Positions 1 through 64,000 of a stretch of 64,000 bases of DNA are shown here, piece by piece. The notes beneath the pieces were generated by a model. It saw only the letters and a program-made list of their open reading frames with translations. It did not search any database and was not told where the DNA came from. Made by a program: the position numbers and the translations under genes. How positions within the stretch are numbered: the stretch's first letter is position 1; every line of letters starts with the position of its first letter. This DNA comes from an uncultured Planctomycetia bacterium. GTDB taxonomy: Bacteria; Omnitrophota; Gorgyraeia; Duberdicusellales; 4484-171. The stretch covers positions 146,276 to 210,275 of the forward strand of contig CAZAYU010000001.1 of the NCBI GenBank assembly GCA_964489445.1. Reading direction: 5' to 3'.

Positions 1-739
1 ATACTTCGGGAACCTGACTATCTTTAATGACAAAATTTTCAAGATAAAATACCGCCTTTTGATATTCCTTAAGATAATAATATGAGATTCCCAGATCAAA
101 GACAGCATCTAAGTCTTCGGGGTTAAGCTTGTTTAGCTCGGTGAAATATTTAATTGCTTCTTGATGTTTTTCCAACGCTTGGCAGGCAACCCCTAAATTA
201 TAGTAGATCTCCTGACTTTTAGGAGCAATAGCTAGCGCTTTTTCATATATTTCGATTGCTTCTCCATATCTTTCCTCTAATAAATAATACGCCCCTTTGA
301 ATAAATACACCGCAAAACTACTTTTAATTTTTCCGTTACGTAAATCATCAATTATATTTAGCGCTTGACCAACATTATTATTTCCGGGTAAAGTATCACC
401 TATTTTTTTAAATATTTCTTCAGCGTATAAAAAATTGCTTTCTGAGGCAGCCCTAATTGCTTCCTTAAATAGCTCCTCACTATTGCCACCTCCAGGCACG
501 AAAGCAGAATCAGCAGAGATAAATTTAGGTTTATTGCCTCTAATTTCTAAAACATCTTCTAAGCAATACTTCTGCTTTTTCCCTTCGGATAACACCTCGA
601 TAAACTCTAAATTTTTATTAATGATTGTTCCACTAATTTCTTTGCCGGATTTAAGAATCACTCTACCGGCAAGCGCCGGCCTCAGCACCAAAAATTGCAA
701 GCACATCCACCCAATTATAATTATTAATTTTTTATTCAT
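1..739 (-). CDS. secreted TPR-repeat protein (start codon in window at 739, 3' end runs off window)
   Basis: Manual translation of the minus strand from the ATG at 739 gives MNKKLIIIIGWMCLQFLVLRPALAG, a signal-peptide-like N-terminus. Downstream are TPR-like helices (YYLLEERYGEAIEIYEKALAIAPKSQEIYYNLGVACQALEKHQEAIKYF...). The plus ORF 435..791 is its antisense shadow. Confidence 0.55.
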   Translation of the reverse strand, partial: MNKKLIIIIGWMCLQFLVLRPALAGRVILKSGKEISGTIINKNLEFIEVLSEGKKQKYCLEDVLEIRGNKPKFISADSAFVPGGGNSEELFKEAIRAASESNFLYAEEIFKKIGDTLPGNNNVGQALNIIDDLRNGKIKSSFAVYLFKGAYYLLEERYGEAIEIYEKALAIAPKSQEIYYNLGVACQALEKHQEAIKYFTELNKLNPEDLDAVFDLGISYYYLKEYQKAVFYLENFVIKDSQVPEV

Positions 740-787
740 CCTGTTTAGAAACTTCCCAAAATTTACACCCTGCTGCCGCAAACAATA

Positions 788-985
788 TTAAAGCGACTTA
801 ATTAATTTTCGAATATCAGATGGAACATTTCCTACTTCGATTTTGCTTCTCTTTAACGCCTTCAACATTCGCTGATAAACTTGATAGACTGTTTTTCCTT
901 CAGTAAGATTATTTAAACAAATAGCTCCATAACCTTTGCGATTTTTAATCTTAAAAATTTTAATTTTCCCAGCCGATATCTTCAT
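788..985 (-). CDS. hypothetical small basic protein (65 aa)
   Basis: ORF track. It sits immediately upstream of the TPR gene on the same strand. No family recognised with confidence; weak resemblance to a CRM/YhbY-like LTEG segment. Confidence 0.3.
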   Translation of the reverse strand: MKISAGKIKIFKIKNRKGYGAICLNNLTEGKTVYQVYQRMLKALKRSKIEVGNVPSDIRKLIKSL

Positions 986-1057
986 AGTATCACCTCACAT
1001 TTAATTAAAAAAGGCATGTTCAACTTAAGTCATTAAATTTAACATGCCTTTTCAATA

Positions 1058-1333
1058 TTATTTAGAGATTTTATTATACAACCAGCCAATCGCCAAGCCA
1101 AATACTCCAGCATCACAGAAGGCCCAGATTGCTCCAATTGTCCCGCCCCGAAAAGTAGCTTCAGTACCAATATACATTGTACTTAACGCAGCTATTAGCC
1201 CTGTTCCATAGTTGCAAAATTTAGCAAGCAACGCCATAATAAGAACACTTGCTCCCCAAATAATCCCTAACGTTAACCCTAGTGCTTTTGTATCTATTCT
1301 AGCCATTTTTACCTCCTTTTTTTTAAAAAACAA
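1058..1333 (-). CDS. small integral membrane protein (2-3 predicted TM helices)
   Basis: ORF track. The 91 aa product has hydrophobic Gly/Ala-rich helices (LGLTLGIIWGASVLIMALLA...GAIWAFCDAGVFGLAIGWLY). Confidence 0.4.
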   Translation of the reverse strand: MFFKKKEVKMARIDTKALGLTLGIIWGASVLIMALLAKFCNYGTGLIAALSTMYIGTEATFRGGTIGAIWAFCDAGVFGLAIGWLYNKISK

Positions 1334-1412
1334 ATATTTTTTAAAATCTCCTCACCTTATATATTATTTTAACGTTTTCTAGATACCTGTCAACAAGTTC
1401 ACCGCAAACAAA

Positions 1413-2588
1413 TTAGTCCCTAAAACCAGCCGCAGTTGCTCGATAAACTATTCGAGAGCCAAATTTATTCTTCATTTTATCAACAGCCATGCAAATTCTT
1501 TTCTTTTTTTCATAAAACGGCTCTTGGAAAATATTTTCGCTATCGTCAGTTCCTACAAAATTAGTCAACCGAACGCCTAAAAGCCGTATTTTCCTTCCCG
1601 ACAACCAAAATTCACCAAATAATTTTTTAATTATTTTATAGATTGTATCGCTAAAATTAGTAGAGTTTGAAATAGTAACAGACCGACTATACGTCTGAAA
1701 GCCCTCCAACCGAATCTTTAGAGTGATCGTCTTGGATTTTAAACCGCTCTTTCGCAGACGAAACGAAACCTTTTCCGAAAGATTCATCAAAGCGCCTTCA
1801 ATATATTTAATATCTTGTGTATCTTTTTCAAAAGTAATTTCATTGCTCAATGATTTCATACCATCGCTAGCTTCTACCTGGCTATCATCTTTACCCCGAG
1901 CCAATTTTTGCCATCGATAAGCGTTTTTCCCGAACGCTTTATGAAGAACCCTAATGTCTGTACCATCTAATTGACCAATTGTGTTAATCCCCATTTTGTT
2001 TAAAATCTGTGTGCTTTTTCTCCCTAAACCCCATATTTTTTCAACATCTAATGGCGTTAAAAATTTTGTTACTTCTTTATGTTTGACTTCCGTTAATCCT
2101 TCTGGCTTATTCATGTCTGAAGCAATTTTAGCCACTGCTTTGTTAGGAGCCAGCCCCACTGAAGCAGTTAATCCGGTCTTATCCTTGATTCGTTGTTGAA
2201 CCGCTATAGCCGCCGCCAGCGGTGTTTTAAAAATGTGATAGCTCCCGCTGATATCCAAAAATGCTTCATCTATGCTTACCATCTCTACTAAAGGTGTAAA
2301 CTCATAAAATATCCTTTGCACCACCAGAGAAACTTCCTGATACTTCTTCATGCGTACCGGAAGAAACACTCCGTGTGGGCACTTACGATAAGCTATTGAT
2401 ATCGGCATTGAGGAACAAACCCCAAACTTTCGAGCAGCGTAAGAACATGTTGATACTACTCCCCTGCCCCCTCCTCCACGAGGGTTAGCACCGATAATCA
2501 CTGGTTTATTGCGTAAATCAGGATTATCCCTCTGTTCTACGGAAGCAAAGAAAGCATCCATATCTACATGTAAAATATATCGCTTCAT
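1413..2588 (-). CDS. dinB: DNA polymerase IV (Y-family translesion polymerase)
   Basis: N-terminus MKRYILHVDMDAFFASVEQRDNPDLRNKPVIIG is the canonical DinB/UmuC motif. Length is 391 aa. Confidence 0.9.
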   Translation of the reverse strand: MKRYILHVDMDAFFASVEQRDNPDLRNKPVIIGANPRGGGGRGVVSTCSYAARKFGVCSSMPISIAYRKCPHGVFLPVRMKKYQEVSLVVQRIFYEFTPLVEMVSIDEAFLDISGSYHIFKTPLAAAIAVQQRIKDKTGLTASVGLAPNKAVAKIASDMNKPEGLTEVKHKEVTKFLTPLDVEKIWGLGRKSTQILNKMGINTIGQLDGTDIRVLHKAFGKNAYRWQKLARGKDDSQVEASDGMKSLSNEITFEKDTQDIKYIEGALMNLSEKVSFRLRKSGLKSKTITLKIRLEGFQTYSRSVTISNSTNFSDTIYKIIKKLFGEFWLSGRKIRLLGVRLTNFVGTDDSENIFQEPFYEKKKRICMAVDKMKNKFGSRIVYRATAAGFRD

Positions 2589-2617
2589 TGATTAACTACA
2601 ACCTCAATACAATGGAT

Positions 2618-3859
2618 TTACGCTCTATTTCTTTTGGAAATAGTATTGATTCTCGCTAAAACCGGAGGGTGAGAATACGATAAAAATACTTTCCATGGAT
2701 GAGGATTAAGGTTTGATAAATTGTCCACACTTAGTTTCTTTAAGGCGGTGATAAAGCTCTCCGGATGATCAAAAGTAGAGACTGCATAGCAGTCAGCTTG
2801 ATATTCATATTTACGAGACAAGAAATTACTTAGAAGCGAAAATACAAAATTAATCGGGGAATATAAAAAACCAAACAAACATAAGCTAGCATAAATTGAA
2901 ATATTCTTAATTTTAAAAGCCAATAAAAAACTTGCATCATTCACGAAGAAAGAAAGCATAAAAAACATAAGACCACTAGTTAACATAGAAATCATCAAAA
3001 ACTTTAAAATATGTTTCTTCTTATAATGTCCTATTTCATGTGCCAGAACAGAAACTAGCTCCTCCTTTGTGTGTTTTTCAATAAGCGTATCAAATAAAAC
3101 AATACGCCGAAAACGGCCGAATCCAGTAAAAAACGCATTCGATTTAGCTGAGCGACGCGAGCCATCCATTTTAAATATTCCGTTTAGTTTAAAATTTTCT
3201 GAATGTGCGTAATCAGTGATTGCCCCCTTCAACTCTCCTTCTTCCAATGGAATAAACTTATTAAATAGCGGCATAATTACCGCGGGAGCAATGAACATTA
3301 TAAACAATTCTACTAAAGTTACAGCTAACCAGCATAATATCCATGCTGAATTTCCTGTTTTTAAAAAAAACCAGATAATAAATGCAAACACCACCCCACC
3401 AATCGCTATCATTAAGCCCCAACCTTTAATAATATCTTGAATGAAGGTTTTTACGCTGGTCCGATTAAATCCATACCTTTGTTCAATCACAAATGTATGG
3501 TAAGCCGAAAAAGGAATCTCTAAAATTTGAAAAAGGAAAAATAATATTCCGACAAAGAATAACCCCGTAACAATGACCCCAAAGCCAAATCCTCTGGCTA
3601 TCTGATCAATAGCACTAAAGCCCCCACTTAAAATAAGAGTTAAAACCACGATTAAGAACGCTGTATCTTTAATTATTTTAAAGTAAGTATTGTCTTTTAG
3701 GTAGCTTTGTGATTTATCATACCTCTCAGGATCATAATATTCTTTAAATCCCAAAGGAATGCCTTTGTTTAACACTTTTAAATTGAATATTTCTGCAGAA
3801 ATATTCAACAAGTACTCAATAACCAAAATCGTCAGAATAATAACTAGATAAATATTCAT
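2618..3859 (-). CDS. M48 family zinc metallopeptidase (Ste24/HtpX-like), polytopic membrane protein
   Basis: Multiple TM helices plus a HEIGH zinc motif (VLAHEIGHYKKKH) in the C-terminal third. 413 aa. Confidence 0.8.
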   Translation of the reverse strand: MNIYLVIILTILVIEYLLNISAEIFNLKVLNKGIPLGFKEYYDPERYDKSQSYLKDNTYFKIIKDTAFLIVVLTLILSGGFSAIDQIARGFGFGVIVTGLFFVGILFFLFQILEIPFSAYHTFVIEQRYGFNRTSVKTFIQDIIKGWGLMIAIGGVVFAFIIWFFLKTGNSAWILCWLAVTLVELFIMFIAPAVIMPLFNKFIPLEEGELKGAITDYAHSENFKLNGIFKMDGSRRSAKSNAFFTGFGRFRRIVLFDTLIEKHTKEELVSVLAHEIGHYKKKHILKFLMISMLTSGLMFFMLSFFVNDASFLLAFKIKNISIYASLCLFGFLYSPINFVFSLLSNFLSRKYEYQADCYAVSTFDHPESFITALKKLSVDNLSNLNPHPWKVFLSYSHPPVLARINTISKRNRA

Positions 3860-3970
3860 CGTTATTTGATCATTTCTAAATCTCCACTAATAGCGTATGT
3901 ATCTTTTGTGTTTTGCAAATACCTTTTAAATACCACAGATAAAATTCTACTCTAAATACTGCTTCTATCC

Positions 3971-5044
3971 TCAAGCATTATCCACTGCTTTTTCTTGCCC
4001 TGCTATATGTAGAGTTTGTGTCGGAAATGCAAATTCAATCCCTAGCTGCTCAAATATTTTTTTTATATTTAGATTAATTTCTTGATTAATATCCATATAT
4101 TTGTTGTAATCGCTACCAACAACATAATAAACTACTTCAAAAATAAGACTAAAATCTCCATAATTTGCAAAATGAGCCCGATCAAAAACAGTATCATTAA
4201 TGTTCGTTATTATTTCTTTTATTAATCCGGGTATTTGTTTTGCTTTCTCTAAGGAAGTTTCGTACACCACCCCTAGCTTAAAGGTGACTCTTCTTTTTTC
4301 CATCCGTTTGTAGTTACGTAAACGAGAATCAGTCAGGTCGGAATTTGAAAAAATTAATTGCTCACCGCTTAAACTACGAATCCGAGTAGTCTTAATCCCA
4401 ATGTGTTCCACTGCTCCTAAATGATCTCCAATGATTAAAAAATCACCAATTTCAAATGGCCGGTCAAAGATAATCGAAAAATAACTAAATAAATCTTTTA
4501 GCACTGCTTGGGCAGCCAAGGCAATAGCTACACCACCAATACCTAACCCGGCAATAACCGTAGATATTTTAAACCCTAGATTATCTAAGAAAAATATTAC
4601 CGCTAGAGCCCAGATAATGAATTTTAAAACCTTTAGTATCCCACTTAAGCTATGTTCTAAAACATTAGTTTGCGTTGTCTGCTGCCAATAGTTCTTTAAA
4701 CCATATTCGATTAATCTCACTATTAATTTACAAGCAAAAATAGTTAGGACTCCTACCGCCAACACATCTAAGAAGCGACTTATGTTTTTGCTTAGTGCCA
4801 AGGTATATAGCCCAAAATAAGCAATGCCTAGATAAGCAAGCGGCATTCCTATTTTCTCGACAATTGTAATTAGAAAATCATCAATGGTTGTTGATGTTTT
4901 CTCAGCCATTTTTTTAATTCGAGATATGCATAACTTTTCAAATAGCTTAACACCAACGACTCCTATCAATAATATCCCTATGGAAACCAGATACCTACCA
5001 ATGCTATTTGTGAATACCTGATATTCTAAAATTTGCTTAAGCAT
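3971..5044 (-). CDS. mechanosensitive ion channel, MscS family
   Basis: N-terminal TM helices followed by a conserved MscS beta-domain (GDFLIIGDHLGAVEHIGIKTTRIRSLSGEQLIFSNS). 357 aa. Confidence 0.85.
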   Translation of the reverse strand: MLKQILEYQVFTNSIGRYLVSIGILLIGVVGVKLFEKLCISRIKKMAEKTSTTIDDFLITIVEKIGMPLAYLGIAYFGLYTLALSKNISRFLDVLAVGVLTIFACKLIVRLIEYGLKNYWQQTTQTNVLEHSLSGILKVLKFIIWALAVIFFLDNLGFKISTVIAGLGIGGVAIALAAQAVLKDLFSYFSIIFDRPFEIGDFLIIGDHLGAVEHIGIKTTRIRSLSGEQLIFSNSDLTDSRLRNYKRMEKRRVTFKLGVVYETSLEKAKQIPGLIKEIITNINDTVFDRAHFANYGDFSLIFEVVYYVVGSDYNKYMDINQEINLNIKKIFEQLGIEFAFPTQTLHIAGQEKAVDNA

Positions 5045-5082
5045 TTTTACCTCCCTCCAATGTTTAGTACTATTTTAACCTA

Positions 5083-5838
5083 TTAATGGCTCAGTTTTTC
5101 TGCCGCATTTCGATACCGACAAAAATCACAATCTTTACCCGAAGACGGAATTTGATCGCCTGATAAACAGTGATAAATTTCCTGAATTAAACCTTCAACC
5201 CAATCGGAATTCCCTTTGTAGCTAATTAAAGTAATATCAAACTCTAACTTCCCATCAAATTTATCAACATTAGTTTTACCATTGCAATAAACGAAATAGC
5301 CAGTTTCAGATACTAAATAGTTATTTTTACGTAATAACCATTGGTAAATCTCCATCTGTCGCTTGTAGCTGTCCTGCCATTGTTTATTTAGCGCAGTTAT
5401 CTCTTCATTCTTACTTGTTGCCTTATAGTCTACCACAATATACTCATTTTTTGAGTTAATCCATAAATCATCAATTGCCCCGGTAACAATAAAATTAGTT
5501 GGCTTATGATGATATTGAACACCCTTGAAGTTATTCCTCCATGCATCTAAGTTAGTATCTTTTACCGGTAATGCATCAACTCCGTATTTTTTAATTAATG
5601 GATGAGAACTGCCTTCTTGCCGTAAAATATCAAACTCCTTTTTAAGTAACGCGTCAACCGCGTTATTTAGAGTAAAAGGAAATCCCGGCGGTCGGCCCAC
5701 ACCCAATCTACGATCTAAATAAAAACACTTAGGACATCCGATATATAGATCAATTTTTGAACGACTTAGCTTGAATGGCTGCTTTTCCCCTGGCACATAA
5801 AGATTACGCGTCCGTGGAACATTATAATATTGAGACAT
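5083..5838 (-). CDS. PD-(D/E)XK nuclease superfamily protein, Cas4/RecB-like with 4 Cys (putative Fe-S)
   Basis: D...EYIVVDYK (D-ExK) catalytic motif. Cysteines sit at the N-terminus (CPKC) and C-terminus (CDFC). 251 aa. No cas genes or repeats nearby. Confidence 0.55.
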   Translation of the reverse strand: MSQYYNVPRTRNLYVPGEKQPFKLSRSKIDLYIGCPKCFYLDRRLGVGRPPGFPFTLNNAVDALLKKEFDILRQEGSSHPLIKKYGVDALPVKDTNLDAWRNNFKGVQYHHKPTNFIVTGAIDDLWINSKNEYIVVDYKATSKNEEITALNKQWQDSYKRQMEIYQWLLRKNNYLVSETGYFVYCNGKTNVDKFDGKLEFDITLISYKGNSDWVEGLIQEIYHCLSGDQIPSSGKDCDFCRYRNAAEKLSH

Positions 5839-5885
5839 CGCCTATTCTATCCTCCAATTACATCATAAATTATTTATTTTTTTAT

Positions 5886-7805
5886 TCAAGTAAATAAATC
5901 CTTCAATTCCTTAATTTCTTTTTCTATCTCTAAAATCCGGTTCTTGATTTCTTTAACTCGACAATCATACTCTTTCTTTGTCTGCTCGCTATGATAACTC
6001 TTTTCATTAGCCAAAGTACGCTTTTTTGCATAATGCTCTAGCTCGATGGCCTCTTTCTCTTTTCTTAGTTTTTTTATTTTTCCAGATATTTTAAAATTAT
6101 TTCTCTTAATTTCCGCTTTTGATTGTTTGTTTTCTAGTACTTTGGTAACTTTTTTTTTCTTTACTTTGTCCCTATTTAATCCAGAGCCTGTTTTTTTGCT
6201 AACATCCTTATCCGGAAAACTTTGTTCATTGATTTTTCCCCAATAATAGTCAAAATTACCTGGAAATTTTTTTACTCTGCCAGATTGAACATCAAATACA
6301 GTATTGGCAACTGACCGCACAAAATGAATGTCGTGACTAATAAATACAACTGACCCCTCATACACATTAAGAGCCTTGATTAACGCTTCTACTGCGTCAA
6401 CATCTAAATGAGTTGTCGGCTCATCTAGCAATAAAAAATTAGGAGGTTTAATTAATAACTTAGCCAGAATTAACCGACTCTTTTCACCACCAGATAAAAC
6501 ACTTACTTTCTTATCTACATCGTCACCGGAAAACAAAAACAAACTTAAAATAGTCCTGATTTTTTCTCCTGTCACTGACCCCCCACTTGACAAGCAAGCT
6601 TCTTCAATTACAGTATTTGAAGAACTCAAGATATCCATCCTTCTTTGTGAAAAATAGCCAATAGTAGTATTGTGCCCCACCAGTCTCTTTCCTTCTTCAA
6701 TGTCAATTACTCCGGCTAAAATCTTTAAAAGTGTTGATTTTCCAGCTCCATTTTTACCAACTAATACCGCTTTTTCTCCACGGATAATCTCAAAATCAAA
6801 ATTTTTATAGACTAAGATATCTCCGTAAGATTTTTTTACTTCTTCTAACTTAATTACCTGATACCCACTATTATCTACAACAGGAAATTTAAAATTTCTC
6901 ACGCTCTCTCGTCGATTTGCAGGAAGATCTATTGTCTCCATCTTATCTAATACTCTTTTTTTTGCACGAACTTGCGAAGCTTTATTGGGCTGTCCATGAA
7001 AGCGTTCAGCAAAATTTTTAAGTTGTTTACGTTTTTTTTCCTGTTCTGAAAATTGCTTTAATAGGTAACTCTTTTTTTCATTTTCAATCCTTTTGTAGTC
7101 TTCATAGTTTCCTTTAATTTTCACAATACTTTTATTTTCTAAAACTAAAATATTATTAGTAGTCTGATCAAGAAAATCCTTATCGTGAGAAATCATAATA
7201 AAGGTCCCTTTAAAATTAAGTAAGTAGTCCTTAAACCATAAAGCAGCCTCTAGATCTAGGTGATTCATCGGCTCATCTAGAAACAAAATATCATAATGAC
7301 AAACAAGAAGCTTCGCTAACAAAACACGCATTTGCCAACCACCACTCAACTGCTTTACAGGACGTAAGAAATCACTTTCGCTAAATCCGAGCCCCATCAA
7401 CACTGCTTTTGTTTTATACTCTAGGGTATAGTAACCTAAAAATTCTAACTCGGACAAAACATCTCCGTATCGTGTTAAGCTAGACTGGCCTTTTTCTTCT
7501 AAAGCCTTTTTTTCATCTACCAGGCACCTCATCTGCTCATCTCCTCCAACCACTTCCGACAAAATTAATGCTTCCGACTCAAAATGAGCTTCTTGCGGTA
7601 AATACCCAATACGAATATTTTTTTGGCCTTCTACCTGCCCACCTGTTACTTCTTCCTTGTTGAGAATAATTGAAAAAAAAGTACTTTTCCCTGCACCGTT
7701 TGGACCTACTAACCCGATTTTTTCTCCTCGGTTAATTGTTAAATTCACCTTATCAAATAAAACGTAATGACCATATTTTTTGGAAATGTTGCTTATTTTA
7801 ATCAT
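5886..7805 (-). CDS. ABC-F family ATPase (Uup/EttA-like translation factor; two ABC domains plus C-terminal coiled coil)
   Basis: Two Walker A motifs (GPNGAGKST and GKNGAGKST) and two LSGG signatures. Lys/Glu-rich C-terminal coiled coil. No TM domain. 639 aa. Confidence 0.85.
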   Translation of the reverse strand: MIKISNISKKYGHYVLFDKVNLTINRGEKIGLVGPNGAGKSTFFSIILNKEEVTGGQVEGQKNIRIGYLPQEAHFESEALILSEVVGGDEQMRCLVDEKKALEEKGQSSLTRYGDVLSELEFLGYYTLEYKTKAVLMGLGFSESDFLRPVKQLSGGWQMRVLLAKLLVCHYDILFLDEPMNHLDLEAALWFKDYLLNFKGTFIMISHDKDFLDQTTNNILVLENKSIVKIKGNYEDYKRIENEKKSYLLKQFSEQEKKRKQLKNFAERFHGQPNKASQVRAKKRVLDKMETIDLPANRRESVRNFKFPVVDNSGYQVIKLEEVKKSYGDILVYKNFDFEIIRGEKAVLVGKNGAGKSTLLKILAGVIDIEEGKRLVGHNTTIGYFSQRRMDILSSSNTVIEEACLSSGGSVTGEKIRTILSLFLFSGDDVDKKVSVLSGGEKSRLILAKLLIKPPNFLLLDEPTTHLDVDAVEALIKALNVYEGSVVFISHDIHFVRSVANTVFDVQSGRVKKFPGNFDYYWGKINEQSFPDKDVSKKTGSGLNRDKVKKKKVTKVLENKQSKAEIKRNNFKISGKIKKLRKEKEAIELEHYAKKRTLANEKSYHSEQTKKEYDCRVKEIKNRILEIEKEIKELKDLFT

Positions 7806-7937
7806 ACAATACCTTACATTTGCTAGAAATAGCTTATGTCGTATTCACAGACAAAGCCAGACAATATATTTTTAGTTTTTAGCACCTAGGACAGAAGCAA
7901 TTAAAATTGAACAACATACAAAATTCTGTTGATAGTG

Positions 7938-10900
7938 TCAGCCAGATTCTGCTTTAATTTTTTCGGCAATCTCTCGAGGAACCTGAGCATATTTTTCAAA
8001 ACGCATAGAACAATTAACCCTTCCACTACTCAATGAACGTAAATTAGTAGTATAACCGAACATTTCCGAAAGTGGAGCTTCTGCTTTGATAATTTTCTGC
8101 TTATTCTTGGTATCCATCCCTAATATTTTTCCTCGACGAGAACAGATATATCCTACAATACTACTAGAGTATTCCTCAGGGGTGATAATTTCTAAAGCCA
8201 TATACGGCTCTAAAAGAATTGGATCGCACTTCATAAAAACACTACGAAAGCATCCCTGTGCAGCAAGCTTAAATGCCAACTCAGAAGAATCAACATTATG
8301 ATAAGAACCGTCGGTAAGATCAACCTTGATGTCTACTACCGGATATCCGGCATAAATTCCCTTTTTTATTACTTCCAGCAAACCTTTCTCCACCGCCGGA
8401 ATATAGCTTTTTGGTATTCTTCCTCCAGTAATACTATTTTTAAATTCAAACCCTTTACCTTGTTCATTAGGAGAAAACTCCATAACTACATGACCATACT
8501 GTCCTCTTCCTCCAGTTTGCTTTATGTGCTTGTACTCTTCGGATAAGGTAGACAATATTGTTTCCTTGTAGGCTACCTTTGGTTGCCCTACAGAAGCATC
8601 GATCTTGAATTCACTTTTCAATCGATCAGCGATAATCTCCAAGTGTAGCTCACCCATCCCGGAAATAATTGTTTCTTGAGTCTCATCGTCAATTCTTGCC
8701 GAAAACGTAGGATCTTCTTCGGAGAGTTTTGCCAATGCTTTGCTTAACTTATCCTGGTCAGAACTACTTTCCGGTTTGATACTAATAGAAACAACTGGAT
8801 CAGAAAATTCCATCTGCTCCAATAATATAGAGTCACTTAAATCGCAAAGCGTATCGCCAGTTAATGTATTGTTTAAACCCACAGCAACGGCAATATCTCC
8901 AGTAAATACTGCTTCAATATTCTTCCGCTGGTTTGCATGCATCTCTAAAATTCTCCCGATTCTTTCTTTCTTTCCTTTAACCGCATTCAAGATGTACGTA
9001 CCCGCCTTCAAACAACCAGAATACACCCTTATATACACCAACTTACCAGTGTGTGGGTCAGTTTGGACTTTAAACGCTAACGCTGAAAATGGCTCTTCAT
9101 CTAAAGGTTTTCTGAATATTTTTTTCTCTGAATCATCCGGATCCGTGCCTTCTACAGGAGGTAAATCAGAAGGCGCTGGAAGATATTTATTGACTGCATC
9201 CAACAGCATCTGGACGCCTTTATTCTTAAACGCCGAACCACATAATGCCGGAACAATTTTATTAGCTATTGTTCCTTTACGTATACTAGAAAGTAGCTCA
9301 TCAATGGTAATCGAATCTTCTGATTCGAGATATTTCTCCATCAACGAATCTTCTAATTCTACTGCTTTCTCCAGCATGATATGTCGATATTTACGAGCAA
9401 CTTCCTGATATTCTTCAGGAATTTCCGCTGTTCGAAAATCTTTGCCCATTGAATCATCATCATAGATACAGGCCTTCATTTGGATAAGATCAATTATTCC
9501 AGAAAATTTATCTTCCGAGCCAATAGGAATCTGTAACGGAATTACATTGGCATTTAAGTCTTTCTCAATGTTTTCTACAACTCCGAAAAAATCTGCACCA
9601 ACGCGATCCATTTTATTAATAAAAGCAATTTTAGGAACTTCATATTTATCGGACTGCCGCCAAACTGTTTCTGACTGTGGCTCTACGCCTCCTACAGCAC
9701 AAAACACAGCTACAGCGCCGTCTAGAACTCTTAATGACCGTTCTACTTCTACAGTAAAATCTACATGTCCAGGGGTATCAATAATATTTATCCGGTGATC
9801 TTGCCAAAAACAAGTAGTAGCCGCTGAGGTAATCGTAATCCCTCGTTCTTGCTCCTGCTTCATCCAATCCATTTGCGCTTTTCCATCATGCACCTCTCCA
9901 ATTTTATGAGAACGACCGGTATAAAACAATATTCTTTCGGTAAGAGTAGTTTTTCCGGCATCAATATGAGCCATAATGCCGATATTACGGACTTGGGATA
10001 GATCGCTTTTTCTTAACGGCAAATCTTCTTTTTGCCCTTTCTGGGAAAGAGATTGTTTATCTAAATTATTCTCTGCTGTTGTATCTAAAGAAGAAACATT
10101 CTGAATGCTCTTGTTAAATTCTTTATCTAAACCGGGAATAATTTTTTGAGAATTTCCTGTTTCAACATGGTTTAAAAAAGTATCCAGGTCTCTGGGTGAG
10201 ACTTCTTTTGTGACATTATTATTATCCTTATCTTGTTCTTTTTCTATAGACAACTCCTTATTAGATAATTTTTTTTCCTCAAGAGTGGTCGTCTCTTTTG
10301 CCTCCGGAGTCGATTCAGAAAAATATTTCTTTTCCATTTCCTTAACTCGATGAGATAAAGACATCCTTTCCTTACTCAAAGCTTCAAATGTCTCTTCCTT
10401 GCTTTTCAATTCCTTGTTACGAACTTCTAACTCTTGCTTTAGCTCTTCTACTTGTTCAGATAATAAATTATACTCATCCTTAGAAACCCACCCACTTTCC
10501 TTCTCTTTCTCCTTTATCTCTTTTATCTTACTCTGGTAATCACGGACCTCTTTCATGTAATTACTTATTTTTTCTTTTTGCTGCTTACTACTTTCCTTAA
10601 ATGACTCAATATTGCTATTTAACCCATCAATTGTCTTATTTAACTCTTCTAGTTCTTTTGTTGTATCTGCTAAATCTTTGTTTAAACGAACGTTTTTTGA
10701 AAATTCTTCCTCCAGCTGTTTTTCCTTATCCATCATTTTTTCTTGCAATTGAAAAACTGGGACTTTGTTATCGTTAATAATCTGCTGCTGACGCTCAAGC
10801 CATTGCTTGTTCTTGCGTTGCTTTTCGGTAAAATCCACTTCTTTTTTTTGAAGAATTAGTACTTTTTCTGCCAGAGAATTATTTTCAAGCTCGATTTTCT

Positions 10901-11102
10901 CTAATCGCTCGTTATCACCTTTCAGTTTATATACCTGTTGCTTAAGCTCTTTTATCTGCGTATTTAAAGAAGAAACTTTGACTTGAATAGCGCTATTATC
11001 TGCCTCACTAGAACGTAACTTATGTTTCCCAGAATGATCGCCCAAAGAATAAACCACTAAGCTAACCGAAACAGCAACTAAAAAATAAAGAAAAAATATC
11101 AT
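7938..11102 (-). CDS. elongation factor G paralog with ~365 aa N-terminal extension (TM anchor + long coiled coil + low-complexity linker)
   Basis: EF-G G-domain motifs: [25 protein letters not shown] domain IV tip is present ([18 protein letters not shown]). The C-terminal ~690 aa is EF-G length. The N-terminus has a hydrophobic helix ([21 protein letters not shown]) and ~230 aa of heptad-like K/E/L repeats. The reading frame is uninterrupted for 1054 codons. Confidence 0.8.
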
Positions 11103-11298
11103 TGTTTAACGCTACTATACCTCACCAAAATAAACTCACCTAGTATTTTCACCTATAGATTTACTTTATCCTATGTTTTTTGTCCTTCTGACTTATACTC
11201 CAACCAGATACCCATACACAAGATAAATTCTTATTATACTTTTTTGATGTTTAGTTGTCAAAAAATTAACACCTTTTAATTTTGCTTTTCAGGAAAAA

Positions 11299-11787
11299 AT
11301 GCTTGATGCTTATTTAAAAGATGATATAATTTTGTACATTATGATTGAAGATAGAATTTATCAAGAGTACATTCAAGCTTTGAGATCAAAAAACAAACAA
11401 AAAAGCGTGTTTTTAAGTTTCATTCGTGCTGAACTTAAAAATAAAGCAATTGATTTAAAAAAAGATAGATTAGATGACACGGAAGCCTTAGTAGTTCTCA
11501 AAAAACAGCAAAAAAAACTTAACGATCAAAAAGAAAGCATTACAGCTTCAGGAAGAATTAACATGGTTGACGACATTGAAAAAGAAATATCCTCACTAGC
11601 AGAGTACCTTCCGAAACCTCTAGGAGAAGACCAACTGCTAAAAATAATTGAATCAAAAATAGCCGCGATAGACAGCCCTTCAATGAAAGACATGGGAAAA
11701 ATAATGACATCTGTACTTTCCGAAGTCGGATTACGCGCTGATTCTAGGATGGTTAGTTCTATCGTTAAAAATAGGCTTTCTTCTTAA
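11299..11787 (+). CDS. yqeY: GatB/YqeY domain protein
   Basis: 162 aa. Typical YqeY features: N-terminal AYLKD...RIYQEY-like region and C-terminal GKIMTSVLSEVGLRADSRMVSSIVKNRL. Confidence 0.75.
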   Translation: MLDAYLKDDIILYIMIEDRIYQEYIQALRSKNKQKSVFLSFIRAELKNKAIDLKKDRLDDTEALVVLKKQQKKLNDQKESITASGRINMVDDIEKEISSLAEYLPKPLGEDQLLKIIESKIAAIDSPSMKDMGKIMTSVLSEVGLRADSRMVSSIVKNRLSS

Positions 11788-11801
11788 AAAAAAGCCTATC
11801 C
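11769..11801. terminator. bidirectional intrinsic terminator hairpin between convergent yqeY and the minus-strand small ORFs
   Basis: Stem TAGGCTTT (11772-11779) pairs with AAAGCCTA (11791-11798). The yqeY stop codon lies in the loop. The minus-strand reading is followed by TTTTT; the plus-strand reading is followed by TCCCTTTT. Confidence 0.4.
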
Positions 11802-11822
11802 CTTTTAAACCATCAATACTAC

Positions 11823-12089
11823 CTATATTAAGTCTTTAAAAATATCGCCGACAAGCTCTACCGCAGGGTGAGTGTCATTTTGCTTAGCTTTTTGAATTAA
11901 TTGTAGTAATTTTCCTGGCTGTTGAGCTACTTGCCGCATTCGTTCTAAGTTAAAGTCAATTTCGCCTTCAAAATACATTAATAAATCAACCATCAGCATA
12001 TCTATATCGTAATTATTTTTGTAGTCTTGTAGCGCTGATAATTTATCAGTTCTTTTTTCCCGTTTTTTTTCTATTCTCTGATCATCCAT
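11823..12089 (-). CDS. hypothetical protein (88 aa, acidic)
   Basis: ORF track. No recognisable family. Confidence 0.35.
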   Translation of the reverse strand: MDDQRIEKKREKRTDKLSALQDYKNNYDIDMLMVDLLMYFEGEIDFNLERMRQVAQQPGKLLQLIQKAKQNDTHPAVELVGDIFKDLI

Positions 12090-12127
12090 ATCATATTTTT
12101 TTTAACAACAATGGTTAAGATTATTCA

Positions 12128-12364
12128 TCATTGAATACTGGCTATAGCATTTGTAATTAACGGTAAAACTGCTTCTGCTTCCTCTTTAGACATTCTTCCT
12201 AATTTAGTAAACCGAAAATTCCCTTGAGTATCCTTATTTTCCCTGGTAATTTGTACTTTTTTCGGTCCATTGTTATAAGAGTAAACACTTACACTTATTT
12301 TTGTATCTTCAAAGTCAACTGATTCGGAAAATAACTGATCATCCAAATTACTATCGTATGGCAT
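12128..12364 (-). CDS. small protein, possibly PC4/YdbC-like ssDNA-binding fold (78 aa)
   Basis: KISVSVYSYNNGPKKVQITRENKDTQGNFRFTKLGRMSKEEAEAVLPL resembles the bacterial PC4-like (DUF2128) pattern. The match is weak. Confidence 0.35.
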   Translation of the reverse strand: MPYDSNLDDQLFSESVDFEDTKISVSVYSYNNGPKKVQITRENKDTQGNFRFTKLGRMSKEEAEAVLPLITNAIASIQ

Positions 12365-12549
12365 TTATCCCTCCTTTACTGTCTTTTTTACAATTTCTTA
12401 TTTTTTCTAGCTGCACTCTACAGCTCTACTTCCACCCATATATTGCACTTTGCTTTTACCACACAAAACATTCTTGCGTTATATTTTACTATCCCTAATC
12501 TACGCTGTCAATAGCTGCTTATCTGGCTCTTTTTTGAAAAGATATTTGG

Positions 12550-13284
12550 TTAAATTAAATTAACCAATGCAATAAATGCACAGTAATAACCAAATTTACT
12601 AAAAGACTTATTAATTAAAGACTTTTTTAATATATATAAAGCAACAATCCCGGATAAAAACGCAAAAAGCGCACCGCCAATAACATTAGGCAGGGGTAAT
12701 TCTAAGGCCATTATTTCTCTCATTTTAAACAAAAAAGTTCCGATAATTACAGGAATCACCATAATAAAAGAAAATTTAAAAGCATCTTGTGGTTTAAACC
12801 CTCTTTGCAAGAAACCAACTATCGTAATTCCAGAACGTGAAATACCCGGAAAAACTGCCAATCCTTGCAAAATTCCAATGAAAATTGAGTCTTTTAAGGT
12901 AATATCTTGAAAGTTCCTCTTGCCAAAATTATTTTTTGCTTTTAAAAGCACTCCAGCATTAACTAGCAGAAAGAAAGAAACCCAATAGCGACTTTCAAAT
13001 ATCTGTTTAAAAAATCTATCAATAGTAAGCCCTATTACTCCAGTAATCAGAGTAATGATTAAAATGCTACCTAGTACTTTTTTATTAGTTAGACAACCCA
13101 AGAACTGTTTACGAAAAAAAACAATAATTGCTAAAAGAGTAGAAAAATGAAGCAACACAAAAAAAGGTAATAAATCGTTGCTTGAACCAAATAAACGTTT
13201 TAGTATGTAGAGATGTCCTGAACTTGATACAGGCAGGAATTCGGTCATTCCCTGAGTAAGACCGAAAAATAAACACTTTATCAA
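12550..13284 (-). CDS. uppP: undecaprenyl-diphosphate phosphatase
   Basis: The N-terminal GMTEFLPVSSSGHL motif is the UppP/BacA signature. Polytopic membrane protein, 244 aa. Confidence 0.85.
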   Translation of the reverse strand: MIKCLFFGLTQGMTEFLPVSSSGHLYILKRLFGSSNDLLPFFVLLHFSTLLAIIVFFRKQFLGCLTNKKVLGSILIITLITGVIGLTIDRFFKQIFESRYWVSFFLLVNAGVLLKAKNNFGKRNFQDITLKDSIFIGILQGLAVFPGISRSGITIVGFLQRGFKPQDAFKFSFIMVIPVIIGTFLFKMREIMALELPLPNVIGGALFAFLSGIVALYILKKSLINKSFSKFGYYCAFIALVNLI

Positions 13285-13287
13285 ACT

Positions 13288-14223
13288 TTACCCTCTCAAC
13301 AGGAGAAAAATAAAAACCGCTAAAATAGTTAACCCAACAGCTAAAACAATATAATCTAGAGAACCTTTCCTCTCCGGCTCACCATCAAGAGGCTCTTCTG
13401 AAACTGAAAAGTTATCCTCGAGATCTTCGGTAACCGAATTTAGGCTTTCTTTAACTAAATATTCATTTTCTTGTTTGCCAAGCGGCAAAGATTCTTCTAA
13501 GACTGGATCTGTCTTTTGATCGTCACTAGCGAGAACATCTTTAGATAAATCTGCAGTATTCGACAAATCTACTGTTTTCTCGTCAGTGTCATCGCTATTT
13601 TTTTTACTATCTAAATCCAATATTAATTCTTGATCTGCTTTGTCAGCCTTACCTAAATCAAGAGCTTCAGTTTCTGGAACAATGCCATCATTACTTAACT
13701 CTTGTCCGCCTACATCATTTAATTTGTCATCTTGTCCGGCACTTAGCCCTTCTTGCCTCTTTTCTTCGGTGAGATCAAGCTGTTTGTTTCCCGACATAGC
13801 TCTTTCATCATTTACTTTGTTTGATATTTTAGTGCCTTCTTCAGGAGGATTTTGGCCAGTATTAAGATTATCCTTGCCAATGGGGGCATCCATTAGATTC
13901 TCCACGCTTTCACCAGGAAAATATTCAACCTTTTCTTCTTCTGGCAAGGAATAAACGCCAGTATCTTCGCCTGCTTCAGAAGAAAGTGTTTTGTCTTTTG
14001 GAAAAACTTCTGGAGATTCTAACAGCTTATTTGTTTCTTCAGGTTTACCAGCATCTTGAAAAGAATCATCCGTAGGACTCAGAGGGTTATCCATAAGTTC
14101 ACCTAAAACTGCTCGACAATCATGGCAAACACACAAGTGTTCCTCTACTTGTTTAATTTCTTCTTCGCTGGCGGTATGTTGAAAATAACAGGGAATTATT
14201 TTTTTTATATCCTCACAATCCAT
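13288..14223 (-). CDS. zf-HC2 (anti-sigma-factor-type zinc finger) protein with long acidic low-complexity region and C-terminal TM helix
   Basis: The N-terminal HLCVCHDCRAVLGEL matches the H-x3-C-x2-C anti-sigma zinc-finger motif. There is a ~230 aa D/E-rich region and a C-terminal hydrophobic helix (LDYIVLAVGLTILAVFIFLLL). Confidence 0.55.
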   Translation of the reverse strand: MDCEDIKKIIPCYFQHTASEEEIKQVEEHLCVCHDCRAVLGELMDNPLSPTDDSFQDAGKPEETNKLLESPEVFPKDKTLSSEAGEDTGVYSLPEEEKVEYFPGESVENLMDAPIGKDNLNTGQNPPEEGTKISNKVNDERAMSGNKQLDLTEEKRQEGLSAGQDDKLNDVGGQELSNDGIVPETEALDLGKADKADQELILDLDSKKNSDDTDEKTVDLSNTADLSKDVLASDDQKTDPVLEESLPLGKQENEYLVKESLNSVTEDLEDNFSVSEEPLDGEPERKGSLDYIVLAVGLTILAVFIFLLLRG

Positions 14224-14322
14224 AAGCCCTCCTCTACATTATTTTATCAAAGTGAAGTATCATTGCAAGGAAATTTTTAAAAAAAATAGCAAATTAAAGT
14301 CTTACCTACGACTATTTATTGT

Positions 14323-16341
14323 TTAGAACTTTAACTTAATTCCAACATAATAATTTCTTTCTGGCGAAGGATAAAATCCACGCGTAGTTCCAGATATATT
14401 AGTCGCCGCATACTCACTATATATTTCATTAAATAAATTATTAATTCCTCCAAAAATTTCAAAATTATTTTTATGGTAGCTCAGCTTTACGTTTGTAGTG
14501 TTAAAACTGTTTAATTTTGAGTATATATTATTAAGGTCGTTAATTAAATAAACTTTACCTCGGTATTGATAATCGACAAATAACGACCAATCTTGGGTTA
14601 GATCATATTTTACAGAAGCAGTGAATAGCGCTTTAGGTACAAACGGAACTTGTTTCCCGCTGTAAGATCCTTTTCTAAATACAGCATCAATAAATCGATA
14701 ACCCATTTTGATTGTTAAACAATCTAACGGAACCAACTGAACATTTATGTTGGCCCCCTGTCTACGTGTATTATCATAATTTTTATTCTCCCAAGTTGTT
14801 GGATCATAATAAATCTCATCTCTAATGCACATTTGAAAATAGTCTAAAGACACCTCCATTATAGAATTAAGCTGAGAATTTATCCCTACAGTTACCGCTT
14901 TAGACCGTTGTGGCCGTAAAGATTCATTTATCGAAGCAACCGGCCAAGTAACAAGATACTCATCAGTTTTTCCGACTCTTAACCCACGTGAAAAGTTTAA
15001 ATACATATTAGTTTTTTCGAAAAATTTATAGTTTAGCCCCAACTCATATAAATCTTCTGTAAAACTCACACCGTCATCAGTACTAGAAGCACCTCGATAA
15101 TCAAATGTAAACTTTTCTTTCTGCAAGCGCCACCCCAACCGAGCAGAAAATTTCTCGGTTAAATGGATATCATCTTGTAGAAATAACGATACACTCCTTC
15201 GATCAATGTCTGTAGAAGATGAAGAATCATCTGCGGAAAGATCTGAAGTATACAATTCAAATCCGGTTATTAACTCATGTTCCCATGAGTACGAATTAAA
15301 GATAAATAATAACTGAGGCTTAACTTGAAAATTACTAATTCGCTTATCAGTACTCATACTGTAAGAAAGAAGCTCCTCAAGCTCATTTTTATTACGAAAG
15401 AAAACATCAACTGATCCAACTATTGACTCAGAAAACATATTTTTAATATTTAATCCTAACGTATTATCCTCTACGCGAGCATTATTTAATGGAGTAGTTG
15501 AATCTCTACGAGAATATCCCTGTTTTGATTCAGATTCAGTAATGTCATCCGGTAAACCATAAACATACTTATGATGCGTTAGGTCAGCACTTACAACTAA
15601 GTCTTCTGTTGGTTGAGAAGCAAAACTTGTAGTGACATATTTTGAACGATAATGACTATTTTGACGATAGCCACTCGTTGAATGATATTCACCAAAAATT
15701 CTAAACGATAGTAAATCTGTTCCTCCTGAGACTTCAACAGATTCCTTAGTTGAGCGATAACTACCTGCCTGAAAATTAATCTCTGAACCAACCTTCTTGG
15801 GCCTTATTTTCTTAGAAATTATATTAATCACTCCTCCGCTTGCATTATCCCCATACAAAACCACCCCGCCACCTTTAACAATCTCAATCCTATCAACATT
15901 TTCTAATGGTATTTGTGTCCAGTCAACACCACTCATATCAATATTATTTACTCTTCGTCCATTAACAAGAATTAGTATATTCGAGTTAGCATTATCTCCA
16001 AAGCCCATCATATCAACAACAGTTTTTATGCCATTTCCATAATAATCACTAATATTTAATTCAGGTACTGTCTTTAAAAAATTGATAACTGTAGAAGCTC
16101 CCGTATTCGATATTTGCAAGCTCGTATACACATTTGTTGAGTACGGAGCTAGCGAATTACTTTTTGCTTGAATTCCGGAATAAGGAGTGACGATAATTTT
16201 CTCAAGCTCAATCGCCTCATCTTTATTGCCTGATGGAACAATGTATTCTTGGCTTTCAGAATCAACCAGTATTTCTTCAGCTTGCACCATAAAACAATTA
16301 CAAAAAAACAATAACACTAAAAAAAATCCAAACCTTTTCAT
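14323..16341 (-). CDS. TonB-dependent outer-membrane receptor (BtuB-like, cobalamin/siderophore)
   Basis: Signal peptide and plug-domain motifs (IVTPYSG, DRIEIVKGGGVVLYG). The C-terminal residue is Phe (..GIKLKF). It sits directly downstream of a cobalamin riboswitch. Confidence 0.85.
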   Translation of the reverse strand: MKRFGFFLVLLFFCNCFMVQAEEILVDSESQEYIVPSGNKDEAIELEKIIVTPYSGIQAKSNSLAPYSTNVYTSLQISNTGASTVINFLKTVPELNISDYYGNGIKTVVDMMGFGDNANSNILILVNGRRVNNIDMSGVDWTQIPLENVDRIEIVKGGGVVLYGDNASGGVINIISKKIRPKKVGSEINFQAGSYRSTKESVEVSGGTDLLSFRIFGEYHSTSGYRQNSHYRSKYVTTSFASQPTEDLVVSADLTHHKYVYGLPDDITESESKQGYSRRDSTTPLNNARVEDNTLGLNIKNMFSESIVGSVDVFFRNKNELEELLSYSMSTDKRISNFQVKPQLLFIFNSYSWEHELITGFELYTSDLSADDSSSSTDIDRRSVSLFLQDDIHLTEKFSARLGWRLQKEKFTFDYRGASSTDDGVSFTEDLYELGLNYKFFEKTNMYLNFSRGLRVGKTDEYLVTWPVASINESLRPQRSKAVTVGINSQLNSIMEVSLDYFQMCIRDEIYYDPTTWENKNYDNTRRQGANINVQLVPLDCLTIKMGYRFIDAVFRKGSYSGKQVPFVPKALFTASVKYDLTQDWSLFVDYQYRGKVYLINDLNNIYSKLNSFNTTNVKLSYHKNNFEIFGGINNLFNEIYSEYAATNISGTTRGFYPSPERNYYVGIKLKF

Positions 16342-16371
16342 TGATATCCTCCTTATTTTACTAATAGTCCT

Positions 16372-16404
16372 TAAAAATAAAAAATCCCCGACTATACGTC
16401 GGGG
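16372..16404 (-). terminator. riboswitch expression-platform terminator hairpin
   Basis: Minus strand reads CCCCGACGTATAGTCGGGG followed by ATTTTTTATTTTTAA. It lies ~30 nt upstream of the receptor RBS (GGAGG) and start codon. Confidence 0.5.
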
Positions 16405-16482
16405 TGCACCCTGATTTCTTGACCCGGAAAATTGACTAATAGATTCTCTATTCCACGAAAAACCTATTCTTCTCTATTTCTT

Positions 16483-16682
16483 GGCAGGTCTTCTGACTTA
16501 CCTTGCTCTTCGCCATCCTTCCCATCCAAATAATTTTAGACAGTGGATTTAAAACATTGGCGAAGAGTTCCTTTCTTGCGAAAGGCGAAGGCTTACAGCA
16601 CCGGGAGTGTCTTCGAATTTCCGTTTAAAACGAATCACGAAAGTTCCCTATTAAGCTTAAAACAGCACCAAAAAACATTTAT
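16483..16682 (-). promoter_or_regulatory. cobalamin (B12) riboswitch aptamer
   Basis: Minus strand contains GGTGC...AATAGGGAA...GTGATTCG, the B12-box-like CCACTGT, and the 3' consensus GATGGGAAGG...AGTCAGAAGACCTGCC. These match hallmark conserved segments of the cobalamin riboswitch class. The genomic context is btuFCD plus a TonB receptor. Confidence 0.6.
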
Positions 16683-16704
16683 CTAGATGTGAAAGAACAA
16701 CCAT

Positions 16705-16732
16705 AGATTACCGTAGTAAATCATGTTGTCAA
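16705..16732 (-). promoter_or_regulatory. sigma-70-type promoter for riboswitch/receptor transcript (TTGACA -16 nt- TAATCT)
   Basis: Minus strand has TTGACA (16732..16727) and TAATCT (16710..16705) with a 16-nt spacer, placed just upstream of the riboswitch. Confidence 0.4.
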
Positions 16733-16808
16733 GTATTTTTTGTAAAAATCATATTGACATGTTGCATGTAAAGATTAAGACAGGTCCAAAAAGAACAATA
16801 CTCAATTA

Positions 16809-17588
16809 CTAGTTCTTTACGGTTATCCAAGGTTTCAGCGAAGAAGGATTCTTACTTATCTGGACATCAGCTTTGTAGGCTTTTAGCATATTCTCTTGAG
16901 TCAACACTACTTCTGGAATGTCATTACCGAGGATGGTTCCGTTATTAAGAAGAATTATCCGGTTGCAATATTCGCTTGCTAAATTTAAATCATGCAACAC
17001 CATAACTACTGTTAAATTTACCTTAGCGTTTAACTCTTTTAATAAAGCCATTATTTGAGCTTGATATCCGATATCTAGATGTGCGGTTGGCTCATCCAAA
17101 AATAACAACGCTGGCTCTTGAGTTAACGCCTTGGCAATGATAACCCTTTGTCGTTCCCCCGCACTTAATTGATTAATTATTTTGTACTTTAGGTTCCCTG
17201 TTTTAGTCTGCGCTAGACTTTTCTCGGCAATAAGAAAATCTTGCTTTGTTTCTGCTTGCATCCTATTTAAGTACGGAATCCTACCCATTAATACTACTTC
17301 CCAAACAGAAAAGGGAAAATTAATTACTGTATCCTGCGAAACGAAAGCAATTTTTTTGCACAATTCTTTTAATTTAATTTTATAAATATTTTTACCTTCG
17401 AATAAAACATTACCACTAGTTGGATAAATCACGCGAGTAATCAATTTTAATAAGGTTGATTTTCCTGAACCATTCGGACCAATAATTCCCAAAAACTCAC
17501 CTTTGCCTACATCAAAGGAAACATTTCCTAACACATCATTTTTCTCATACCCTCCATTTAAATTTTCTACTTTTAGCAAAGTACTCAT
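16809..17588 (-). CDS. ABC transporter ATP-binding protein, iron-siderophore/cobalamin type (FecE/BtuD-like)
   Basis: Walker A GPNGSGKST, LSAGERQR signature and Walker B LLFLDEPT. 259 aa. Confidence 0.85.
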   Translation of the reverse strand: MSTLLKVENLNGGYEKNDVLGNVSFDVGKGEFLGIIGPNGSGKSTLLKLITRVIYPTSGNVLFEGKNIYKIKLKELCKKIAFVSQDTVINFPFSVWEVVLMGRIPYLNRMQAETKQDFLIAEKSLAQTKTGNLKYKIINQLSAGERQRVIIAKALTQEPALLFLDEPTAHLDIGYQAQIMALLKELNAKVNLTVVMVLHDLNLASEYCNRIILLNNGTILGNDIPEVVLTQENMLKAYKADVQISKNPSSLKPWITVKN

Positions 17589-18556
17589 GAACTAACTATT
17601 TTCTTTTGGTTTAGTTTTAACAGGACTATGAATAGTGGAGCACCAATCAACGAAGTTATTACTCCAATCGGAATTTCAATGGGTGCTAATAGACTTCGAG
17701 AAAGGGCATCAGAAATAACTAAAAATATAGCACCCCCTAAACAAGCTGTCGGAATAAGAATTCTATGGTTCGGGCCTACTATCAAACGCATCATATGAGG
17801 AACAATTAACCCGACAAAACCAATCATTCCAGTGACCGAAACTATGGCTCCGGTAACCAATGATGTTATTACAAACACAATTTTTTTTATACTTTCACTC
17901 TTGATACCTAAATGAACTGCCTCTTCTTCGCCGATACTTAAAGCATTTAAATCCTGTGCTATGCTGAACATAAAAATACTTCCAAAGCATACAACTACTC
18001 CTACTATAGCAAGAAGCTTTAAATCGTAAACTTGCAGGCTACCCAATAACCACCAGGCTATTGCATGCATTGCTTCATTGCGGGAAACTGACACTAAAAA
18101 TACAATTACCCCAGAAAATGTTACTCCCACCACAACCCCTGATAAAATAAGTGATTCTACAGGAATTTTTCCGTTGCTTCTTGATAAATAATACACTAAA
18201 ATAATGCTTACCAATGCTCCGCTAAATGCGGAAAAAGGAAGAAACACAGCACTAACACCAAAAACAATCGCAAGTATCGCCCCTAATCCAGCTCCACTTG
18301 AAGTTCCCAAAAGGTATGGGTCAGCTAAGGGATTTTTTAAGGTTGCCTGAAGAACCGTTCCACAAACACTCAAGCCGGCCCCAACTAATATTGCTAAACT
18401 AACACGCATAAGTCGTAAATAAACAATTTGCCGGTATTTTTCTGATAATAGATCGAAAAAAGAAATTTTTACCGCTCCTTTGGTGATCGCAAAGAAAATA
18501 GCACCCAATAAAATCAAAAACAATAACACAATAATTCTTTTACCTGCACTATTCAT
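17585..18556 (-). CDS. ABC transporter permease, FecCD/BtuC family
   Basis: Polytopic membrane protein of 323 aa with a FecCD-type hydrophobic profile. Overlaps the ATPase gene by 4 nt. Confidence 0.85.
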   Translation of the reverse strand: MNSAGKRIIVLLFLILLGAIFFAITKGAVKISFFDLLSEKYRQIVYLRLMRVSLAILVGAGLSVCGTVLQATLKNPLADPYLLGTSSGAGLGAILAIVFGVSAVFLPFSAFSGALVSIILVYYLSRSNGKIPVESLILSGVVVGVTFSGVIVFLVSVSRNEAMHAIAWWLLGSLQVYDLKLLAIVGVVVCFGSIFMFSIAQDLNALSIGEEEAVHLGIKSESIKKIVFVITSLVTGAIVSVTGMIGFVGLIVPHMMRLIVGPNHRILIPTACLGGAIFLVISDALSRSLLAPIEIPIGVITSLIGAPLFIVLLKLNQKKIVSS

Positions 18557-19446
18557 TATTGATACAACCTACTATGAATTTCTTCTAAACCACTAACTAA
18601 TCTAGGACCAGGACGTAAAAATAAATCCGGATCAATATCACTGTATAGACGGTTATTTTTTAAGGCCTTGATCTCTTTCCACCCGATTCGCCTCTTAATC
18701 GAATCTAGAAATCGTTTGTCACCTTGACGGCTAAAAATAATACATTCCGGATCACAATAAATCACTCGCTCAGCACTAAAATAGCTATATTCACCAGAAA
18801 CATCTCCCGCTATATTCACGCCTCCAGCAAATTCTACTAGCTGGTTAATAAATGATTCTTTAGCTGCAGTCATTAAAGGGTCATTCCAAATTTCAATGAA
18901 TACCTTGGGTCTGTCTTTAATAGAGATAAGACTTACCTTCTTTTTTACTTGCTCTAATCTTTCTTTCATCGATACTATTAATGTTTCTGCTTCTTTATCT
19001 CGGTCTAAAACTGTTCCGATTTCTTTAATTGAATCAAATAACTCTTGCATATTAGAAGGATCGCTAATACACACTTTAAACCCTAACTGCTTTAATTTTG
19101 TAACCGTAAATTCCTGCTCTAGCCCTGTAGCAAAAATTATATCCGGATTTAGTAAGATAATCTTTTCAATATTCGGTTGGCTAAACGTCCCAATCTTCTC
19201 CTTATCTCTCGCAGAATGGGGATAATCGCAAAAAGTAGTTACACCCACCACCTGTTTCCCAGCGCCCAAACTAAATATTATTTCCGTAACCGCCGGAGCA
19301 AGAGAAATAATTCTTTGTTTTTGAGCTTGGGTAACAGCTAAGCAATTTCCACTAAAAACAGCTAATACACATATGCCTACTATAAATATAGACCAGCATT
19401 TCGCTGCCACACTAATCCACCAACAACGATTAATCTTACCTTTCAT
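18556..19446 (-). CDS. periplasmic substrate-binding protein, BtuF/cobalamin-siderophore type
   Basis: Signal peptide followed by RIISLAPAVTEIIFSLGAGKQVVGVTTFCDYP, a BtuF-like N-lobe. 296 aa. Confidence 0.8.
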   Translation of the reverse strand: MKGKINRCWWISVAAKCWSIFIVGICVLAVFSGNCLAVTQAQKQRIISLAPAVTEIIFSLGAGKQVVGVTTFCDYPHSARDKEKIGTFSQPNIEKIILLNPDIIFATGLEQEFTVTKLKQLGFKVCISDPSNMQELFDSIKEIGTVLDRDKEAETLIVSMKERLEQVKKKVSLISIKDRPKVFIEIWNDPLMTAAKESFINQLVEFAGGVNIAGDVSGEYSYFSAERVIYCDPECIIFSRQGDKRFLDSIKRRIGWKEIKALKNNRLYSDIDPDLFLRPGPRLVSGLEEIHSRLYQ

Positions 19447-19477
19447 TATGCCTGCTCTTTGCTTTTTCGCTAAAACA

Positions 19478-19550
19478 TGCCCCCACCCCGACTCGAACGG
19501 GAATCCCAGCCTTAGGAGGGCCGTGCTCTATCCATTTGAGCTATGGGGGC
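19478..19550 (-). tRNA. tRNA-Arg (anticodon CCT)
   Basis: The minus strand folds as a cloverleaf: acceptor GCCCCCA/TGGGGGC, D-arm GCTC-AAATGGATA-GAGC, anticodon loop CT-CCT-AA, T-arm CCCGTTCGAGTCGGG. CCA is not encoded. Confidence 0.85.
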
Positions 19551-19644
19551 AAGAATTTTACAAGATAGAATTCACTCTTAAGCTGTAAGTTTTAAGAATT
19601 AAACCTTGTTTTCCTAATCTTCCAATTGGCAACTTATAACTTTT

Positions 19645-20157
19645 TCAATATTTGATTAAAGAATACGTGGGGTATTTTTTGATTTTATTTCGGCCCTTAA
19701 GGTTGACCAGCTCGATTAAAAATGACACTCCGACAATATTTCCTTTTACTTTCTCAGCTAATTTAATCAAAGCTAAAGCAGTCCCGCCAGTAGCCAATAA
19801 ATCATCTAGAACCAAAATATTTTTACCAGAAGGAAAAGCATCACGATGTATTTCTAAGGAATCTTTTCCATACTCTAACGAATAAGTGCTGCGATACACT
19901 TTAGCGGGTAACTTTCCCGGCTTACGGACAGGAACAAATCCACAATTTAGTTTATAGGCAAGTACTCCCCCAAAAATAAAACCTCGAGATTCCGCAGCAA
20001 CAATATAATCAATCTTTTTACCTTTAATTAGGTTAACCCATTCATCAATTGTCTTTTTAAACGCTTTTTTATCGTTCAACAAAGTAGTTATGTCTCTAAA
20101 CAAAATACCTTTTTTGGGAAAATCAGGAATCGCTCTTATCCGGTCTTCTATCTTCAT
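19645..20157 (-). CDS. apt: adenine phosphoribosyltransferase
   Basis: PRPP-binding motif VLVLDDLLATGGTALA and DYIVAAESRGFIFG. 170 aa. Confidence 0.9.
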   Translation of the reverse strand: MKIEDRIRAIPDFPKKGILFRDITTLLNDKKAFKKTIDEWVNLIKGKKIDYIVAAESRGFIFGGVLAYKLNCGFVPVRKPGKLPAKVYRSTYSLEYGKDSLEIHRDAFPSGKNILVLDDLLATGGTALALIKLAEKVKGNIVGVSFLIELVNLKGRNKIKKYPTYSLIKY

Positions 20158-20169
20158 ATTCGCCTCCGG

Positions 20170-20985
20170 TTATAACTGTTTTTTCTGCTCTTCGGTGACA
20201 TAATCCTTTAACTTTTGCAAAGCCTCTTTTTCAATCTGTCTGACCCTCTCTCGAGATATTCCCAATGCTTTCGCTACTTTAGCTAAAGTGTGTGGTTTCC
20301 CGTCAATTATCCCAAAACGCAGATTAAGCACCAGTTTTTCCCTCTCAGCAACAGAATTTAAAAGCTGTTCTATTCGCTCTCGGTTAAACATATTGTCAAT
20401 CATGTCAGAATTGTTAGTGTATTCACGATTCTTAACAAAATCAGCTAATGTTGAACCGCCATTGGCACCTACTGGAGCATCTAGCGATGATTTTTTTTGA
20501 ATCCACATTTCAATCTCGCCAATTTTAGCAACCGGCATTTTTAACTGACGAGCTATCTCTCCACGTGAAGGTTCCTGGCTTGTTTTTTGTCTTAGCTTTT
20601 CTTTTGCCTTCTTGTACTTAGAAATGAACTCACTCATATAAACGGGGATCCTAATTGTCTTTCCTTGATCAATCAACGCTCTGGTTATTGCCTGGCGTAT
20701 CCACCAAGCAGCATATGTTGAAAAACGATAGCCACGTGTGGTATCGAATTTATCAATAGCACGCATCAAACCAATATTCCCTTCAGCTATCAAATCCATT
20801 AACGATAGATTAAAATGAGCATAGTGCTTAGCAATACTAACCACTAATTTTAAATTGCAGTTAATAATCTTACGCCGAGCATCTCGATTGCCATGTTTTG
20901 CTTTCTTGATAAAATCGATCTCCTCATGCTTCTTAAGTAAGGGAAGATCTTTTATGCTGTTTAAGTATGCCCTCAACGCTTCCAT
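20170..20985 (-). CDS. RNA polymerase sigma factor, sigma-70 family (compact, 271 aa; RpoD/RpoS/RpoH-like regions 2-4)
   Basis: Region 2 [36 protein letters not shown] and TIRIPVYM. Region 4 has an HTH ([23 protein letters not shown]). Confidence 0.85.
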
Positions 20986-20990
20986 AAAAT

Positions 20991-23678
20991 CTATTTGCCT
21001 TTTTCTTCTATCGCTATTTGGGCCGCTGCCAACCTGGCAATCGGAACTCTAAACGGAGAACAGCTAACGTAATTTAAACCAGCTTTATGGCAAAATTTAA
21101 CCGACTCCGGATCTCCTCCGTGTTCTCCGCAGATACCACACTTGAGATTCTTATTTGTTTTTCTTCCTAAGGTCACAGCCGTTTTCACTAGCTGGCCAAC
21201 ACCTTCTTGATCTATCGTCTGGAACGGATCATCTGGCAAAATTTTCTTTTCTATGTATTCCGGTAAAAAAACTCCGGCATCATCACGACTATACCCAAAA
21301 GTCATTTGGGTTAAATCGTTTGTTCCAAAAGAAAAAAATTCAGCCTTTAAGGCAATCTTATCCGCAGTTAAGGCTGCCCGAGGAATCTCAATCATTGTTC
21401 CTACAGTATATTTTACTTTTGACTTCAGCCTTTTAATAACCCCTTCGGCAGTTTTGCGAACAATATTTTCCAGATATTCGAATTCGTTAGACGTACCTAT
21501 AAGCGGAATCATAATCTCCGGAAAAACTTTAATTCCTTTTTTAGCCATATTACAAGCGGCTTCAATAATTGCCGTTGACTGCATGACACAAAGCTCAGGG
21601 TAAGTAATTGACAACCTACAACCACGATGGCCAAGCATCGGATTTAATTCATGTAACTTTTTAACGAGATCTTCAACCTTTGCCGATGAAATTTTTAAAC
21701 GTTTAGCCATTTCTTTTTGACCTTCAGTATCGTTAGGCAGAAATTCATGTAATGGCGGATCAAGAAGTCGTATTGTTACTGGTAGCCCATTCATTGCCTT
21801 AAAAATACCCTCAAAATCTTTTCTCTGATAAGGTAATAATTTTTTAATAGCTGCTTCTCGTGTTTTGCTGTCCTGGGCTAAAATAAATTCACGAACAGCC
21901 CAAATCCTTTCTCCTTCAAAAAACATATGCTCAGTTCGTGTAAGTCCAATACCTTCAGCCCCTAAGTTCCGAGCCGCTAAAGAATCTTTTGGTGTATCCG
22001 CGTTAGCACGAATATTAAGTTTTCGATATTGGTCAGCCCATTTCATTATCTGAACAAACATTTTATAGATCAAACTTCTTTTAGCGGCAGAATTATTATA
22101 AACAACTCCAGCAATTACCGGGCTAACCGTCGACTTTACATCACCTAGCATAACATCTCCGGTTGTACCATCCAACGAAAGATAATCGCCTTCTTTTACT
22201 GTACTTCCTCCTACCGATATTTGTTTTTTAGCGTAATTAATATTTAAAGCGCTACATCCGGCGATACAACATTTACCCCAACCTCTAGCCACTACAGCAG
22301 CATGTGAAGTCATCCCTCCAGTTGAAGTTAATATTCCTTCAGCAGCATCCATGCCAGCAACATCTTCCGGAGAAGTCTCGTGACGAACAAGAATGACCTT
22401 TTTCCCTTTTTTCTTCCAAGCTTCTGCATCGTCAGCTGTAAATACTACATACCCCGACGCAGCACCTGGTCCGGCAGGAAGCCCTTTTGCTATCTTTTTT
22501 GCCTTGTTTTGCGCTACTGGATCAAAAACCGGAAAAAGAAGCTGATTAAGTTGTTCACCTTCAATCCTCAAGAGAGCTTCCTGAGGTGTAATCATTCTTT
22601 CTTTTACCATGTCATAAGCAATCTTAACTGCCGCAATCCCAGTACGTTTCCCGGTACGTGTCTGCAGCATAAAGAGCTTACCTTCCTGTATAGTAAACTC
22701 TACATCCTGCATATCTCTATAATGCTTCTCAAGTTTTTTCCTTATCTTATTAAGTTCTTCATAAATTTTTGGCATTTCTTTTTTAAGGTCGCTTATCGGC
22801 TCCGGAGTCCTTATCCCAGCCACTACATCCTCGCCTTGAGCATTGATAAGAAATTCGCCAAAAAATTCTTCTCCTCCGTTTGAAGGATTACGCGTAAAAG
22901 CTACACCAGTCCCGGAAGTGTTACCCATATTCCCAAAAACCATTGACTGAACATTAACCGCAGTACCAAGAAGTCCTGTAATTTTATTTATCCTCCTATA
23001 GATTACCGCTCTTTCAATATTCCATGAGCCAAACACTGCATTAACTGCAGCCATTAGCTGCTCTTTTGCATCAGTCGGAAATGGTTTTTTTACGTATTTC
23101 TTATATACATTTTTATACTGCTGAACCAATTCTTTAAGCTGAGAAGCAGTAAGATCACTGTCTTGTTTTACTTTGTATTTTTTCTTAATAGCAGCCATTT
23201 TTTCTTCAAAGTGTCCATGATCAACACCCATGACAACATTTCCAAACATATCAATAAAACGTCGATAGGCATCCCAGGCGAGACGTTCATTTCCAGTTTT
23301 TTTTGCAAGGCCAATAACCGCATCATCATTCAACCCAAGATTAAGAACCGTATCCATCATTCCCGGCATTGAAACCGCAGCGCCGCTACGCACAGAAACT
23401 AGTAAAGGATTATTGGAGTCACCTAGCTTAGCTTGCATACTTTTCTCTAACATAGAGATATTAGCATCTATCTGCTTCTGCAATTCGGCAGGATATTTTT
23501 TCCCATGTTTAGAGTAATAGTCACAGACTTCTGTTGAAATCGTAAATCCCGGAGGCACTGGCACTCCAATACTACACATTTCCGCTAAATTCGCACCTTT
23601 GCCGCCTAAAATATTTTTCATTTTAGCGTTACCGTCTGACTTTCCTTTACTAAAAAAATAAACATACTTCTTCGCCAT
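20991..23678 (-). CDS. ppdK: pyruvate, phosphate dikinase
   Basis: N-terminus [34 protein letters not shown]. 895 aa. A PEP-utilising His domain is present. Confidence 0.95.
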
Positions 23679-23720
23679 CTTTTCTTTCTCCCTTTTTCTT
23701 ATTGTAAATTCATAATTTAT

Positions 23721-25088
23721 TCAAAAAGTATCAACTTCTTTCTCGAGAAAATCAGAAATTTTAGTCATTTCTATTCTTTCCTGCGTCATTGTGTCCCGAT
23801 TACGCACAGTTACTTTCTTGTCGGTTAAACTTTCCACATCAACGGTAACACAAAAAGGTGTCCCAATCTCATCTTGACGTCGATAAAGCTTACCGATCGC
23901 AGCGGTATCGTCATATATGGCAGGTATTTCATTTTTTATATCACAAAAAATATTTTTTGCAAGACTTACTATCTCATTGTTATTCTTCAACAATGGAAAC
24001 ACAGCTACCCGATAAGGAGAAAGTTCCGGCTTAAGTTTTAACACCGTTCTCAATTTTCCGCGAACATCTTCTTGATGAAATGCATCAGAAATAACCGCTA
24101 AAAAAGTTCGGTCTACACCCGCAGAAGGTTCAATAACAAACGGAACATATTTTTCTTTTAACCGATCATCAAAAAACGATAAATCTTTTTTGCTCCCTCG
24201 AGAGTGTTCTGTCAAATCAAAATCACCTCTATTGGCAATCCCTTCCAGCTCACTCCAGTTTCCGTCAGAATCAGACTCACTTTTAGCAAAAAATGAAAAA
24301 TTAAATTCAATGTCCGTACACCCTTTAGCGTAGTGTGCCAACTCCTCTGGGGCATGCTCTCTTAGCCGTAAATTATTTTTTTGTAATCCTATTTTTTCAA
24401 TATAAAAATTAAATCGCTCATCTACCCACTTATGATAGAATTCTTCCGCTTGGCTCGGATGAACAAAGTATTCTATCTCCATTTGCTCAAACTCCTTCAT
24501 CCTGAATATAAAACTACCTCCTGTAACCTCGTTACGAAACGCCTTGCCAATTTGAGCAATTCCAAAGGGAGGCTTCTTGCGCATCGTATTGAGAACATTG
24601 TTAAAATTAACAAATATTCCCTGTGCAGTTTCCGGACGTAAATAGGCATAGTAAGGATCACTCTCTGAAGCACTCATATTTGTTTTAAGCATCAAGTTAA
24701 ACTTACGCGCTTTATTCTTCTTAGTGTCAATCGCTGCGCCACAGCTAGCGCATTGATACTTATTCTCTTCTATCTTCTCAATTTTATCCAACCGAAATCT
24801 TTTTTTACATTCAGGACAATCTACTAGCCAATCCACAAATCCGCCTAAATGCCCAGAAGCAACAAACACTCCCTCCTGCATTATTATGCTGCTGTCTAAT
24901 CCAACAATATCCTCTCTTTCTTCAACATAATGCTTCCACCAAATATCTTTAATTCTTTTTTTTAGCATTGCCCCTAATGGCCCATAGTCCCAGATGCTAG
25001 AAAGCCCTCCGTAGATTTCTGACCCCCCAAATACAAACCCCCTTCGGCGACATAGAGAAGTTATCTTTGTTAATCTGTCTTCGGCCAT
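23721..25088 (-). CDS. glyQS: glycine--tRNA ligase (homodimeric GlyQS type)
   Basis: N-terminus RRGFVFGGSEIYGGLSSIWDYGPLG. 455 aa. Confidence 0.9.
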   Translation of the reverse strand: MAEDRLTKITSLCRRRGFVFGGSEIYGGLSSIWDYGPLGAMLKKRIKDIWWKHYVEEREDIVGLDSSIIMQEGVFVASGHLGGFVDWLVDCPECKKRFRLDKIEKIEENKYQCASCGAAIDTKKNKARKFNLMLKTNMSASESDPYYAYLRPETAQGIFVNFNNVLNTMRKKPPFGIAQIGKAFRNEVTGGSFIFRMKEFEQMEIEYFVHPSQAEEFYHKWVDERFNFYIEKIGLQKNNLRLREHAPEELAHYAKGCTDIEFNFSFFAKSESDSDGNWSELEGIANRGDFDLTEHSRGSKKDLSFFDDRLKEKYVPFVIEPSAGVDRTFLAVISDAFHQEDVRGKLRTVLKLKPELSPYRVAVFPLLKNNNEIVSLAKNIFCDIKNEIPAIYDDTAAIGKLYRRQDEIGTPFCVTVDVESLTDKKVTVRNRDTMTQERIEMTKISDFLEKEVDTF

Positions 25089-25190
25089 AGCCTTTAATTA
25101 TACCCTAAAAATTACTTTTTTTAAGGTTTTTTTTATAATCTTTAAGCTTATTTGTTTTCACTTGTACACTCCAAAAAATCAGCTAAAATG

Positions 25191-25955
25191 CTATTCACTG
25201 TTAACCACCATTATTTCTTCAGGGGTGTTGACTATAATCTCTGGGCCATTATATTCTCTAATTCTTCCGGTAATCTCAACAAGCTTACCGCGATAAAACA
25301 GCAACGGATCAACCCCTTTTTTTCTAAAACTCTCTATCGAATTGTTAAAAACTACCACTGTAAAATCTGTCTGCCAATCTTCGCCAAAATTTAAGAATAC
25401 ACATTTGGAAGATTGGTAAGTACTCTTAACGTAGCCTCGAACAGTCTTTATCTGGCCAACATATAGTTGAGCATCCTCTGAGAATATAATTTCATAGCTT
25501 CCCCAAAGACCTTTATTTTGTTCTCGAGCCTCTGTTTGTAATTTATAAAATAAATTAGCGTGTTTAACATTAGGAGGATAAGTATAAACTACCGCATATC
25601 CCTCTTCTAATAATTTTGCATTAATAAATACCCCATCTACATAGCAATAACCAAGAATTCGTCCATAGCGATCTTTCTTTTCAATATCATATTCAATTTT
25701 TACTGTTTTTCCCAATACTAACTGTTGATTATATTCTTTTGCTTCTAAAGCAAACGGCTGAGGAGAATAAACAAAATTGTTTTTCTTTTTAATTCTCACT
25801 TCTGGAGTATCAATACCAATGTATCTTAGTAGTTTTCCTCCAGATAATTTAATCGTATCACCATCAATAACTTTTAATACTTTTTGTTCAGTACCATTTT
25901 GTGGACTACTACAGGCAACAAGCAGGAAGAATAAAAGAAATAGTTTTCTAATCAC
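25191..25955 (-). CDS. lipoprotein with thermonuclease (SNase-like) domain
   Basis: Lipobox LLVACSS. The N-terminal LKVIDGDTIKL...RYIGIDTPE is the micrococcal-nuclease motif. The extra C-terminal ~100 aa domain is unassigned. Confidence 0.7.
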   Translation of the reverse strand: MIRKLFLLFFLLVACSSPQNGTEQKVLKVIDGDTIKLSGGKLLRYIGIDTPEVRIKKKNNFVYSPQPFALEAKEYNQQLVLGKTVKIEYDIEKKDRYGRILGYCYVDGVFINAKLLEEGYAVVYTYPPNVKHANLFYKLQTEAREQNKGLWGSYEIIFSEDAQLYVGQIKTVRGYVKSTYQSSKCVFLNFGEDWQTDFTVVVFNNSIESFRKKGVDPLLFYRGKLVEITGRIREYNGPEIIVNTPEEIMVVNSE

Positions 25956-26347
25956 TGTAGAGCTTGAACAATGTTCTGAAATATTTCTTGAGCAAACTGA
26001 GGTTTAGGTAGCAGTAATTTCTGCGCGGAAACCTTAAGTCTCTGAATTCCGGGATTTATAATATTAATTTTTAAAGCTACATTGTATCCATTAACCCTTG
26101 CTTTTATCCTTCCTTTTGACTCATCAGCAAGATACACTCCGGCTTTCATTTCTTTTAAAGTTTTCAAACTAGCATCCCATAACTCTCGATATTCACCTTC
26201 AACATTCCCTTTTGCCGAATCACCGACTATTGCATAACCAGTTACTCCAGCTATACCCACACCGATTAGTATCGGAAGACATCCGCTAAGTAAACACAAG
26301 ATTGAACAGTAAATAAAAAACTTCTTCATAGCGTTATTTTCAACCAA
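25952..26347 (-). CDS. hypothetical lipoprotein (131 aa)
   Basis: Signal peptide with a Cys lipobox (LLSGCLP). No family recognised. Confidence 0.4.
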   Translation of the reverse strand: MVENNAMKKFFIYCSILCLLSGCLPILIGVGIAGVTGYAIVGDSAKGNVEGEYRELWDASLKTLKEMKAGVYLADESKGRIKARVNGYNVALKINIINPGIQRLKVSAQKLLLPKPQFAQEIFQNIVQALQ

Positions 26348-26466
26348 ATGTAATATATCAAATTATTGTACTTTTGCAAGAACTAATAGCTATAATCTTC
26401 CATTTTGTTCTTCAATCCACCAAAATTATTATCAAAATATTTGTTGACCAGACCTTCAAGGCTAAT

Positions 26467-27381
26467 CTAACGAATACTCTTAAAAAGACTTTGAAAGGTC
26501 GAATAAGAAGGATTAAACCCTAACGCCTTGATCCGTTCAATACTATAAGCTCTATCTTTAGCAAAAAAATTCAGCTTCTTCCCTAGAAAAGGTAGCGCTC
26601 TTAATACAGTACTTACCGGCTTATTAACCGCAAATGGTTTAGGTGCGTTTAGCGCTTTAACAAAAATCATCAACACTTCTTTTACAGTAAGAATTTCATC
26701 ATCAGCAATAAAAAATGCCCCTTCAAGAAACTCTTCCCGACTCAATGAGAAAATCATAGCCTGAACAACATTCTTTACACTCACTAGATGAAATTTTTTA
26801 GTGCCCCCATCAATTATAGGTAATATTCGGCATTTCGCCCCTAAAGATATTCTGTCTATCATGTGTGGTTCATTTTTTCCGTAAACCATACAGGGTCGAA
26901 TAATTACTGCCCTTAGTCCTTTTCCTCGACACTCTAAGACTATCTTTTCTGCCTCTATTTTCGATTGGCCATAGATATTGGTAGCAGAAAATGGTAGATC
27001 TTCAGTCAACGGAACTTGCGGATTGCCGCTAACCACAGCTATTGAGCTTAAATACACTAACCTCTCTACATTCAACAATGACGATAATTCACATATATTT
27101 TTTGTGCCCAAAACATTTATTTTATGTAAAAGATGATGATTTTTATTTTTAACATAGCCAGCACAGTGAAACACAACATCAATTTTATTTTCCAAAATTC
27201 CGACTAATGATTCTTTCTTGGTAATGTCAGCATAAATTAATTGCACACCAAAATGCTCGATCAATTTTGCTTTTTTTCTATTGCGCACTAAACAAAAAAG
27301 AGAATGAATTCCTAATTTAGCTAACTCCTCAACTAAATTTTGTCCAATAAATCCGGTTGCTCCGGTAATTAGAATATTCAT
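26467..27381 (-). CDS. NAD-dependent epimerase/dehydratase family protein
   Basis: N-terminal Rossmann motif ILITGATGFIG. 304 aa. Confidence 0.8.
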   Translation of the reverse strand: MNILITGATGFIGQNLVEELAKLGIHSLFCLVRNRKKAKLIEHFGVQLIYADITKKESLVGILENKIDVVFHCAGYVKNKNHHLLHKINVLGTKNICELSSLLNVERLVYLSSIAVVSGNPQVPLTEDLPFSATNIYGQSKIEAEKIVLECRGKGLRAVIIRPCMVYGKNEPHMIDRISLGAKCRILPIIDGGTKKFHLVSVKNVVQAMIFSLSREEFLEGAFFIADDEILTVKEVLMIFVKALNAPKPFAVNKPVSTVLRALPFLGKKLNFFAKDRAYSIERIKALGFNPSYSTFQSLFKSIR

Positions 27382-27386
27382 TTGTA

Positions 27387-28373
27387 CTAGCTATCGGTAG
27401 CTGATTTTAGACTTTTAATTTTCATTTCCCGCTCATTCAGTATTTTATTTATTTGAACTGTATCTGGGCCAGAAATACTCCAGCCAACACTGCCTAAATT
27501 ATCTTCACACTGCTCATTTTTACGCATGCCCGCTATTACTGAGGTAACCCCTGCCTGGTTGAAATTCCAATTAAGCGCTAACTGAGAAAGGGTCTTGCAA
27601 TAAGAATGCGCAATATCTCTTAGTTTAAGGAGAACTTCTTTATTAACCGATAACCGCGGTTCCTCTAAATCAGGCTTCTTCATCTTTCGATTAATATCCG
27701 AAGGAATATTAACACCATTAAAAAAAAATTTACCGCTTAAAATTCCACTATATAGCGGAGCATACGTAATTACCGCTATATTCCTCTCCCTGCAAAAAGA
27801 AAGCGTCTCTTTCTCAATATCCCGAAAAAACATGCTATACTGAGGTTGCAGGGAACAAACTGGGCAACACTTTTCAAATTCCTTAATCTGAGATACTGAA
27901 TAGTTACTTACTCCCACTGCCTTAATAATTCCTTTCTGATAAAACTGGTACATGGTTTCTGCAGTTTTAGCAATTGGAGTATCCGGATCTGGCCAATGCA
28001 CTTGATAAAGATCAAAATAATCTGTATCTAATCGCTTCCTTGATTCATCTAACTCCTCAAACATTCTGCTTGGTTTAAGATTGTGAAAAATATTTCGTCC
28101 CTCCCAACTTAAGCCTAGCTTAGTAGCTAAAATAATTTTTTCGCGTAAACCTCGTTTTTTGATAAAAGAACCAATTAACTTCTCTGAGTATCCCCTTCCA
28201 TAAACCGGAGCAGTATCAATCAAATTAATTCCCTCGGTAATTGCTAAATCTAACACCTCCTGAGAATCACTATCTTTTTGACTACCCCACCATCGATCAT
28301 TGCCAAACGCCCATGTGCCTAGTGCTAAAACCGAAACCTTCAGCTCTGATTTTCCTAAATTTCGATAGTCCAT
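27387..28373 (-). CDS. aldo/keto reductase
   Basis: LALGTWAFG, IDTAPVYG and the overall AKR pattern. 328 aa. Confidence 0.85.
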   Translation of the reverse strand: MDYRNLGKSELKVSVLALGTWAFGNDRWWGSQKDSDSQEVLDLAITEGINLIDTAPVYGRGYSEKLIGSFIKKRGLREKIILATKLGLSWEGRNIFHNLKPSRMFEELDESRKRLDTDYFDLYQVHWPDPDTPIAKTAETMYQFYQKGIIKAVGVSNYSVSQIKEFEKCCPVCSLQPQYSMFFRDIEKETLSFCRERNIAVITYAPLYSGILSGKFFFNGVNIPSDINRKMKKPDLEEPRLSVNKEVLLKLRDIAHSYCKTLSQLALNWNFNQAGVTSVIAGMRKNEQCEDNLGSVGWSISGPDTVQINKILNEREMKIKSLKSATDS

Positions 28374-28567
28374 AATATTTCTTCTCCTTAGTTTTATCTT
28401 ACCATAATAGTCATAGTTAAAGATAGACTATCTACTCTAATTAAATGTCATATCATCTTCCTTTTCGCGATAAATGTCTTTGGCCTTATAAAAAAACCCT
28501 TTACCTTTTTAAAATATTGCTTTGCCTCCATACTGCTTACCGCTGGAAACTGCTTTCCTACAACAAA

Positions 28568-29566
28568 TTAATAAGTTGCTTTGCGTTTCAGGCTATGGCC
28601 ATAACCTTCCGAGATTTGACATCCTAATGAAGTGACTAACTTTTTAACAGATAAATAATTTTGCTGGGGAGATTTTAGAGAAACTTCTTTTCCTGGATAT
28701 ATCTGATAGTATTTTCGGTAACGCACCGGGGTTACATTAGGCATAATAACATTTGCCCCACATTTAAGTGCTTTCTCCCAACCTCGTGAGTCAACAACTC
28801 CCAATGCAGTAGTTGCCGGCAAATGCAAATTTTCGGTTAAAATTCTAACTAGCGCAACCACTTTTAAAGTATCTATCATCCTCCCGGGCGTTTCCCGCTT
28901 TAAAGGAGTATCTGGGTGAGGAATAAACGGACCGATTCCAGCCATATCTAAATCAAGTTTTTTTATGAGTCGAATGTTATTCGCTAAAATCCCCGGTGTT
29001 TGTCCGGGCAAACCAACCATAAATCCAGAGCCAACTTGATATCCGATTTTTTTTAGCCATTCAAGACAAAGAAATCGTTGTCTATAAACAGAGTCGGGTT
29101 TTAGCTTTCGGTAAATACGTAAAGATGAAGTTTCGAATTTAAGTAAGTACCGATCTGCTCCGGCCATCTTGAAAGCTTGATAATCTTTACGTTTCTTTTC
29201 CCCGATAGACAAAGTAAGCGCGCAACCAGTTTGTTTTTTTATCTTAGCTATCAACCGACAGATCTTACCAACTGAATAGTACCCATCTTCCCCAGATTGC
29301 AGAACAAGTGTTTTGCAATTTAGATACGCAGCTTGTTTAGCAATTTCTAATATTTTTTCCTCCGATATCCGATAACGCGTTAATCTAAAATTACTCCGCC
29401 GCAAACCACAATAAAGGCAGTCCCGACTGCAATAATTAGAAAATTCGATTATTCCCCGAAGATGAATATCCAAACCACAAAAATTTTGCCGCACAGAATC
29501 AGCTTCCGTAAATAATCTTTGCGTTTTTCGACTAATTAGATGCCTAATTATTTCTCTTTTATTCAT
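28568..29566 (-). CDS. hydE: [FeFe]-hydrogenase maturase HydE (radical SAM)
   Basis: CSRDCLYCGLRR radical-SAM CxxxCxxC motif. About 330 aa. Sits in an operon with hydG and hydF. Confidence 0.75.
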   Translation of the reverse strand: MNKREIIRHLISRKTQRLFTEADSVRQNFCGLDIHLRGIIEFSNYCSRDCLYCGLRRSNFRLTRYRISEEKILEIAKQAAYLNCKTLVLQSGEDGYYSVGKICRLIAKIKKQTGCALTLSIGEKKRKDYQAFKMAGADRYLLKFETSSLRIYRKLKPDSVYRQRFLCLEWLKKIGYQVGSGFMVGLPGQTPGILANNIRLIKKLDLDMAGIGPFIPHPDTPLKRETPGRMIDTLKVVALVRILTENLHLPATTALGVVDSRGWEKALKCGANVIMPNVTPVRYRKYYQIYPGKEVSLKSPQQNYLSVKKLVTSLGCQISEGYGHSLKRKATY

Positions 29567-29595
29567 TACCCAAACTCACAAACATAATAATATCA

Positions 29596-31098
29596 TCAAA
29601 AGTATAGATCACGCTGGCCTTCTTTAACCCGATTGTAATACTCAACCATTTTTGGAAAAAATCCGGGCATCTTTTTTTCTACCTCTTTTATTTCTTTAGC
29701 AATAACTTTTTCACCTGCTTGTTTAGTTAGCTCATCAGCGAAATCATCTAACCACTCCCGGAAAGTAAGCACTGCATTTAACTTACAAAATTTTCCTTCC
29801 TGACCACTTCGTAATAGATTCATAATTCTAACTCCAGTTCTTCCGCAACGATAACCAGCAGTACAAAACGAAGTAATACAACCTTGCTTGCTAAAATGAT
29901 AAATCAGCTCGTTGAGAGTGCGAGTATCACCTAATACAAATTGCTGACTCTGTGGTTTTTGTTCAGAATATGAATCGCTATACGCACCAACACCTATGCG
30001 AGTTGAGGCATCAGTTTGTGTCCAGCCCAAACCAAGCGTTTCATTGCGCATCTGAGCACTTTCCCGGGCAGTAATGATCATCCCTGTATAAGGAATCGCC
30101 AAACGAATTACTGTCATTAAGTGTTTAAAGTCCCGATCACTAACCTTACACCCAGAATCTTGAGTAAATGGAGCACAAGTTGCCGGCTCTAGGCGCGGAA
30201 AAGAAACTGTATGCGGCCCAATACCAAATTTTGCTTCTAGTTCATGTGCATGAGATAACAAGCCTAATACTTCAAATTTCCAATCATCTAAACCAAATAA
30301 AACACCAATGCCCACATCATCAATCCCCGCTTCAAACGCCCGGTGCATTGCATAAAGCCGCCACTTGTAATCACCTTTAATCGTTCCTTGAGGATGAACA
30401 TTAGAATAAGTTTGGCGATTGTAGGTTTCCTGAAATACCTGATAAGTACCAATGCCTGCATCTTTTAACACTTTAAGATCTTCAATAGACATCGGAGAAG
30501 CGTTAACATTTACTCTTCTTATCCGGCCCCAGCCATTTCTAGTTTTAACTTTTACTTGATAAATAGTATTGATTGTTTTAGCGATATAATCAATGTCTGA
30601 TTGGGGAGATTCTCCGTAAACAACAATCAATCGTTTGTGTCCAATTTTTCCCGCTAATGACTCTGTTTCCATAGCAACCTCTTCCGAGGAAAGAACTTTT
30701 CTGGAAATCTGTTTATTATCACTGCGAAAACCACAATAAAGACAATTGTTTACGCAAGCATTACTTAAATAAAGTGGTGCAAAAGTAACGATTCGGTTGT
30801 CATAAACTTTTTTCTTAACCTTCTGAGCAACTATTTGCATTTTTTCCAAAAGCTGTGGATCCCTAACATTCAAAAGAACAGCAGCTTCGTTTAGCGATAA
30901 AGTTTTTATTGCTAATGATTTCTCCAGGATATCCTCTACTTCTTTGCAAGAATTGTTTTTGCTATCAAGGGCTTCGCTAATTGTCTCATGATCAATAAAA
31001 TCCCGGCCCTTGTCTAGATACTTGGTAATTTGTTTCGAATTAATTCTTTTATTCATCCATAACAAATCATCACTACAATCTTTTTTCATTTTTACCAT
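29596..31098 (-). CDS. hydG: [FeFe]-hydrogenase maturase HydG (radical SAM, ThiH-like)
   Basis: CVNNCLYCGF radical-SAM motif plus a C-terminal Cys cluster (CITSFCTAGYRCGRTG). 500 aa. Confidence 0.8.
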   Translation of the reverse strand: MVKMKKDCSDDLLWMNKRINSKQITKYLDKGRDFIDHETISEALDSKNNSCKEVEDILEKSLAIKTLSLNEAAVLLNVRDPQLLEKMQIVAQKVKKKVYDNRIVTFAPLYLSNACVNNCLYCGFRSDNKQISRKVLSSEEVAMETESLAGKIGHKRLIVVYGESPQSDIDYIAKTINTIYQVKVKTRNGWGRIRRVNVNASPMSIEDLKVLKDAGIGTYQVFQETYNRQTYSNVHPQGTIKGDYKWRLYAMHRAFEAGIDDVGIGVLFGLDDWKFEVLGLLSHAHELEAKFGIGPHTVSFPRLEPATCAPFTQDSGCKVSDRDFKHLMTVIRLAIPYTGMIITARESAQMRNETLGLGWTQTDASTRIGVGAYSDSYSEQKPQSQQFVLGDTRTLNELIYHFSKQGCITSFCTAGYRCGRTGVRIMNLLRSGQEGKFCKLNAVLTFREWLDDFADELTKQAGEKVIAKEIKEVEKKMPGFFPKMVEYYNRVKEGQRDLYF

Positions 31099-32347
31099 CC
31101 TTTTTTAAAACTTTATATTCTTCAATAATATTAAAAACCGCTGGAAACGGTAACAAAACCCTCCCCAAAACCCCTTGAAGAAAAGCAATGCAAACTCCAT
31201 AATTAGTAATCGGAACTTTAGCCTCTTTAGCCTGCTGAATTCTAAGCATCATCTGCCTTCGGGTAATCATACAACCACCACAATGAATAATTAACTTATA
31301 ATCTTTTAAATTGAGAGGGTAATCACTTCCAGCACAAAAATCGAATTTGATGTTTATCCCGGTATATTGGTTGATCCACCGGGGAATCTTTATCCGTCCA
31401 ATATCATCTTCAATCGGATGGTGACTGCAAGCTTCGGCAATTAGCACACGATCACCGGGCTTTAAATTATCAACAGCCACGACCCCTTTGACCGCTTCTG
31501 CCAAATCACCTTTATAACGCGAAAAAAGAATTGAAAACGTCGTACACTTTAAAGTTTTAGGCGTATCAGCAACCATTTTTAATACCACCTGAGAATCACA
31601 AACAGAAATGTTAAAAGGGATTTTTAAAACATTAACTAAATAACTATACTCACGCTCTTTAACAACCAAAGCCGAAGCATCATTGTCCAAGACATCACGA
31701 ATAGTTTGTACCTGGGGTAGGATTAATCTTCCTTTCGGAGCCTGTAAGTCAATTGGCACGATTAAACAAGCAATGCCCCCGGGAGGTAATAAGTCTCCAA
31801 TTAAAAAAGGCGGATTCAGAAAATCCGATGGGCAAACCTCAATCAACTCTTTCTTTAGTATATCTAAGAAATTACTGCTTTTTTCCGGTACAACACTCGA
31901 ACAACAAAGTACTTTTGAATTTATTTTTTTTAATCGATCAATAAAGCTCTCCTTCAAGCAAATAGCGTCAATCTTATTTACTATAATGATACAAGGAACC
32001 TTTTTTTCTTTAGCCTCTTGTATAATCTTCTCCTCATGGACACCCCAAACACCAGGTTCGACAATAAGTAAAATAATATCAGAAGCATCCAAAGCTTTTT
32101 TAGCTTTTTCGATCCTCGATTCTGCTAATTCAGACAAATCATCTAAACCAGCAGTATCTAAAAACACCACTGGGCCTAAAGGAAGTAACTCCATCACCTT
32201 TGACACTACATCTGTAGTAGTTCCCGGAAGCGCTGAGGTAATTGCTACTGCTTGAGAGGAAATCATATTTAAAAAACTTGATTTTCCCACATTTGTTCTT
32301 CCGAATAATCCAATATGTAGCCTTAAAGATTTAGGAGCTTTTTCCAT
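31073..32347 (-). CDS. hydF: [FeFe]-hydrogenase maturation GTPase HydF
   Basis: P-loop GRTNVGKSSFLN. C-terminal cluster-binding CSHHP...HCGGC motif. 424 aa. Confidence 0.8.
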   Translation of the reverse strand: MEKAPKSLRLHIGLFGRTNVGKSSFLNMISSQAVAITSALPGTTTDVVSKVMELLPLGPVVFLDTAGLDDLSELAESRIEKAKKALDASDIILLIVEPGVWGVHEEKIIQEAKEKKVPCIIIVNKIDAICLKESFIDRLKKINSKVLCCSSVVPEKSSNFLDILKKELIEVCPSDFLNPPFLIGDLLPPGGIACLIVPIDLQAPKGRLILPQVQTIRDVLDNDASALVVKEREYSYLVNVLKIPFNISVCDSQVVLKMVADTPKTLKCTTFSILFSRYKGDLAEAVKGVVAVDNLKPGDRVLIAEACSHHPIEDDIGRIKIPRWINQYTGINIKFDFCAGSDYPLNLKDYKLIIHCGGCMITRRQMMLRIQQAKEAKVPITNYGVCIAFLQGVLGRVLLPFPAVFNIIEEYKVLKKDGKNEKRL

Positions 32348-33731
32348 TATTCCTCTCGCTGTTTACATAACCCAAAGAAAGTAGATTTTCTGAAGATAAA
32401 GTCCTAATTACAAGTTCACTACCCAATTCGTTGCTTAAAAATTCGAATAAATTCCCTGATTTTACTAGAGAAAACTTTTTAATTAACTCACCAGCCCGAT
32501 CGTATCCAATATAAGGAATAAATGCAGTAATAATTACCGGATTGCTATTAAAAATATCTGTACAGATCTTAGGATCTGCCTTGATTTCAGAAATATGCTT
32601 TGCAAATGCTAAATTCACATTAGTTAATAGCTGTATTGATTCCAAAAGAGCCATGCTAACTAACGGCAAGAATTCAGCTACTTGAAAACTACTTCGCGAA
32701 ACTGCTTCTGAAACTATTAAATCATTAGCCATGACTTTTAAACCAGCTTGAATTACCGCCTCTAATATAACTGGATTATTTTTTCCCGGCATAATTGATG
32801 ATCCAGCCTGTACTTTCGGTACCTTGATCTCGCCAAAAAGGTTCATTAGCCTTAAATCGCTAGAGATCTTAATCAGATTTGAGGCACAAGCCTTAATAAT
32901 TCCAGAAACTTCCACAAAACAATCAGCATTGGCAGTTGCATCGACCAGATTTTCTGCTCTGCTTAAACCTAAACCGGTAATATCTCTAAGTTTCTCACTT
33001 ACCAAAAAAATATATTGTCGCGGCGCCGTCAAGCCAGTACCAATGGCCGTTCCACCGAGATTAATTACTCGCAAACGCTCTTCACATTTAAAAACTCTCC
33101 AACGATCCCGACTAATTGATTCAGCAAAAGCAGAAAATTCAACTCCAAGGGTAAGCGGAACCGCTGGCTGCAATTCTGTCCTGCCAATTTTAACTATTTG
33201 AGAAAAATCCTTTTCCTTTTTCTGTAATTCTCCCTGAAGACAGGAAATCGCTGTGCTTAATTTACGTAATGTAAAAATAGATGCTATCTTCAAAGCTGTA
33301 GGATACACATCGTTAGTTGATTGATGCAAATTCACATCCTCAATCGGATGCAGAACATTATAATTGCCCTTTTCTTCGCCAAGCCTTTCTAAAGAACGAT
33401 TAGCAATGACTTCGTTAACATTCATGTTAGTCGAAGTCCCAGCACCCCCCTGCAAAGCGTCTAGAGGAAATTGATTATCTAGACTTCCATTCAAAATATC
33501 ATCGCAAGATAGTTCTATAGCGTTAGATTTTTTTTTATCTAAAAATCCAAGCTCATGATTAGTCAAGCAAGCTGCTTTTTTTACCATGGTCAATGAAGAA
33601 ACCAATATTTTTGGAATTTTTTTTTCGGTAAAAGCAAAATTTTTTAAAGCCCGCTGAGTATGTATCCCCCAATAAGCTTCTTGTGGTATTTGTTCTTCGC
33701 CTAAAGAATCAGATTCTTTGCGATAACTCAT
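32331..33731 (-). CDS. aspartate ammonia-lyase/fumarase class II family protein
   Basis: GSSIMPGKNNP signature. 466 aa. An aspartase homolog occurs in hyd maturase operons of e.g. Thermotoga. Confidence 0.75.
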   Translation of the reverse strand: MSYRKESDSLGEEQIPQEAYWGIHTQRALKNFAFTEKKIPKILVSSLTMVKKAACLTNHELGFLDKKKSNAIELSCDDILNGSLDNQFPLDALQGGAGTSTNMNVNEVIANRSLERLGEEKGNYNVLHPIEDVNLHQSTNDVYPTALKIASIFTLRKLSTAISCLQGELQKKEKDFSQIVKIGRTELQPAVPLTLGVEFSAFAESISRDRWRVFKCEERLRVINLGGTAIGTGLTAPRQYIFLVSEKLRDITGLGLSRAENLVDATANADCFVEVSGIIKACASNLIKISSDLRLMNLFGEIKVPKVQAGSSIMPGKNNPVILEAVIQAGLKVMANDLIVSEAVSRSSFQVAEFLPLVSMALLESIQLLTNVNLAFAKHISEIKADPKICTDIFNSNPVIITAFIPYIGYDRAGELIKKFSLVKSGNLFEFLSNELGSELVIRTLSSENLLSLGYVNSERNNGKSS

Positions 33732-33759
33732 ACTCTCCCCTTATATTAACGTAAATAAT

Positions 33760-34011
33760 TTAAATTATTTTGCTCAATGCTGATTTTACTGTTACTTTCT
33801 CTAATTTACCTAATTTCCCGGTTAATGCTCCAACCTCATCAGTATCTGCGTCAACGATTAATATAATTACGCTACAGTTTCTTTGCTTGTACGGCAAACC
33901 GGACCTGGAAACAATAATTTCTGAAAATTCAGAAAGTATTTGGTTAATAACTGATGCTGTCTTTTTGCGGTCCCCAATAATAATTCCTACAAATCCCAGT
34001 CTTTTTTGCAT
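33760..34011 (-). CDS. TM1266-like putative iron-only hydrogenase system regulator (small ACT-like protein)
   Basis: 83 aa protein immediately upstream of the aspartase-like gene and hydFGE. Context and size fit the TM1266/TIGR03959-type family. Confidence 0.5.
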   Translation of the reverse strand: MQKRLGFVGIIIGDRKKTASVINQILSEFSEIIVSRSGLPYKQRNCSVIILIVDADTDEVGALTGKLGKLEKVTVKSALSKII

Positions 34012-34032
34012 TTTTATCTCTCCTTAAATAAA

Positions 34033-34062
34033 ATCCCGGCCTAATTAAAGTAAGGCCGGGAT
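34033..34062 (-). terminator. GC-rich hairpin (9-bp stem) followed by U-tract on the minus strand; internal terminator/attenuator between hydA-ahpD and the maturase genes
   Basis: Minus strand reads ATCCCGGCC-ttactttaatta-GGCCGGGAT-TTTATTTAAGGAG. It sits directly before the RBS of the TM1266-like gene. Confidence 0.45.
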
Positions 34063-34131
34063 AAAATTAACTATTTATCCCTGGGCTTCAGACACTTAAA
34101 TCCTTACCTCAGGATTAGCAAGACACAGCTA

Positions 34132-34476
34132 TTATTTACTACTTAGCTCATTAATGGTTTTAAGTGCTAAAGTTACATACGTCATTGCACTTGATCCACC
34201 TATCAAAACTGCGACCATTGAAGCTTCAACTATCTCTTCTTTGCTCCATCCACAACGAAGGCAATTTTCTACTGCCCGAGGAATACACACTGGACATTTT
34301 TGAGCCAAGCTAGAAGAAAGCATCAAAAGCCACTTTGTTTTTTCAGAAATCTTTCCGTCTTTCATTATCGATTGTTTTTCATTGATAAATGCCTTGTATT
34401 CTTCAGGCACTATCCTGCCAATATCAGCTATCAGTCGATTGAACTCATTAAGATTCTTTTTAGGATCACACTCCAC
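34132..34476 (-). CDS. carboxymuconolactone decarboxylase (AhpD-like) family protein with CxxC
   Basis: 114 aa with KCPVCIPRAVENCLRCGWSKEE, an AhpD-like fold motif. Confidence 0.65.
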   Translation of the reverse strand: MECDPKKNLNEFNRLIADIGRIVPEEYKAFINEKQSIMKDGKISEKTKWLLMLSSSLAQKCPVCIPRAVENCLRCGWSKEEIVEASMVAVLIGGSSAMTYVTLALKTINELSSK

Positions 34477-36292
34477 TAGCCACCCCCTTTTTCTTAGCTT
34501 TACGACTTATCCATTTCCCCCGCTTTATATAATGGGTGTGCAAAAGCTTATGACTCATATGCCCACAAGGACCATCTGTCAAAAATTCCTTATATATTTG
34601 TTTGACTATTGGATTTTCGTGAGATTTCCTAATCGGTAACCCTTCATCCTCAGCATAGATAGCCTTAGCTCTAGCTTCCCGAATCTCCGGATTTGTCGGA
34701 ATAGGCTGCCCACCACCGCCTAAACAACCTCCGGGACAAGCCATAATTTCCACAAAATGATACCCGTTTAATTCTCCCCGGCAAAGCATATCCATTATTT
34801 TTTTAGCATTAGCAGTGCCGTGACCAACCATAACCTTTAAGACTGCCCCCTCTAAAAACTTCCACTCAGGTACTGCTTTTTTAATCGGTATCTCCGCTCT
34901 ACGAACCCCTTCTGTGCCTCTTACCGCTTCAACACGTAATTTTTTAAATGGTACCTCTTCACCAGTAACTATCTCATAGGCTGTTCTGATTGCCGCCTCC
35001 ATAACTCCTCCGGTTGCCCCAAATACTAATCCTGCTCCACTGCCAATACCCAGAGGATCATCAAAGTTAGAATCAGGCAAGTTGGGTAAATCAATACCAC
35101 ATTCTTTAATCATTCCGGCTAACTCCCGAGTAGTTAGTGTATAATCAACATCTTTAAACCCAGAACTATTCATCTCCGGCCGAGTACACTCAAATTTTTT
35201 TGCCGAACAGGGCATTAACGAAACGCTAACAACATCCTTAGGGTCAATATTGTTGCGTTGAGTATACCAAGTCTTGACAATAGCTCCAAACATTTGCTGA
35301 GGCGATTTACAAGTCGAAACATGCCCTAATTTTTCCGGATAAAAATGCTCTATATACTTTACCCAACCCGGAGAACAAGATGTAATCTGGGGTAAACATA
35401 TATTTTTATCTTTGTCAACTAAAGCTTTCTTGAGCCGCAAAAGCAATTCGGTCCCTTCTTCCATGATTGTTAAGTCAGCAGTAAAATTAGTATCAAAAGC
35501 CTTGTTGAAGCCGATTCTTTTAATAGCTGTATTAAGTTTCTTGGTCACACTTGTTCCTGGAGGCAAACCAAATTCTTCACCAATTGCCGCTCGCGGTGAA
35601 GGCGCAGTTTGAATAATTACATGTTTCTTAGGGTCATCAATGGCATCCCAAACTTCTTGGGCTGGATCTTTAGACTTTAAAGCACCTGTAGGGCAACGAT
35701 TAATGCATTGCCCACAATTAATGCATATTACTTCATTAAGCGGCATATCCTGATAGGTTTCTATCTTCGTTTCTGCTCCACGATGTGCAGCCTCCAATAC
35801 TCCCACTTCCTGAAGATCAATACATGTTCTTGCGCAACGTCGACAAAGAACACATTTATTCATGTCGCGCTCTACAGAATAGCTTGATACATCTTTTTCA
35901 TAACGCGGACTATCAATATGTCCAAATTTATAGGTGGTTACTCCATACTCCTTAGCTAACGCCTGGAGTTCACAATTATTATTTCGCGCACAGGAATAAC
36001 ACTCACCATAATGATTTTTTAACAACAGCTGGATAATATTGCTCCGGGCTCTCCTAACTTTAGGAGAGTACGTCCGAATCTTGATTGACCGAAATATCGG
36101 ATACGAACATGAAGCTTGAAGCGTTCGTTCACCTTCTACCTCAACCATACACACTCGACAGACTCCTGCAAGGCAAAGATCATCGTGTTGGCAAAGAGTA
36201 GGAATCTTAATATTTACTGATTTAGCAGCTTCCAAAATAGTAGTACCAACCGGAATCTTAACCTCAATATCATCAATAACAACTTCGATCAT
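34466..36292 (-). CDS. hydA: [FeFe]-hydrogenase catalytic subunit HydA (M3-type: 2Fe-2S + FeS domains + H-cluster)
   Basis: N-terminal 2Fe-2S CLAGVCRVC and ferredoxin motifs CVLCRRCARTC and CINCGQCINRC. H-cluster motifs L2 MPCSAKKFE and L3 EIMACPGGCLGGGGQP. L1 is TSCSPGW, which is non-canonical. The ORF track extends to 36505, overlapping hydB. The likely true start is ATG 36292 (MIEVVIDDIEVKIPVGTTIL), preceded by a GGAAAGAAGGA RBS-like sequence. Confidence 0.85.
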   Translation of the reverse strand: MIEVVIDDIEVKIPVGTTILEAAKSVNIKIPTLCQHDDLCLAGVCRVCMVEVEGERTLQASCSYPIFRSIKIRTYSPKVRRARSNIIQLLLKNHYGECYSCARNNNCELQALAKEYGVTTYKFGHIDSPRYEKDVSSYSVERDMNKCVLCRRCARTCIDLQEVGVLEAAHRGAETKIETYQDMPLNEVICINCGQCINRCPTGALKSKDPAQEVWDAIDDPKKHVIIQTAPSPRAAIGEEFGLPPGTSVTKKLNTAIKRIGFNKAFDTNFTADLTIMEEGTELLLRLKKALVDKDKNICLPQITSCSPGWVKYIEHFYPEKLGHVSTCKSPQQMFGAIVKTWYTQRNNIDPKDVVSVSLMPCSAKKFECTRPEMNSSGFKDVDYTLTTRELAGMIKECGIDLPNLPDSNFDDPLGIGSGAGLVFGATGGVMEAAIRTAYEIVTGEEVPFKKLRVEAVRGTEGVRRAEIPIKKAVPEWKFLEGAVLKVMVGHGTANAKKIMDMLCRGELNGYHFVEIMACPGGCLGGGGQPIPTNPEIREARAKAIYAEDEGLPIRKSHENPIVKQIYKEFLTDGPCGHMSHKLLHTHYIKRGKWISRKAKKKGVASGV

Positions 36293-36383
36293 CTCTTCTA
36301 GAACATCCTTCTTTCCTTTGTTGATGTAAAATCTTCGTTGGCTTACTGGAGTTCGGGAAGTACTTTGGGCAAATGGCCTCTCC

Positions 36384-37634
36384 TTATTCATTGAACTTCT
36401 TCTCCTTTTTGATTGTCTTTGATAATTTATACTCCTTGGGAAAATTATTAAGTATCGACACAAAAGCGTTAGGACACGATTGCCCCAGTCCACATTTTGA
36501 AGCAAGTTGCATTGTTTCGGTTAACGAAAAAATATCTTTTAAATATTCTCCGCTACATTCATTCCTCTTAAGCTCTTCTATTGCCTCCAATAAAACAGGA
36601 ATTCCTTCTCGGCAAGGAGTGCATTGTCCGCATGATTCTTCTTTAAAAAATTTTAAAAAATTATCTGCCACCTTTAGCATCTCGCGTTTTTGATTAAATA
36701 TTATTATTGAACCACCTGTAGAAAGATCTTCAAAGCTAATCTTCCGGCTAAATTGTGCTTTAGGAATACACACCCCGGAAGCACCTCCAACCTGAACGGC
36801 TTTAGAATCTTCAGCTTGCACTAATTTAAGAATTTGTTTTATTGTCACTCCAAAGGGAACTTCATACACCCCCGGTTTCCTACAGTCCCCGGAAATGCTC
36901 AAAAGTTTTGAACCAGCTGATTTATCAGTGCCAATAAATTTAAACCAATCTGCTCCCTTTGCAATAATCTGAGTAACAACGGCAAAAGTTTCTGCGTTAT
37001 TAATTGCTGTCGGACAACAATTATAGCCGTTATTCACCGGAAATGGCGGTCGATTTCGAGGCTCACCACGATGCCCTTCTAACGATTCAATCAAAGCTGT
37101 CTCTTCCCCACAAACATAAGCGCCTGACCCTAACCTAATACATATATCAAAATTAAATCCCTTTTTGCCCAGGATATCTCTTCCTAATACATTCTCTTGG
37201 CGCATTACATTTAATATTTTTTCTAAACAAGGGAGAAGTAATTTATACTCTCCCCGTAAATAAAGAAAACCTTCTTCGGCCCCAACAGAAAAAGCGCCAA
37301 TGACCATACCTTCAAATACTAATCGGGCATATTCACTAAGAAGTACCCTATCCTTAAACGTTCCTGGCTCACCTTCATCTGCATTACACACAATGTATTT
37401 TTTATCCGCATTTGAGTTTGCTGTAAAGCCCCACTTTAATCCTGTCGGAAATCCAGCTCCCCCCCTACCTCTTAAATTAGAATTCTTTAAAACCTCAATA
37501 GCTGCTTCCTTGCCTATCTCTAGAGCCTTCTTCAACCCATCATTAGCCTTGATTTCACTAAACACTATCGGGCCTTCTCTTTTCACTGTCATGTCTTTTC
37601 TCCTTAAATTCATTATATTATTGTTCTTGTGCAT
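36384..37634 (-). CDS. hydB: NADH-binding flavoprotein subunit (NuoF-like) of bifurcating-type [FeFe]-hydrogenase, HydB
   Basis: GRGGAGFPTGLKW NADH/FMN motifs and a 4Fe-4S CGQCTPCREG. Only 416 aa, so it lacks the extra ferredoxin domains of long HydB. Confidence 0.8.
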   Translation of the reverse strand: MHKNNNIMNLRRKDMTVKREGPIVFSEIKANDGLKKALEIGKEAAIEVLKNSNLRGRGGAGFPTGLKWGFTANSNADKKYIVCNADEGEPGTFKDRVLLSEYARLVFEGMVIGAFSVGAEEGFLYLRGEYKLLLPCLEKILNVMRQENVLGRDILGKKGFNFDICIRLGSGAYVCGEETALIESLEGHRGEPRNRPPFPVNNGYNCCPTAINNAETFAVVTQIIAKGADWFKFIGTDKSAGSKLLSISGDCRKPGVYEVPFGVTIKQILKLVQAEDSKAVQVGGASGVCIPKAQFSRKISFEDLSTGGSIIIFNQKREMLKVADNFLKFFKEESCGQCTPCREGIPVLLEAIEELKRNECSGEYLKDIFSLTETMQLASKCGLGQSCPNAFVSILNNFPKEYKLSKTIKKEKKFNE

Positions 37635-37635
37635 A

Positions 37636-38112
37636 TTATTTTAATGTAGCGATAATTTTTTTAATTTTTTGCGGAGTCATATCTCCTATTAACTCATCGT
37701 CAACCATAATAGCCGGAGCATGATCGCACATCCCTATACAGCCTGTTTCTTCAAGAGTAATTTTCTTATCACAAGTAGTTTCACCTACCTTAACATCCAA
37801 TTCTTTTTCAAACAATCTTAATATCCTATCACTTCCGGCTAATACATTAGATATGCAATTACTAACACGAATAGTATATTTACCTTTCTTTTCTACTCTA
37901 AGAAATGAATAAAATGTTACCACCGAATATACTTCAACCGGGTGAATACCCAATTGATCAGCTATACCCTGCATATCCTTATCCGGTATGTATCCTTTCT
38001 TATCTTGAACCTTCTGCAGTAGAGGTAAAAGCTGCGAACGCAATTGTTTACCGGAAACCGGTTTCGCATCGGCAGAAGAAACATTTGCCGCTTTTGAATC
38101 ATTTTTTTTCAT
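37636..38112 (-). CDS. hydC: NuoE-like thioredoxin-fold 2Fe-2S subunit, HydC
   Basis: 158 aa with CISNVLAGSD...CIGMCDHAP 2Fe-2S ligands. Confidence 0.8.
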   Translation of the reverse strand: MKKNDSKAANVSSADAKPVSGKQLRSQLLPLLQKVQDKKGYIPDKDMQGIADQLGIHPVEVYSVVTFYSFLRVEKKGKYTIRVSNCISNVLAGSDRILRLFEKELDVKVGETTCDKKITLEETGCIGMCDHAPAIMVDDELIGDMTPQKIKKIIATLK

Positions 38113-38145
38113 AAAATAAATCTCCTTTTTTAAAAATAACTACTT

Positions 38146-38763
38146 CTAAACATAAACATTACAAAACAACGATAGAATCTCAATTGAGAAGTCAATATTT
38201 TTTACCGGTATTTTTTTTGGCACACTAATAGATTTTGGCGAAAAATTAATTATCCCTTTTAAGCCAGACATAACCATTATATCAGCAACATTTTGGCTGC
38301 CAGAAGCCGGAACAGCAATTATCCCAATTTTTGTACGAGTTTTTTTGATTATATCCGGAGCCCTTTCTATTGAATAAACTTTAACCCCATTAATAATCCT
38401 GCCAATTCTATTCTTTGCTTTGTCAAACGCAGCGACCAACCTTATTTTATCCGTTTGAAATCCAGGATACTTCATTATCGCTGTTCCAAGGTTCCCAGCC
38501 CCAAACAAAGCCATCCGCACAATATTCTTTTGAAGAACAAAATCCTCTAGAGTATTTTTTAGTTCTAATGTCTTATACCCTATTCGCGGAGTCCCTACTT
38601 TCCCGAAATTAGATATATCCTTTCGGATTTGAACATCCGTTAATCCGGTTATTTGTGACAACTCACCGGAAGAAATTAAAAATCGTTTTTCTTTGGCTAA
38701 ATTTTCTAAAATTCGTATATATAAAAGAACACGTGTAATAATTTTACTGGAAACTTTTTTCAT
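38146..38763 (-). CDS. rex: redox-sensing transcriptional repressor Rex
   Basis: N-terminal winged helix (SSGELSQITGLTDVQIRKDISNFG) and a Rossmann NADH domain (ALFGAGNLGTAIMKY). 205 aa. Confidence 0.85.
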   Translation of the reverse strand: MKKVSSKIITRVLLYIRILENLAKEKRFLISSGELSQITGLTDVQIRKDISNFGKVGTPRIGYKTLELKNTLEDFVLQKNIVRMALFGAGNLGTAIMKYPGFQTDKIRLVAAFDKAKNRIGRIINGVKVYSIERAPDIIKKTRTKIGIIAVPASGSQNVADIMVMSGLKGIINFSPKSISVPKKIPVKNIDFSIEILSLFCNVYV

Positions 38764-38794
38764 GTTAATCGTGAAATTCAGAACGATTCAGCGT

Positions 38795-38822
38795 ATTATA
38801 CCCTTTCACATTTACCTGTCAA
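38795..38822 (-). promoter_or_regulatory. near-consensus sigma-70 promoter for rex-hydCBA (TTGACA -16 nt- TATAAT)
   Basis: Minus strand has TTGACA (38822..38817) and TATAAT (38800..38795). A 22-bp palindrome AATCGTGAAATTCAGAACGATT (38767..38788) lies between the -10 and the ATG. Confidence 0.55.
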
Positions 38823-38859
38823 GAAAATAATAGAAGTTTTTACAAATATATTTTACTGC

Positions 38860-39894
38860 TCAGATTCCAGAAATCATATTTAAAGCTAATAGATACACTT
38901 CCTTTGCCTTGATTGATCTAAGGCACAGAAATTTTTTCGTGCACTGATGCGCCTGACATTTTAAGCAACCTGCAGGCTTATGCAAATAAATAGACCTAAG
39001 ACCCAATGGTTTCCAGCGTAAGGGTGAAAGTCCAGGGTTGTTGCGTCCAAAAATAGAAATTACCGGAACATTTAAACTGGCAGCAATATGCACAGGGCCT
39101 GAATCATTAGAAATGAATAAGCTAGATCTTTTAATTAGCGCGCCAATCTCCGATATTGTACACCTACCTCTAAAGTCAACAAGTAAATGGTCGTGGAATA
39201 GCCTATTAAGATCATCCTTCTCTTCAGCAGAAGAAATAATTACTAGTTTGTGCGGTAAATTTTCATTGAGGAGTTTTATCAATTGAGAAAAATATTCTAG
39301 CGGCCAACGTTTTGAAACGCAAGAAGCTGAAGGATGAATAACTATTAATTTCTGATTAGCATCTATGCTCTTCGCCTCGAGCATCTTTTTAATATTTATC
39401 ACCGCTTCTTCGGTTATCGGAAAATAAGTCTGCTTATTAACAATCGGGATATCCATACTTCTTAAAATATCCAAGGTATATTCTAATTCATGTTTTTCAC
39501 CTTTTTCCTTATCATGTCTAATCTTCCTACTTAATAAGCAATCCATTTTTTTACTCCAACCTGCACGCAATCTTATTCCAGACAAAAAAGTAATCCAATG
39601 TGCACGATTGGTTGGATGTAAAATTATCGCCCAATCAAAATTGTTTTTTCTTAATTGAAGCGAAAAATCAAATGATCCCCAAAAACTCTTATGTTTTCCA
39701 TATTTATCATAGATAATAACTTCATCCAAATATGGATTTTTCTCTAGCACATCTTTAACGTACGGACGACACATAAAAGCAATATACGCATCAGGAAAAT
39801 AATTTCTTAAATTACTAATAACCGGAGTAGAAAGAATGACATCTCCTAAACGATCAGTACGAACAATCAAAATCTTCTTTGGCTTGTTCACCAT
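38860..39894 (-). CDS. glycosyltransferase family 9 (LPS heptosyltransferase-like)
   Basis: N-terminal ILIVRTDRLGDVILSTP and C-terminal ISNDSGPVHIAASLNVPVISIFG, the GT9 signature. Confidence 0.8.
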   Translation of the reverse strand: MVNKPKKILIVRTDRLGDVILSTPVISNLRNYFPDAYIAFMCRPYVKDVLEKNPYLDEVIIYDKYGKHKSFWGSFDFSLQLRKNNFDWAIILHPTNRAHWITFLSGIRLRAGWSKKMDCLLSRKIRHDKEKGEKHELEYTLDILRSMDIPIVNKQTYFPITEEAVINIKKMLEAKSIDANQKLIVIHPSASCVSKRWPLEYFSQLIKLLNENLPHKLVIISSAEEKDDLNRLFHDHLLVDFRGRCTISEIGALIKRSSLFISNDSGPVHIAASLNVPVISIFGRNNPGLSPLRWKPLGLRSIYLHKPAGCLKCQAHQCTKKFLCLRSIKAKEVYLLALNMISGI

Positions 39895-40817
39895 AAATCC
39901 TCAACCGCTCGAATAACCTTCTCCGGAGCTATCTTCATACATCCATAATCAAAACGACAATCAGAGCCTTCACAAGCTGGGCATTTAATATCCTCGTTTC
40001 TTAAAATTACTGCGTTACTAGACCAAGGCCCAAATCTAACAGCATCCGTTGGTCCGAATAAAACAACTTGATCGATATTTAGATAACTGCCTAGATGCAT
40101 AATTCCAGAATCAACACAAAGAAAAACCCGAGCATATTTTTCCAAAAGATAGGCTGCATCAGCAATGGTAGTTTTCCCTACTAAATCTATAACTGTATTA
40201 AAACTTAAAATATCCCTGTAAAAATCCTTCTCCTTTTCTTCGCCAAGGATAACCAAAGGATAACCTTTCTCAATTAATCCTCGCATAACCTCCTTCAAAC
40301 ATGAATAAGGATACCGTTTCAGCTCCGAAAGCGAAGAGCAAGCAACGAATACCGCTGGAGCAAATTTAATTTTTTGCCACTTTTTTCCCTCTTCCTCGCA
40401 AGGCACGATTTGACCACGAGATATTTTACGATTACAACCAGTAAACGCAGCGGCAATTTTTAAATATATATCCTTAGCGTGACCGCCCTTATAATGCTGA
40501 CGATAAAAAGGAGTGCATTGTTTAGAACCAATAACTACTGGCAAAAACGAATTTTTAAAATCAACGGTTAAATCATACTTACCCCGCAAACCAAAAGCAA
40601 ATTTTACTTTTTGTCGAAAAGACCACGACTTTTTAAATAACAATACTGCATCAATAAAATTATGCTCGAGAAGAAAATCTTTGGTCCGTACAGAAGCAAT
40701 GGCTGTGATTTTGCTTTGAGGATAATTATCCCGCAAACGATCTACTACCGGCAAGCCCATTAATGTATCACCTATATTAGTCGGAAAGTAAATTAAAATA
40801 TTGCTAGGCATCTTCAT
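39888..40817 (-). CDS. glycosyltransferase family 9 (heptosyltransferase-like)
   Basis: IGDTLMGLPV plus C-terminal CVDSGIMHLGSYLNIDQVVLFGPTD. Confidence 0.75.
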   Translation of the reverse strand: MKMPSNILIYFPTNIGDTLMGLPVVDRLRDNYPQSKITAIASVRTKDFLLEHNFIDAVLLFKKSWSFRQKVKFAFGLRGKYDLTVDFKNSFLPVVIGSKQCTPFYRQHYKGGHAKDIYLKIAAAFTGCNRKISRGQIVPCEEEGKKWQKIKFAPAVFVACSSLSELKRYPYSCLKEVMRGLIEKGYPLVILGEEKEKDFYRDILSFNTVIDLVGKTTIADAAYLLEKYARVFLCVDSGIMHLGSYLNIDQVVLFGPTDAVRFGPWSSNAVILRNEDIKCPACEGSDCRFDYGCMKIAPEKVIRAVEDLW

Positions 40818-41821
40818 TTGCCTATCATCTGTTTTGCCCGCAAATAAACTTCATCAACACTAATTAATTTCATGCAGATATTATCCTGGCAATTCAGTCT
40901 ATAGCAGGGAAGATGGCAACCCGTATCTTTTCTGATTATGACCACTCTTTTACCCCGCGGAGCAGTTATTCTTTCCAATGTCGGACCAAACAAAACCAGC
41001 GTACTTAATCCTAGAACCGCGGCCAAATGTGCCGGGCCAGAGTCATTAGAGATAAACAAAGTCATTCTTTTCATTAATGCTCCTAATTCCTTAAGGGTAG
41101 TTTGGCCGCAAAGATTCTCAGCTGATTCCTCCATATTCTCAATGACTTTCTGGATTAGCATTCTTTCTTTAGCCGCGCCGATAAAAATTACTTTGCAATT
41201 CAATTCTTTTGTTAATCGATCACTAAGACTAGCAAACTTTTTTGGCGGCCAACGTTTTAATTGCCAGTTAGCTGTAACATTTATCCCAACCAAAGGTGCA
41301 TTATCTTTAGTAATCTTCTCAATAATTTTGCTAGCCGCATGTAAAATTTTATCTGAAATAAAAAACTGAGACCGACGATCATCAATCTTAATGCCACAAG
41401 TTTCAAATAATGTAAGATAGTAATCTTGGCGATGAGTTAAACCAGAAGGCGCTGCAATACATTTAGTAAGGACTAATGAAGTTTTTGCACGTTGAAAACC
41501 AATCCGCTCTTTTATCCCAGCCAAATAACAAATGAAAGCTCGAGTAAAAGAGCGCTGAATAAAAAAAACTGTATCAAATTTCTTTGCTTTTAAAAGTTTG
41601 ATGAATTTTAGTTTAGCCCTAATATCTTTTTGCTGATTTTTCTCATCAAATACTATTACCTCATCAATATACGGATTATCAGTAAATATCTCTTTTACTC
41701 TTTCAACAGCCATCACCCCTAAATAACAAGAAGGAAATTTCTGTTTTATGGCCTTAAATGCTGGGGTAGTCAACACCGCATCGCCAAACCAATTCACCAT
41801 CACTACTAAAATCTTACTCAT
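40814..41821 (-). CDS. glycosyltransferase family 9 (heptosyltransferase-like)
   Basis: FGDAVLTTPAFKAIK plus C-terminal ISNDSGPAHLAAVLGLSTLVLFGPT. Confidence 0.8.
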   Translation of the reverse strand: MSKILVVMVNWFGDAVLTTPAFKAIKQKFPSCYLGVMAVERVKEIFTDNPYIDEVIVFDEKNQQKDIRAKLKFIKLLKAKKFDTVFFIQRSFTRAFICYLAGIKERIGFQRAKTSLVLTKCIAAPSGLTHRQDYYLTLFETCGIKIDDRRSQFFISDKILHAASKIIEKITKDNAPLVGINVTANWQLKRWPPKKFASLSDRLTKELNCKVIFIGAAKERMLIQKVIENMEESAENLCGQTTLKELGALMKRMTLFISNDSGPAHLAAVLGLSTLVLFGPTLERITAPRGKRVVIIRKDTGCHLPCYRLNCQDNICMKLISVDEVYLRAKQMIGK

Positions 41822-42585
41822 TAATAAGGGTTTTTTGGTTTTTTAAAAATATTATAGAATCCACTTAGTTTTGCCCAAAGACTAAGTCCTGAATCACTAT
41901 TGGTCACCTTAATCCTTCTTAAGGAAAAAATATCCAGAAAACGGGAAAATCCCCGGTTAGTAGCGCAAGCACACAAATATCCAGCTTCTTCAACATCGTT
42001 TAAAACCTGACGATTAAAACCACCTACAGGATAAGAAATAGTTTGTACATCTGCTCCATATGCTTTTTCTAGTAATCCTTTGGAGCCAAATATTTCTTTT
42101 TTTATTTGGTCAACGCTTAAATCAGGTAAATATTCATGGCTTAAAGTGTGCGAGCCAATGCGTACTTTAGTATTTTTTAAAAAATACTGGATATCTTCCT
42201 TAGATAAATATCCTTCCTCTCCGATATTGTTCGCGATAACAAATATCGTTGCCGGAAAATTAAACTTTTTTAATATTTCCACTGCCTTTACATTATCCTT
42301 GTACCCGTCATCAAAAGTTATAACTACCGCCTTAGAGGGAATTTGTTCCTTTTCAGCCAATAGCCGACAATATTTCTCCAAGCTAATAACCCGATATTTT
42401 CCTTTTTTTATAAATCCCATCTGTCGAGCAAATGTTTCTGGAGTCACTGCAGCATAAGTCTTGACTCTGTTTCCATCTAAAGAGTGATACATCAATATCG
42501 GCACAGAACTGTTTACATTAAGATAAACCCAAAAAGAACAAAACAAAACAGCAGGTACTGTCAGAATAATTAATATTTTCTTCAT
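41821..42585 (-). CDS. polysaccharide deacetylase family protein (NodB-like)
   Basis: TFDDGYKDN motif and a signal/TM N-terminus. 254 aa. Confidence 0.8.
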   Translation of the reverse strand: MKKILIILTVPAVLFCSFWVYLNVNSSVPILMYHSLDGNRVKTYAAVTPETFARQMGFIKKGKYRVISLEKYCRLLAEKEQIPSKAVVITFDDGYKDNVKAVEILKKFNFPATIFVIANNIGEEGYLSKEDIQYFLKNTKVRIGSHTLSHEYLPDLSVDQIKKEIFGSKGLLEKAYGADVQTISYPVGGFNRQVLNDVEEAGYLCACATNRGFSRFLDIFSLRRIKVTNSDSGLSLWAKLSGFYNIFKKPKNPY

Positions 42586-42602
42586 CTAGTTTATTTTAAA
42601 CT

Positions 42603-43685
42603 TCACTGAGTCAAATTCATTGCTTCCTTATACACTCTTTCGGTAGCCTCGGCCATCTTAGTGTAAGAAAAAGATAATGCGTCTTCTTTTGCTCGAATGA
42701 TAATTTTGTTTACAACGTCCGAATTGGACATTGTTTCCTCAATTCTCTTTTCCAGCTCTTCCCGGTTATATCCATAAAACAAAAATCCATTAATATTGTT
42801 TTTTATGATTTCTGAAATTCCTCCAGTATTGTAGCCAATCACCGGAACTTCCTTAAAAAATGCTTCAACAATTGAATAGCCAAATCCTTCTTTCCGAGAC
42901 GGAACTAGTAAAATGTTTACTGTGTTTAGAAATTCTCCGGATTCACATTGGACAAATTTAACTTTCTTGTTTAGCTTTAGCTTTTGAACGAGTGTTTTTA
43001 AGGCTACCTCCTGTTTTCCCTTACCAGAAACCAAAAAGTAAACATCTTTATTTTTTACCAAAATATTATGTAATGCATCCAGCGCCAAAAATTGGCCTTT
43101 TTCCTCAGAAATTCTGCCTAATATTCCGATTAAAAAATCTGCTTCTGTAAATCCATATTTTTCCCTTATGTTTATCCGAGAACTAAGACTTTCAAAATCA
43201 ACCCCATTGTACACTAACTCAATATTACGCTCCTTAAATTTTAAATCCTCTATTAAATATTTTCTTACAGCTTTACTGATTGCTATTGTTTTAACGCCGG
43301 AAATCTTAATAAGCCGCCTAAAGAATATGTGCTTGTAGAATCCGTGGAAAGTACTAATATAAGGAATTCTTGAGAGTTTCCACATAAGAAGCCCCAGAAG
43401 CTGAGTTACTCGGGTGTTAGCATGTATAACTTCAATTCTTTTAAGACGGCACCATCGAGAAAGGATTACAGCCGAAAATAATATTTTTATGCTCAATATT
43501 GATTTAGTGTCTATCGGTAATTTCTTATAGCCGACATTCTGTTCTTTTAAATATTTAGCCCATTCTCCACCGGAACATCCAACATAAACATTATGTTGTT
43601 TCTCCGATAGCCCCTTAGCTAAATTCAAAACATACCGCGAAAGTCCACCGGGATTAAGATGCGTGGTAAGAATAAGAATATTCAT
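42603..43685 (-). CDS. glycosyltransferase family 4 (GT-B, RfaG-like)
   Basis: C-terminal EGFGYSIVEAFFKEVPVIGYNTGGISEII is the GT4 E-x7-E region. 360 aa. Confidence 0.8.
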   Translation of the reverse strand: MNILILTTHLNPGGLSRYVLNLAKGLSEKQHNVYVGCSGGEWAKYLKEQNVGYKKLPIDTKSILSIKILFSAVILSRWCRLKRIEVIHANTRVTQLLGLLMWKLSRIPYISTFHGFYKHIFFRRLIKISGVKTIAISKAVRKYLIEDLKFKERNIELVYNGVDFESLSSRINIREKYGFTEADFLIGILGRISEEKGQFLALDALHNILVKNKDVYFLVSGKGKQEVALKTLVQKLKLNKKVKFVQCESGEFLNTVNILLVPSRKEGFGYSIVEAFFKEVPVIGYNTGGISEIIKNNINGFLFYGYNREELEKRIEETMSNSDVVNKIIIRAKEDALSFSYTKMAEATERVYKEAMNLTQ

Positions 43686-43702
43686 TACTTTTTAAAATAC
43701 AC

Positions 43703-45787
43703 CTATCTACGTAAAATTTCTCTAATCTTTACGAATACTTCCTGCGATGATATTTTACTCATGCAAACATTAGCTCTCTCTAGGCTGCATTTAGATTGAT
43801 AGCAATATGAACATTTCATTTTTTTAACAAAAATATGTAAGTTCTTGCCCTTCACTGCATGTCTCTGGGGGTCTGTCGGACCAAACAAGCCAATAGTCGA
43901 AACTTCTAAAGCTAACGCTAAATGTAAGGTAGCTGTGTCCGGAGTAATAAAAACTTTCATTTTTTTCATTACCTTCGGCAAGTCAGCCAAATTAGTTTTC
44001 CCGCATAAATTTATTGGATGTGGCCAAATACTTCTTTCGATTTTCTGAGCATATACTTGAGCATCTACATCTCCGAATAATACCACTTTAAACTCAGATA
44101 AATTCTTATTGATTAGCTCTATCAATCTAAAAGTATTTTTAAATGGCCAGGACTTTGATTCCCATTTTTTAGACCCAGACACGTTTATCCCAATAAATTG
44201 TGCATCAGGAAGCGAAAAAGATGATCCACCTTTCTTTTCCCAAAATATTAAACGTTTCTCAATAAGCTTAACTCCTAAAAGCTGCAAAATTTTTTCTTGC
44301 GACTTTAGTGGAGAATCTTTACGCTCATATTTTGCTTTTTTACCAATTAACCAGCCCCAACGTAAATTATAGCCAAATGAATAGCGGGGAAAGCTTAAAA
44401 AAGAAATCAGATGAGAAGTGCGACTGTTTTGCAAATCAACTAAATAATCAAAGGACTTGCGGCGAAGATGCTTGACAATATTTAGTAAACTACGTAATGT
44501 TTTATAATTCTCACCCAGAACAATAATTTCATCAACATAAGGACACTCATGGAATAATAGCCGATATTTTTTTAGAGTTAAGAGAGATATCTTGCTTTTT
44601 GGAAATTTTTTTCTAATTGCTTCTAGGGACGGGAGCACTAGCACTAAGTCCCCCAAGGAAGATATTTTAACAATCAAAATTCGTAAATCATTTATTGCCC
44701 GCTCGTAAACTTCTTTGGTTTCCATTAAGCACCTATCCATCACATACTTGCTCTCTACCTTTTTTCGTGCATTCTTAACTAATTCTGCTGCATAATCCGG
44801 ATTATTAAGTAGCTTTAAAATGCTATCAGCAATTTGTTCACTATTCTTTGGTTCGACTAATATTGCATCTTTACCATCATCGATTATCTCCTTAAATCCA
44901 CCCATATCTGTAGCAATCACCGGAACTCCACAAGCAAAACCCTCAACAACTACCCGGCCAAACGATTCCTCAATGACTGAGGGAGCCACAAGAATGCGGG
45001 CCTCCTCCAGAACTTTACCGATATTTAACTCAAACCCTACAAATTCTACATTATAATTTAATGAACAACGATTAACTAACATTTTTAAATGCTCAAGATA
45101 TTTAGCTTTTGATTTATCGGCAGATCCAATTATTTTTAGTTTAAGGTATGGATTGAAACGTACTACTTTTTTAAATCCTTTTATTAAATGTTCATAGCCT
45201 TTAGTAGGTGATATCCTTCCCACGGCAGCTATCACAATATTATTCTTCCGCTGGCTATAGTCCTTAAATGTAAACTCCTCCAAATTTACCCAACGACTAA
45301 TTACCACTATCTTCTCTTCAGGAACTCCAAAGTTATCCTTCATGTGACGAGCCACTACTTTTGAAGGGCAAATAACATATTTTCCCCATCCCATAACTTC
45401 ACTAAAAAACTTACTCTTATAAATTCCGTGAGCAGTAGTTACAAAATTTACACAACTTCCCCGGGAAGCAAAAAAACTAACCCATCCAGGCATCCGACTA
45501 CGAGCATGGACTACAGAAACTTTGTCTTTTTGAAGAATCCTTCTTAATTTTGGAATTTGCCATAGGATTAGTGGCGACTTCTGTGCTACTGGAAGCTTAT
45601 AATGTTTTACTCCCAATTGAAGCAACCCTTCCACTAGCCTTCCTCCAGAGCTAACTACAATATTGTCCACATCAGCCTCAGAATGTATATTCTGCGCGTT
45701 TCTTTTTTTAAAAAAACTAACCGCATCCACCACACCCCTTTCTACCCCGCCAACATTCATTCTTGGAAGAATTTGCATTATTTTCAT
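43703..45787 (-). CDS. bifunctional glycosyltransferase: N-terminal GT4 domain fused to C-terminal GT9 (heptosyltransferase-like) domain
   Basis: Residues 1-360 carry the GT4 motif (ESFGRVVVEGFACGVPVIATDMGGFKEII). Residues ~370-694 carry GT9 motifs (ILIVKISSLGDLVLVLPSL and ITPDTATLHLALALEVSTIGLFGPTDP). Confidence 0.75.
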   Translation of the reverse strand: MKIMQILPRMNVGGVERGVVDAVSFFKKRNAQNIHSEADVDNIVVSSGGRLVEGLLQLGVKHYKLPVAQKSPLILWQIPKLRRILQKDKVSVVHARSRMPGWVSFFASRGSCVNFVTTAHGIYKSKFFSEVMGWGKYVICPSKVVARHMKDNFGVPEEKIVVISRWVNLEEFTFKDYSQRKNNIVIAAVGRISPTKGYEHLIKGFKKVVRFNPYLKLKIIGSADKSKAKYLEHLKMLVNRCSLNYNVEFVGFELNIGKVLEEARILVAPSVIEESFGRVVVEGFACGVPVIATDMGGFKEIIDDGKDAILVEPKNSEQIADSILKLLNNPDYAAELVKNARKKVESKYVMDRCLMETKEVYERAINDLRILIVKISSLGDLVLVLPSLEAIRKKFPKSKISLLTLKKYRLLFHECPYVDEIIVLGENYKTLRSLLNIVKHLRRKSFDYLVDLQNSRTSHLISFLSFPRYSFGYNLRWGWLIGKKAKYERKDSPLKSQEKILQLLGVKLIEKRLIFWEKKGGSSFSLPDAQFIGINVSGSKKWESKSWPFKNTFRLIELINKNLSEFKVVLFGDVDAQVYAQKIERSIWPHPINLCGKTNLADLPKVMKKMKVFITPDTATLHLALALEVSTIGLFGPTDPQRHAVKGKNLHIFVKKMKCSYCYQSKCSLERANVCMSKISSQEVFVKIREILRR

Positions 45788-47589
45788 ATTATCCGCCTTA
45801 TTGCCTGTTTTAATATCTTTTGGTTTTCGTCAAAAATTATGGGCTTTTTTAACGAAGTTATTTCTATTTTATAAGGATTTCTTAGACAAAAAATAGCATC
45901 TTGTATCGACTCAAAAAAAACTCTTCGTTTATCGTCAGGACTTTCTAAAAATACACATACACATGGTTTTTTAAGGGAAATAATTTCAGAAACCATAGAA
46001 ATACTCTCGCTTGTAGTAAACACCACATCAGAAAAAAAAGAAAATCCATCAAATACAAAATTATAATTTTGCTCATTGGCAATGACTAATACTTCCTTAT
46101 TACAGAATCCAGAAAACTCACTTTTAATATACTCCTCAGCTTCTACAGGACTACGCCGAGAAGTACTGACAAGAACTTTGTATCCTCTTTTAAGAGAAAA
46201 TTCTTTGAATTTCGGCACAAATGCCTTTAAATTGTCCATAAATTTTTGTTTTCCTGAAAGGGGTCCTCCGACAAAAAAAGTAATTTTTTTATCATTGCCT
46301 AAATCAAAAAAGCTTTTGCACTCCTTTATTTTTTTATCTACATTATACGGATAGCATACTGCTCCTTTTATTATTACCGCATTAGAAGAAATCAAGCGAT
46401 CATGCTCAGGAATAATTGCCAAGTCAAATTGCCGCAAAGGTATATTAGGCCTCAAGATGACTACAGACTTAGCACCCAAATAAGAAGAAACCAATTTATT
46501 TATCGGAGCAATAAAACTTCCAGTACTCACAACGATATCCGTAAATTCCATGCTCAATGCCTGTTCTGCGCTTCGCTTGAGCAGAAAAGAAAGCCATTTT
46601 CCGGAAGATAATGAATGCTTCTCAGCGCACAACGCCACTAAATTAGCAAGTACTCGGCAAAAATAATTCTTATATTCTACATCTATAGACTTTGCTTGTA
46701 TATATTTATTGCCTTGTTTTGCTAATTCTAGGAATGCTTGCGACTGTTTAAAGTGGCCAGATTTACCGTCATTTAAAATTAATATCTTTTTATCTAGTTT
46801 CCGCTTGAACCTTTTATAGGGCCAAAAATAATACTCAGGTGATGCGGTTAAGTACTCTTGATAAATTCTATTGATTTGAGCAAGTAAATCTTCTTCACTC
46901 TTATTATGTGTCTCTATCGAATCTCCTATCACCGCTAAGTTAGAGAAAGCCTTGCGTCGATAAGCAAAACAAGGATATATTTTTTTATTAAACTTCTTAG
47001 CTAAATATGCTGCTCCACGGGGAGTAGGAACTAAATGTGAAAAAAAATCAACAGCGATATCATCTTCTCTTGCTCCGTGATCAACAGTCACCCCAATAAT
47101 ATAATTATCTTTTATGCATCTAATCAGATCTCTCACCGAAAAGCAAATCTTTACACCCTGTTTTATTCTCAGCTTGGTAAAAAATTTTCCCAACACACTA
47201 TTTTTTTGAGTTTGAATAAATATAGCAAATTTTCTCTGATTAGCAAACGCAAAATTATTAATTTCCCAATTACCAGAATGAATTGCAACCAACACCCCAC
47301 CGTCAGAACCAATTTTTTCGATACCTTCAATATCAACAGAATTTGGTATCCGGCTAAAAATTAAACTCTCTACCAAACTTAAACCAAAATTATAAAAACT
47401 TTTTTTAATTATTAACAAAATTTCCTTATGAGATTTACTAGGAAAAGCAATCTTAATATTTTTAAAGGCCGTTCTTCTTTTCCGCTTATTTAAATAAAAA
47501 GCTATGCCGATTGTTCTTCCTAAAAAATAAGAAAAACTTAACGGAGCTATCAATAATATTTTTTGAATTGTTTGCGCCAAATAATACAT
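45784..47589 (-). CDS. LpxL/HtrB-type lipid A acyltransferase domain fused to ELM1/DUF1022-like GT-B-like domain
   Basis: The N-terminal ~265 aa contains the HSGNWE (H-x4-E) acyltransferase motif. The C-terminal ~330 aa begins KILILNDGKSGHFKQSQAFLELAK, which resembles the ELM1-family N-terminus. Confidence 0.6.
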   Translation of the reverse strand: MYYLAQTIQKILLIAPLSFSYFLGRTIGIAFYLNKRKRRTAFKNIKIAFPSKSHKEILLIIKKSFYNFGLSLVESLIFSRIPNSVDIEGIEKIGSDGGVLVAIHSGNWEINNFAFANQRKFAIFIQTQKNSVLGKFFTKLRIKQGVKICFSVRDLIRCIKDNYIIGVTVDHGAREDDIAVDFFSHLVPTPRGAAYLAKKFNKKIYPCFAYRRKAFSNLAVIGDSIETHNKSEEDLLAQINRIYQEYLTASPEYYFWPYKRFKRKLDKKILILNDGKSGHFKQSQAFLELAKQGNKYIQAKSIDVEYKNYFCRVLANLVALCAEKHSLSSGKWLSFLLKRSAEQALSMEFTDIVVSTGSFIAPINKLVSSYLGAKSVVILRPNIPLRQFDLAIIPEHDRLISSNAVIIKGAVCYPYNVDKKIKECKSFFDLGNDKKITFFVGGPLSGKQKFMDNLKAFVPKFKEFSLKRGYKVLVSTSRRSPVEAEEYIKSEFSGFCNKEVLVIANEQNYNFVFDGFSFFSDVVFTTSESISMVSEIISLKKPCVCVFLESPDDKRRVFFESIQDAIFCLRNPYKIEITSLKKPIIFDENQKILKQAIRRII

Positions 47590-47590
47590 T

Positions 47591-48616
47591 TTAACTAGAG
47601 ATACATAGCAAGCGTTCTATATGCTTCTTTAATTCATTCTCTTCGACAATCACCAGCTCTACTTCCATAATAAATATATTAAAGTCCCGATTACTTCCTT
47701 CAAAACGATGACGATCCTTTGCTGTAATTAATAGACTCTTAATGCCTTCTTTTGCCATTTTTTCTGCAATAACATCCAAATCCTCTTGAGTCAACTGGTA
47801 GTGATCAGGATAAACAAACTGTTTTAGAGGATTAAGCCCTGTCTCCTTTATTTTATTAAAAAACCCCTGCGGATACCCAATAGCACAAAAAGCAGCTATT
47901 TTTTTTCCTTTTAACTCTGATAAAAAAACCTCATTATTATCTCTGGTTGAAAATTTTTTTACTTTGTAATGCGAAAAATATACTTTAGACTTAGATGCTA
48001 TATTCAATATCCGTTTTTTAACTTCCGATAAATTCTCTATCTCATCGGAATAATTAATAATAATGATGTCTGCCCTCTTTAAGGATGATAACGGTTCACG
48101 AAAAAAATAAGCAGGAATTAAATTATGCGTTCGCTTGAATTCACGTGACCCCATAATTACAATATCTATATTTCGCCACAAACAACGGTGCTGAAATCCA
48201 TCGTCCAAAATAAAAGCATCAAAGGACAAATCAAGATTTTCTGCTAATTTTGCCCGGTTTTTACCCTCAAACACATTATTAACTTGAGATCTTAACAACT
48301 CACCTTCGTCTATCCCGTAACCACGTCGCAAGATTGCCGTTTTAAGACTTACGGAAAGATGCTTGTAGAGCCACATACTAAAAGAAGTCTTTCCTGAACC
48401 AGCCCAAGAAATATTTCCAATGCTAATAACTTTGGCTTTTGAATGATATACATCAGTAATCTTGCAATTATAACAAGCATTTCTCAAAAATATTACCCCG
48501 CCATACAGAAGAGATAATAAGTAAAAAACAGCGTAGGCTAACACCTCGAAAAAGTTTTTTTTATCTTTCTCTATAAACGTTAGATACCATCTTGTTATCC
48601 TCAGATATCGCTTCAT
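47591..48616 (-). CDS. lpxK: tetraacyldisaccharide 4'-kinase
   Basis: P-loop VISIGNISWAGSGKTSF. 341 aa. LPS context. Confidence 0.8.
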   Translation of the reverse strand: MKRYLRITRWYLTFIEKDKKNFFEVLAYAVFYLLSLLYGGVIFLRNACYNCKITDVYHSKAKVISIGNISWAGSGKTSFSMWLYKHLSVSLKTAILRRGYGIDEGELLRSQVNNVFEGKNRAKLAENLDLSFDAFILDDGFQHRCLWRNIDIVIMGSREFKRTHNLIPAYFFREPLSSLKRADIIIINYSDEIENLSEVKKRILNIASKSKVYFSHYKVKKFSTRDNNEVFLSELKGKKIAAFCAIGYPQGFFNKIKETGLNPLKQFVYPDHYQLTQEDLDVIAEKMAKEGIKSLLITAKDRHRFEGSNRDFNIFIMEVELVIVEENELKKHIERLLCISS

Positions 48617-48624
48617 TGGTTAAA

Positions 48625-49992
48625 CTAACTATGCCCCATAGAATTTCGAATTAGCTGCAGGTTCTTTGATAAGCATTTTTTTTCCTTTTGAAACACCTTA
48701 ACACACCCTTCAGCTAAGCTCTTCCTTAGTTTTCTATCATCTAGTAATCGCAAAATGCTGTCTTTGAGCTCTGCTGGATTATTTACCTGAATTCCCGCTT
48801 TCTTTTCTAATACAATTTTTTTAATATCTAAAAAATTATTCATATAGGGACCAAACAATGTCGGTTTTGAAAAATAAACCGGTTCAAGAATATTATGTCC
48901 ACCACAAGGGGAAAGACTCCCTCCCACAAAACAAATATCCGCAACGCCGAACAAAGATAACAGTTCTCCGAGCGTATCCACAACAAATACCGAATTCTCC
49001 GGAGTTGAATCGCCAGTCGCTTCACTAATCTTTATTGGCTTAAACTCCGCTAGAGCTATCACTTTCATAACACTTTCTATCCTCTGAAGATGACGGGGAG
49101 CAATAACTAACTTTAAATTATTAAATTCCTTCAAAAGATCTTTGTAGATGTTTATAATAATCTCTTCCTCTGGATGATGAGTACTTGCTGCAATAAGAAT
49201 CAATTTGTCGTTTTTATTAAAGTTTTTAACCTCGGTGGTTACAAATTCTTGCTGTTGGCTTATATTCAATTGGGTACTAAGTGATGTTTCAACTAAAGGC
49301 AAATTAAACAGCGAAGAATATTTTTTTTGAATTTTTAACATCTTTTCTTTGGCAGGTAGAATGCTTTCAAATTTCAAATTACCGGAAATAATTAACTTTT
49401 CTGCATCCGCCCCTAAGGAAATAAACCTCTTTTTATACATCTCATTTTGTACACCAATGTATAGACACCGATTGATAGTTGATTTAAGTGCCTGATTTGT
49501 CCATCTATATCTTTGGTACGCACTATCTGATATTCTCCCGTTGATGATGACTATCGGAATATTTTTTCTTTTCAGCTGGTAAAAAAGGTTGGGCCAAATT
49601 TCTGTTTCCAATCCGATGAATACTCTGGGATTTATTACTTTTATAGCTTTCCTGAGGACAAAAGAGATATCTAAAGGAAAAAAAATAATCTTTGCTAGTT
49701 TTGAATACTTTCTTCTAGCCATTAAATTCCCTGTTAAGGTCGTAGTAGAAATAACGATCGGACAACCATATTCATCCTTAATTTTAGTTAGTAAATTCTC
49801 AATTAAATTCACTTCTCCCACACTAACCACTTGCAACCAAATGCTCCGATTTGGAGAAAACCAGCTAATGCATCCCAACCTTTCTTTTAAAGACAAAAAA
49901 GTTATTTTTTTACGCCAAAAATACACAGGGAGATAAATTATAAACCCAAACAAGAAAACTAAATCATAGATTAAAAACTTAATCTCTCTCAT
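48625..49992 (-). CDS. waaA: 3-deoxy-D-manno-octulosonic acid (Kdo) transferase
   Basis: SIWLQVVSVGEVN (compare WaaA IWLHAASVGE). 455 aa. N-terminal TM helix. Confidence 0.85.
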   Translation of the reverse strand: MREIKFLIYDLVFLFGFIIYLPVYFWRKKITFLSLKERLGCISWFSPNRSIWLQVVSVGEVNLIENLLTKIKDEYGCPIVISTTTLTGNLMARRKYSKLAKIIFFPLDISFVLRKAIKVINPRVFIGLETEIWPNLFYQLKRKNIPIVIINGRISDSAYQRYRWTNQALKSTINRCLYIGVQNEMYKKRFISLGADAEKLIISGNLKFESILPAKEKMLKIQKKYSSLFNLPLVETSLSTQLNISQQQEFVTTEVKNFNKNDKLILIAASTHHPEEEIIINIYKDLLKEFNNLKLVIAPRHLQRIESVMKVIALAEFKPIKISEATGDSTPENSVFVVDTLGELLSLFGVADICFVGGSLSPCGGHNILEPVYFSKPTLFGPYMNNFLDIKKIVLEKKAGIQVNNPAELKDSILRLLDDRKLRKSLAEGCVKVFQKEKKCLSKNLQLIRNSMGHS

Positions 49993-50071
49993 ATTTTCTT
50001 TCCTCTATCCATTTTTTCTTCTATCAATCTATACCTTCCAATTTAATATTTTTCTTATCACTTAAACATTC

Positions 50072-50986
50072 TTAAGCTCGTGGATGCGCTTTTTCATATA
50101 CTGCTTTAAGTGAATTAATCGTTAAGTGGGTATATACTTGAGTAGTTGCTATGCTTGAATGGCCTAAAAGCTCTTGAACACTCCGCAGGTCAGCACCACG
50201 ATTAAGCAAATGCGTTGCAAATGAATGACGAAAGGTGTGTGGAGAAATTTTTACAGACATTGCCGCTTCGTTGATATACTTATAAATAATTCCTCTTACC
50301 CCCCGATCGCTTAGGTTACCGTAACGCTTGTTCACAAATAAATATTTATTACTGTCTGTTCGTTTATCTAAATAGTTTTTAATACTGTTAATTGCCGGCT
50401 CACCTAAAGGGAGCAATCTTTCTTTCCTCCCTTTGCCTTTTACTTTAACAAATCCACTAATTAAGTCTACATTCTCAATTTTTGAGGAAACCATCTCCGA
50501 AACTCTAGCGCCAGTAGAATATAAAAATTCAAGAATGGCCTTATCGCGCAACACTAGGACTCCTGTTCCTTTCGGAAGCTCCAGTACCGCTTCTACTTCT
50601 TTTTCTGTCATGAATTTGGGCAACGGTTTATCCAAGCGAGGATAAATCAATGTATCTGCCGGATTATTTTTAGTTATCTGCTCTCGGACAATAAATTTAA
50701 AAAAACTTTTTAGCGTTGAAATTTTTCGAGAAAGCGTCCGCTTACTTAATCGCTTTCCGCTAAGCAAACTTAAAAATTTTCGGAGAAGAAAATAATCAAT
50801 ATCCTTTACATCTTTTCCTCCTTGAGATCCTAAAAATAAATCAAACTCATTAAGATCAGTTCTATAATTTTTAACCGTATGCCCAGAATAATTCTTTTCG
50901 ATGGCTAAATAATTTAAGAATTTATTAGTATAATAAGAAAAAGGTATCATTACTTTGTTTATTCCATATATAAATGTTAGAAACAC
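50072..50986 (-). CDS. xerC: tyrosine recombinase XerC/XerD
   Basis: C-terminal HTFRHSFATHLLNRGADLRSVQELLGHSSIATTQVYTHL catalytic R-H-R-Y region. 304 aa. Confidence 0.85.
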   Translation of the reverse strand: MFLTFIYGINKVMIPFSYYTNKFLNYLAIEKNYSGHTVKNYRTDLNEFDLFLGSQGGKDVKDIDYFLLRKFLSLLSGKRLSKRTLSRKISTLKSFFKFIVREQITKNNPADTLIYPRLDKPLPKFMTEKEVEAVLELPKGTGVLVLRDKAILEFLYSTGARVSEMVSSKIENVDLISGFVKVKGKGRKERLLPLGEPAINSIKNYLDKRTDSNKYLFVNKRYGNLSDRGVRGIIYKYINEAAMSVKISPHTFRHSFATHLLNRGADLRSVQELLGHSSIATTQVYTHLTINSLKAVYEKAHPRA

Positions 50987-51026
50987 AAAAAATTTAATCT
51001 ACTGCCAAGAAAACATTACTTAGAAC

Positions 51027-53012
51027 TTAAGTGCCTTCTCCTTCAGCTTCTTCATCTTTTTCTTCGTTATTGTCTTCAGGAAGATTACGAGAGGTATAAG
51101 TACATTTTGGAAATTTACTACAACCATAAAAATTCTGTCCTCTTCTATTTCTCCTCTCAATTAACTCCCCTTCTTCACATCCCGGACATTTAATCCCGCT
51201 GGTAATACTTTCCGCATAGCGACATTTCGGAAAAGTTTCACAACTTAAAAATCTCCCTCTTCTTGACCACTTTACAACTAGCCGCCCATTACAATCAGGA
51301 CAAAATTTATCTGAATACTCTATTTCTTTAGTAATAGTTGCCAGTGTATTTTTAACTTTTTCACTAAAGGCAGGATAAAAGTCTTTAAGAATGCTGTTCC
51401 ATTTTATCTCACCTTGCTCAACCTTATCTAACTCGGACTCCATAAATGCCGTAAACCCTTCATTGATTACATCCGAAAAAGACCCAACAAGAAGATCATT
51501 GACTTTAATACCTAAAACAGTAGGTTTAAAAGCTCTTTTTTCCCGACGAGCATAATTACGGGCAATCAATGTATTAATAGTCGGAGCATAAGTCGACGGT
51601 CTGCCGATCCCTTTCTCCTCAAGTAATTTAACTAAAGAAGCATCATTATAGCGAAAAGGAGGCTTAGTTACATGTTCTAGCCACTTTAAATCATTCAAAA
51701 TAACTGCTTTTCCTTTGACTAATTCCGGAAGCTGACTCTCCTCTTTTTCTTCAAAAGATCCAAAAGCTTTCAGGTATCCACGGAAAAGTACTTTTCTTCC
51801 CGTTACTTCAAATTGAGCATCTTGAGAAATAATACGTACTTTAGTGTTTTCGAATAACGCTGGAGACATAAAACCGACAATAAATCTCTTCCAGATCAAC
51901 TCATAAAGCCTGCGCTCTTCATCATTTAAACTATCCGGTAGATCATTTGGTGTTCTATAGACATTAGTAGGTCGTATAGCTTCATGAGCTAGCTGAGCGC
52001 CTTTCTTTTTCGGGTAGTGGTATTCTTTATCAAACAGATATTCTTTACCAAAGGTCATCTCAATAAAACTACGTGCCTCTTTTTTTGCTTTCGGGCTCAC
52101 ATGAAAGGAGTCAGTTCTCATATAAGTAATTAGCCCTTCACTCTTATCCTCAACCTTAACCCCCTCATACAATTTCTGCGCAACAAACATGGTTTTTTGC
52201 GCAGAAAATTTTAAACGATTAAAAGCATCCTGCTGTAAAGAAGATGTAATGTAGGGAGGCGGCGGTTTCTTCTTGCTCTCTTTTCTAGTTATATTCTTTA
52301 CACGAAATTCTTGCTCCTTAATTTTTCCAATACAATCAATAACGTTTTGCTTATCCTTAAAAATCGCTTTTTCGCCTTTATATTTATCAAGTTTTGCCTT
52401 AAAGAGAATGCTCTCTGATTTAAATTCAGCTTCTGCGCTAAAGGTAGTTTGAGGAATAAAATTTAAGATTTCTTTTTCACGATCTACAACAAATTTTAAA
52501 GCAATTGACTGAACTCTTCCCGCAGACAACCCACGCACTATCCTTTTCCATAATAGCGGAGAAAGCAAATATCCCACTACTCGATCAAGTAATCTTCTGG
52601 CAATCTGCGCGTCGACTTTGTGCATATCTAAGCGCCCTGGTTTTTTAAACGCTTTTTTCAGAGCATCTTCGGTTATTTCATGGAAAACCACTCTGCAGAA
52701 TTTCTTTCCTTTTTGTGGAAGTCTTTCTTTTATGTGCCAGCTTATCGCTTCTCCCTCCCGATCAGGATCAGTGGCTAAATAAATAATTTTTTTATTTTTG
52801 GCTTTACTCTTTAGCTGATTAACAATTTTTTCTTTGCCGGGAATAATTCGGTAAACCGGTTCAAAATCATTTTCCACATCCACAGAAAGCTTGTTGGTAG
52901 GTAAGTCTACTAGATGCCCCATAGAGGAGACCACCTCGTACTCTTTACCTAATATCGAAGATATTGTCTTTGATTTTGTAGGTGACTCGACAATTACTAA
53001 ATACTTACTCAT
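51027..53012 (-). CDS. topA: DNA topoisomerase I
   Basis: N-terminal Toprim (LVIVESPTKSKTI, DPDREGEAISWH) and C-terminal Zn ribbons (CPDCNG, CPGCEEG). 661 aa. Confidence 0.9.
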   Translation of the reverse strand: MSKYLVIVESPTKSKTISSILGKEYEVVSSMGHLVDLPTNKLSVDVENDFEPVYRIIPGKEKIVNQLKSKAKNKKIIYLATDPDREGEAISWHIKERLPQKGKKFCRVVFHEITEDALKKAFKKPGRLDMHKVDAQIARRLLDRVVGYLLSPLLWKRIVRGLSAGRVQSIALKFVVDREKEILNFIPQTTFSAEAEFKSESILFKAKLDKYKGEKAIFKDKQNVIDCIGKIKEQEFRVKNITRKESKKKPPPPYITSSLQQDAFNRLKFSAQKTMFVAQKLYEGVKVEDKSEGLITYMRTDSFHVSPKAKKEARSFIEMTFGKEYLFDKEYHYPKKKGAQLAHEAIRPTNVYRTPNDLPDSLNDEERRLYELIWKRFIVGFMSPALFENTKVRIISQDAQFEVTGRKVLFRGYLKAFGSFEEKEESQLPELVKGKAVILNDLKWLEHVTKPPFRYNDASLVKLLEEKGIGRPSTYAPTINTLIARNYARREKRAFKPTVLGIKVNDLLVGSFSDVINEGFTAFMESELDKVEQGEIKWNSILKDFYPAFSEKVKNTLATITKEIEYSDKFCPDCNGRLVVKWSRRGRFLSCETFPKCRYAESITSGIKCPGCEEGELIERRNRRGQNFYGCSKFPKCTYTSRNLPEDNNEEKDEEAEGEGT

Positions 53013-53077
53013 TTTTTATTATTCAACTCCTATTTTTATGCACGCTACTATACACCTTACACTAACTACTTTTATCA

Positions 53078-53950
53078 TCAATATTTTAGCTCCTCCACTA
53101 TATCCTCTAAGCAGTCAACAAGCTTGGCACCTTCCTTAATTAACGCATGGGTTCCTTTGCTAAAAGCAGAGTTTATACTTCCAGGTATTGCAAAAACTTC
53201 CCGGTTTTGCTCAGAAGCTAAATGAGCCGTTATTAAGGCACCACTCCTTTTAGCTGCTTCAATAACCAGCACCCCTTTAGACAATCCGCTAATAATACGA
53301 TTTCGACGAGGAAAATTTTCTTTTAGTGGAGACATCCGAAGTGGAAATTCAGATATCACCGCTCCCTGCCGGGAAATATTTTCAGCAAGCAGTTTATTCT
53401 CTCTAGGATAAATGTTAAGCAACCCACTCCCTAAAACAGCAACACTTTTATACTCCCTAACTGCTTCCTGATGAACCATAGTGTCGATACCCATGGCTAA
53501 ACCAGAAACTATAACTATTCCTAACTCGGATAATTGTCGAGAAAAGCTCTTAGCCACAGAAATGCCATAAGTTGTAGGTTTACGACTTCCTACTATTGCA
53601 AACAAATCTTCACTCAGCACATTCCGATTCCCCTTAAGATAAATGACCAACGGGGGAGAACCTATTTCTTTCAAAAGCAAGGGATAATCTTTGTCAAAAA
53701 TATCAATGCATTCTATCCCTTCCTTCTCTATTAATTCCCATTCCTGTTCTAGAAACGAAGAATTACGCAAAGAAATTATTTTTTCAATATCACTCTCAGT
53801 TAAAGAAACAATCTGGCGTAAATCACTGTATTTTGCTTTAAATATTTCTTCACTACCCGAATAAGCCTTGATGACTGCCTTAAGTTTACGAAAAGGAAGA
53901 TCTAAAAAATTAAAAAAAATTGAACTTTTTTTTGCCACACTTATTCTCAA
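53078..53950 (-). CDS. dprA: DNA processing protein DprA (Smf)
   Basis: IVGSRKPTTYG...IVSGLAMGIDTMVHQ Rossmann-like DprA core. 290 aa. Confidence 0.85.
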   Translation of the reverse strand: MRISVAKKSSIFFNFLDLPFRKLKAVIKAYSGSEEIFKAKYSDLRQIVSLTESDIEKIISLRNSSFLEQEWELIEKEGIECIDIFDKDYPLLLKEIGSPPLVIYLKGNRNVLSEDLFAIVGSRKPTTYGISVAKSFSRQLSELGIVIVSGLAMGIDTMVHQEAVREYKSVAVLGSGLLNIYPRENKLLAENISRQGAVISEFPLRMSPLKENFPRRNRIISGLSKGVLVIEAAKRSGALITAHLASEQNREVFAIPGSINSAFSKGTHALIKEGAKLVDCLEDIVEELKY

Positions 53951-54516
53951 CTAGATATTTTAGAATTAATGAGTTCCTCACTACCTAGAATACGGATAAT
54001 TTCACTAGCAATATCTTGGGGTAACATACTTTCCGTATCAATTACATGATGAGCTTGTTTATAGTAGCACTCTCTCTCTTCCAACAACTCCTTAATTTTG
54101 TCTAAAGGATCGTCAACACTAAGAAGAGGCCGTTGATCATCGTTGCGTATTCTTTCATAAATTATCAAAGCAGACGCCTTAAGAGAAAAAACTATTCCTG
54201 TGCTTTTGAGTGTTTTTAAGTTATCTTCACTGCAAATCATTCCTCCGCCACAGCTTACCACTAAGTTATCTCTTAGCGACAACTCCCCGACAACCTTCTT
54301 TTCCAGTGCTCTAAAGTAAGGCTCTCCTTTCTGAGAAAAAATATCAGCAATTTTTAATCCCTGTTTATCTTCAATAACTTTATCAGTCTCGACAAATTCC
54401 CGAGCTATCTTTTTAGCTAAAACCTTTCCTGAAATGCTCTTGCCGGTACCCATAAAGCCAGTTAAATAAATATTTTTCATAGATAATATTATGGCGAGAA
54501 TAAAAGATTTTGTCAA
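53947..54516 (-). CDS. aroK: shikimate kinase
   Basis: IYLTGFMGTGKSISGKVLAK P-loop. 189 aa. Confidence 0.8.
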   Translation of the reverse strand: MTKSFILAIILSMKNIYLTGFMGTGKSISGKVLAKKIAREFVETDKVIEDKQGLKIADIFSQKGEPYFRALEKKVVGELSLRDNLVVSCGGGMICSEDNLKTLKSTGIVFSLKASALIIYERIRNDDQRPLLSVDDPLDKIKELLEERECYYKQAHHVIDTESMLPQDIASEIIRILGSEELINSKISS

Positions 54517-54608
54517 GCAGGAGCCTATTGTAAAACGTTAGCCAAAACTTATGTGGCTGATATTTTCCTTGCAAAACACGCTTTAGAATATTATAAGCAA
54601 TTTTTCGC

Positions 54609-55781
54609 TCACTTAACTGATTTTCCGTACCTTTTAATCAAATCAAGGGCGATTATTGATCTTTGAATCTGGTTAGTACCTTCATAAATTTGAGTAATTT
54701 TAGCATCACGCATAAATTTCTCTATAGGGTAATCACGCATATAGCCATACCCTCCATATATCTGGACAGCATTAGTAGTTACTTCCATGGCCACATCAGA
54801 AGCAAACATCTTTGCTGCTGCGCTAGCTGGCCCAATATTTTTAATACCTCTATCAACCATCGAGGCAACACTGTAAACTAAGCTTCTGGCTGCTTCGGTC
54901 TTTGTAGCCATATCCGCAAGCATCCACTGAATACCCTGAAAAGAACTTATTGTTTTACCAAATTGAACCCGCTGATGAGCATATTTAACCGCTAATTCTA
55001 GTGCCCCCTGAGCAATACCTAGCGCCTGAGCAGCTACACCAGGCCGAGATTGATCAAATGTTTTCATTGTTGCAATAAATCCAGTGCCTTCTTTACCGCC
55101 AAGCATATTCTCCATCGGAACTTTTACATCATTAAAAATTAATTCTCCGGTTGAAGAAGCTCTAATCCCTAGTTTTTCTTCTTTTTTACCAAAAGTAAAC
55201 CCGGGCATTCCTTTTTCTAAAATAAATGCCGACATTCCCCTTGGACCCCTATTCTTATTAGTAACCGCAATTACTGTATAAATCTGTGCATCCCCGCCGT
55301 TGGTGATAAAATGCTTTGTTCCGTTAAGAATGTAATAATCACCATCTTTTTTCGCTGTTGTCTTTACTCCAGCTGCATCCGAACCCGCCTCCGGCTCAGT
55401 TAAAGCAAAAGCAGTCAAGTTCTTTCCCGAAGCAATATCCGGTAAATACTTTTTTTTCTGTTCTTCTGTACCGTTAATTAGAATCGGAAACATTCCTAAA
55501 TAAGAAGCAGCGTAAGCAGTGGCCACGCCTCCATCAACCCGGGAAATCTCCTCAGTAGCAAGACATAAATCCATAAGATTGCCACCCATTCCGCCATATT
55601 GCTCTGGTATACATAAAGAGAATAAATCCGACTGGCCTAAAATTTTAATAATATCTGCAGGAAATTCTTCTTTTTCATCAAGCTCCCGAGACCTAGGCCT
55701 TATCTTCTCTTCAGCAATCTGGCGGCATAAATCACGCAGCATTTTTTGGTCATCGCTTAATGGATAGTCAATCATAAACAT
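54609..55781 (-). CDS. acyl-CoA dehydrogenase (butyryl-CoA dehydrogenase-like)
   Basis: ACAD family pattern (AFALTEPEAGSDA, QIYGGYGYMRDYPIEKFMRDAKITQIYEGTNQIQR). 390 aa. Confidence 0.85.
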   Translation of the reverse strand: MFMIDYPLSDDQKMLRDLCRQIAEEKIRPRSRELDEKEEFPADIIKILGQSDLFSLCIPEQYGGMGGNLMDLCLATEEISRVDGGVATAYAASYLGMFPILINGTEEQKKKYLPDIASGKNLTAFALTEPEAGSDAAGVKTTAKKDGDYYILNGTKHFITNGGDAQIYTVIAVTNKNRGPRGMSAFILEKGMPGFTFGKKEEKLGIRASSTGELIFNDVKVPMENMLGGKEGTGFIATMKTFDQSRPGVAAQALGIAQGALELAVKYAHQRVQFGKTISSFQGIQWMLADMATKTEAARSLVYSVASMVDRGIKNIGPASAAAKMFASDVAMEVTTNAVQIYGGYGYMRDYPIEKFMRDAKITQIYEGTNQIQRSIIALDLIKRYGKSVK

Positions 55782-55940
55782 TTTAAGCCTCCTTTCTCTA
55801 AAAAAATATTTATTTCCAAACGATAAATAACTATTTTAGAGGTAAATTGTAACCGTAAATCCGATATCTGTCAATTTTTTTCTATTAAGGATCTTACTAC
55901 TACATAAATATTTCACACTTTATTTGATGCACTTTAGCTG

Positions 55941-55982
55941 ATCACATATTAATTGTCAAAGCCCATTAATGTGTGATATAAT
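55941..55982 (+). promoter_or_regulatory. promoter with extended -10 (TTGTCA -18 nt- TGaTATAAT) embedded in a 13-bp-arm inverted repeat
   Basis: TTGTCA at 55953-55958. TG-n-TATAAT at 55974-55982. Inverted-repeat arms ATCACATATTAAT (55941-55953) and ATTAATGTGTGAT (55964-55976) have one mismatch. Confidence 0.5.
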
Positions 55983-56025
55983 TGCATAGATTACACATAA
56001 AAAACATTATAAAGGGAGGGAAAGA

Positions 56026-57435
56026 ATGATGAATAAAAAATTAATACTTTGTTTATTGTTAATACCTATATCTTTATTGATACTTCCTATCTCTTCTTTT
56101 GCCCAAACAACCATCCCTGAAGAAAGAATTACAGTTATTACTTATTATCCTGCGCCTTTTGGTGTATACAATGAATTACGATCAAAGAGAATGGCAATTG
56201 GCAATACATATTATGATCCAGCAGGATTTTGCTTTGATGATGGAACAGGAAACTGTGACCCTGCTTTACAAATAGAAATTCCTCAAGGAACCGACTTAGT
56301 AATAGAAGGAAATGTGGGAATTGGCACTGTAGACCCTAAAGAACAGCTTAGCGTACATAGTGGCACAACACAAGGGCAGATTCATATTTCAGGGGTTTCT
56401 GATGGCGGGCTTACTTATTCTGCAGTTTATTTGCACGATAATACTGCGGATAATTGGAATAATTGGGTTTTGACTCATAAAAACGGAACCGGGGATGTAA
56501 TGGAGAATGATTTTTGGCTTTCCTATTGGAATGCTGCGGGCGTTCTAGAAACTCCTTTTGCAATTGATCATGAAAGCGGTAATATAGGTATTGGAACCAC
56601 TGTCCCTTCGTACAATTTGGATGTTGCCGGAGAAATTAATGGTTCAGATGGTGGAAGTAGGGTTGGTCTTTTAGCACATCCCAATTATCCAAGTTTATTT
56701 ATCGTTAGTTACAGTAATGAACCAAGTCATACAACGGATTCAGGTAATGGTGGGCATCCGGTAATTCATACATATGATATCGGTGGGACAGTCACTTCTC
56801 CGTCAAATACCAAAAAAAATAATCCGATCTTATCTCTTGTTGGTTCGGGTTATTACAGCCCGACCCAAGCAGTACAAGCAGCAAGATTGCAATTTGTTAC
56901 TGAAGATAATTTTAGTTCTTCACATGCTAAAACAGCAATTGTTTTTTATCCCGGAAATAAAGTTATTACTATGGGTGACGGAAAAGGGTCTTATCTAGAA
57001 GCGCTAAGAATTACCAGCCAGGGAGCAGTAACTTATAAACCTAGAAATACTGCACCACTTGCATCTGGCTCGGCAGCACCTGGCTTAGAAGGCAGCCTTT
57101 ATTACAACAACGGAACTGGATCAGAAAGCGAAGGTTTTAAATACCATGATGGAGACAATTGGAAGGATTTTGGGGGAAGCTCAACCGGATGTGATGAAAC
57201 CTGTTCATACTACAGAAGCGGTTCAGATTCTCTGCCTTGCGTAAAAAAAGATGAAAGTAACTGTTCCAAATTAGGCTATACCGGAGGGTGGAATACTAAA
57301 CCTATTGAAGGTTACCAAAGCTGCGGAAGAGTTATCACGGTTAATACCGGACCATCAACCGACCAACAACACTATAGCTATGTCTGCGGTACTACAGGTT
57401 GGGTTTTAACTGGATACGGCGAAACTCACTACTAA
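56026..57435 (+). CDS. secreted Cys-rich protein with tail-fibre-like GNVGIGT repeats (469 aa)
   Basis: Signal peptide (LLLIPISLLILPISSFA). Two copies of a GN[VI]GIGTxxP...L.V motif. The C-terminal ~90 aa holds 8 Cys. It is one of only two plus-strand genes in the window (the other is yqeY). Confidence 0.6.
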   Translation: MMNKKLILCLLLIPISLLILPISSFAQTTIPEERITVITYYPAPFGVYNELRSKRMAIGNTYYDPAGFCFDDGTGNCDPALQIEIPQGTDLVIEGNVGIGTVDPKEQLSVHSGTTQGQIHISGVSDGGLTYSAVYLHDNTADNWNNWVLTHKNGTGDVMENDFWLSYWNAAGVLETPFAIDHESGNIGIGTTVPSYNLDVAGEINGSDGGSRVGLLAHPNYPSLFIVSYSNEPSHTTDSGNGGHPVIHTYDIGGTVTSPSNTKKNNPILSLVGSGYYSPTQAVQAARLQFVTEDNFSSSHAKTAIVFYPGNKVITMGDGKGSYLEALRITSQGAVTYKPRNTAPLASGSAAPGLEGSLYYNNGTGSESEGFKYHDGDNWKDFGGSSTGCDETCSYYRSGSDSLPCVKKDESNCSKLGYTGGWNTKPIEGYQSCGRVITVNTGPSTDQQHYSYVCGTTGWVLTGYGETHY

Positions 57436-57552
57436 ATAAAACTTTATTTATTAAAGCCATACTTACCCTACTTCTTTAAAAATCAATACTCATTTTTGAT
57501 ATAAAGGTTATTTTTTTAATTCTGATAACTTTTATTAGATTGCAATCAAGAA

Positions 57553-58788
57553 TTAAGCACGAGCTAAATTAGAAATAATTTCTGTTAAGGTAGGATGAAT
57601 AAATAAGCATTTTTTTACATCTTGCAGTGTAAGTTTATTTTTAATACACAACGACATCACATTGATTAGTTCTCCGGCTGATTCTGAAATTATTCCGGCA
57701 CCGATTATTCTTTCTTGCTCATCAACAATCAACTTTATAAACCCGTCATTGTCCCCATAAACAACAGCAGAAGAGACTTTTAGAAAACTTGACTTTATTA
57801 CTTTACACTCAATTCCCTTTGCTTCAGCCTCCTCCTCTAATATGCCCGCCTGAGCAATTTGGGGACAAGAAAACACACATTCCGGCAAACCATAATAGTC
57901 TTCTTTGTCTATCTGTCCGGCAATGTTTTTAAGACAAATTTCCGCTTGATACTCGGCAGTATAAGCATAAAGTTTTTTTCCGTTAATATCGCCACAAGCA
58001 TAGATATTACTAATATTGGTTTTCATGAATTTATCCGTATTTATCCAGCCTTTATCATTCAATAAAATATCGGCATTCTTTAGCTGCAGATTATTCGCAT
58101 TCGGTTTACGTCCTAACGCTGAAATCACTAAATTAAAATCATCCAAATTATACTCAGCTACATCTTGTGATGTTTTTATGTTCAGCCCTCTTTTTCTTAG
58201 GATTGTTTGAAGACGCTGAGAAAGATAGCTATCAAAACCAGGAAGAACACGATTTTCTTTTTCAATCAATAAAACATCTTTGTTGAAATTATGTAAAAGA
58301 CAACTGAATTCTATTCCTATTGCCCCGGCGCCAACTACTAAAATTTTATCCGGCAATTCTTCTACACCAAATAAATCTTGTGCGAAAATAACTTTAGAGT
58401 GGTTTATCAAGCTTTTAGGCGATGAACCTCCCGCAATAACAATATACTTTGCAGCGACCACCTTCTCATCCACTCTCAGCGTAGTATTGTTTAAAAATGA
58501 AGCTTCCCCCCAGAAAAAATTAACACCTTGTTTTTCTAAGAAAGAAGTAAGCGGAGATTTAATTTTTTTTATAATCTCTCTACTACCCTCCAGGCAATTT
58601 TTCCAGGATTGATTGGTTCGTGAAGCTTTAAGAAGAAATTTTGTCGGAATGCACCCTTGGTTTAGACAGGTTCCACCTAAAGTTTCAGGATTTTTTTCAA
58701 TTATGACTGTTTTTAACTTATATTTTAAAGCGTTTTTTGCGCAGGCAATTCCTGCTGGCCCTGAGCCAATTATTGCTAAATCATACAT
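57553..58788 (-). CDS. FAD-dependent pyridine nucleotide-disulfide oxidoreductase, dihydrolipoyl dehydrogenase-like
   Basis: DLAIIGSGPAG. Redox-active GGTCLNQGCIPTK. C-terminal HPTLTE. 411 aa, shorter than typical Lpd. Confidence 0.75.
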   Translation of the reverse strand: MYDLAIIGSGPAGIACAKNALKYKLKTVIIEKNPETLGGTCLNQGCIPTKFLLKASRTNQSWKNCLEGSREIIKKIKSPLTSFLEKQGVNFFWGEASFLNNTTLRVDEKVVAAKYIVIAGGSSPKSLINHSKVIFAQDLFGVEELPDKILVVGAGAIGIEFSCLLHNFNKDVLLIEKENRVLPGFDSYLSQRLQTILRKRGLNIKTSQDVAEYNLDDFNLVISALGRKPNANNLQLKNADILLNDKGWINTDKFMKTNISNIYACGDINGKKLYAYTAEYQAEICLKNIAGQIDKEDYYGLPECVFSCPQIAQAGILEEEAEAKGIECKVIKSSFLKVSSAVVYGDNDGFIKLIVDEQERIIGAGIISESAGELINVMSLCIKNKLTLQDVKKCLFIHPTLTEIISNLARA

Positions 58789-59693
58789 TTTTTAAATGCT
58801 TTTTCCGCTTTTTTTAATTCTTTTTTCTCACGGGCCGATATTTTCAACTCAATAATTCTCTCAATCCCCTTCCGGTTAACAACGCAAGGAACGCCCAGGC
58901 AAGCATCAAATATTCCGTATTCTCCGTTTAAATACACAGAAACTGGAATAACTTTATCGGCATTATTGCAAATTGCCTCAATTAAACTGCAACAAGACAG
59001 CCCTGGAGCAAAGTGAGCGCTGCGATTCTTTAGGTGACCAACAATCTCTGCACCACGATATTGTACTTTTTGTTTTATCTCTGCTATTTTATCCTTATTG
59101 AAAACCTGAGCTATCGGCTTGTTTTTTATTTTAATCTGCTGCGCATCAACAATCATCTGATTATTGTGCGGACCGTAAATACATCCGGTCATTTCCGCTA
59201 TCGGATGCTTAGAATGCTTATAAAGAATATTCAGTAGTCGGTTAGTATCTAACGAAGAGCCCATTCCAAACACCTGATTACGATTAAATTTAGTTTCCTT
59301 CAAAAGCGTATACGTAATAACATCCAAAGGATTACTGACCGCAATCACTATTGAGTTGCAAGCTAAGCTTTTAATTTCTAACGCAGTAAGCCTGGCTATT
59401 TCCTTGTTAATTTTTAAAAGATCCGCTCTTGTCATTCCTTTTTTTCGAGGAATCCCAGCGGTTAAAACTACAATGTCTGAATTTTTAATTGCTGTATATT
59501 TGCTTGAACCTTTGATGCTAGTTGAAAATTTTAAAATCCCCCTTGTGTCTTCTAAGTCTTTAGCTACACCTTGGGCTAAACCCGGACAAATATCCACCAA
59601 AGCAAGCTCTCGGGGCGGAATTCGATTTAGGATACTAAATGCTAAAGTAGAGCCAACATTTCCGGAACCAATTATCGAAATTTTCTTAATCAT
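58776..59693 (-). CDS. mdh: malate (LDH-like) / L-lactate dehydrogenase
   Basis: KISIIGSGNVGS and GIPRKKGMTRADLL. 305 aa. Malate versus lactate specificity is not resolvable by eye. Confidence 0.75.
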   Translation of the reverse strand: MIKKISIIGSGNVGSTLAFSILNRIPPRELALVDICPGLAQGVAKDLEDTRGILKFSTSIKGSSKYTAIKNSDIVVLTAGIPRKKGMTRADLLKINKEIARLTALEIKSLACNSIVIAVSNPLDVITYTLLKETKFNRNQVFGMGSSLDTNRLLNILYKHSKHPIAEMTGCIYGPHNNQMIVDAQQIKIKNKPIAQVFNKDKIAEIKQKVQYRGAEIVGHLKNRSAHFAPGLSCCSLIEAICNNADKVIPVSVYLNGEYGIFDACLGVPCVVNRKGIERIIELKISAREKKELKKAEKAFKKCMI

Positions 59694-59767
59694 TAGTTGA
59701 ATTTATTGGTTTTATATATTAGCGTGCCAGTGTCAGGATAAAAGAAAACATAACACATGAATACAAT

Positions 59768-60892
59768 TTATTTTTTCTTTAGCTCAATGCTCACGACTGT
59801 CTTTTTGAGAATTTTAATTTTTTTAATGATTGCCTGTGCCATTTCTTTGGTACCTACTGCCGATGGATCATCACGCAAGGCCTTTAAGTCGTACGTAACA
59901 GACACATTCTCCTCGATAACTTCTTTTACTGCCTGCCTCAAAATCAATGCTTTCTCTGATTCGTTTATGTGTTCAAGCATCAGAGCTGCAGACATGATAG
60001 TTGCAATCGGGTTAACTTTATTTTTTCCGGTATATTTTGGAGCACTTCCATGAGTCGGCTCAAAAATAGCTATTGTCTCGCCTATATTTGCACCAGCTGC
60101 TAATCCTAAACCACCAATTAAGCCAGCACCTAAATCAGAGATAATGTCTCCATAGAGATTAGGTAAAACCAAAACATCAAAGTTCTCCGGACGTTTTACC
60201 AGCTGCATTGATAAATTATCGACTATAACATCTTCGGCATTTATTTTTTCTTTAAATTCACTAGCTACTTTATAAAAATTATCTAAGAATAAACCGTCTG
60301 TACACTTCATAATATTTGCTTTATGCACGCAGGTTACTTTCTTACGTTTGTGCTTTAGTGCATATTCAAATGCAAAACGAGCAATCCGCTCAGAAGCAAA
60401 CACAGATATTGGCTTAATAGAGACTGCACTATCATTCCTTATCTGTTTTTCGGATAAACAATTAATTTCCTTGATTATCTTTATAGCCTCCGGAGTGCCT
60501 TCTGAAAACTCAATTCCTGCGTATAAATCTTCGGTATTTTCACGCATAATTACTATATCAACATCCTTACCGATCCCCGCAGGGATATTAAACGATTTAA
60601 TCGGACGCAGGCAAACGTATAAATCAAATATTTGACGCATTGCAACGTTAATAGAACGAAACCCTTTCCCCACAGGTGTCGTAATTGGCCCCTTTAGCGC
60701 TACTTTATTTTTTCTAATTGAGTCAAGCGTATCTTCCGGAAGAAGACTTCCGCAAGTTTTCAAGGCAATCTCTCCAGCTTGCTTTACTTCCCATTCTATA
60801 TCAACATCCAGAGCTTCCAAACAAGAAACTGCTGCATCAGTAACTTCTGGTCCAGTCCCGTCACCGGGTATTAGTGTAATCTTTTGCTTCAT
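59768..60892 (-). CDS. isocitrate dehydrogenase-like beta-decarboxylating dehydrogenase (Icd/LeuB family)
   Basis: LKGPITTPVGKGFRSINVAMRQIFDLYVCLRP closely resembles the Icd signature ([32 protein letters not shown]). 374 aa. Confidence 0.7.
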   Translation of the reverse strand: MKQKITLIPGDGTGPEVTDAAVSCLEALDVDIEWEVKQAGEIALKTCGSLLPEDTLDSIRKNKVALKGPITTPVGKGFRSINVAMRQIFDLYVCLRPIKSFNIPAGIGKDVDIVIMRENTEDLYAGIEFSEGTPEAIKIIKEINCLSEKQIRNDSAVSIKPISVFASERIARFAFEYALKHKRKKVTCVHKANIMKCTDGLFLDNFYKVASEFKEKINAEDVIVDNLSMQLVKRPENFDVLVLPNLYGDIISDLGAGLIGGLGLAAGANIGETIAIFEPTHGSAPKYTGKNKVNPIATIMSAALMLEHINESEKALILRQAVKEVIEENVSVTYDLKALRDDPSAVGTKEMAQAIIKKIKILKKTVVSIELKKK

Positions 60893-60930
60893 TTTTTAAT
60901 ACTCCCTGCTATTTCTTAACAAAATGGCTA

Positions 60931-61428
60931 TTAGATACCAAACCCGTTGTGTTTCTGTAAATAATTAACAATACCCTTTTGGACAATCAACTCCTTACGG
61001 AACCTATCCCAAGGACTAAAAGCTGTAATTTTTCTGCCATCTTTATTGATTGCTCCTTTATCATAATCAACAGATATCTGTTGATTTTCATTTAAGAAGG
61101 AAGTGTCCGCTTCAACTAATGCTAATCCGATATTAAAAGCATTACGATAAAAAATACGGGCAAAGCTTTTGGCTACAACGCAAAGCACTCCTGCTTCCTT
61201 TATTACCCACGGCGCTTGCTCACGTGAAGACCCCATGCCAAAATTTTCACCAGCAACAATTATCGGATTCTGCCCATTTATTTCTTTATAAAATCCCGGA
61301 CGAATGTCCTCAAACAAATAATAAGCAAGCTCTTTCATGTCAGTAATCGAGAACTTGTACCTTCCGGAAATTATCCAGTCAGTATTGATGTCATCCCCAA
61401 ACTTAAACACTCTGCCTTTAATAATCAT
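60931..61428 (-). CDS. 3-isopropylmalate dehydratase / aconitase-family small subunit (LeuD-like, short archaeal-type)
   Basis: 165 aa with [15 protein letters not shown], the LeuD/aconitase swivel-domain motif. Confidence 0.8.
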
Positions 61429-61501
61429 TTTTAATAAATATATACTTTATAAAACTATGCTTGATATTGTTTTTCTTTTCTTGTATCCACTCTTAGATAA
61501 A

Positions 61502-62551
61502 TTACAAACTTGCAAATTCGGCAACGCTTTTAACTCTACTTAATGCTACTTCTTTAGTAATAATCTGCTTCTTGTAAAGTTCCTTTAAAGACTTATCCAT
61601 TGTATGCATTCCGTATTGCGCACCCATTTGCAACAAAGAAGGAATCTGGGCGATGTCGTTCTCTCTTATTAAATTTCTAATTCCTGGTGTAGAAACCATA
61701 ACTTCTGTAGCCATAACCCGAGAATCACCTCCAACGGTAGGCAACAGCACCTGAGACACTACGCCTTGCAAACACTCAGCAAGCTGAACAGTAACCTGTC
61801 TCTGTTGGTATGGCGGAAACACATCAATTATTCTTTGTATTGTTTGCGGAGCATCGGGCGTATGCAAGGTGGCTAGGACTAAATGCCCGGTTTCAGCAGC
61901 GGTTAGAGTAGTAGATATCGTATCTAAATCACGCATCTCCCCTACAACAATTACATCCGGATCTTGGCGTAGCGTTCTCTTTAATGCCTCCGGAAATGAG
62001 TGAGTATCTGTATATAGCTCTCTTTGTTTTATAATGCTTCTTTTATTAGTATGGACAAATTCAATCGGATCTTCTATGGATATTATCATTTTTTCCTGCT
62101 CACTATTAATAAGGTCAACCATCGAAGCTAAAGTAGTGCTTTTTCCTGTACCAGTAGGACCAGTCACTAGTATCAAGCCTGTGGGTTTCTGTATAAAACT
62201 ATACACAATATCTGGAAGTCCCAATTTACCAATGGCTGGAATTTCCCGCGGAATCCGCCTTAACGCAGTTTCAACATTCCCCCTTTGATAATGAGTATTA
62301 ACCCGAAAACGATCCATGTTCGGAAGTGAAAAAGAAAAATCTAGTTCTTTATTATTCTCAAAAATAGCTTTTTGATCATCGCCGAGCATGCTATACACTA
62401 ACGCCTTAGCATCCTCTCTTGTCAATGAGGGAAAGTCAGTGGGTAAAAGCTGCCCGTTAATTCTTAACACCGGAGGCCTACCGACAGTAATATGCAAATC
62501 GCTGGCTTTTCGCTCTTGAGTTAACTCAAGAAGAGTGTTAATGTCTACCAT
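61502..62551 (-). CDS. pilT: type IV pilus retraction ATPase PilT
   Basis: Walker A GPTGTGKST. PilT-type GEMRD and His box. 349 aa. Confidence 0.85.
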   Translation of the reverse strand: MVDINTLLELTQERKASDLHITVGRPPVLRINGQLLPTDFPSLTREDAKALVYSMLGDDQKAIFENNKELDFSFSLPNMDRFRVNTHYQRGNVETALRRIPREIPAIGKLGLPDIVYSFIQKPTGLILVTGPTGTGKSTTLASMVDLINSEQEKMIISIEDPIEFVHTNKRSIIKQRELYTDTHSFPEALKRTLRQDPDVIVVGEMRDLDTISTTLTAAETGHLVLATLHTPDAPQTIQRIIDVFPPYQQRQVTVQLAECLQGVVSQVLLPTVGGDSRVMATEVMVSTPGIRNLIRENDIAQIPSLLQMGAQYGMHTMDKSLKELYKKQIITKEVALSRVKSVAEFASL

Positions 62552-62633
62552 ATTTGAACCTCCTGGCTATCTATCATCAAATGAAAATACATAATATTTG
62601 TATTACAGATAGTATACACATAAAATTTATGCA

Positions 62634-63887
62634 CTATGCTGTTAAATATTTTCTCGGATCTTCTATCTTCCCTTTAATTGCCGAAGCAACTACCGTTGCT
62701 GGAGAAGCCAGATAAATATAACTATTAGGATTACCCATTCTCCCTTTAAAATTTCTGTTTGCCGTAGAAATTGCCACCTCCTCATCAGCAAGAACACCTT
62801 GATGAGTTCCTACACAAGGACCGCAACCAACCGGTAAAATTACTGCCCCAGCATCTAAAAAAGTCTTTACTAATCCCTTTTTTAGTGCCTGGGAAAATAT
62901 TTTTTCGGAAGCTGGGGCGACAAATAATTTAACATGCTGATGCACTTTCCTATTTTTTAGAATAGAAGCAGCAATCGTCAGATCTTCTAACCGCCCATTA
63001 GTACAAGTTCCTAAAAATGCTTGGTCGATTTTTATTCCTCGCAGCTTACTTACCGGAAAACTATTATCAACACTATGTGGCTTAGCAACATAAGGCGATA
63101 TTTTAGAAATATTAAACTCTAATATTTTTTCATAAGCACAATCTTGATCTGAGTAAATAGGATTATACCTTCCGGAAATATGTTTTAAAAAATGTTTTAC
63201 TTTCTTATCCGGGGCAATTAAACCACACTTTGCTCCAAACTCAATGCTCATATTAGTAATTGTAAATCGGGCATCCATTGAAAATTTATCAACCACTTCT
63301 CCAGAAAATTCCACCGCTTTGTAGGTAGCACCATTAGACCCTAATTTACTAATTATATATAAAATTACATCCTTACTATAAACCCCTGGCGGAAGTTTCC
63401 CATTAATTACAATTTTAAAAGTCGCGGGTACTTTAAACCAATTCATCCCGGTAGCAAGAGTAACTGCTAAATCTGTAGAACCCACACCGAACGCTGCCGC
63501 GCCTAATGCTCCAGCGGTTGAAGTGTGTGAATCTGCTCCTAGTATCAGCCTTCCCGGAAAGGCAATGCCCTCTTCTGCTACTAGTTGATGTGACACGCCA
63601 CACCCAACATCAAATAATCTATTTTTGTTTTTTTTTGAAAATGCCCGCATGCGAGAATGAATTCTTGCAACCCCGATATTTGGAGCAGGACTGCTATGAT
63701 CAATAAACATCGCATACCGTTTAGGATTAATAATATTTTTTTTAAGATTAGAAATGCTATCCAACACCAAAGAGGTAGTTCCATCTTGAGAAAAACAAAA
63801 ATCAACTTTGCAAACTCCAACGTCACCAGCACGCAAAGATCTTCCGGAATGATTACTGAGTATTTTCTCAATTATTGTTTTTCCCAT
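62634..63887 (-). CDS. 3-isopropylmalate dehydratase / aconitase-family large subunit (LeuC-like, short type)
   Basis: 417 aa with aconitase-family cluster ligand regions (GVCKVDFCFSQDGT, VGCGPCVG...TANRNFKGRMG). Confidence 0.85.
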   Translation of the reverse strand: MGKTIIEKILSNHSGRSLRAGDVGVCKVDFCFSQDGTTSLVLDSISNLKKNIINPKRYAMFIDHSSPAPNIGVARIHSRMRAFSKKNKNRLFDVGCGVSHQLVAEEGIAFPGRLILGADSHTSTAGALGAAAFGVGSTDLAVTLATGMNWFKVPATFKIVINGKLPPGVYSKDVILYIISKLGSNGATYKAVEFSGEVVDKFSMDARFTITNMSIEFGAKCGLIAPDKKVKHFLKHISGRYNPIYSDQDCAYEKILEFNISKISPYVAKPHSVDNSFPVSKLRGIKIDQAFLGTCTNGRLEDLTIAASILKNRKVHQHVKLFVAPASEKIFSQALKKGLVKTFLDAGAVILPVGCGPCVGTHQGVLADEEVAISTANRNFKGRMGNPNSYIYLASPATVVASAIKGKIEDPRKYLTA

Positions 63888-63899
63888 ATTCCTTGACTT

Positions 63900-64000
63900 T
63901 TATTTTAACGTCTTAAGAAAATTTTTCACTCTTTCGGTGCCTTTCTTAATTTGCTCAATCCCCGTTGCAAAGCTAAACCGAACAAATCCTTCCGCACCAA
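63900..64000 (-). CDS. C-terminal end of a class I/II (PLP) aminotransferase-like gene (5' part outside window)
   Basis: Manual translation of the minus strand gives ...GAEGFVRFSFATGIEQIKKGTERVKNFLKTLK*. The RFSFA-type C-terminus is typical of aspartate/aromatic aminotransferases. The stop is at 63900-63902. Confidence 0.4.
   Translation of the reverse strand, partial: GAEGFVRFSFATGIEQIKKGTERVKNFLKTLK

Follow-up and report, generated by a model that had tools for sequence, protein, structure and literature searches.

The 64-kb Omnitrophota sequence analysed here (the window) carries on its minus strand a gene in which a complete elongation factor G (EF-G) is preceded by a predicted N-terminal transmembrane (TM) anchor, a coiled-coil stalk (about 225 residues) and a disordered, acidic linker (about 100 residues), so that one polypeptide would hold all four parts. 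The architecture is almost certainly real and conserved, and it is that of a phylum-wide family rather than a one-genome oddity. The gene is a single ORF of 1054 codons (1054 aa, ATG start, nt 7938..11102), as an earlier note on this DNA, made from the letters alone, had described it. The same note had argued that the long stop-free stretch ahead of EF-G was unlikely to be non-coding, and this is borne out, a run of such length over the first 361 codons having a probability of ~4e-15 given their composition.

Gene organisation and context

The long ORF has a dedicated promoter of the sigma-70 type (Table 1). Its TTGACA-17 nt-TATAAT sequence is the sole perfect match within nt 7700-11400, and candidate promoters internal to the gene reach 9/12 consensus positions, which is the level of chance. 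An Rfam scan of the ~124 nt leader returned no regulatory RNA. The neighbours are a divergent gene for YqeY and, downstream, a gene for an ABC-F protein. A position in the str operon, typical of EF-G genes and not defining for them, does not apply here: genes for S12, S7 and EF-Tu are absent from the 64-kb window, as is any other translational GTPase, in agreement with the earlier placement of the gene outside that context. The note had also recognised the ABC-F gene correctly (NF000355) but had drawn attention to two ribosome factors lying side by side; the adjacency is not kept in related genomes and therefore carries no weight, and it was rejected as a functional clue.

Table 1. Features of the long EF-G gene and its surroundings in the window (positions in nt; residues are those of the 1054-aa protein).
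Feature	Position	Strand	Basis or remark
Sigma-70-type promoter, TTGACA-17 nt-TATAAT	11233..11261	(-)	12/12 consensus matches; ~130 nt 5' of the long-ORF ATG
Start codon and predicted TM anchor, residues 1-20	11043..11102	(-)	Hydropathy; AlphaFold2 helix 2-19
Basic, disordered juxtamembrane segment, residues 21-33	11004..11042	(-)	pLDDT <50; K/H/K/R residues
Coiled-coil stalk (helix 34-203, break E-S-G-W 202-205, helix 208-260)	10323..11003	(-)	Heptads; AlphaFold2
Acidic, low-complexity, disordered linker, residues 261-360	10023..10322	(-)	pLDDT; charge
In-frame TTG (Leu361) at the position of the short paralog's ATG	10020..10022	(-)	Candidate internal start, unconserved
Complete EF-G, residues 361-1054, and stop	7938..10022	(-)	Pfam; TIGR00484; T. 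thermophilus EF-G match; AlphaFold2
G domain with G'	9177-9995	(-)	Within EF-G part
Domain II	8841-9092	(-)	Within EF-G part
Domain III	8586-8807	(-)	Within EF-G part
Domain IV	8226-8582	(-)	Within EF-G part
Domain V	7959-8216	(-)	Within EF-G part
Gene-conversion tract common to the long gene and short paralog fusA1	9080..10004	(-)	Essentially 100% nt identity
ABC-F gene, downstream of the long EF-G gene	5886..7805	(-)	NF000355, 457 bits (cut-off 380)

The EF-G part

The EF-G domains PF00009, PF22042/PF03144, PF14492, PF03764 and PF00679 are all found above their cut-offs and in order, with Pfam ranges at residues 370-642 (GTP_EFTU), 671-754 (EF-G_D2), 766-839 (EFG_III), 841-959 (EFG_IV) and 963-1048 (EFG_C). 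With TIGR00484, the NCBIfam equivalog model for EF-G, the score is 1062.8 bits (cut-off 659.4) and residues 364-1051 correspond to positions 3-687 of the model's 691; Thermus thermophilus EF-G is matched over its full length with 875 bits. EF-G secondary structure is seen in the AlphaFold2 model from residue 371 on. The GTPase motifs AHIDAGKT (378-385), DTPGH (442-446, including the catalytic His) and NKMD (496-499) are present, as are both tip loops of domain IV, GGRGQYGH (864-871) and DGSxHxVDSSE (931-941), and all of these are invariant in 21 long homologs. The protein falls short of the models for EF-G2 and EF-G-like proteins (NF009377, 468.4 against 890; NF058620, 481.5 against 1000) and for tetracycline ribosomal protection (NF012153, 400.1 against 775). 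The earlier view that residues ~365-1054 are a full-length EF-G with its G motifs and domain IV tip is thus confirmed by Pfam, TIGR00484 and the motifs. Since the EF-G parts of long forms and of ordinary short forms differ consistently at one discriminating column only, the long form seems to be a functional EF-G, and as far as can be predicted from sequence the window paralog is catalytically complete.

The N-terminal anchor, stalk and linker

The mean Kyte-Doolittle hydropathy of residues 2-20 is 2.42, and the AlphaFold2 model shows them as a helix; a comparable TM helix is found in 28 of the 29 fused loci analysed. Averaged over 20 homologs, 0.05 K/R residues precede this helix and 5.8 lie within the 25 residues that follow; the positive-inside rule would place the N-terminus outside and the C-terminus in the cytoplasm. 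In the stalk, hydrophobic occupancy of the heptad a/d positions over residues 35-262 is 0.657, compared with 0.462 +/- 0.025 in shuffled sequences (maximum 0.537), and both stalk helices are modelled with pLDDT >90. The stalk carries the conserved motifs NK(Q/K)W, KEKxLExEFSKNV and ESxWVSKxEY, and W101, K126, K136, V138, W205 and L214 are invariant in 20 homologs. Profile searches of this N-terminal region (the N-module) against Pfam and PDB gave generic coiled-coil matches only, all below cut-offs, and a Foldseek search with its model found no match.

The linker is rich in E/K/S/L/N/T, has a net charge of -7 and a pLDDT of about 25-30; in homologs it spans 38-116 residues and is negatively charged throughout (-3 to -33). 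At its end, an in-frame ATG, GTG or TTG occurs within the equivalent junction window in 4/29 fused loci. The earlier note had outlined these parts as a hydrophobic membrane helix at residues 1-20, a coiled coil at ~35-260 and a low-complexity linker at ~260-365. The helix and the coiled coil agree with the values above, and the AlphaFold2 model, a step that the note had proposed, comprises a TM helix, a two-helix stalk, a disordered linker and the EF-G fold. For the linker, low complexity was correct and the composition given, Ser/Asp/Lys, only roughly so.

Authenticity of the fusion and its distribution in Omnitrophota

Loss of a stop codon, a frameshift or chimeric assembly could have joined two genes, and this was considered, as the locus assembles poorly: many contigs end within the 5' portion of the EF-G region, two short contigs (L001/L002) and one protein (P0131) look like chimeras of the two paralogs, and one genome (L089) is frameshifted in the linker. 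However, the junction between coiled coil and EF-G lies outside the tract that is repeated in the paralog, and it is spanned by contigs from seven other samples at 99-100% identity to the window (at least seven metagenome assemblies serving as independent crossings). The fusion also recurs in 38 other species from different projects and, judged from contig naming, different assemblers, the complete chromosome CP070797.1 among them, and the N-module is conserved at the level of individual residues. An artefact is very improbable indeed, and the earlier opinion that the extension is real holds on both counts, the junction and the 38 species-level genomes.

A single ORF of 1000-1084 aa encodes the fusion in 38 of the 59 species-representative Omnitrophota genomes that carry the N-module. 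The window protein belongs to this Omnitrophota long EF-G family, a class defined in this analysis by a TM helix, a motif-bearing coiled coil, an acidic linker and EF-G within one ORF. Among the best 120 protein clusters, about 75 are at least 943 aa long, with alignment over 99-100% of the query in many cases; along 99-100% of its length the window protein shares 52-62% identity with numerous proteins of 1000-1081 aa, and the EF-G parts of fused species are 63-74% identical to its own. The notion that the extension is nearly unique was rejected, full-length and profile searches recovering hundreds of relatives. In 14 genomes, the N-module is instead a separate gene of 260-410 aa in the context pheST-rarA-module-ppiase-uvrD, with no EF-G nearby, and stand-alone relatives of 215-230 aa are numerous. 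The separate genes indicate an independent module that was later fused rather than an outgrowth of EF-G, and the objection foreseen in the earlier note, of a common separate gene that is never fused, does not apply. The gene neighbourhoods in related genomes showed nothing that links the protein to SecYEG, YidC or SRP.

A second EF-G and gene conversion

The note's suggestion that the long gene is a second EF-G copy proved right. An ordinary EF-G of 694 aa is encoded at a separate NYN-fusA-GT9 locus (L023), and the complete chromosome CP070797.1 has a short and a long EF-G gene 1.6 kb apart. The short paralog is present in the same population as the window, where three large contigs from sample 3300022882 terminate within a tract shared by the two genes. 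A canonical fusA in the str operon, which the note had looked to as the other copy, is not what was found, as the 694-aa copy likewise lies outside that operon.

The shared tract covers ~920 nt of G-domain sequence, the remainder of the long gene being 60-73% identical to fusA1. A tree of the N-terminal half of EF-G places the window protein with the short paralog of the same organism, and a tree of the C-terminal half places it with other long forms. Complete identity over such a length indicates recent gene conversion between the two copies, and this event shows the G domains of the long and short forms to be interchangeable. Many contigs break inside the tract, and because it is shared, broken and probably chimeric contigs result. 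The 693-aa forms (P0004/P0005) were also considered as strain alleles that arose by deletion or rearrangement; this was rejected because the contigs on the NYN side carry fusA at a locus of its own, where the 3' half has diverged and other genes lie downstream.

Comparison with known systems

Residues 361-1054 share the five domains, G motifs and both tip loops with canonical FusA (T. thermophilus, PDB 1dar/4v5f), whereas the window protein adds the 360-residue N-terminal anchor, coiled coil and acidic linker, and its gene lies outside the rpsL-rpsG-fusA-tuf operon and coexists with a second, unextended EF-G. A second gene of the EF-G family per genome is also found with EF-G2/EFG-II (Thermus, Mycobacterium, Bacteroidetes), mitochondrial EF-G1/EF-G2 and Tet(M)/Tet(O), but the window protein is far below the EF-G2 and tetracycline-protection cut-offs and has barely diverged from the short copy. 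To our knowledge, an N-terminal tether is absent from all of these paralog classes. The N-module resembles DivIC/FtsB in its order of parts, a coiled coil behind an N-terminal TM helix, and a weak PF04977 match was obtained (16.3-17 bits, below the gathering threshold of 28.9, in 3 of 20 module homologs); it differs in being 3-4 times longer, in its own invariant Trp motifs and in lacking a cell-division gene context. The top PDB sequence match of the window protein is the engineered L9-EF-G (PDB 4wpo and related entries), which is also an N-terminal fusion to EF-G and still binds the ribosome, although it is an artificial crystallography construct without membrane anchor or coiled coil.

A parallel in concept comes from the rough ER, where kinectin (PMC12768868) and p180/RRBP1 (PMC3326322) combine an N-terminal membrane anchor with a very long cytoplasmic coiled coil, and these coiled coils hold eEF1-delta/eEF1B or ribosomes at the translating membrane (PMC12768868; PMC3326322). 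They have no sequence relationship to the window protein, and their link is non-covalent and concerns the eEF1B exchange factor rather than a translocase, while the window protein carries its factor as a covalent fusion.

Possible role of the tethered EF-G

Taken as a whole, the observations are best explained by a membrane-tethered EF-G that serves ribosomes at the membrane, an explanation that is evenly poised between right and wrong. The protein presumably stays uncleaved, with everything past the anchor in the cytoplasm; the coiled-coil stalk would measure about 25 + 8 nm if extended, and the EF-G domain would thus be attached to the inner membrane by a leash both long and flexible. The second, untethered EF-G would be kept for bulk translation, and the tethered copy would most likely raise the local concentration of the translocase and recycling factor at membrane-translating ribosomes, during co-translational insertion or secretion, which would matter for Omnitrophota because they encode many membrane or secreted proteins of great length. 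This functional mechanism is more tentative than the overall explanation, and service to membrane-bound ribosomes is likewise the presumed role. The EF-G N-terminus is reportedly free in the ribosome-bound L9-EF-G structure. That no internal start is conserved (4/29 loci) and that a perfect sigma-70 promoter lies upstream support the tethered reading. Kinectin, which binds eEF1-delta at the ER, provides a eukaryotic precedent (PMC12768868).

Several observations count against it. The occurrence of the N-module alone, without a nearby EF-G, in 14 genomes means that the module has a function for which covalent linkage to EF-G is not needed, the gene neighbourhoods show no tie to SecYEG, YidC or SRP, and the in-frame TTG at the canonical EF-G start in the window species means that the same mRNA could yield some free EF-G.

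Anchored EF-G might alternatively form a pool away from ribosomes, a reservoir or inactive precursor from which soluble EF-G is freed by proteolysis of the linker or by internal initiation at the junction. The disordered acidic linker of ~100 residues would be accessible to proteases, the TTG of the window species falls exactly on the position of the short paralog's ATG, and LepA/EF4 is reportedly held at the membrane. However, such a start codon exists in so few of the loci, soluble EF-G already has its own gene, and the conserved stalk residues (W101, W205, EFSKNV) would be needless in a simple precursor, which makes storage and regulated release unlikely. The EF-G domain could also be mainly a handle by which ribosomes are parked or positioned at the membrane (for localisation or hibernation), catalysis being left to the soluble paralog; stalk and linker geometry could keep a ribosome no farther than tens of nanometres from the membrane, and two EF-G copies permit such a division of labour. 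Catalytic constraint should be lost in a domain that is only a handle, yet the 21 long forms are invariant in every GTPase motif and in both tip loops, a single column separates long from short, and the G domain was recently overwritten, without harm, by that of the short and presumably catalytic copy. This reading is quite doubtful.

If the N-module had a membrane or envelope function of its own, a rearrangement might have joined it to a duplicated fusA, and the fusion might persist as harmless or merely co-regulating. The stand-alone genes, with a conserved context unrelated to EF-G in 14 genomes, and the many short relatives of 215-230 aa are in keeping with this. Against it, the fusion is kept in at least 38 species with EF-G parts still 63-74% identical to that of the window protein, the linker remains acidic though its length varies, and a neutral link between a membrane anchor and a factor of the essential type would be unlikely to last so long; an incidental fusion is improbable.

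The tethered reading could be extended to a spatial division of translation in Omnitrophota, with tethered EF-G for ribosomes at the inner membrane and soluble EF-G for those in the cytosol, perhaps as an adaptation to giant proteins; this is possible but more doubtful again than the mechanism itself. Omnitrophota have many giant proteins, 94% of them with TM helices or signal peptides (bioRxiv 10.64898/2026.06.07.730766), and the connection is a co-occurrence within one phylum rather than a tested correlation. If true, the arrangement would be a bacterial counterpart of the anchoring of elongation factors at the rough ER, and it may allow tiny cells to make giant (10,000-147,000 aa) membrane or secreted proteins while the ribosome stays at the translocon.

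Novelty and annotation

A full-text literature search found no paper describing a membrane-anchored EF-G, in line with the earlier remark that the architecture was undescribed. Textbooks treat EF-G as a freely diffusing cytosolic factor, and we know of no other core elongation factor of bacteria that naturally has a fixed place in the cell. An EF-G whose stalk and leash extend over tens of nanometres, and whose design is conserved throughout a phylum, would be the first such case, and it makes testable whether the local supply of factor limits translation at the membrane. The existence of both stand-alone and fused N-modules is a hint of the Rosetta-stone kind, which suggests that small membrane proteins with a coiled coil, an uncharacterised family, may work with the translation machinery. 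In public databases, the long forms are annotated as plain 'elongation factor G', and the start given in CP070797.1, the single record checked, cuts the extension short, so the family is invisible to routine surveys.

Structure of the long EF-G

The coordinates of the long EF-G gene, of its predicted structural segments and of other features of the window are listed in the table. The gene is a single ATG-started ORF, as the earlier note had read it. No competing ORF of at least 60 aa was found over its first 1.1 kb, and a stop-free run over the first 361 codons has a probability of ~4e-15, calculated with the base composition of those same codons (41% A, 26% T). The full-length EF-G (residues 361–1054; ~365–1054 as read by eye in the earlier note) was recovered by Pfam as five EF-G domains in order (residues 370–1048), and the NCBIfam EF-G equivalog TIGR00484 cleared its cut-off of 659.4 with 1062.8 bits. 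None of the models for EF-G2, tetracycline protection, RF3, BipA and LepA came near its cut-off, and the alignment with Thermus thermophilus EF-G ran end to end (875 bits). By every feature testable here, this part of the protein belongs to the canonical EF-G family, outside the EF-G2 and tetracycline-protection families.

The anchor, coiled coil and low-complexity linker described in the earlier note were all found, and the AlphaFold model that it proposed was built. Residues 2–20 are strongly hydrophobic (mean hydropathy 2.4) and coincide with a modelled transmembrane (TM) helix, while in residues 35–262 the hydrophobic occupancy of heptad a/d positions is 0.657, against 0.462 ± 0.025 in shuffles, and two long helices were predicted. 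In the full-length model, the linker (residues 259–359) has a pLDDT of ~25, and EF-G secondary structure appears from residue 371 on. An alignment of 20 N-terminal regions revealed invariant residues (W101, K126, K136, V138, W205, L214) and the stalk motifs KEKxLExEFSKNV and ESxWVSKxEY. Lysine and arginine residues in these homologs average 0.05 before the hydrophobic helix, against 5.8 over the following 25 residues; by the positive-inside rule the N-terminus would be external, with stalk, linker and EF-G all in the cytoplasm, the only compartment in which EF-G has substrates. The N-module (TM anchor plus coiled-coil stalk, residues ~1–260) could be assigned to no Pfam family, and Pfam, PDB and Foldseek searches detected no relative of solved structure.

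Features of the long EF-G and of the window
Feature	Position (strand)	Details
TM helix	residues 2–19	AlphaFold2 on 20-sequence alignment
Disordered stretch	residues 20–33	AlphaFold2 on 20-sequence alignment
Continuous helix	residues 34–203	AlphaFold2, pLDDT >90
Helix break at E-S-G-W	between helices 34–203 and 208–260	AlphaFold2
Second helix	residues 208–260	AlphaFold2
Long EF-G ORF	7938–11102 (−)	1054 codons
Tract shared with short paralog	10004 to about 9080 (−)	~920 nt
TTG at canonical EF-G start position	10022–10020 (−)	poor Shine-Dalgarno upstream
Predicted promoter	11233–11261 (−)	TTGACA-17-TATAAT
YqeY-domain gene	11341–11787 (+)	divergent from long EF-G gene
311-aa ORF	13288–14223 (−)	
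TonB-dependent receptor gene	14323–16341	
Cobalamin riboswitch	16466–16687 (−)	RF00174, 80.8 bits
FecCD/ABC transporter genes	16809–18556	
tRNA-Arg (anticodon CCT)	19477–19551 (−)	sole tRNA of the window
Large plus-strand ORF	56026–57435 (+)	

Integrity of the fusion

The 90% cluster of the long protein holds two 1054-aa members, on ~0.5 Mb contigs, and also 693-aa and 651-aa members. The shorter forms were considered as a threat to the fusion and ruled out: the 651-aa form is on a 261-kb contig that terminates within the gene, and the 693-aa forms are from a separate locus, on 2.6-kb contigs with an NYN-domain gene upstream. The 693-aa genes have their own ATG behind a normal Shine-Dalgarno sequence, and homology of their contigs to the window starts at 10004. 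Through the divergent neighbour YqeY, ten contigs were retrieved from different samples. Seven of them pass from coiled coil through the junction into EF-G at 99–100% identity, which upholds the real fusion claimed earlier. The linker/EF-G junction adjoins the conversion tract described below from outside, and is unaffected by it. Three contigs (L013, L012 and L017, from three samples) end at window positions 10095 and 10123, in the linker-coding region upstream of that tract, and match the window at 100% up to those ends, possibly because the linker varies within the population.

A short paralog and gene conversion

The second EF-G copy anticipated in the earlier note was located by an NYN look-up on a 272-kb contig, with the gene order deaminase-deaminase-NYN-fusA(694 aa)-glycosyltransferase 9-DUF4254-DEAD helicase; this NYN-side gene (fusA1) is a second fusA locus. 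The 64-kb window lacks rpsL, rpsG and tuf, in agreement with the proposed non-str context. Since canonical S12-S7-EF-G-EF-Tu operons have been reported in Omnitrophota chromosomes (preprint 10.64898/2026.06.07.730766), a third fusA is possible in this genome.

Codon-aligned comparison of the long gene with fusA1 (L023:10644–12728) revealed ~100% nucleotide identity over a tract that spans the G domain and G' and reaches into the beginning of domain II. Past ~9080 identity falls sharply to 60–73% (50–80% at the amino acid level), with numerous synonymous differences. The C-terminal half gives a neighbour-joining tree in which one clade unites the short forms of many species and excludes the long forms. 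In the tree of the N-terminal half, the long form of the window falls within the short-form clade, together with its own short paralog. The abrupt drop and the discordant half-trees indicate that gene conversion from the short copy has recently overwritten the half of the long gene that encodes the G domain.

The shared tract also accounts for mosaic SNPs and for the many contigs ending within it. Three such contigs (146, 139.5 and 261 kb), among the largest in sample 3300022882, come up to it from the NYN, coiled-coil and ABC-F sides. Two short contigs, L001 (1–2659) and L002 (1–2607), carry the NYN-side upstream region of fusA1, a 3' half of the long-gene (fusA2) type and the ABC-F gene, and a protein of another species (P0131) has the N-module joined to a short-type EF-G. 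Both paralogs are combined in these cases because of the shared tract; they are probably assembly chimeras formed through it, although genuine recombinants are possible.

Distribution in Omnitrophota

A word-indexed search with residues 1–360 alone matched only one 398-aa stand-alone protein. The near-uniqueness that this implied was misleading, as the full-length query showed ~75 of the best 120 clusters to be 943–1081 aa long, many aligning over 99–100% of the query at 52–62% identity; named clusters among them were 'elongation factor G [Candidatus Omnitrophica/Omnitrophota]'. The long EF-G is thus a family, not a one-off. Scanning one genome per GTDB species with the 20-sequence alignment gave 59 N-module loci, nearly all labelled Omnitrophota, a few having generic or evidently mis-binned names. 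The earlier note had asked whether related genomes have homologs of the fusion: the module is joined to EF-G in one ORF of 1000–1084 aa at 38 of the 59 loci, and at 14 it is a stand-alone protein (258–412 aa). The remainder are cut by a contig end (five), frameshifted in the linker (one) or gave no module ORF with the script used (one, L090). Stand-alone modules have one constant context, pheS-pheT-rarA-module-PPIase-uvrD-...-rny (RNase Y), and at L053–L082 (14 GTDB genomes) and L005 the module start overlaps the rarA/mgsA stop.

Among 29 fused loci the extension is 286–390 aa long (median 344), with a clear N-terminal hydrophobic helix in 28; the linker, where delimitable (27 loci), has 38–116 residues and a net negative charge throughout. 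Only four of the 29 have an in-frame ATG/GTG/TTG at the canonical EF-G start position; the window species has a TTG there. An HMM search for the module in 1.84 billion cluster representatives returned 496 proteins at E ≤ 0.001 (66 at E ≤ 1e-30), including a large set of 215–230-aa stand-alone TM and coiled-coil proteins with the common motif ExxWVxKxEY; fused forms are under-represented in this library, probably because they are absorbed into clusters of other EF-Gs at its 50% identity threshold.

The complete chromosome CP070797.1 (L049) carries a 698-aa and a 1051-aa EF-G, 1.6 kb apart. NCBI annotates the latter (L049 10001–13156) as 797 aa, which drops the anchor and stalk, including the conserved TM helix, and hides the extension in that public record. 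The architecture is real, conserved and unannotated. The full-text literature searched, of which coverage was incomplete, yielded no account of an EF-G with a membrane anchor or a coiled-coil extension, in line with the novelty proposed earlier; a mention elsewhere is possible.

Possible function

Catalytic motifs are all invariant across long forms, just one alignment column discriminates long from short forms, and the G domains of the two copies are interchangeable, as seen in the shared tract; for these reasons the tethered domain should function as an EF-G. The best PDB match is L9-EF-G, an N-terminal fusion engineered for work on ribosome complexes; that work reportedly indicates that the EF-G N-terminus is free on the ribosome. 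We favour the reading that the long form provides a membrane-tethered EF-G pool, which would supply ribosomes translating at the membrane. By arithmetic from the AlphaFold2 model, the 170-residue helix would reach ~25 nm if extended and the second helix ~8 nm, and the 100-residue acidic linker might add ~10 nm of flexible reach (contour length ~35 nm). Stalk and linker would then be long enough for the factor-binding site of a ribosome on the translocon. Conceptually, this resembles kinectin, which anchors eEF1-delta to the ER (PMC12768868), and it would suit a phylum rich in very long membrane or secreted proteins (10.64898/2026.06.07.730766).

Alternatively, the long form may be a storage or precursor form, or a device for tethering or parking ribosomes, or the module may serve a function of its own, with the fusion being incidental. 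The existence of stand-alone modules shows that the module, whatever it does, can act without a covalent link. The mechanism, with a tethered EF-G pool as the preferred reading, is inferred but testable.

Gene neighbourhood

The predicted promoter, a perfect sigma-70 consensus ~130 nt 5' of the ATG, is the likely driver of the long EF-G gene, the leader of which matches no Rfam family. In 13 related species the gene order is UppP, a 78-aa protein, an 88-aa protein, YqeY (opposite strand), long EF-G, one further gene and MscS. The adjacent ABC-F gene, which the earlier note had singled out as a second ribosome-binding factor, lies between long EF-G and MscS only in the window species among those compared, and the pairing is therefore not a conserved feature.

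Elsewhere in the window, the N-terminal part of the 311-aa ORF has a CxxC...HxxxC motif reminiscent of zinc-finger anti-sigma factors; the middle is long, acidic and of low complexity, and a predicted TM helix lies at the C-terminus. The cobalamin riboswitch is directly 5' of the TonB-dependent receptor gene, and the FecCD/ABC transporter genes are just upstream of it. Over almost all of the window (1–64000) GC skew is strongly negative (~−0.2), and the long ORFs are nearly all on the minus strand; a brief interruption of the skew at 56000–58000 is the site of the one large plus-strand ORF.

Follow-up and report, generated by a model that had tools for sequence, protein, structure and literature searches.

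A plus-strand open reading frame at 56026-57435 of the window, the 64 kb stretch of DNA analysed here, raises the question of what a probably exported, cysteine-containing protein with motifs reminiscent of tail fibres might do in the middle of housekeeping genes. The open reading frame is genuine, and the complete coding sequence (56026..57435, plus strand) comprises 469 amino acids plus the stop codon as a single-gene unit. Proteins collected as relatives carry labels of the form P00xx in the following, and P0001 is the database entry identical to the product of this gene.

Gene context and promoter region

Only two credible plus-strand genes were found within the 64 kb, as the earlier note had stated: the P0001 gene and a YqeY-like gene at 11299-11787. 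All other plus-strand open reading frames are nested inside longer ones on the minus strand. The description of the gene as lone holds for the window but not beyond it, as it belongs to a multi-copy family in its genome lineage. The P0001 gene is divergent from an acyl-CoA dehydrogenase gene and convergent with an lpd-like gene, and the approximately 5 kb around it consist of housekeeping genes throughout (TopA, DprA, AroK and the acyl-CoA dehydrogenase ACAD on one side; the Lpd-like pyridine-nucleotide-disulfide oxidoreductase, MDH, IDH and LeuD on the other). No phage genes were found within this distance, in agreement with the earlier description of both neighbours and flanks, and no immunity, lysis or export gene lies adjacent to the P0001 gene. 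Rfam yielded no match for the gene or the sequence on either side of it. The GC content of the gene (39.9%) is near that of neighbouring coding regions. An identical copy of P0001 in the same gene order was identified on an ENA metagenome contig, and the proteins neighbouring the gene are 56-74% identical to those of Omnitrophota MAG loci, which is the basis on which the organism is assigned to Omnitrophota. A scan of metagenome contigs for near relatives gave no match.

A ribosome binding site (GGGAGGG, 56014..56020, plus strand), 5 nt ahead of the ATG, was read off the sequence. Further upstream, a sigma-70-like promoter-like site (TTGTCA-18-TGaTATAAT, 55953..55982, plus strand) agrees with 11 of 12 consensus positions and has a TG before the -10 element, judged by consensus match only. 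Its -35 hexamer is surrounded by an inverted repeat with 13-nt arms (ATCACATATTAAT / ATTAATGTGTGAT, 55941..55977), which is a possible operator. Four TCACA[CT]-like half-sites, the inverted repeat counted among them, are located at 55913, 55942, 55971 and 55991. Arms of 13 nt were reached in 14 of 300 dinucleotide shuffles, which makes the repeat only mildly unusual, and seven promoter-like sites in the region compare with 7.9 expected from shuffled sequence, thus showing no enrichment. A good sigma-70-like site is present, whereas the strength and regulation ascribed to this promoter in the earlier note are not established, since site density is no higher than in the shuffles and the inverted repeat departs little from them.

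Modular architecture of P0001

The N-terminus of P0001 looks like a Sec signal peptide (residues 1-26, 56026..56103, plus strand). It starts with MMNKK, continues with a 17-residue hydrophobic core and ends in SFA, with the predicted cleavage before Q; the maximum 12-residue Kyte-Doolittle hydropathy is 3.0. Equivalent hydrophobic leaders, ending in a small-x-small pattern followed by Q or E, directly precede the conserved module in 110 of 111 family members. The call was made heuristically from hydropathy, leader anatomy and family leaders, with no dedicated predictor, and on these grounds agrees with the signal peptide assigned before. A lipoprotein was considered as well and rejected, since LIL before Cys9 is not a lipobox and Cys9 lies just four residues beyond the charged n-region.

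The leader is followed by the module that defines the family (residues 27-92, 56104..56301, plus strand; ERITVITYYPAPFGVYNELRSKRMAIGNTYY...C69...C77...DLVIE), which is conserved across relatives with the consensus TxxTYYPAPFGVYxELRSxRMAIG. T39, Y40, Y41, P42, P44, G46 and Y48 are invariant or nearly so. Little regular structure is predicted for these approximately 65 residues in the AlphaFold monomer model. Scans of the whole of P0001, this module included, against Pfam and NCBIfam returned no family. A profile built from the N-terminal module and the first capping loop matched PDB structures of Bd2133, Bd3182, Bd1334 and Bd2439, all of them through the capping loop.

Shaft unit 1 (residues 93-205, 56302..56640, plus strand) is a predicted beta-helix between two capping-loop motifs, assigned by homology to Bd3182. 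The first motif, GNVGIGTVDPKEQL (residues 95-108, 56308..56349, plus strand), fits the capping-loop consensus V-G-G/N-pi-x-x-P-x-x-x-L of the mosaic adhesive trimer (MAT) fibres (PMC10769870), and the second, GNIGIGTTVPSYNL (residues 185-198, 56578..56619, plus strand), aligns with the distal capping loop GFFGINTAAPAYNI of Bd3182. The two copies had been recognised before, at residues 95 and 185; they are the only GN[VI]GIGT motifs, 90 residues apart, in any frame of the window except for one off-frame GFVGIG. By phmmer, residues 94-210 aligned with PDB 8ojn_C (Bd3182 residues 632-782) with an E-value of 1.7e-4 and with both loops in register. The Foldseek search of the AlphaFold model, which the earlier note had proposed, gave 8onc, 8ojn and 8ond as top matches (E 2.4e-4 and probability 1.0 for the Bdellovibrio fibre 8onc/8ojn), and the AF2 pLDDT of this unit is 70-85. 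By alignment and by the predicted model, residues 94-210 were thus shown to be homologous to the solved trimeric beta-helix of Bd3182. The nearest copies of unit 1 lie elsewhere in other fibres (P0002 residues 239-344, 62% identity; P0007 residues 73-184, 49% identity). In addition, the PHROG profiles matching P0001 are tail-fibre families and its BFVD Foldseek matches are phage S74 or tail-fibre models, and the capping motifs occur on viral and giant-virus contigs too. The earlier statement that such motifs recur in tail-fibre and adhesin-like proteins was borne out by these PHROG, PDB (8ojn, 8onc, 8ond) and BFVD matches, none of which pointed to a housekeeping family.

Shaft unit 2 (residues 206-345, 56641..57060, plus strand) closes in a degenerate third cap, LRITSQGAVTYKPRNTAPL (residues 327-345). 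It was recognised by BLASTP to the inter-cap unit of P0076 (32% identity over 133 residues, E 5e-13), in which ITSQGAVTYKPRNTAP of P0001 lies over ITSAGNVGINTTTP of P0076. There are just two subjects for it among the collected proteins, and its AF2 pLDDT is below 50. This is the middle region formerly described as rich in glycine, serine and threonine; the richness is real but mild (31%), and the region is instead a further fibre unit.

The neck (residues 346-384, 57061..57177, plus strand; EGSLYYNNGTGSESEGFKYHDGDNWKDFGG), followed by a short GSSTG linker, is common to P0005, P0006, P0072 and P0075, to which it is 43-52% identical, with G and W invariant and Y, D and G nearly so. Its AF2 model contains short beta strands at a pLDDT of 60-73. 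A precomputed PF26696 (PTL_trimer) label covers this stretch in P0006, P0015, P0017, P0021, P0023 and P0025, and none was given for P0001, in whose neck the motif of that region is kept in its distal half only (G-x-x-Y-Y-N...Y-x-D-G-x-x-W). A local Pfam scan with E-values up to 10 was blank for PF26696 even in the labelled P0006, P0015, P0017, P0021 and P0025, which is taken to mean that the local Pfam copy does not hold this model.

The C-terminal knob (residues 385-469, 57178..57432, plus strand) contains six cysteines (389, 393, 405, 413, 433 and 454) within its 85 residues. The eight cysteines once attributed to this domain are those of the whole mature protein, as Cys69 and Cys77 of the N-terminal module add to the six; the ninth, Cys9, is inside the signal peptide. 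Among 1.84 billion representative proteins, a single relative of the knob was found, P0072 (42% identity, all six cysteines kept), where it is C-terminal too. An exhaustive HMMER search with residues 205-469 gave seven matches, meaningful only for P0072, P0075, P0076 and P0077; P0073 and P0074 were dismissed as low-complexity repeat proteins. A Pfam scan of the C-terminal 131 residues returned nothing, and the PDB profile search with neck and knob returned non-significant matches only, including antifungal proteins at E 1.5-1.7. The AF2 monomer model is poor over residues 205-469 (pLDDT below 50), knob included, with the values given above for the neck coming from the AF2 neck model. P0001 also lacks Peptidase_S74, with no Pfam match at E-values up to 10 and no SD.R.K motif.

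Relatives of the N-terminal module in Omnitrophota

Conservation falls along the protein, from 110 BLAST subjects for the N-terminal module among the collected proteins to one for the knob. The module directly follows the leader in 34 of 77 collected proteins. At least 388 copies were confirmed in GTDB species genomes, and the best 78 of these loci come nearly all from Omnitrophota MAGs; a genome frequently carries several copies, and there are up to five loci per MAG. It was not found among the 2.9 million viral contigs of IMG/VR. The family proteins are 130-640 amino acids long, and their C-terminal tips are swapped. The tips of the 76 family open reading frames in the best 78 loci comprise 13 of S74 type, 18 rich in cysteine, five with the neck motif (three of them also rich in cysteine) and 40 others. 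PF13884 is present in the precomputed annotation of P0002, P0004, P0009, P0016 and P0027, which the local Pfam scan confirmed for P0002 and P0004. Contigs with a composition like that of the window (GC 35-36%, tetranucleotide r 0.985-0.992) bear the paralogs P0002 (S74), P0006, P0011 and P0021, all of which differ from one another at the C-terminus.

Family genes sit amid housekeeping genes. A conserved neighbouring partner (chaperone, secretion or anchor) was sought across the 78 loci and none was found; only recA/recX/alaS synteny recurs, in six of them. The paralogs P0011 and P0021 are immediately followed by genes that share no relationship. The inspection of homologous loci recommended before revealed housekeeping neighbours and no phage, tailocin or T6SS genes at the paralog loci examined. 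As judged from these comparisons, P0001 is a member of a large, essentially undescribed, Omnitrophota-wide multigene family in which the base is kept while shaft units and tips are exchanged. No description of the phylum-wide family, its base module or its non-S74 tips was found in the literature searched.

Comparison with known fibres and possible function

The nearest known system are the MAT fibres of Bdellovibrio bacteriovorus (Caulton et al. 2024, PMC10769870), which experiments demonstrated to be trimers exposed on the cell surface, with tips that can be swapped. P0001 is closest to their non-S74 subgroup (e.g. Bd2133 and Bd1334), with a shaft as in Bd3182 (PDB 8OJN/8ONC). Both have a signal peptide, a conserved N-terminal base, beta-helix units with VGIG/N-T-x-x-P-x-x-x-L loops and a swappable tip, and both belong to repertoires of paralogs scattered round the genome. 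MATs end in S74 or in a variable tip and their paralogs differ in the tip, with which the P0001 family agrees. However, P0001 has 469 amino acids and its family 130-640, compared with approximately 630-1,150 for MATs, and the base of approximately 65 residues (TYYPAPFGVY...) is set apart by length and appearance from the approximately 130-residue beta-rich domain of MATs. The orphan six-cysteine knob is unlike any solved MAT tip, and the host phylum is Omnitrophota, where the fibres are predicted from sequence.

Phage tail fibres and tailspikes with an S74 intramolecular chaperone (Peptidase_S74, PF13884), such as the L-shaped tail fibre pb1 of T5 and the K1F endosialidase, share the capped triple beta-helix shaft, and sister paralogs of P0001 carry PF13884. 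P0001 itself differs from them by the lack of S74, by a predicted Sec signal peptide, by the lack of phage context and by an N-terminal module absent from viral contigs. YadA-like trimeric autotransporter adhesins are modular trimeric surface fibres with a head and stalk architecture that mediate adhesion, and the likeness is by function only: P0001 has neither a YadA-type C-terminal anchor nor any Pfam domain, and the conserved end of its family is N-terminal, not C-terminal. A MAT-type, tail-fibre-like protein was noticed once before in the same candidate phylum, namely Omnitrophica A0A2H0LB00 (COV76_08125, 713 aa), listed as MAT-like and 'S74-like' (PMC10769870, Supplementary Table S3); it is a single entry of S74 type, and the comparison is with that entry only.

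The favoured explanation, which we consider reasonably probable, is that P0001 is a Sec-exported modular fibre that forms a homotrimer on the cell surface and serves as an adhesin, with specificity in its variable C-terminal tip. Trimerisation, surface display and a ligand are what we infer for P0001 itself. Fibre homology, tip variability and the leader favour the adhesin or receptor-binding protein that the earlier note had offered as an option, and its bacteriocin-like option found no positive support. The gene would be transcribed as a single-gene unit, as its orientation indicates, from the putative promoter described above, and the product would be exported by Sec and cleaved after SFA26, as suggested by the leader anatomy and its conservation in the family. 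The N-terminal module (residues 27-92) would be the cell-proximal base that docks on a conserved envelope component, nucleates the trimer or does both, as its conservation, its place in the chain and the comparison with the MAT fibres of Bdellovibrio suggest. The two beta-helix units (residues 93-345) would form an intertwined shaft, each bounded by GNVGIGT-type capping loops; unit 1 is homologous to the Bd3182 trimer, and trimerisation of P0001 would follow the same pattern. Finally, neck and Gly/Ser linker might hold out an independently folding, disulfide-stabilised six-cysteine knob (residues 385-469) as the target binder.

A constant base with swapped shaft units and tips suggests a repertoire for recognising different surfaces, most plausibly those of cells that these nanobacteria, putatively epibionts or predators, use as host or prey. 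Some points count against the adhesin fibre: an S74 chaperone that could drive assembly of the trimer is lacking in P0001, a Sec-exported fibre would have to cross an outer membrane, no conserved partner gene was found across the 78 loci, the base is about half as long as that of Bdellovibrio MATs, and the AlphaFold model is poor for residues 205-469.

A trimeric, exported fibre could also serve the cell itself as a structural or matrix component (envelope coat, aggregation, biofilm or abiotic attachment) with no host or prey recognition. This is rather unlikely but deserves some weight, as the leader and the sequence and Foldseek matches to Bd3182 fit it equally, no measurement points to a foreign target, the family genes are dispersed among housekeeping genes, and the Omnitrophota member V. 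archaeovorus is described as bearing an extracellular 'coat' (PMC10066038). It does not predict, however, that the base stays invariant while the tips, often orphans, are rapidly exchanged and a genome carries several paralogs. Such a pattern typically marks repertoires for recognition, for instance MATs and phage receptor-binding proteins.

Considerably less probable is a bacteriocin-like or toxin-like role of the secreted protein, in which the fibre would target the surface of a competitor and the cysteine-rich knob would kill or inhibit it. P0001 ends in a small, exported domain that is, by its cysteine content, disulfide-rich and whose profile very weakly and non-significantly resembles fungal cysteine-rich antifungal proteins (E 1.5-1.7). 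Profile searches of Pfam, NCBIfam and the PDB gave no significant toxin or bacteriocin family, and the missing immunity, lysis and export genes next to the P0001 gene speak against it; relatives carry S74 chaperones or non-Cys beta-rich domains in place of the knob, so binding tips fit better than toxins. Highly improbable is an origin from a prophage, tailocin or contractile injection system whose tail fibre survives as a remnant or has been domesticated. Virion tail fibres are assembled in the cytoplasm and are not expected to bear a Sec signal peptide like that predicted for P0001. Such an origin would account for shaft modules common to phage tail fibres (PHROG, BFVD) and for capping motifs on viral and giant-virus contigs. 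It is at odds with the flanks in the window and the paralog loci, which contain no phage, tail or baseplate genes, with a tblastn search of 50,697 phage genomes that gave no match, with the absence of the N-terminal module from IMG/VR, and with a GC content of the gene near that of its neighbours.

Beyond the adhesin fibre favoured here, a wider proposal is put forward tentatively. The N-terminal module (TxxTYYPAPFGVYxELRSxRMAIG) might be an unrecognised phylum-wide base or sorting element that mounts interchangeable fibres on the surface of Omnitrophota cells; the repertoire of short mosaic fibres would then be a determinant of host or prey range and an independent, miniaturised counterpart of MATs, and the six-cysteine knob a new receptor-binding fold. 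Omnitrophota were proposed to be predators or parasites in need of attachment devices, and discussion of these has so far been confined to pili and giant ORFs (PMC10066038). They are widespread, uncultured and ultra-small, and the family would supply concrete, clonable candidates for host recognition: small exported fibres with a constant base, swapped tips and a shaft homologous to the prey-binding fibres of Bdellovibrio that have been characterised by experiment. The P0001 gene by itself is more modest: its product would be an exported adhesin that resembles tail fibres and ends in an orphan tip. Expressed tips could serve as probes for the hosts of given Omnitrophota lineages, and the repertoire of any MAG could be catalogued simply by searching its sequence for the conserved base motif. 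A conserved envelope protein, a pilus or a giant coat protein might be the mount for the N-terminal module, and the repertoire would amount to several fibres per genome of approximately 1.5-1.8 Mb.

Modules of the fibre protein

The fibre gene is a complete open reading frame of 469 aa (56026-57435, plus strand), preceded by the ribosome-binding site GGGAGGG 5 nt 5' of the ATG. The analysis supports a short mosaic adhesin as its product, which resembles tail fibres, is exported by Sec and combines a phylum-specific base with an orphan Cys-rich tip. The signal peptide claimed in an earlier note has Sec-type anatomy, with MMNKK, a 17-residue hydrophobic core and a predicted cut between SFA and Q, and lacks a lipobox. 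The two motif copies reported there lie at aa 95 (NVGIGTVDPKEQL) and aa 185 (NIGIGTTVPSYNL), 90 aa apart, and are the sole copies across the 64 kb window.

Pfam and NCBIfam scans of the protein gave no family match, and in PHROGs two tail-fibre/tail families matched weakly at aa 94-206. The sole significant match of a PDB sequence search was 8OJN chain C (E 1.7e-4, aa 94-210), which covers residues 632-782 of the Bdellovibrio bacteriovorus fibre Bd3182, a mosaic adhesive trimer (MAT; PMC10769870). In the crystal, the Bd3182 segment forms an intertwined trimeric beta-helix with a surface cleft that lies between two identical capping loops of the consensus V-G-G/N-pi-x-x-P-x-x-x-L (PMC10769870). 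Both motifs of the window protein conform to that consensus, and in the alignment they lie over the proximal and distal Bd3182 loops. The AlphaFold2 monomer reached moderate confidence at aa 60-205 only (pLDDT 70-85), and the Foldseek comparison proposed in the earlier note placed the model closest in the PDB to the MAT fibres Bd3182 (8onc, 8ojn; E 2.4e-4, probability 1.0) and Bd2133 (8ond). Predicted viral structures gave 25 Foldseek matches at E <= 1e-3, among them many phage 'intramolecular chaperone auto-processing' (S74) proteins, several cyanophage tail-fibre-like proteins and many unnamed ones. As fibre and tail proteins were matched by both sequence and structure, the tail-fibre connection drawn in the earlier note is correct.

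What had been described as a Gly/Ser/Thr-rich middle region has to be reassigned. Aa 217-346 are 32% identical (E 5e-13) to the inter-cap unit of the fibre protein P0076, and LRITSQGAVTYKPRNTAP sits exactly over MRITSAGNVGINTTTP of P0076; thus, the region is a second shaft unit ending in a degenerate third cap. Several relatives share the neck (aa 346-384, EGSLYYNNGTGSESEGFKYHDGDNWKDFGG); in all of these a Gly-rich linker comes next, and unrelated C-terminal domains after that. Relatives with a longer neck bear the precomputed label PF26696 (PTL_trimer), which Pfam scans of five labelled relatives did not return. Four tandem copies of the neck motif (VQGSIYFNTSEKMYEGYVGNEGEGWQPLGG) occur in P0077, an extremely AT-rich, Asn-rich protein of 405 aa that resembles giant-virus or protist proteins, and the neck therefore circulates well beyond Omnitrophota. 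Cap motifs were also matched on GVMAG giant-virus contigs (L088, L090).

The protein ends in a knob (aa 385-469). Eight cysteines had been counted in the C-terminal domain, but the C-terminal 85 aa hold six; the others are at positions 69 and 77 near the N-terminus, with one within the leader. When 1.84 billion representative proteins were searched exhaustively with aa 205-469 (HMMER), the knob had one relative, P0072 (42% identity), in which all six knob cysteines are kept and the domain is again C-terminal. The knob had no significant match among PDB sequences, and its pLDDT was <50 in both AlphaFold runs.

Base, tips and paralogs

The first homolog search collected 71 proteins, many of which have cap repeats alone in common; such cap-only matches were phage-like, giant-virus-like, Bacteroidota-type and Patescibacteria proteins. 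About 34 proteins carry a near-invariant base right after the signal peptide, [E/D]x[ILV]T[ILV]xTYYPAP[FY]G[VI]Yx[EL][LM]RSxRMAIG, in which a Cys-x(4-8)-Cys loop is common and which continues into the first cap. This base matched no Pfam or NCBIfam family, and its PDB matches were confined to the cap motif at its end. Searching one genome for each GTDB species confirmed at least 388 copies. The best 78 of these at least 388 loci are almost all labelled Candidatus Omnitrophota, with up to five per MAG and several tandem pairs, and the named matches of the protein search were Omnitrophica and one Elusimicrobia. Labels of 'uncultured Planctomycetia' or 'uncultured Planctomycetales' were found for L007, L009-L011, L013, L016, L017, L025, L026, L046, L054, L061, L068 and L071, and one protein at L009 is 74% identical to a window protein. 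The base motif was absent from 2.9 million IMG/VR viral contigs, where the 11 confirmed viral matches covered the cap region only, and tblastn against 50,697 phage genomes gave no match.

Family ORFs are short (130-640 aa). Among 76 ORFs at the best 78 of the at least 388 loci, the tip was of the S74 type in 13, Cys-rich in 18, marked by the neck motif in five (three of them Cys-rich) and of another kind in 40. BLAST subjects per module of the window protein numbered 110 for the base, 100 for shaft unit 1, two for unit 2, four for the neck and one for the knob, and the nearest copies of unit 1 lie at other positions in otherwise different fibres. This amounts to shuffling of modules on a fixed base.

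Between window proteins and proteins of Omnitrophota MAG loci, identity is 56-74%. The contigs of the paralogs P0002 (S74 tip), P0006, P0011 and P0021 share the GC content of the window (35-36%) and derive in part from the same ENA study; their tetranucleotide correlation with it is 0.985-0.992, versus 0.75-0.94 for other Omnitrophota loci. We infer that the genome of the window, or one very close to it, may contain at least five paralogs with differing tips. The paralog P0005 forms a tandem pair, cut by the contig end, with another family member that follows after 21 nt and whose leader and base are nearly the same (ETTIPEEKITIITYYPAPYGIYNELR...; L102 430-2220, L103 269-2053); further pairs lie at L008, L016, L022, L040, L047, L057, L063, L068 and L082. 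Directly downstream of P0011, a 271-aa secreted protein without a Pfam domain (L098 7501-8316, also L099 2657-3472) has striking Cys-rich repeats (CNPYDCNPYDCDPYDCDCD; CYQTCYQTCYQTCC). The secreted protein directly downstream of P0021 (263 aa; L100 7019-7810, also L101 1998-2789) is unrelated to it and carries a HEFGH zinc-protease-like motif, with no Pfam match on record.

Genomic setting and upstream region

The fibre gene is a single-gene transcription unit, since its neighbours are a divergent acyl-CoA dehydrogenase gene and a convergent gene for an Lpd-like oxidoreductase. As had been noted, it is one of two credible plus-strand genes, the other being YqeY-like (11299-11787); all others are on the minus strand, and with 47 of the 49 window genes of at least 150 aa in one orientation, it is transcribed against the prevailing direction. 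At 50000-64000, plus-strand GC skew stays at about -0.1 to -0.3 except over the fibre gene, where it is positive (+0.03 to +0.15), a switch that mirrors the coding strand. The flanks encode TopA, DprA, shikimate kinase and acyl-CoA dehydrogenase on one side and the Lpd-like enzyme, malate dehydrogenase, isocitrate dehydrogenase, LeuD and a PilT-like ATPase on the other; one ENA metagenome contig repeats this gene order with an identical protein. The earlier note rightly saw no phage genes in these housekeeping flanks. Its proposal to inspect homolog neighbourhoods led to equally ordinary paralog loci; clustering of 524 neighbouring proteins at the GTDB loci gave no recurrent partner gene, only recA/recX/alaS synteny at six loci.

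A strong regulated promoter had also been proposed. A sigma-70-like site with an extended -10 (55953-55982, plus strand) is a good consensus match and stands. In this AT-rich intergenic region, such sites are no commoner than in shuffled sequence, and the inverted repeats around the promoter-like site are only mildly unusual, so strength and regulation are not upheld. Four TCACA[CT]/GTGTGA-type half-sites at 55913, 55942, 55971 and 55991 (window 55913-55996) overlap the predicted -35/-10; the first three are spaced 29 nt, and the pair 55942 and 55971 lies within a 13-nt inverted repeat. A dimeric regulator, CRP/FNR-like or other, might use them as an operator, or they may have arisen by chance in AT-rich DNA.

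Known fibres and proposed function

The window protein would work like a non-S74 MAT fibre. It has the signal peptide, the capping-loop shaft and the variable tip of the MAT family in the broad sense of Caulton et al., to which it may belong. Its base is ~65 aa long, versus ~130 aa for the N-terminal domain of Bdellovibrio MATs. One Omnitrophica S74-type protein is already listed as MAT-like in Supplementary Table S3 of PMC10769870; a literature search found no description of the Omnitrophota fibre family, base motif or tips. Shaft modules are in common with phage S74 tail fibres, but this identity was rejected because the S74 domain and phage context are both missing. A prophage remnant likewise receives little support.

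The adhesin or receptor-binding reading of the earlier note fits best with the module anatomy, with a shaft unit 1 that is homologous to a solved trimeric fibre, with the fixed base and variable tips and with the cellular, non-phage context; the bacteriocin suggested beside it finds little support. Sec would export the adhesin, and the leader would be removed. The invariant base may anchor it at the cell surface and/or start trimer assembly, the two capped beta-helix units would form a trimeric shaft of Bd3182 type, and neck and linker would display a disulfide-stabilised knob that may bind a target. Omnitrophota have been proposed to live as epibiotic predators or parasites (PMC10066038), and Bdellovibrio uses its MAT fibres to handle prey (PMC10769870); therefore, by analogy, host or prey surfaces would be the most plausible target, while a role in self-aggregation or matrix is conceivable. 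The family matters more than the single gene, as its members are candidates on which host recognition by an uncultured phylum could be tested.

A PilT/PilB-type T2SSE ATPase (Pfam E 4e-44) is encoded about 4 kb 3' of the fibre gene (61502-62551 and 62634-63887, both minus strand), and a T2SSE gene lies about 6 kb from the paralog P0006 (L004). The MAT paper speculates that fibres and type IV pili may interplay (PMC10769870).
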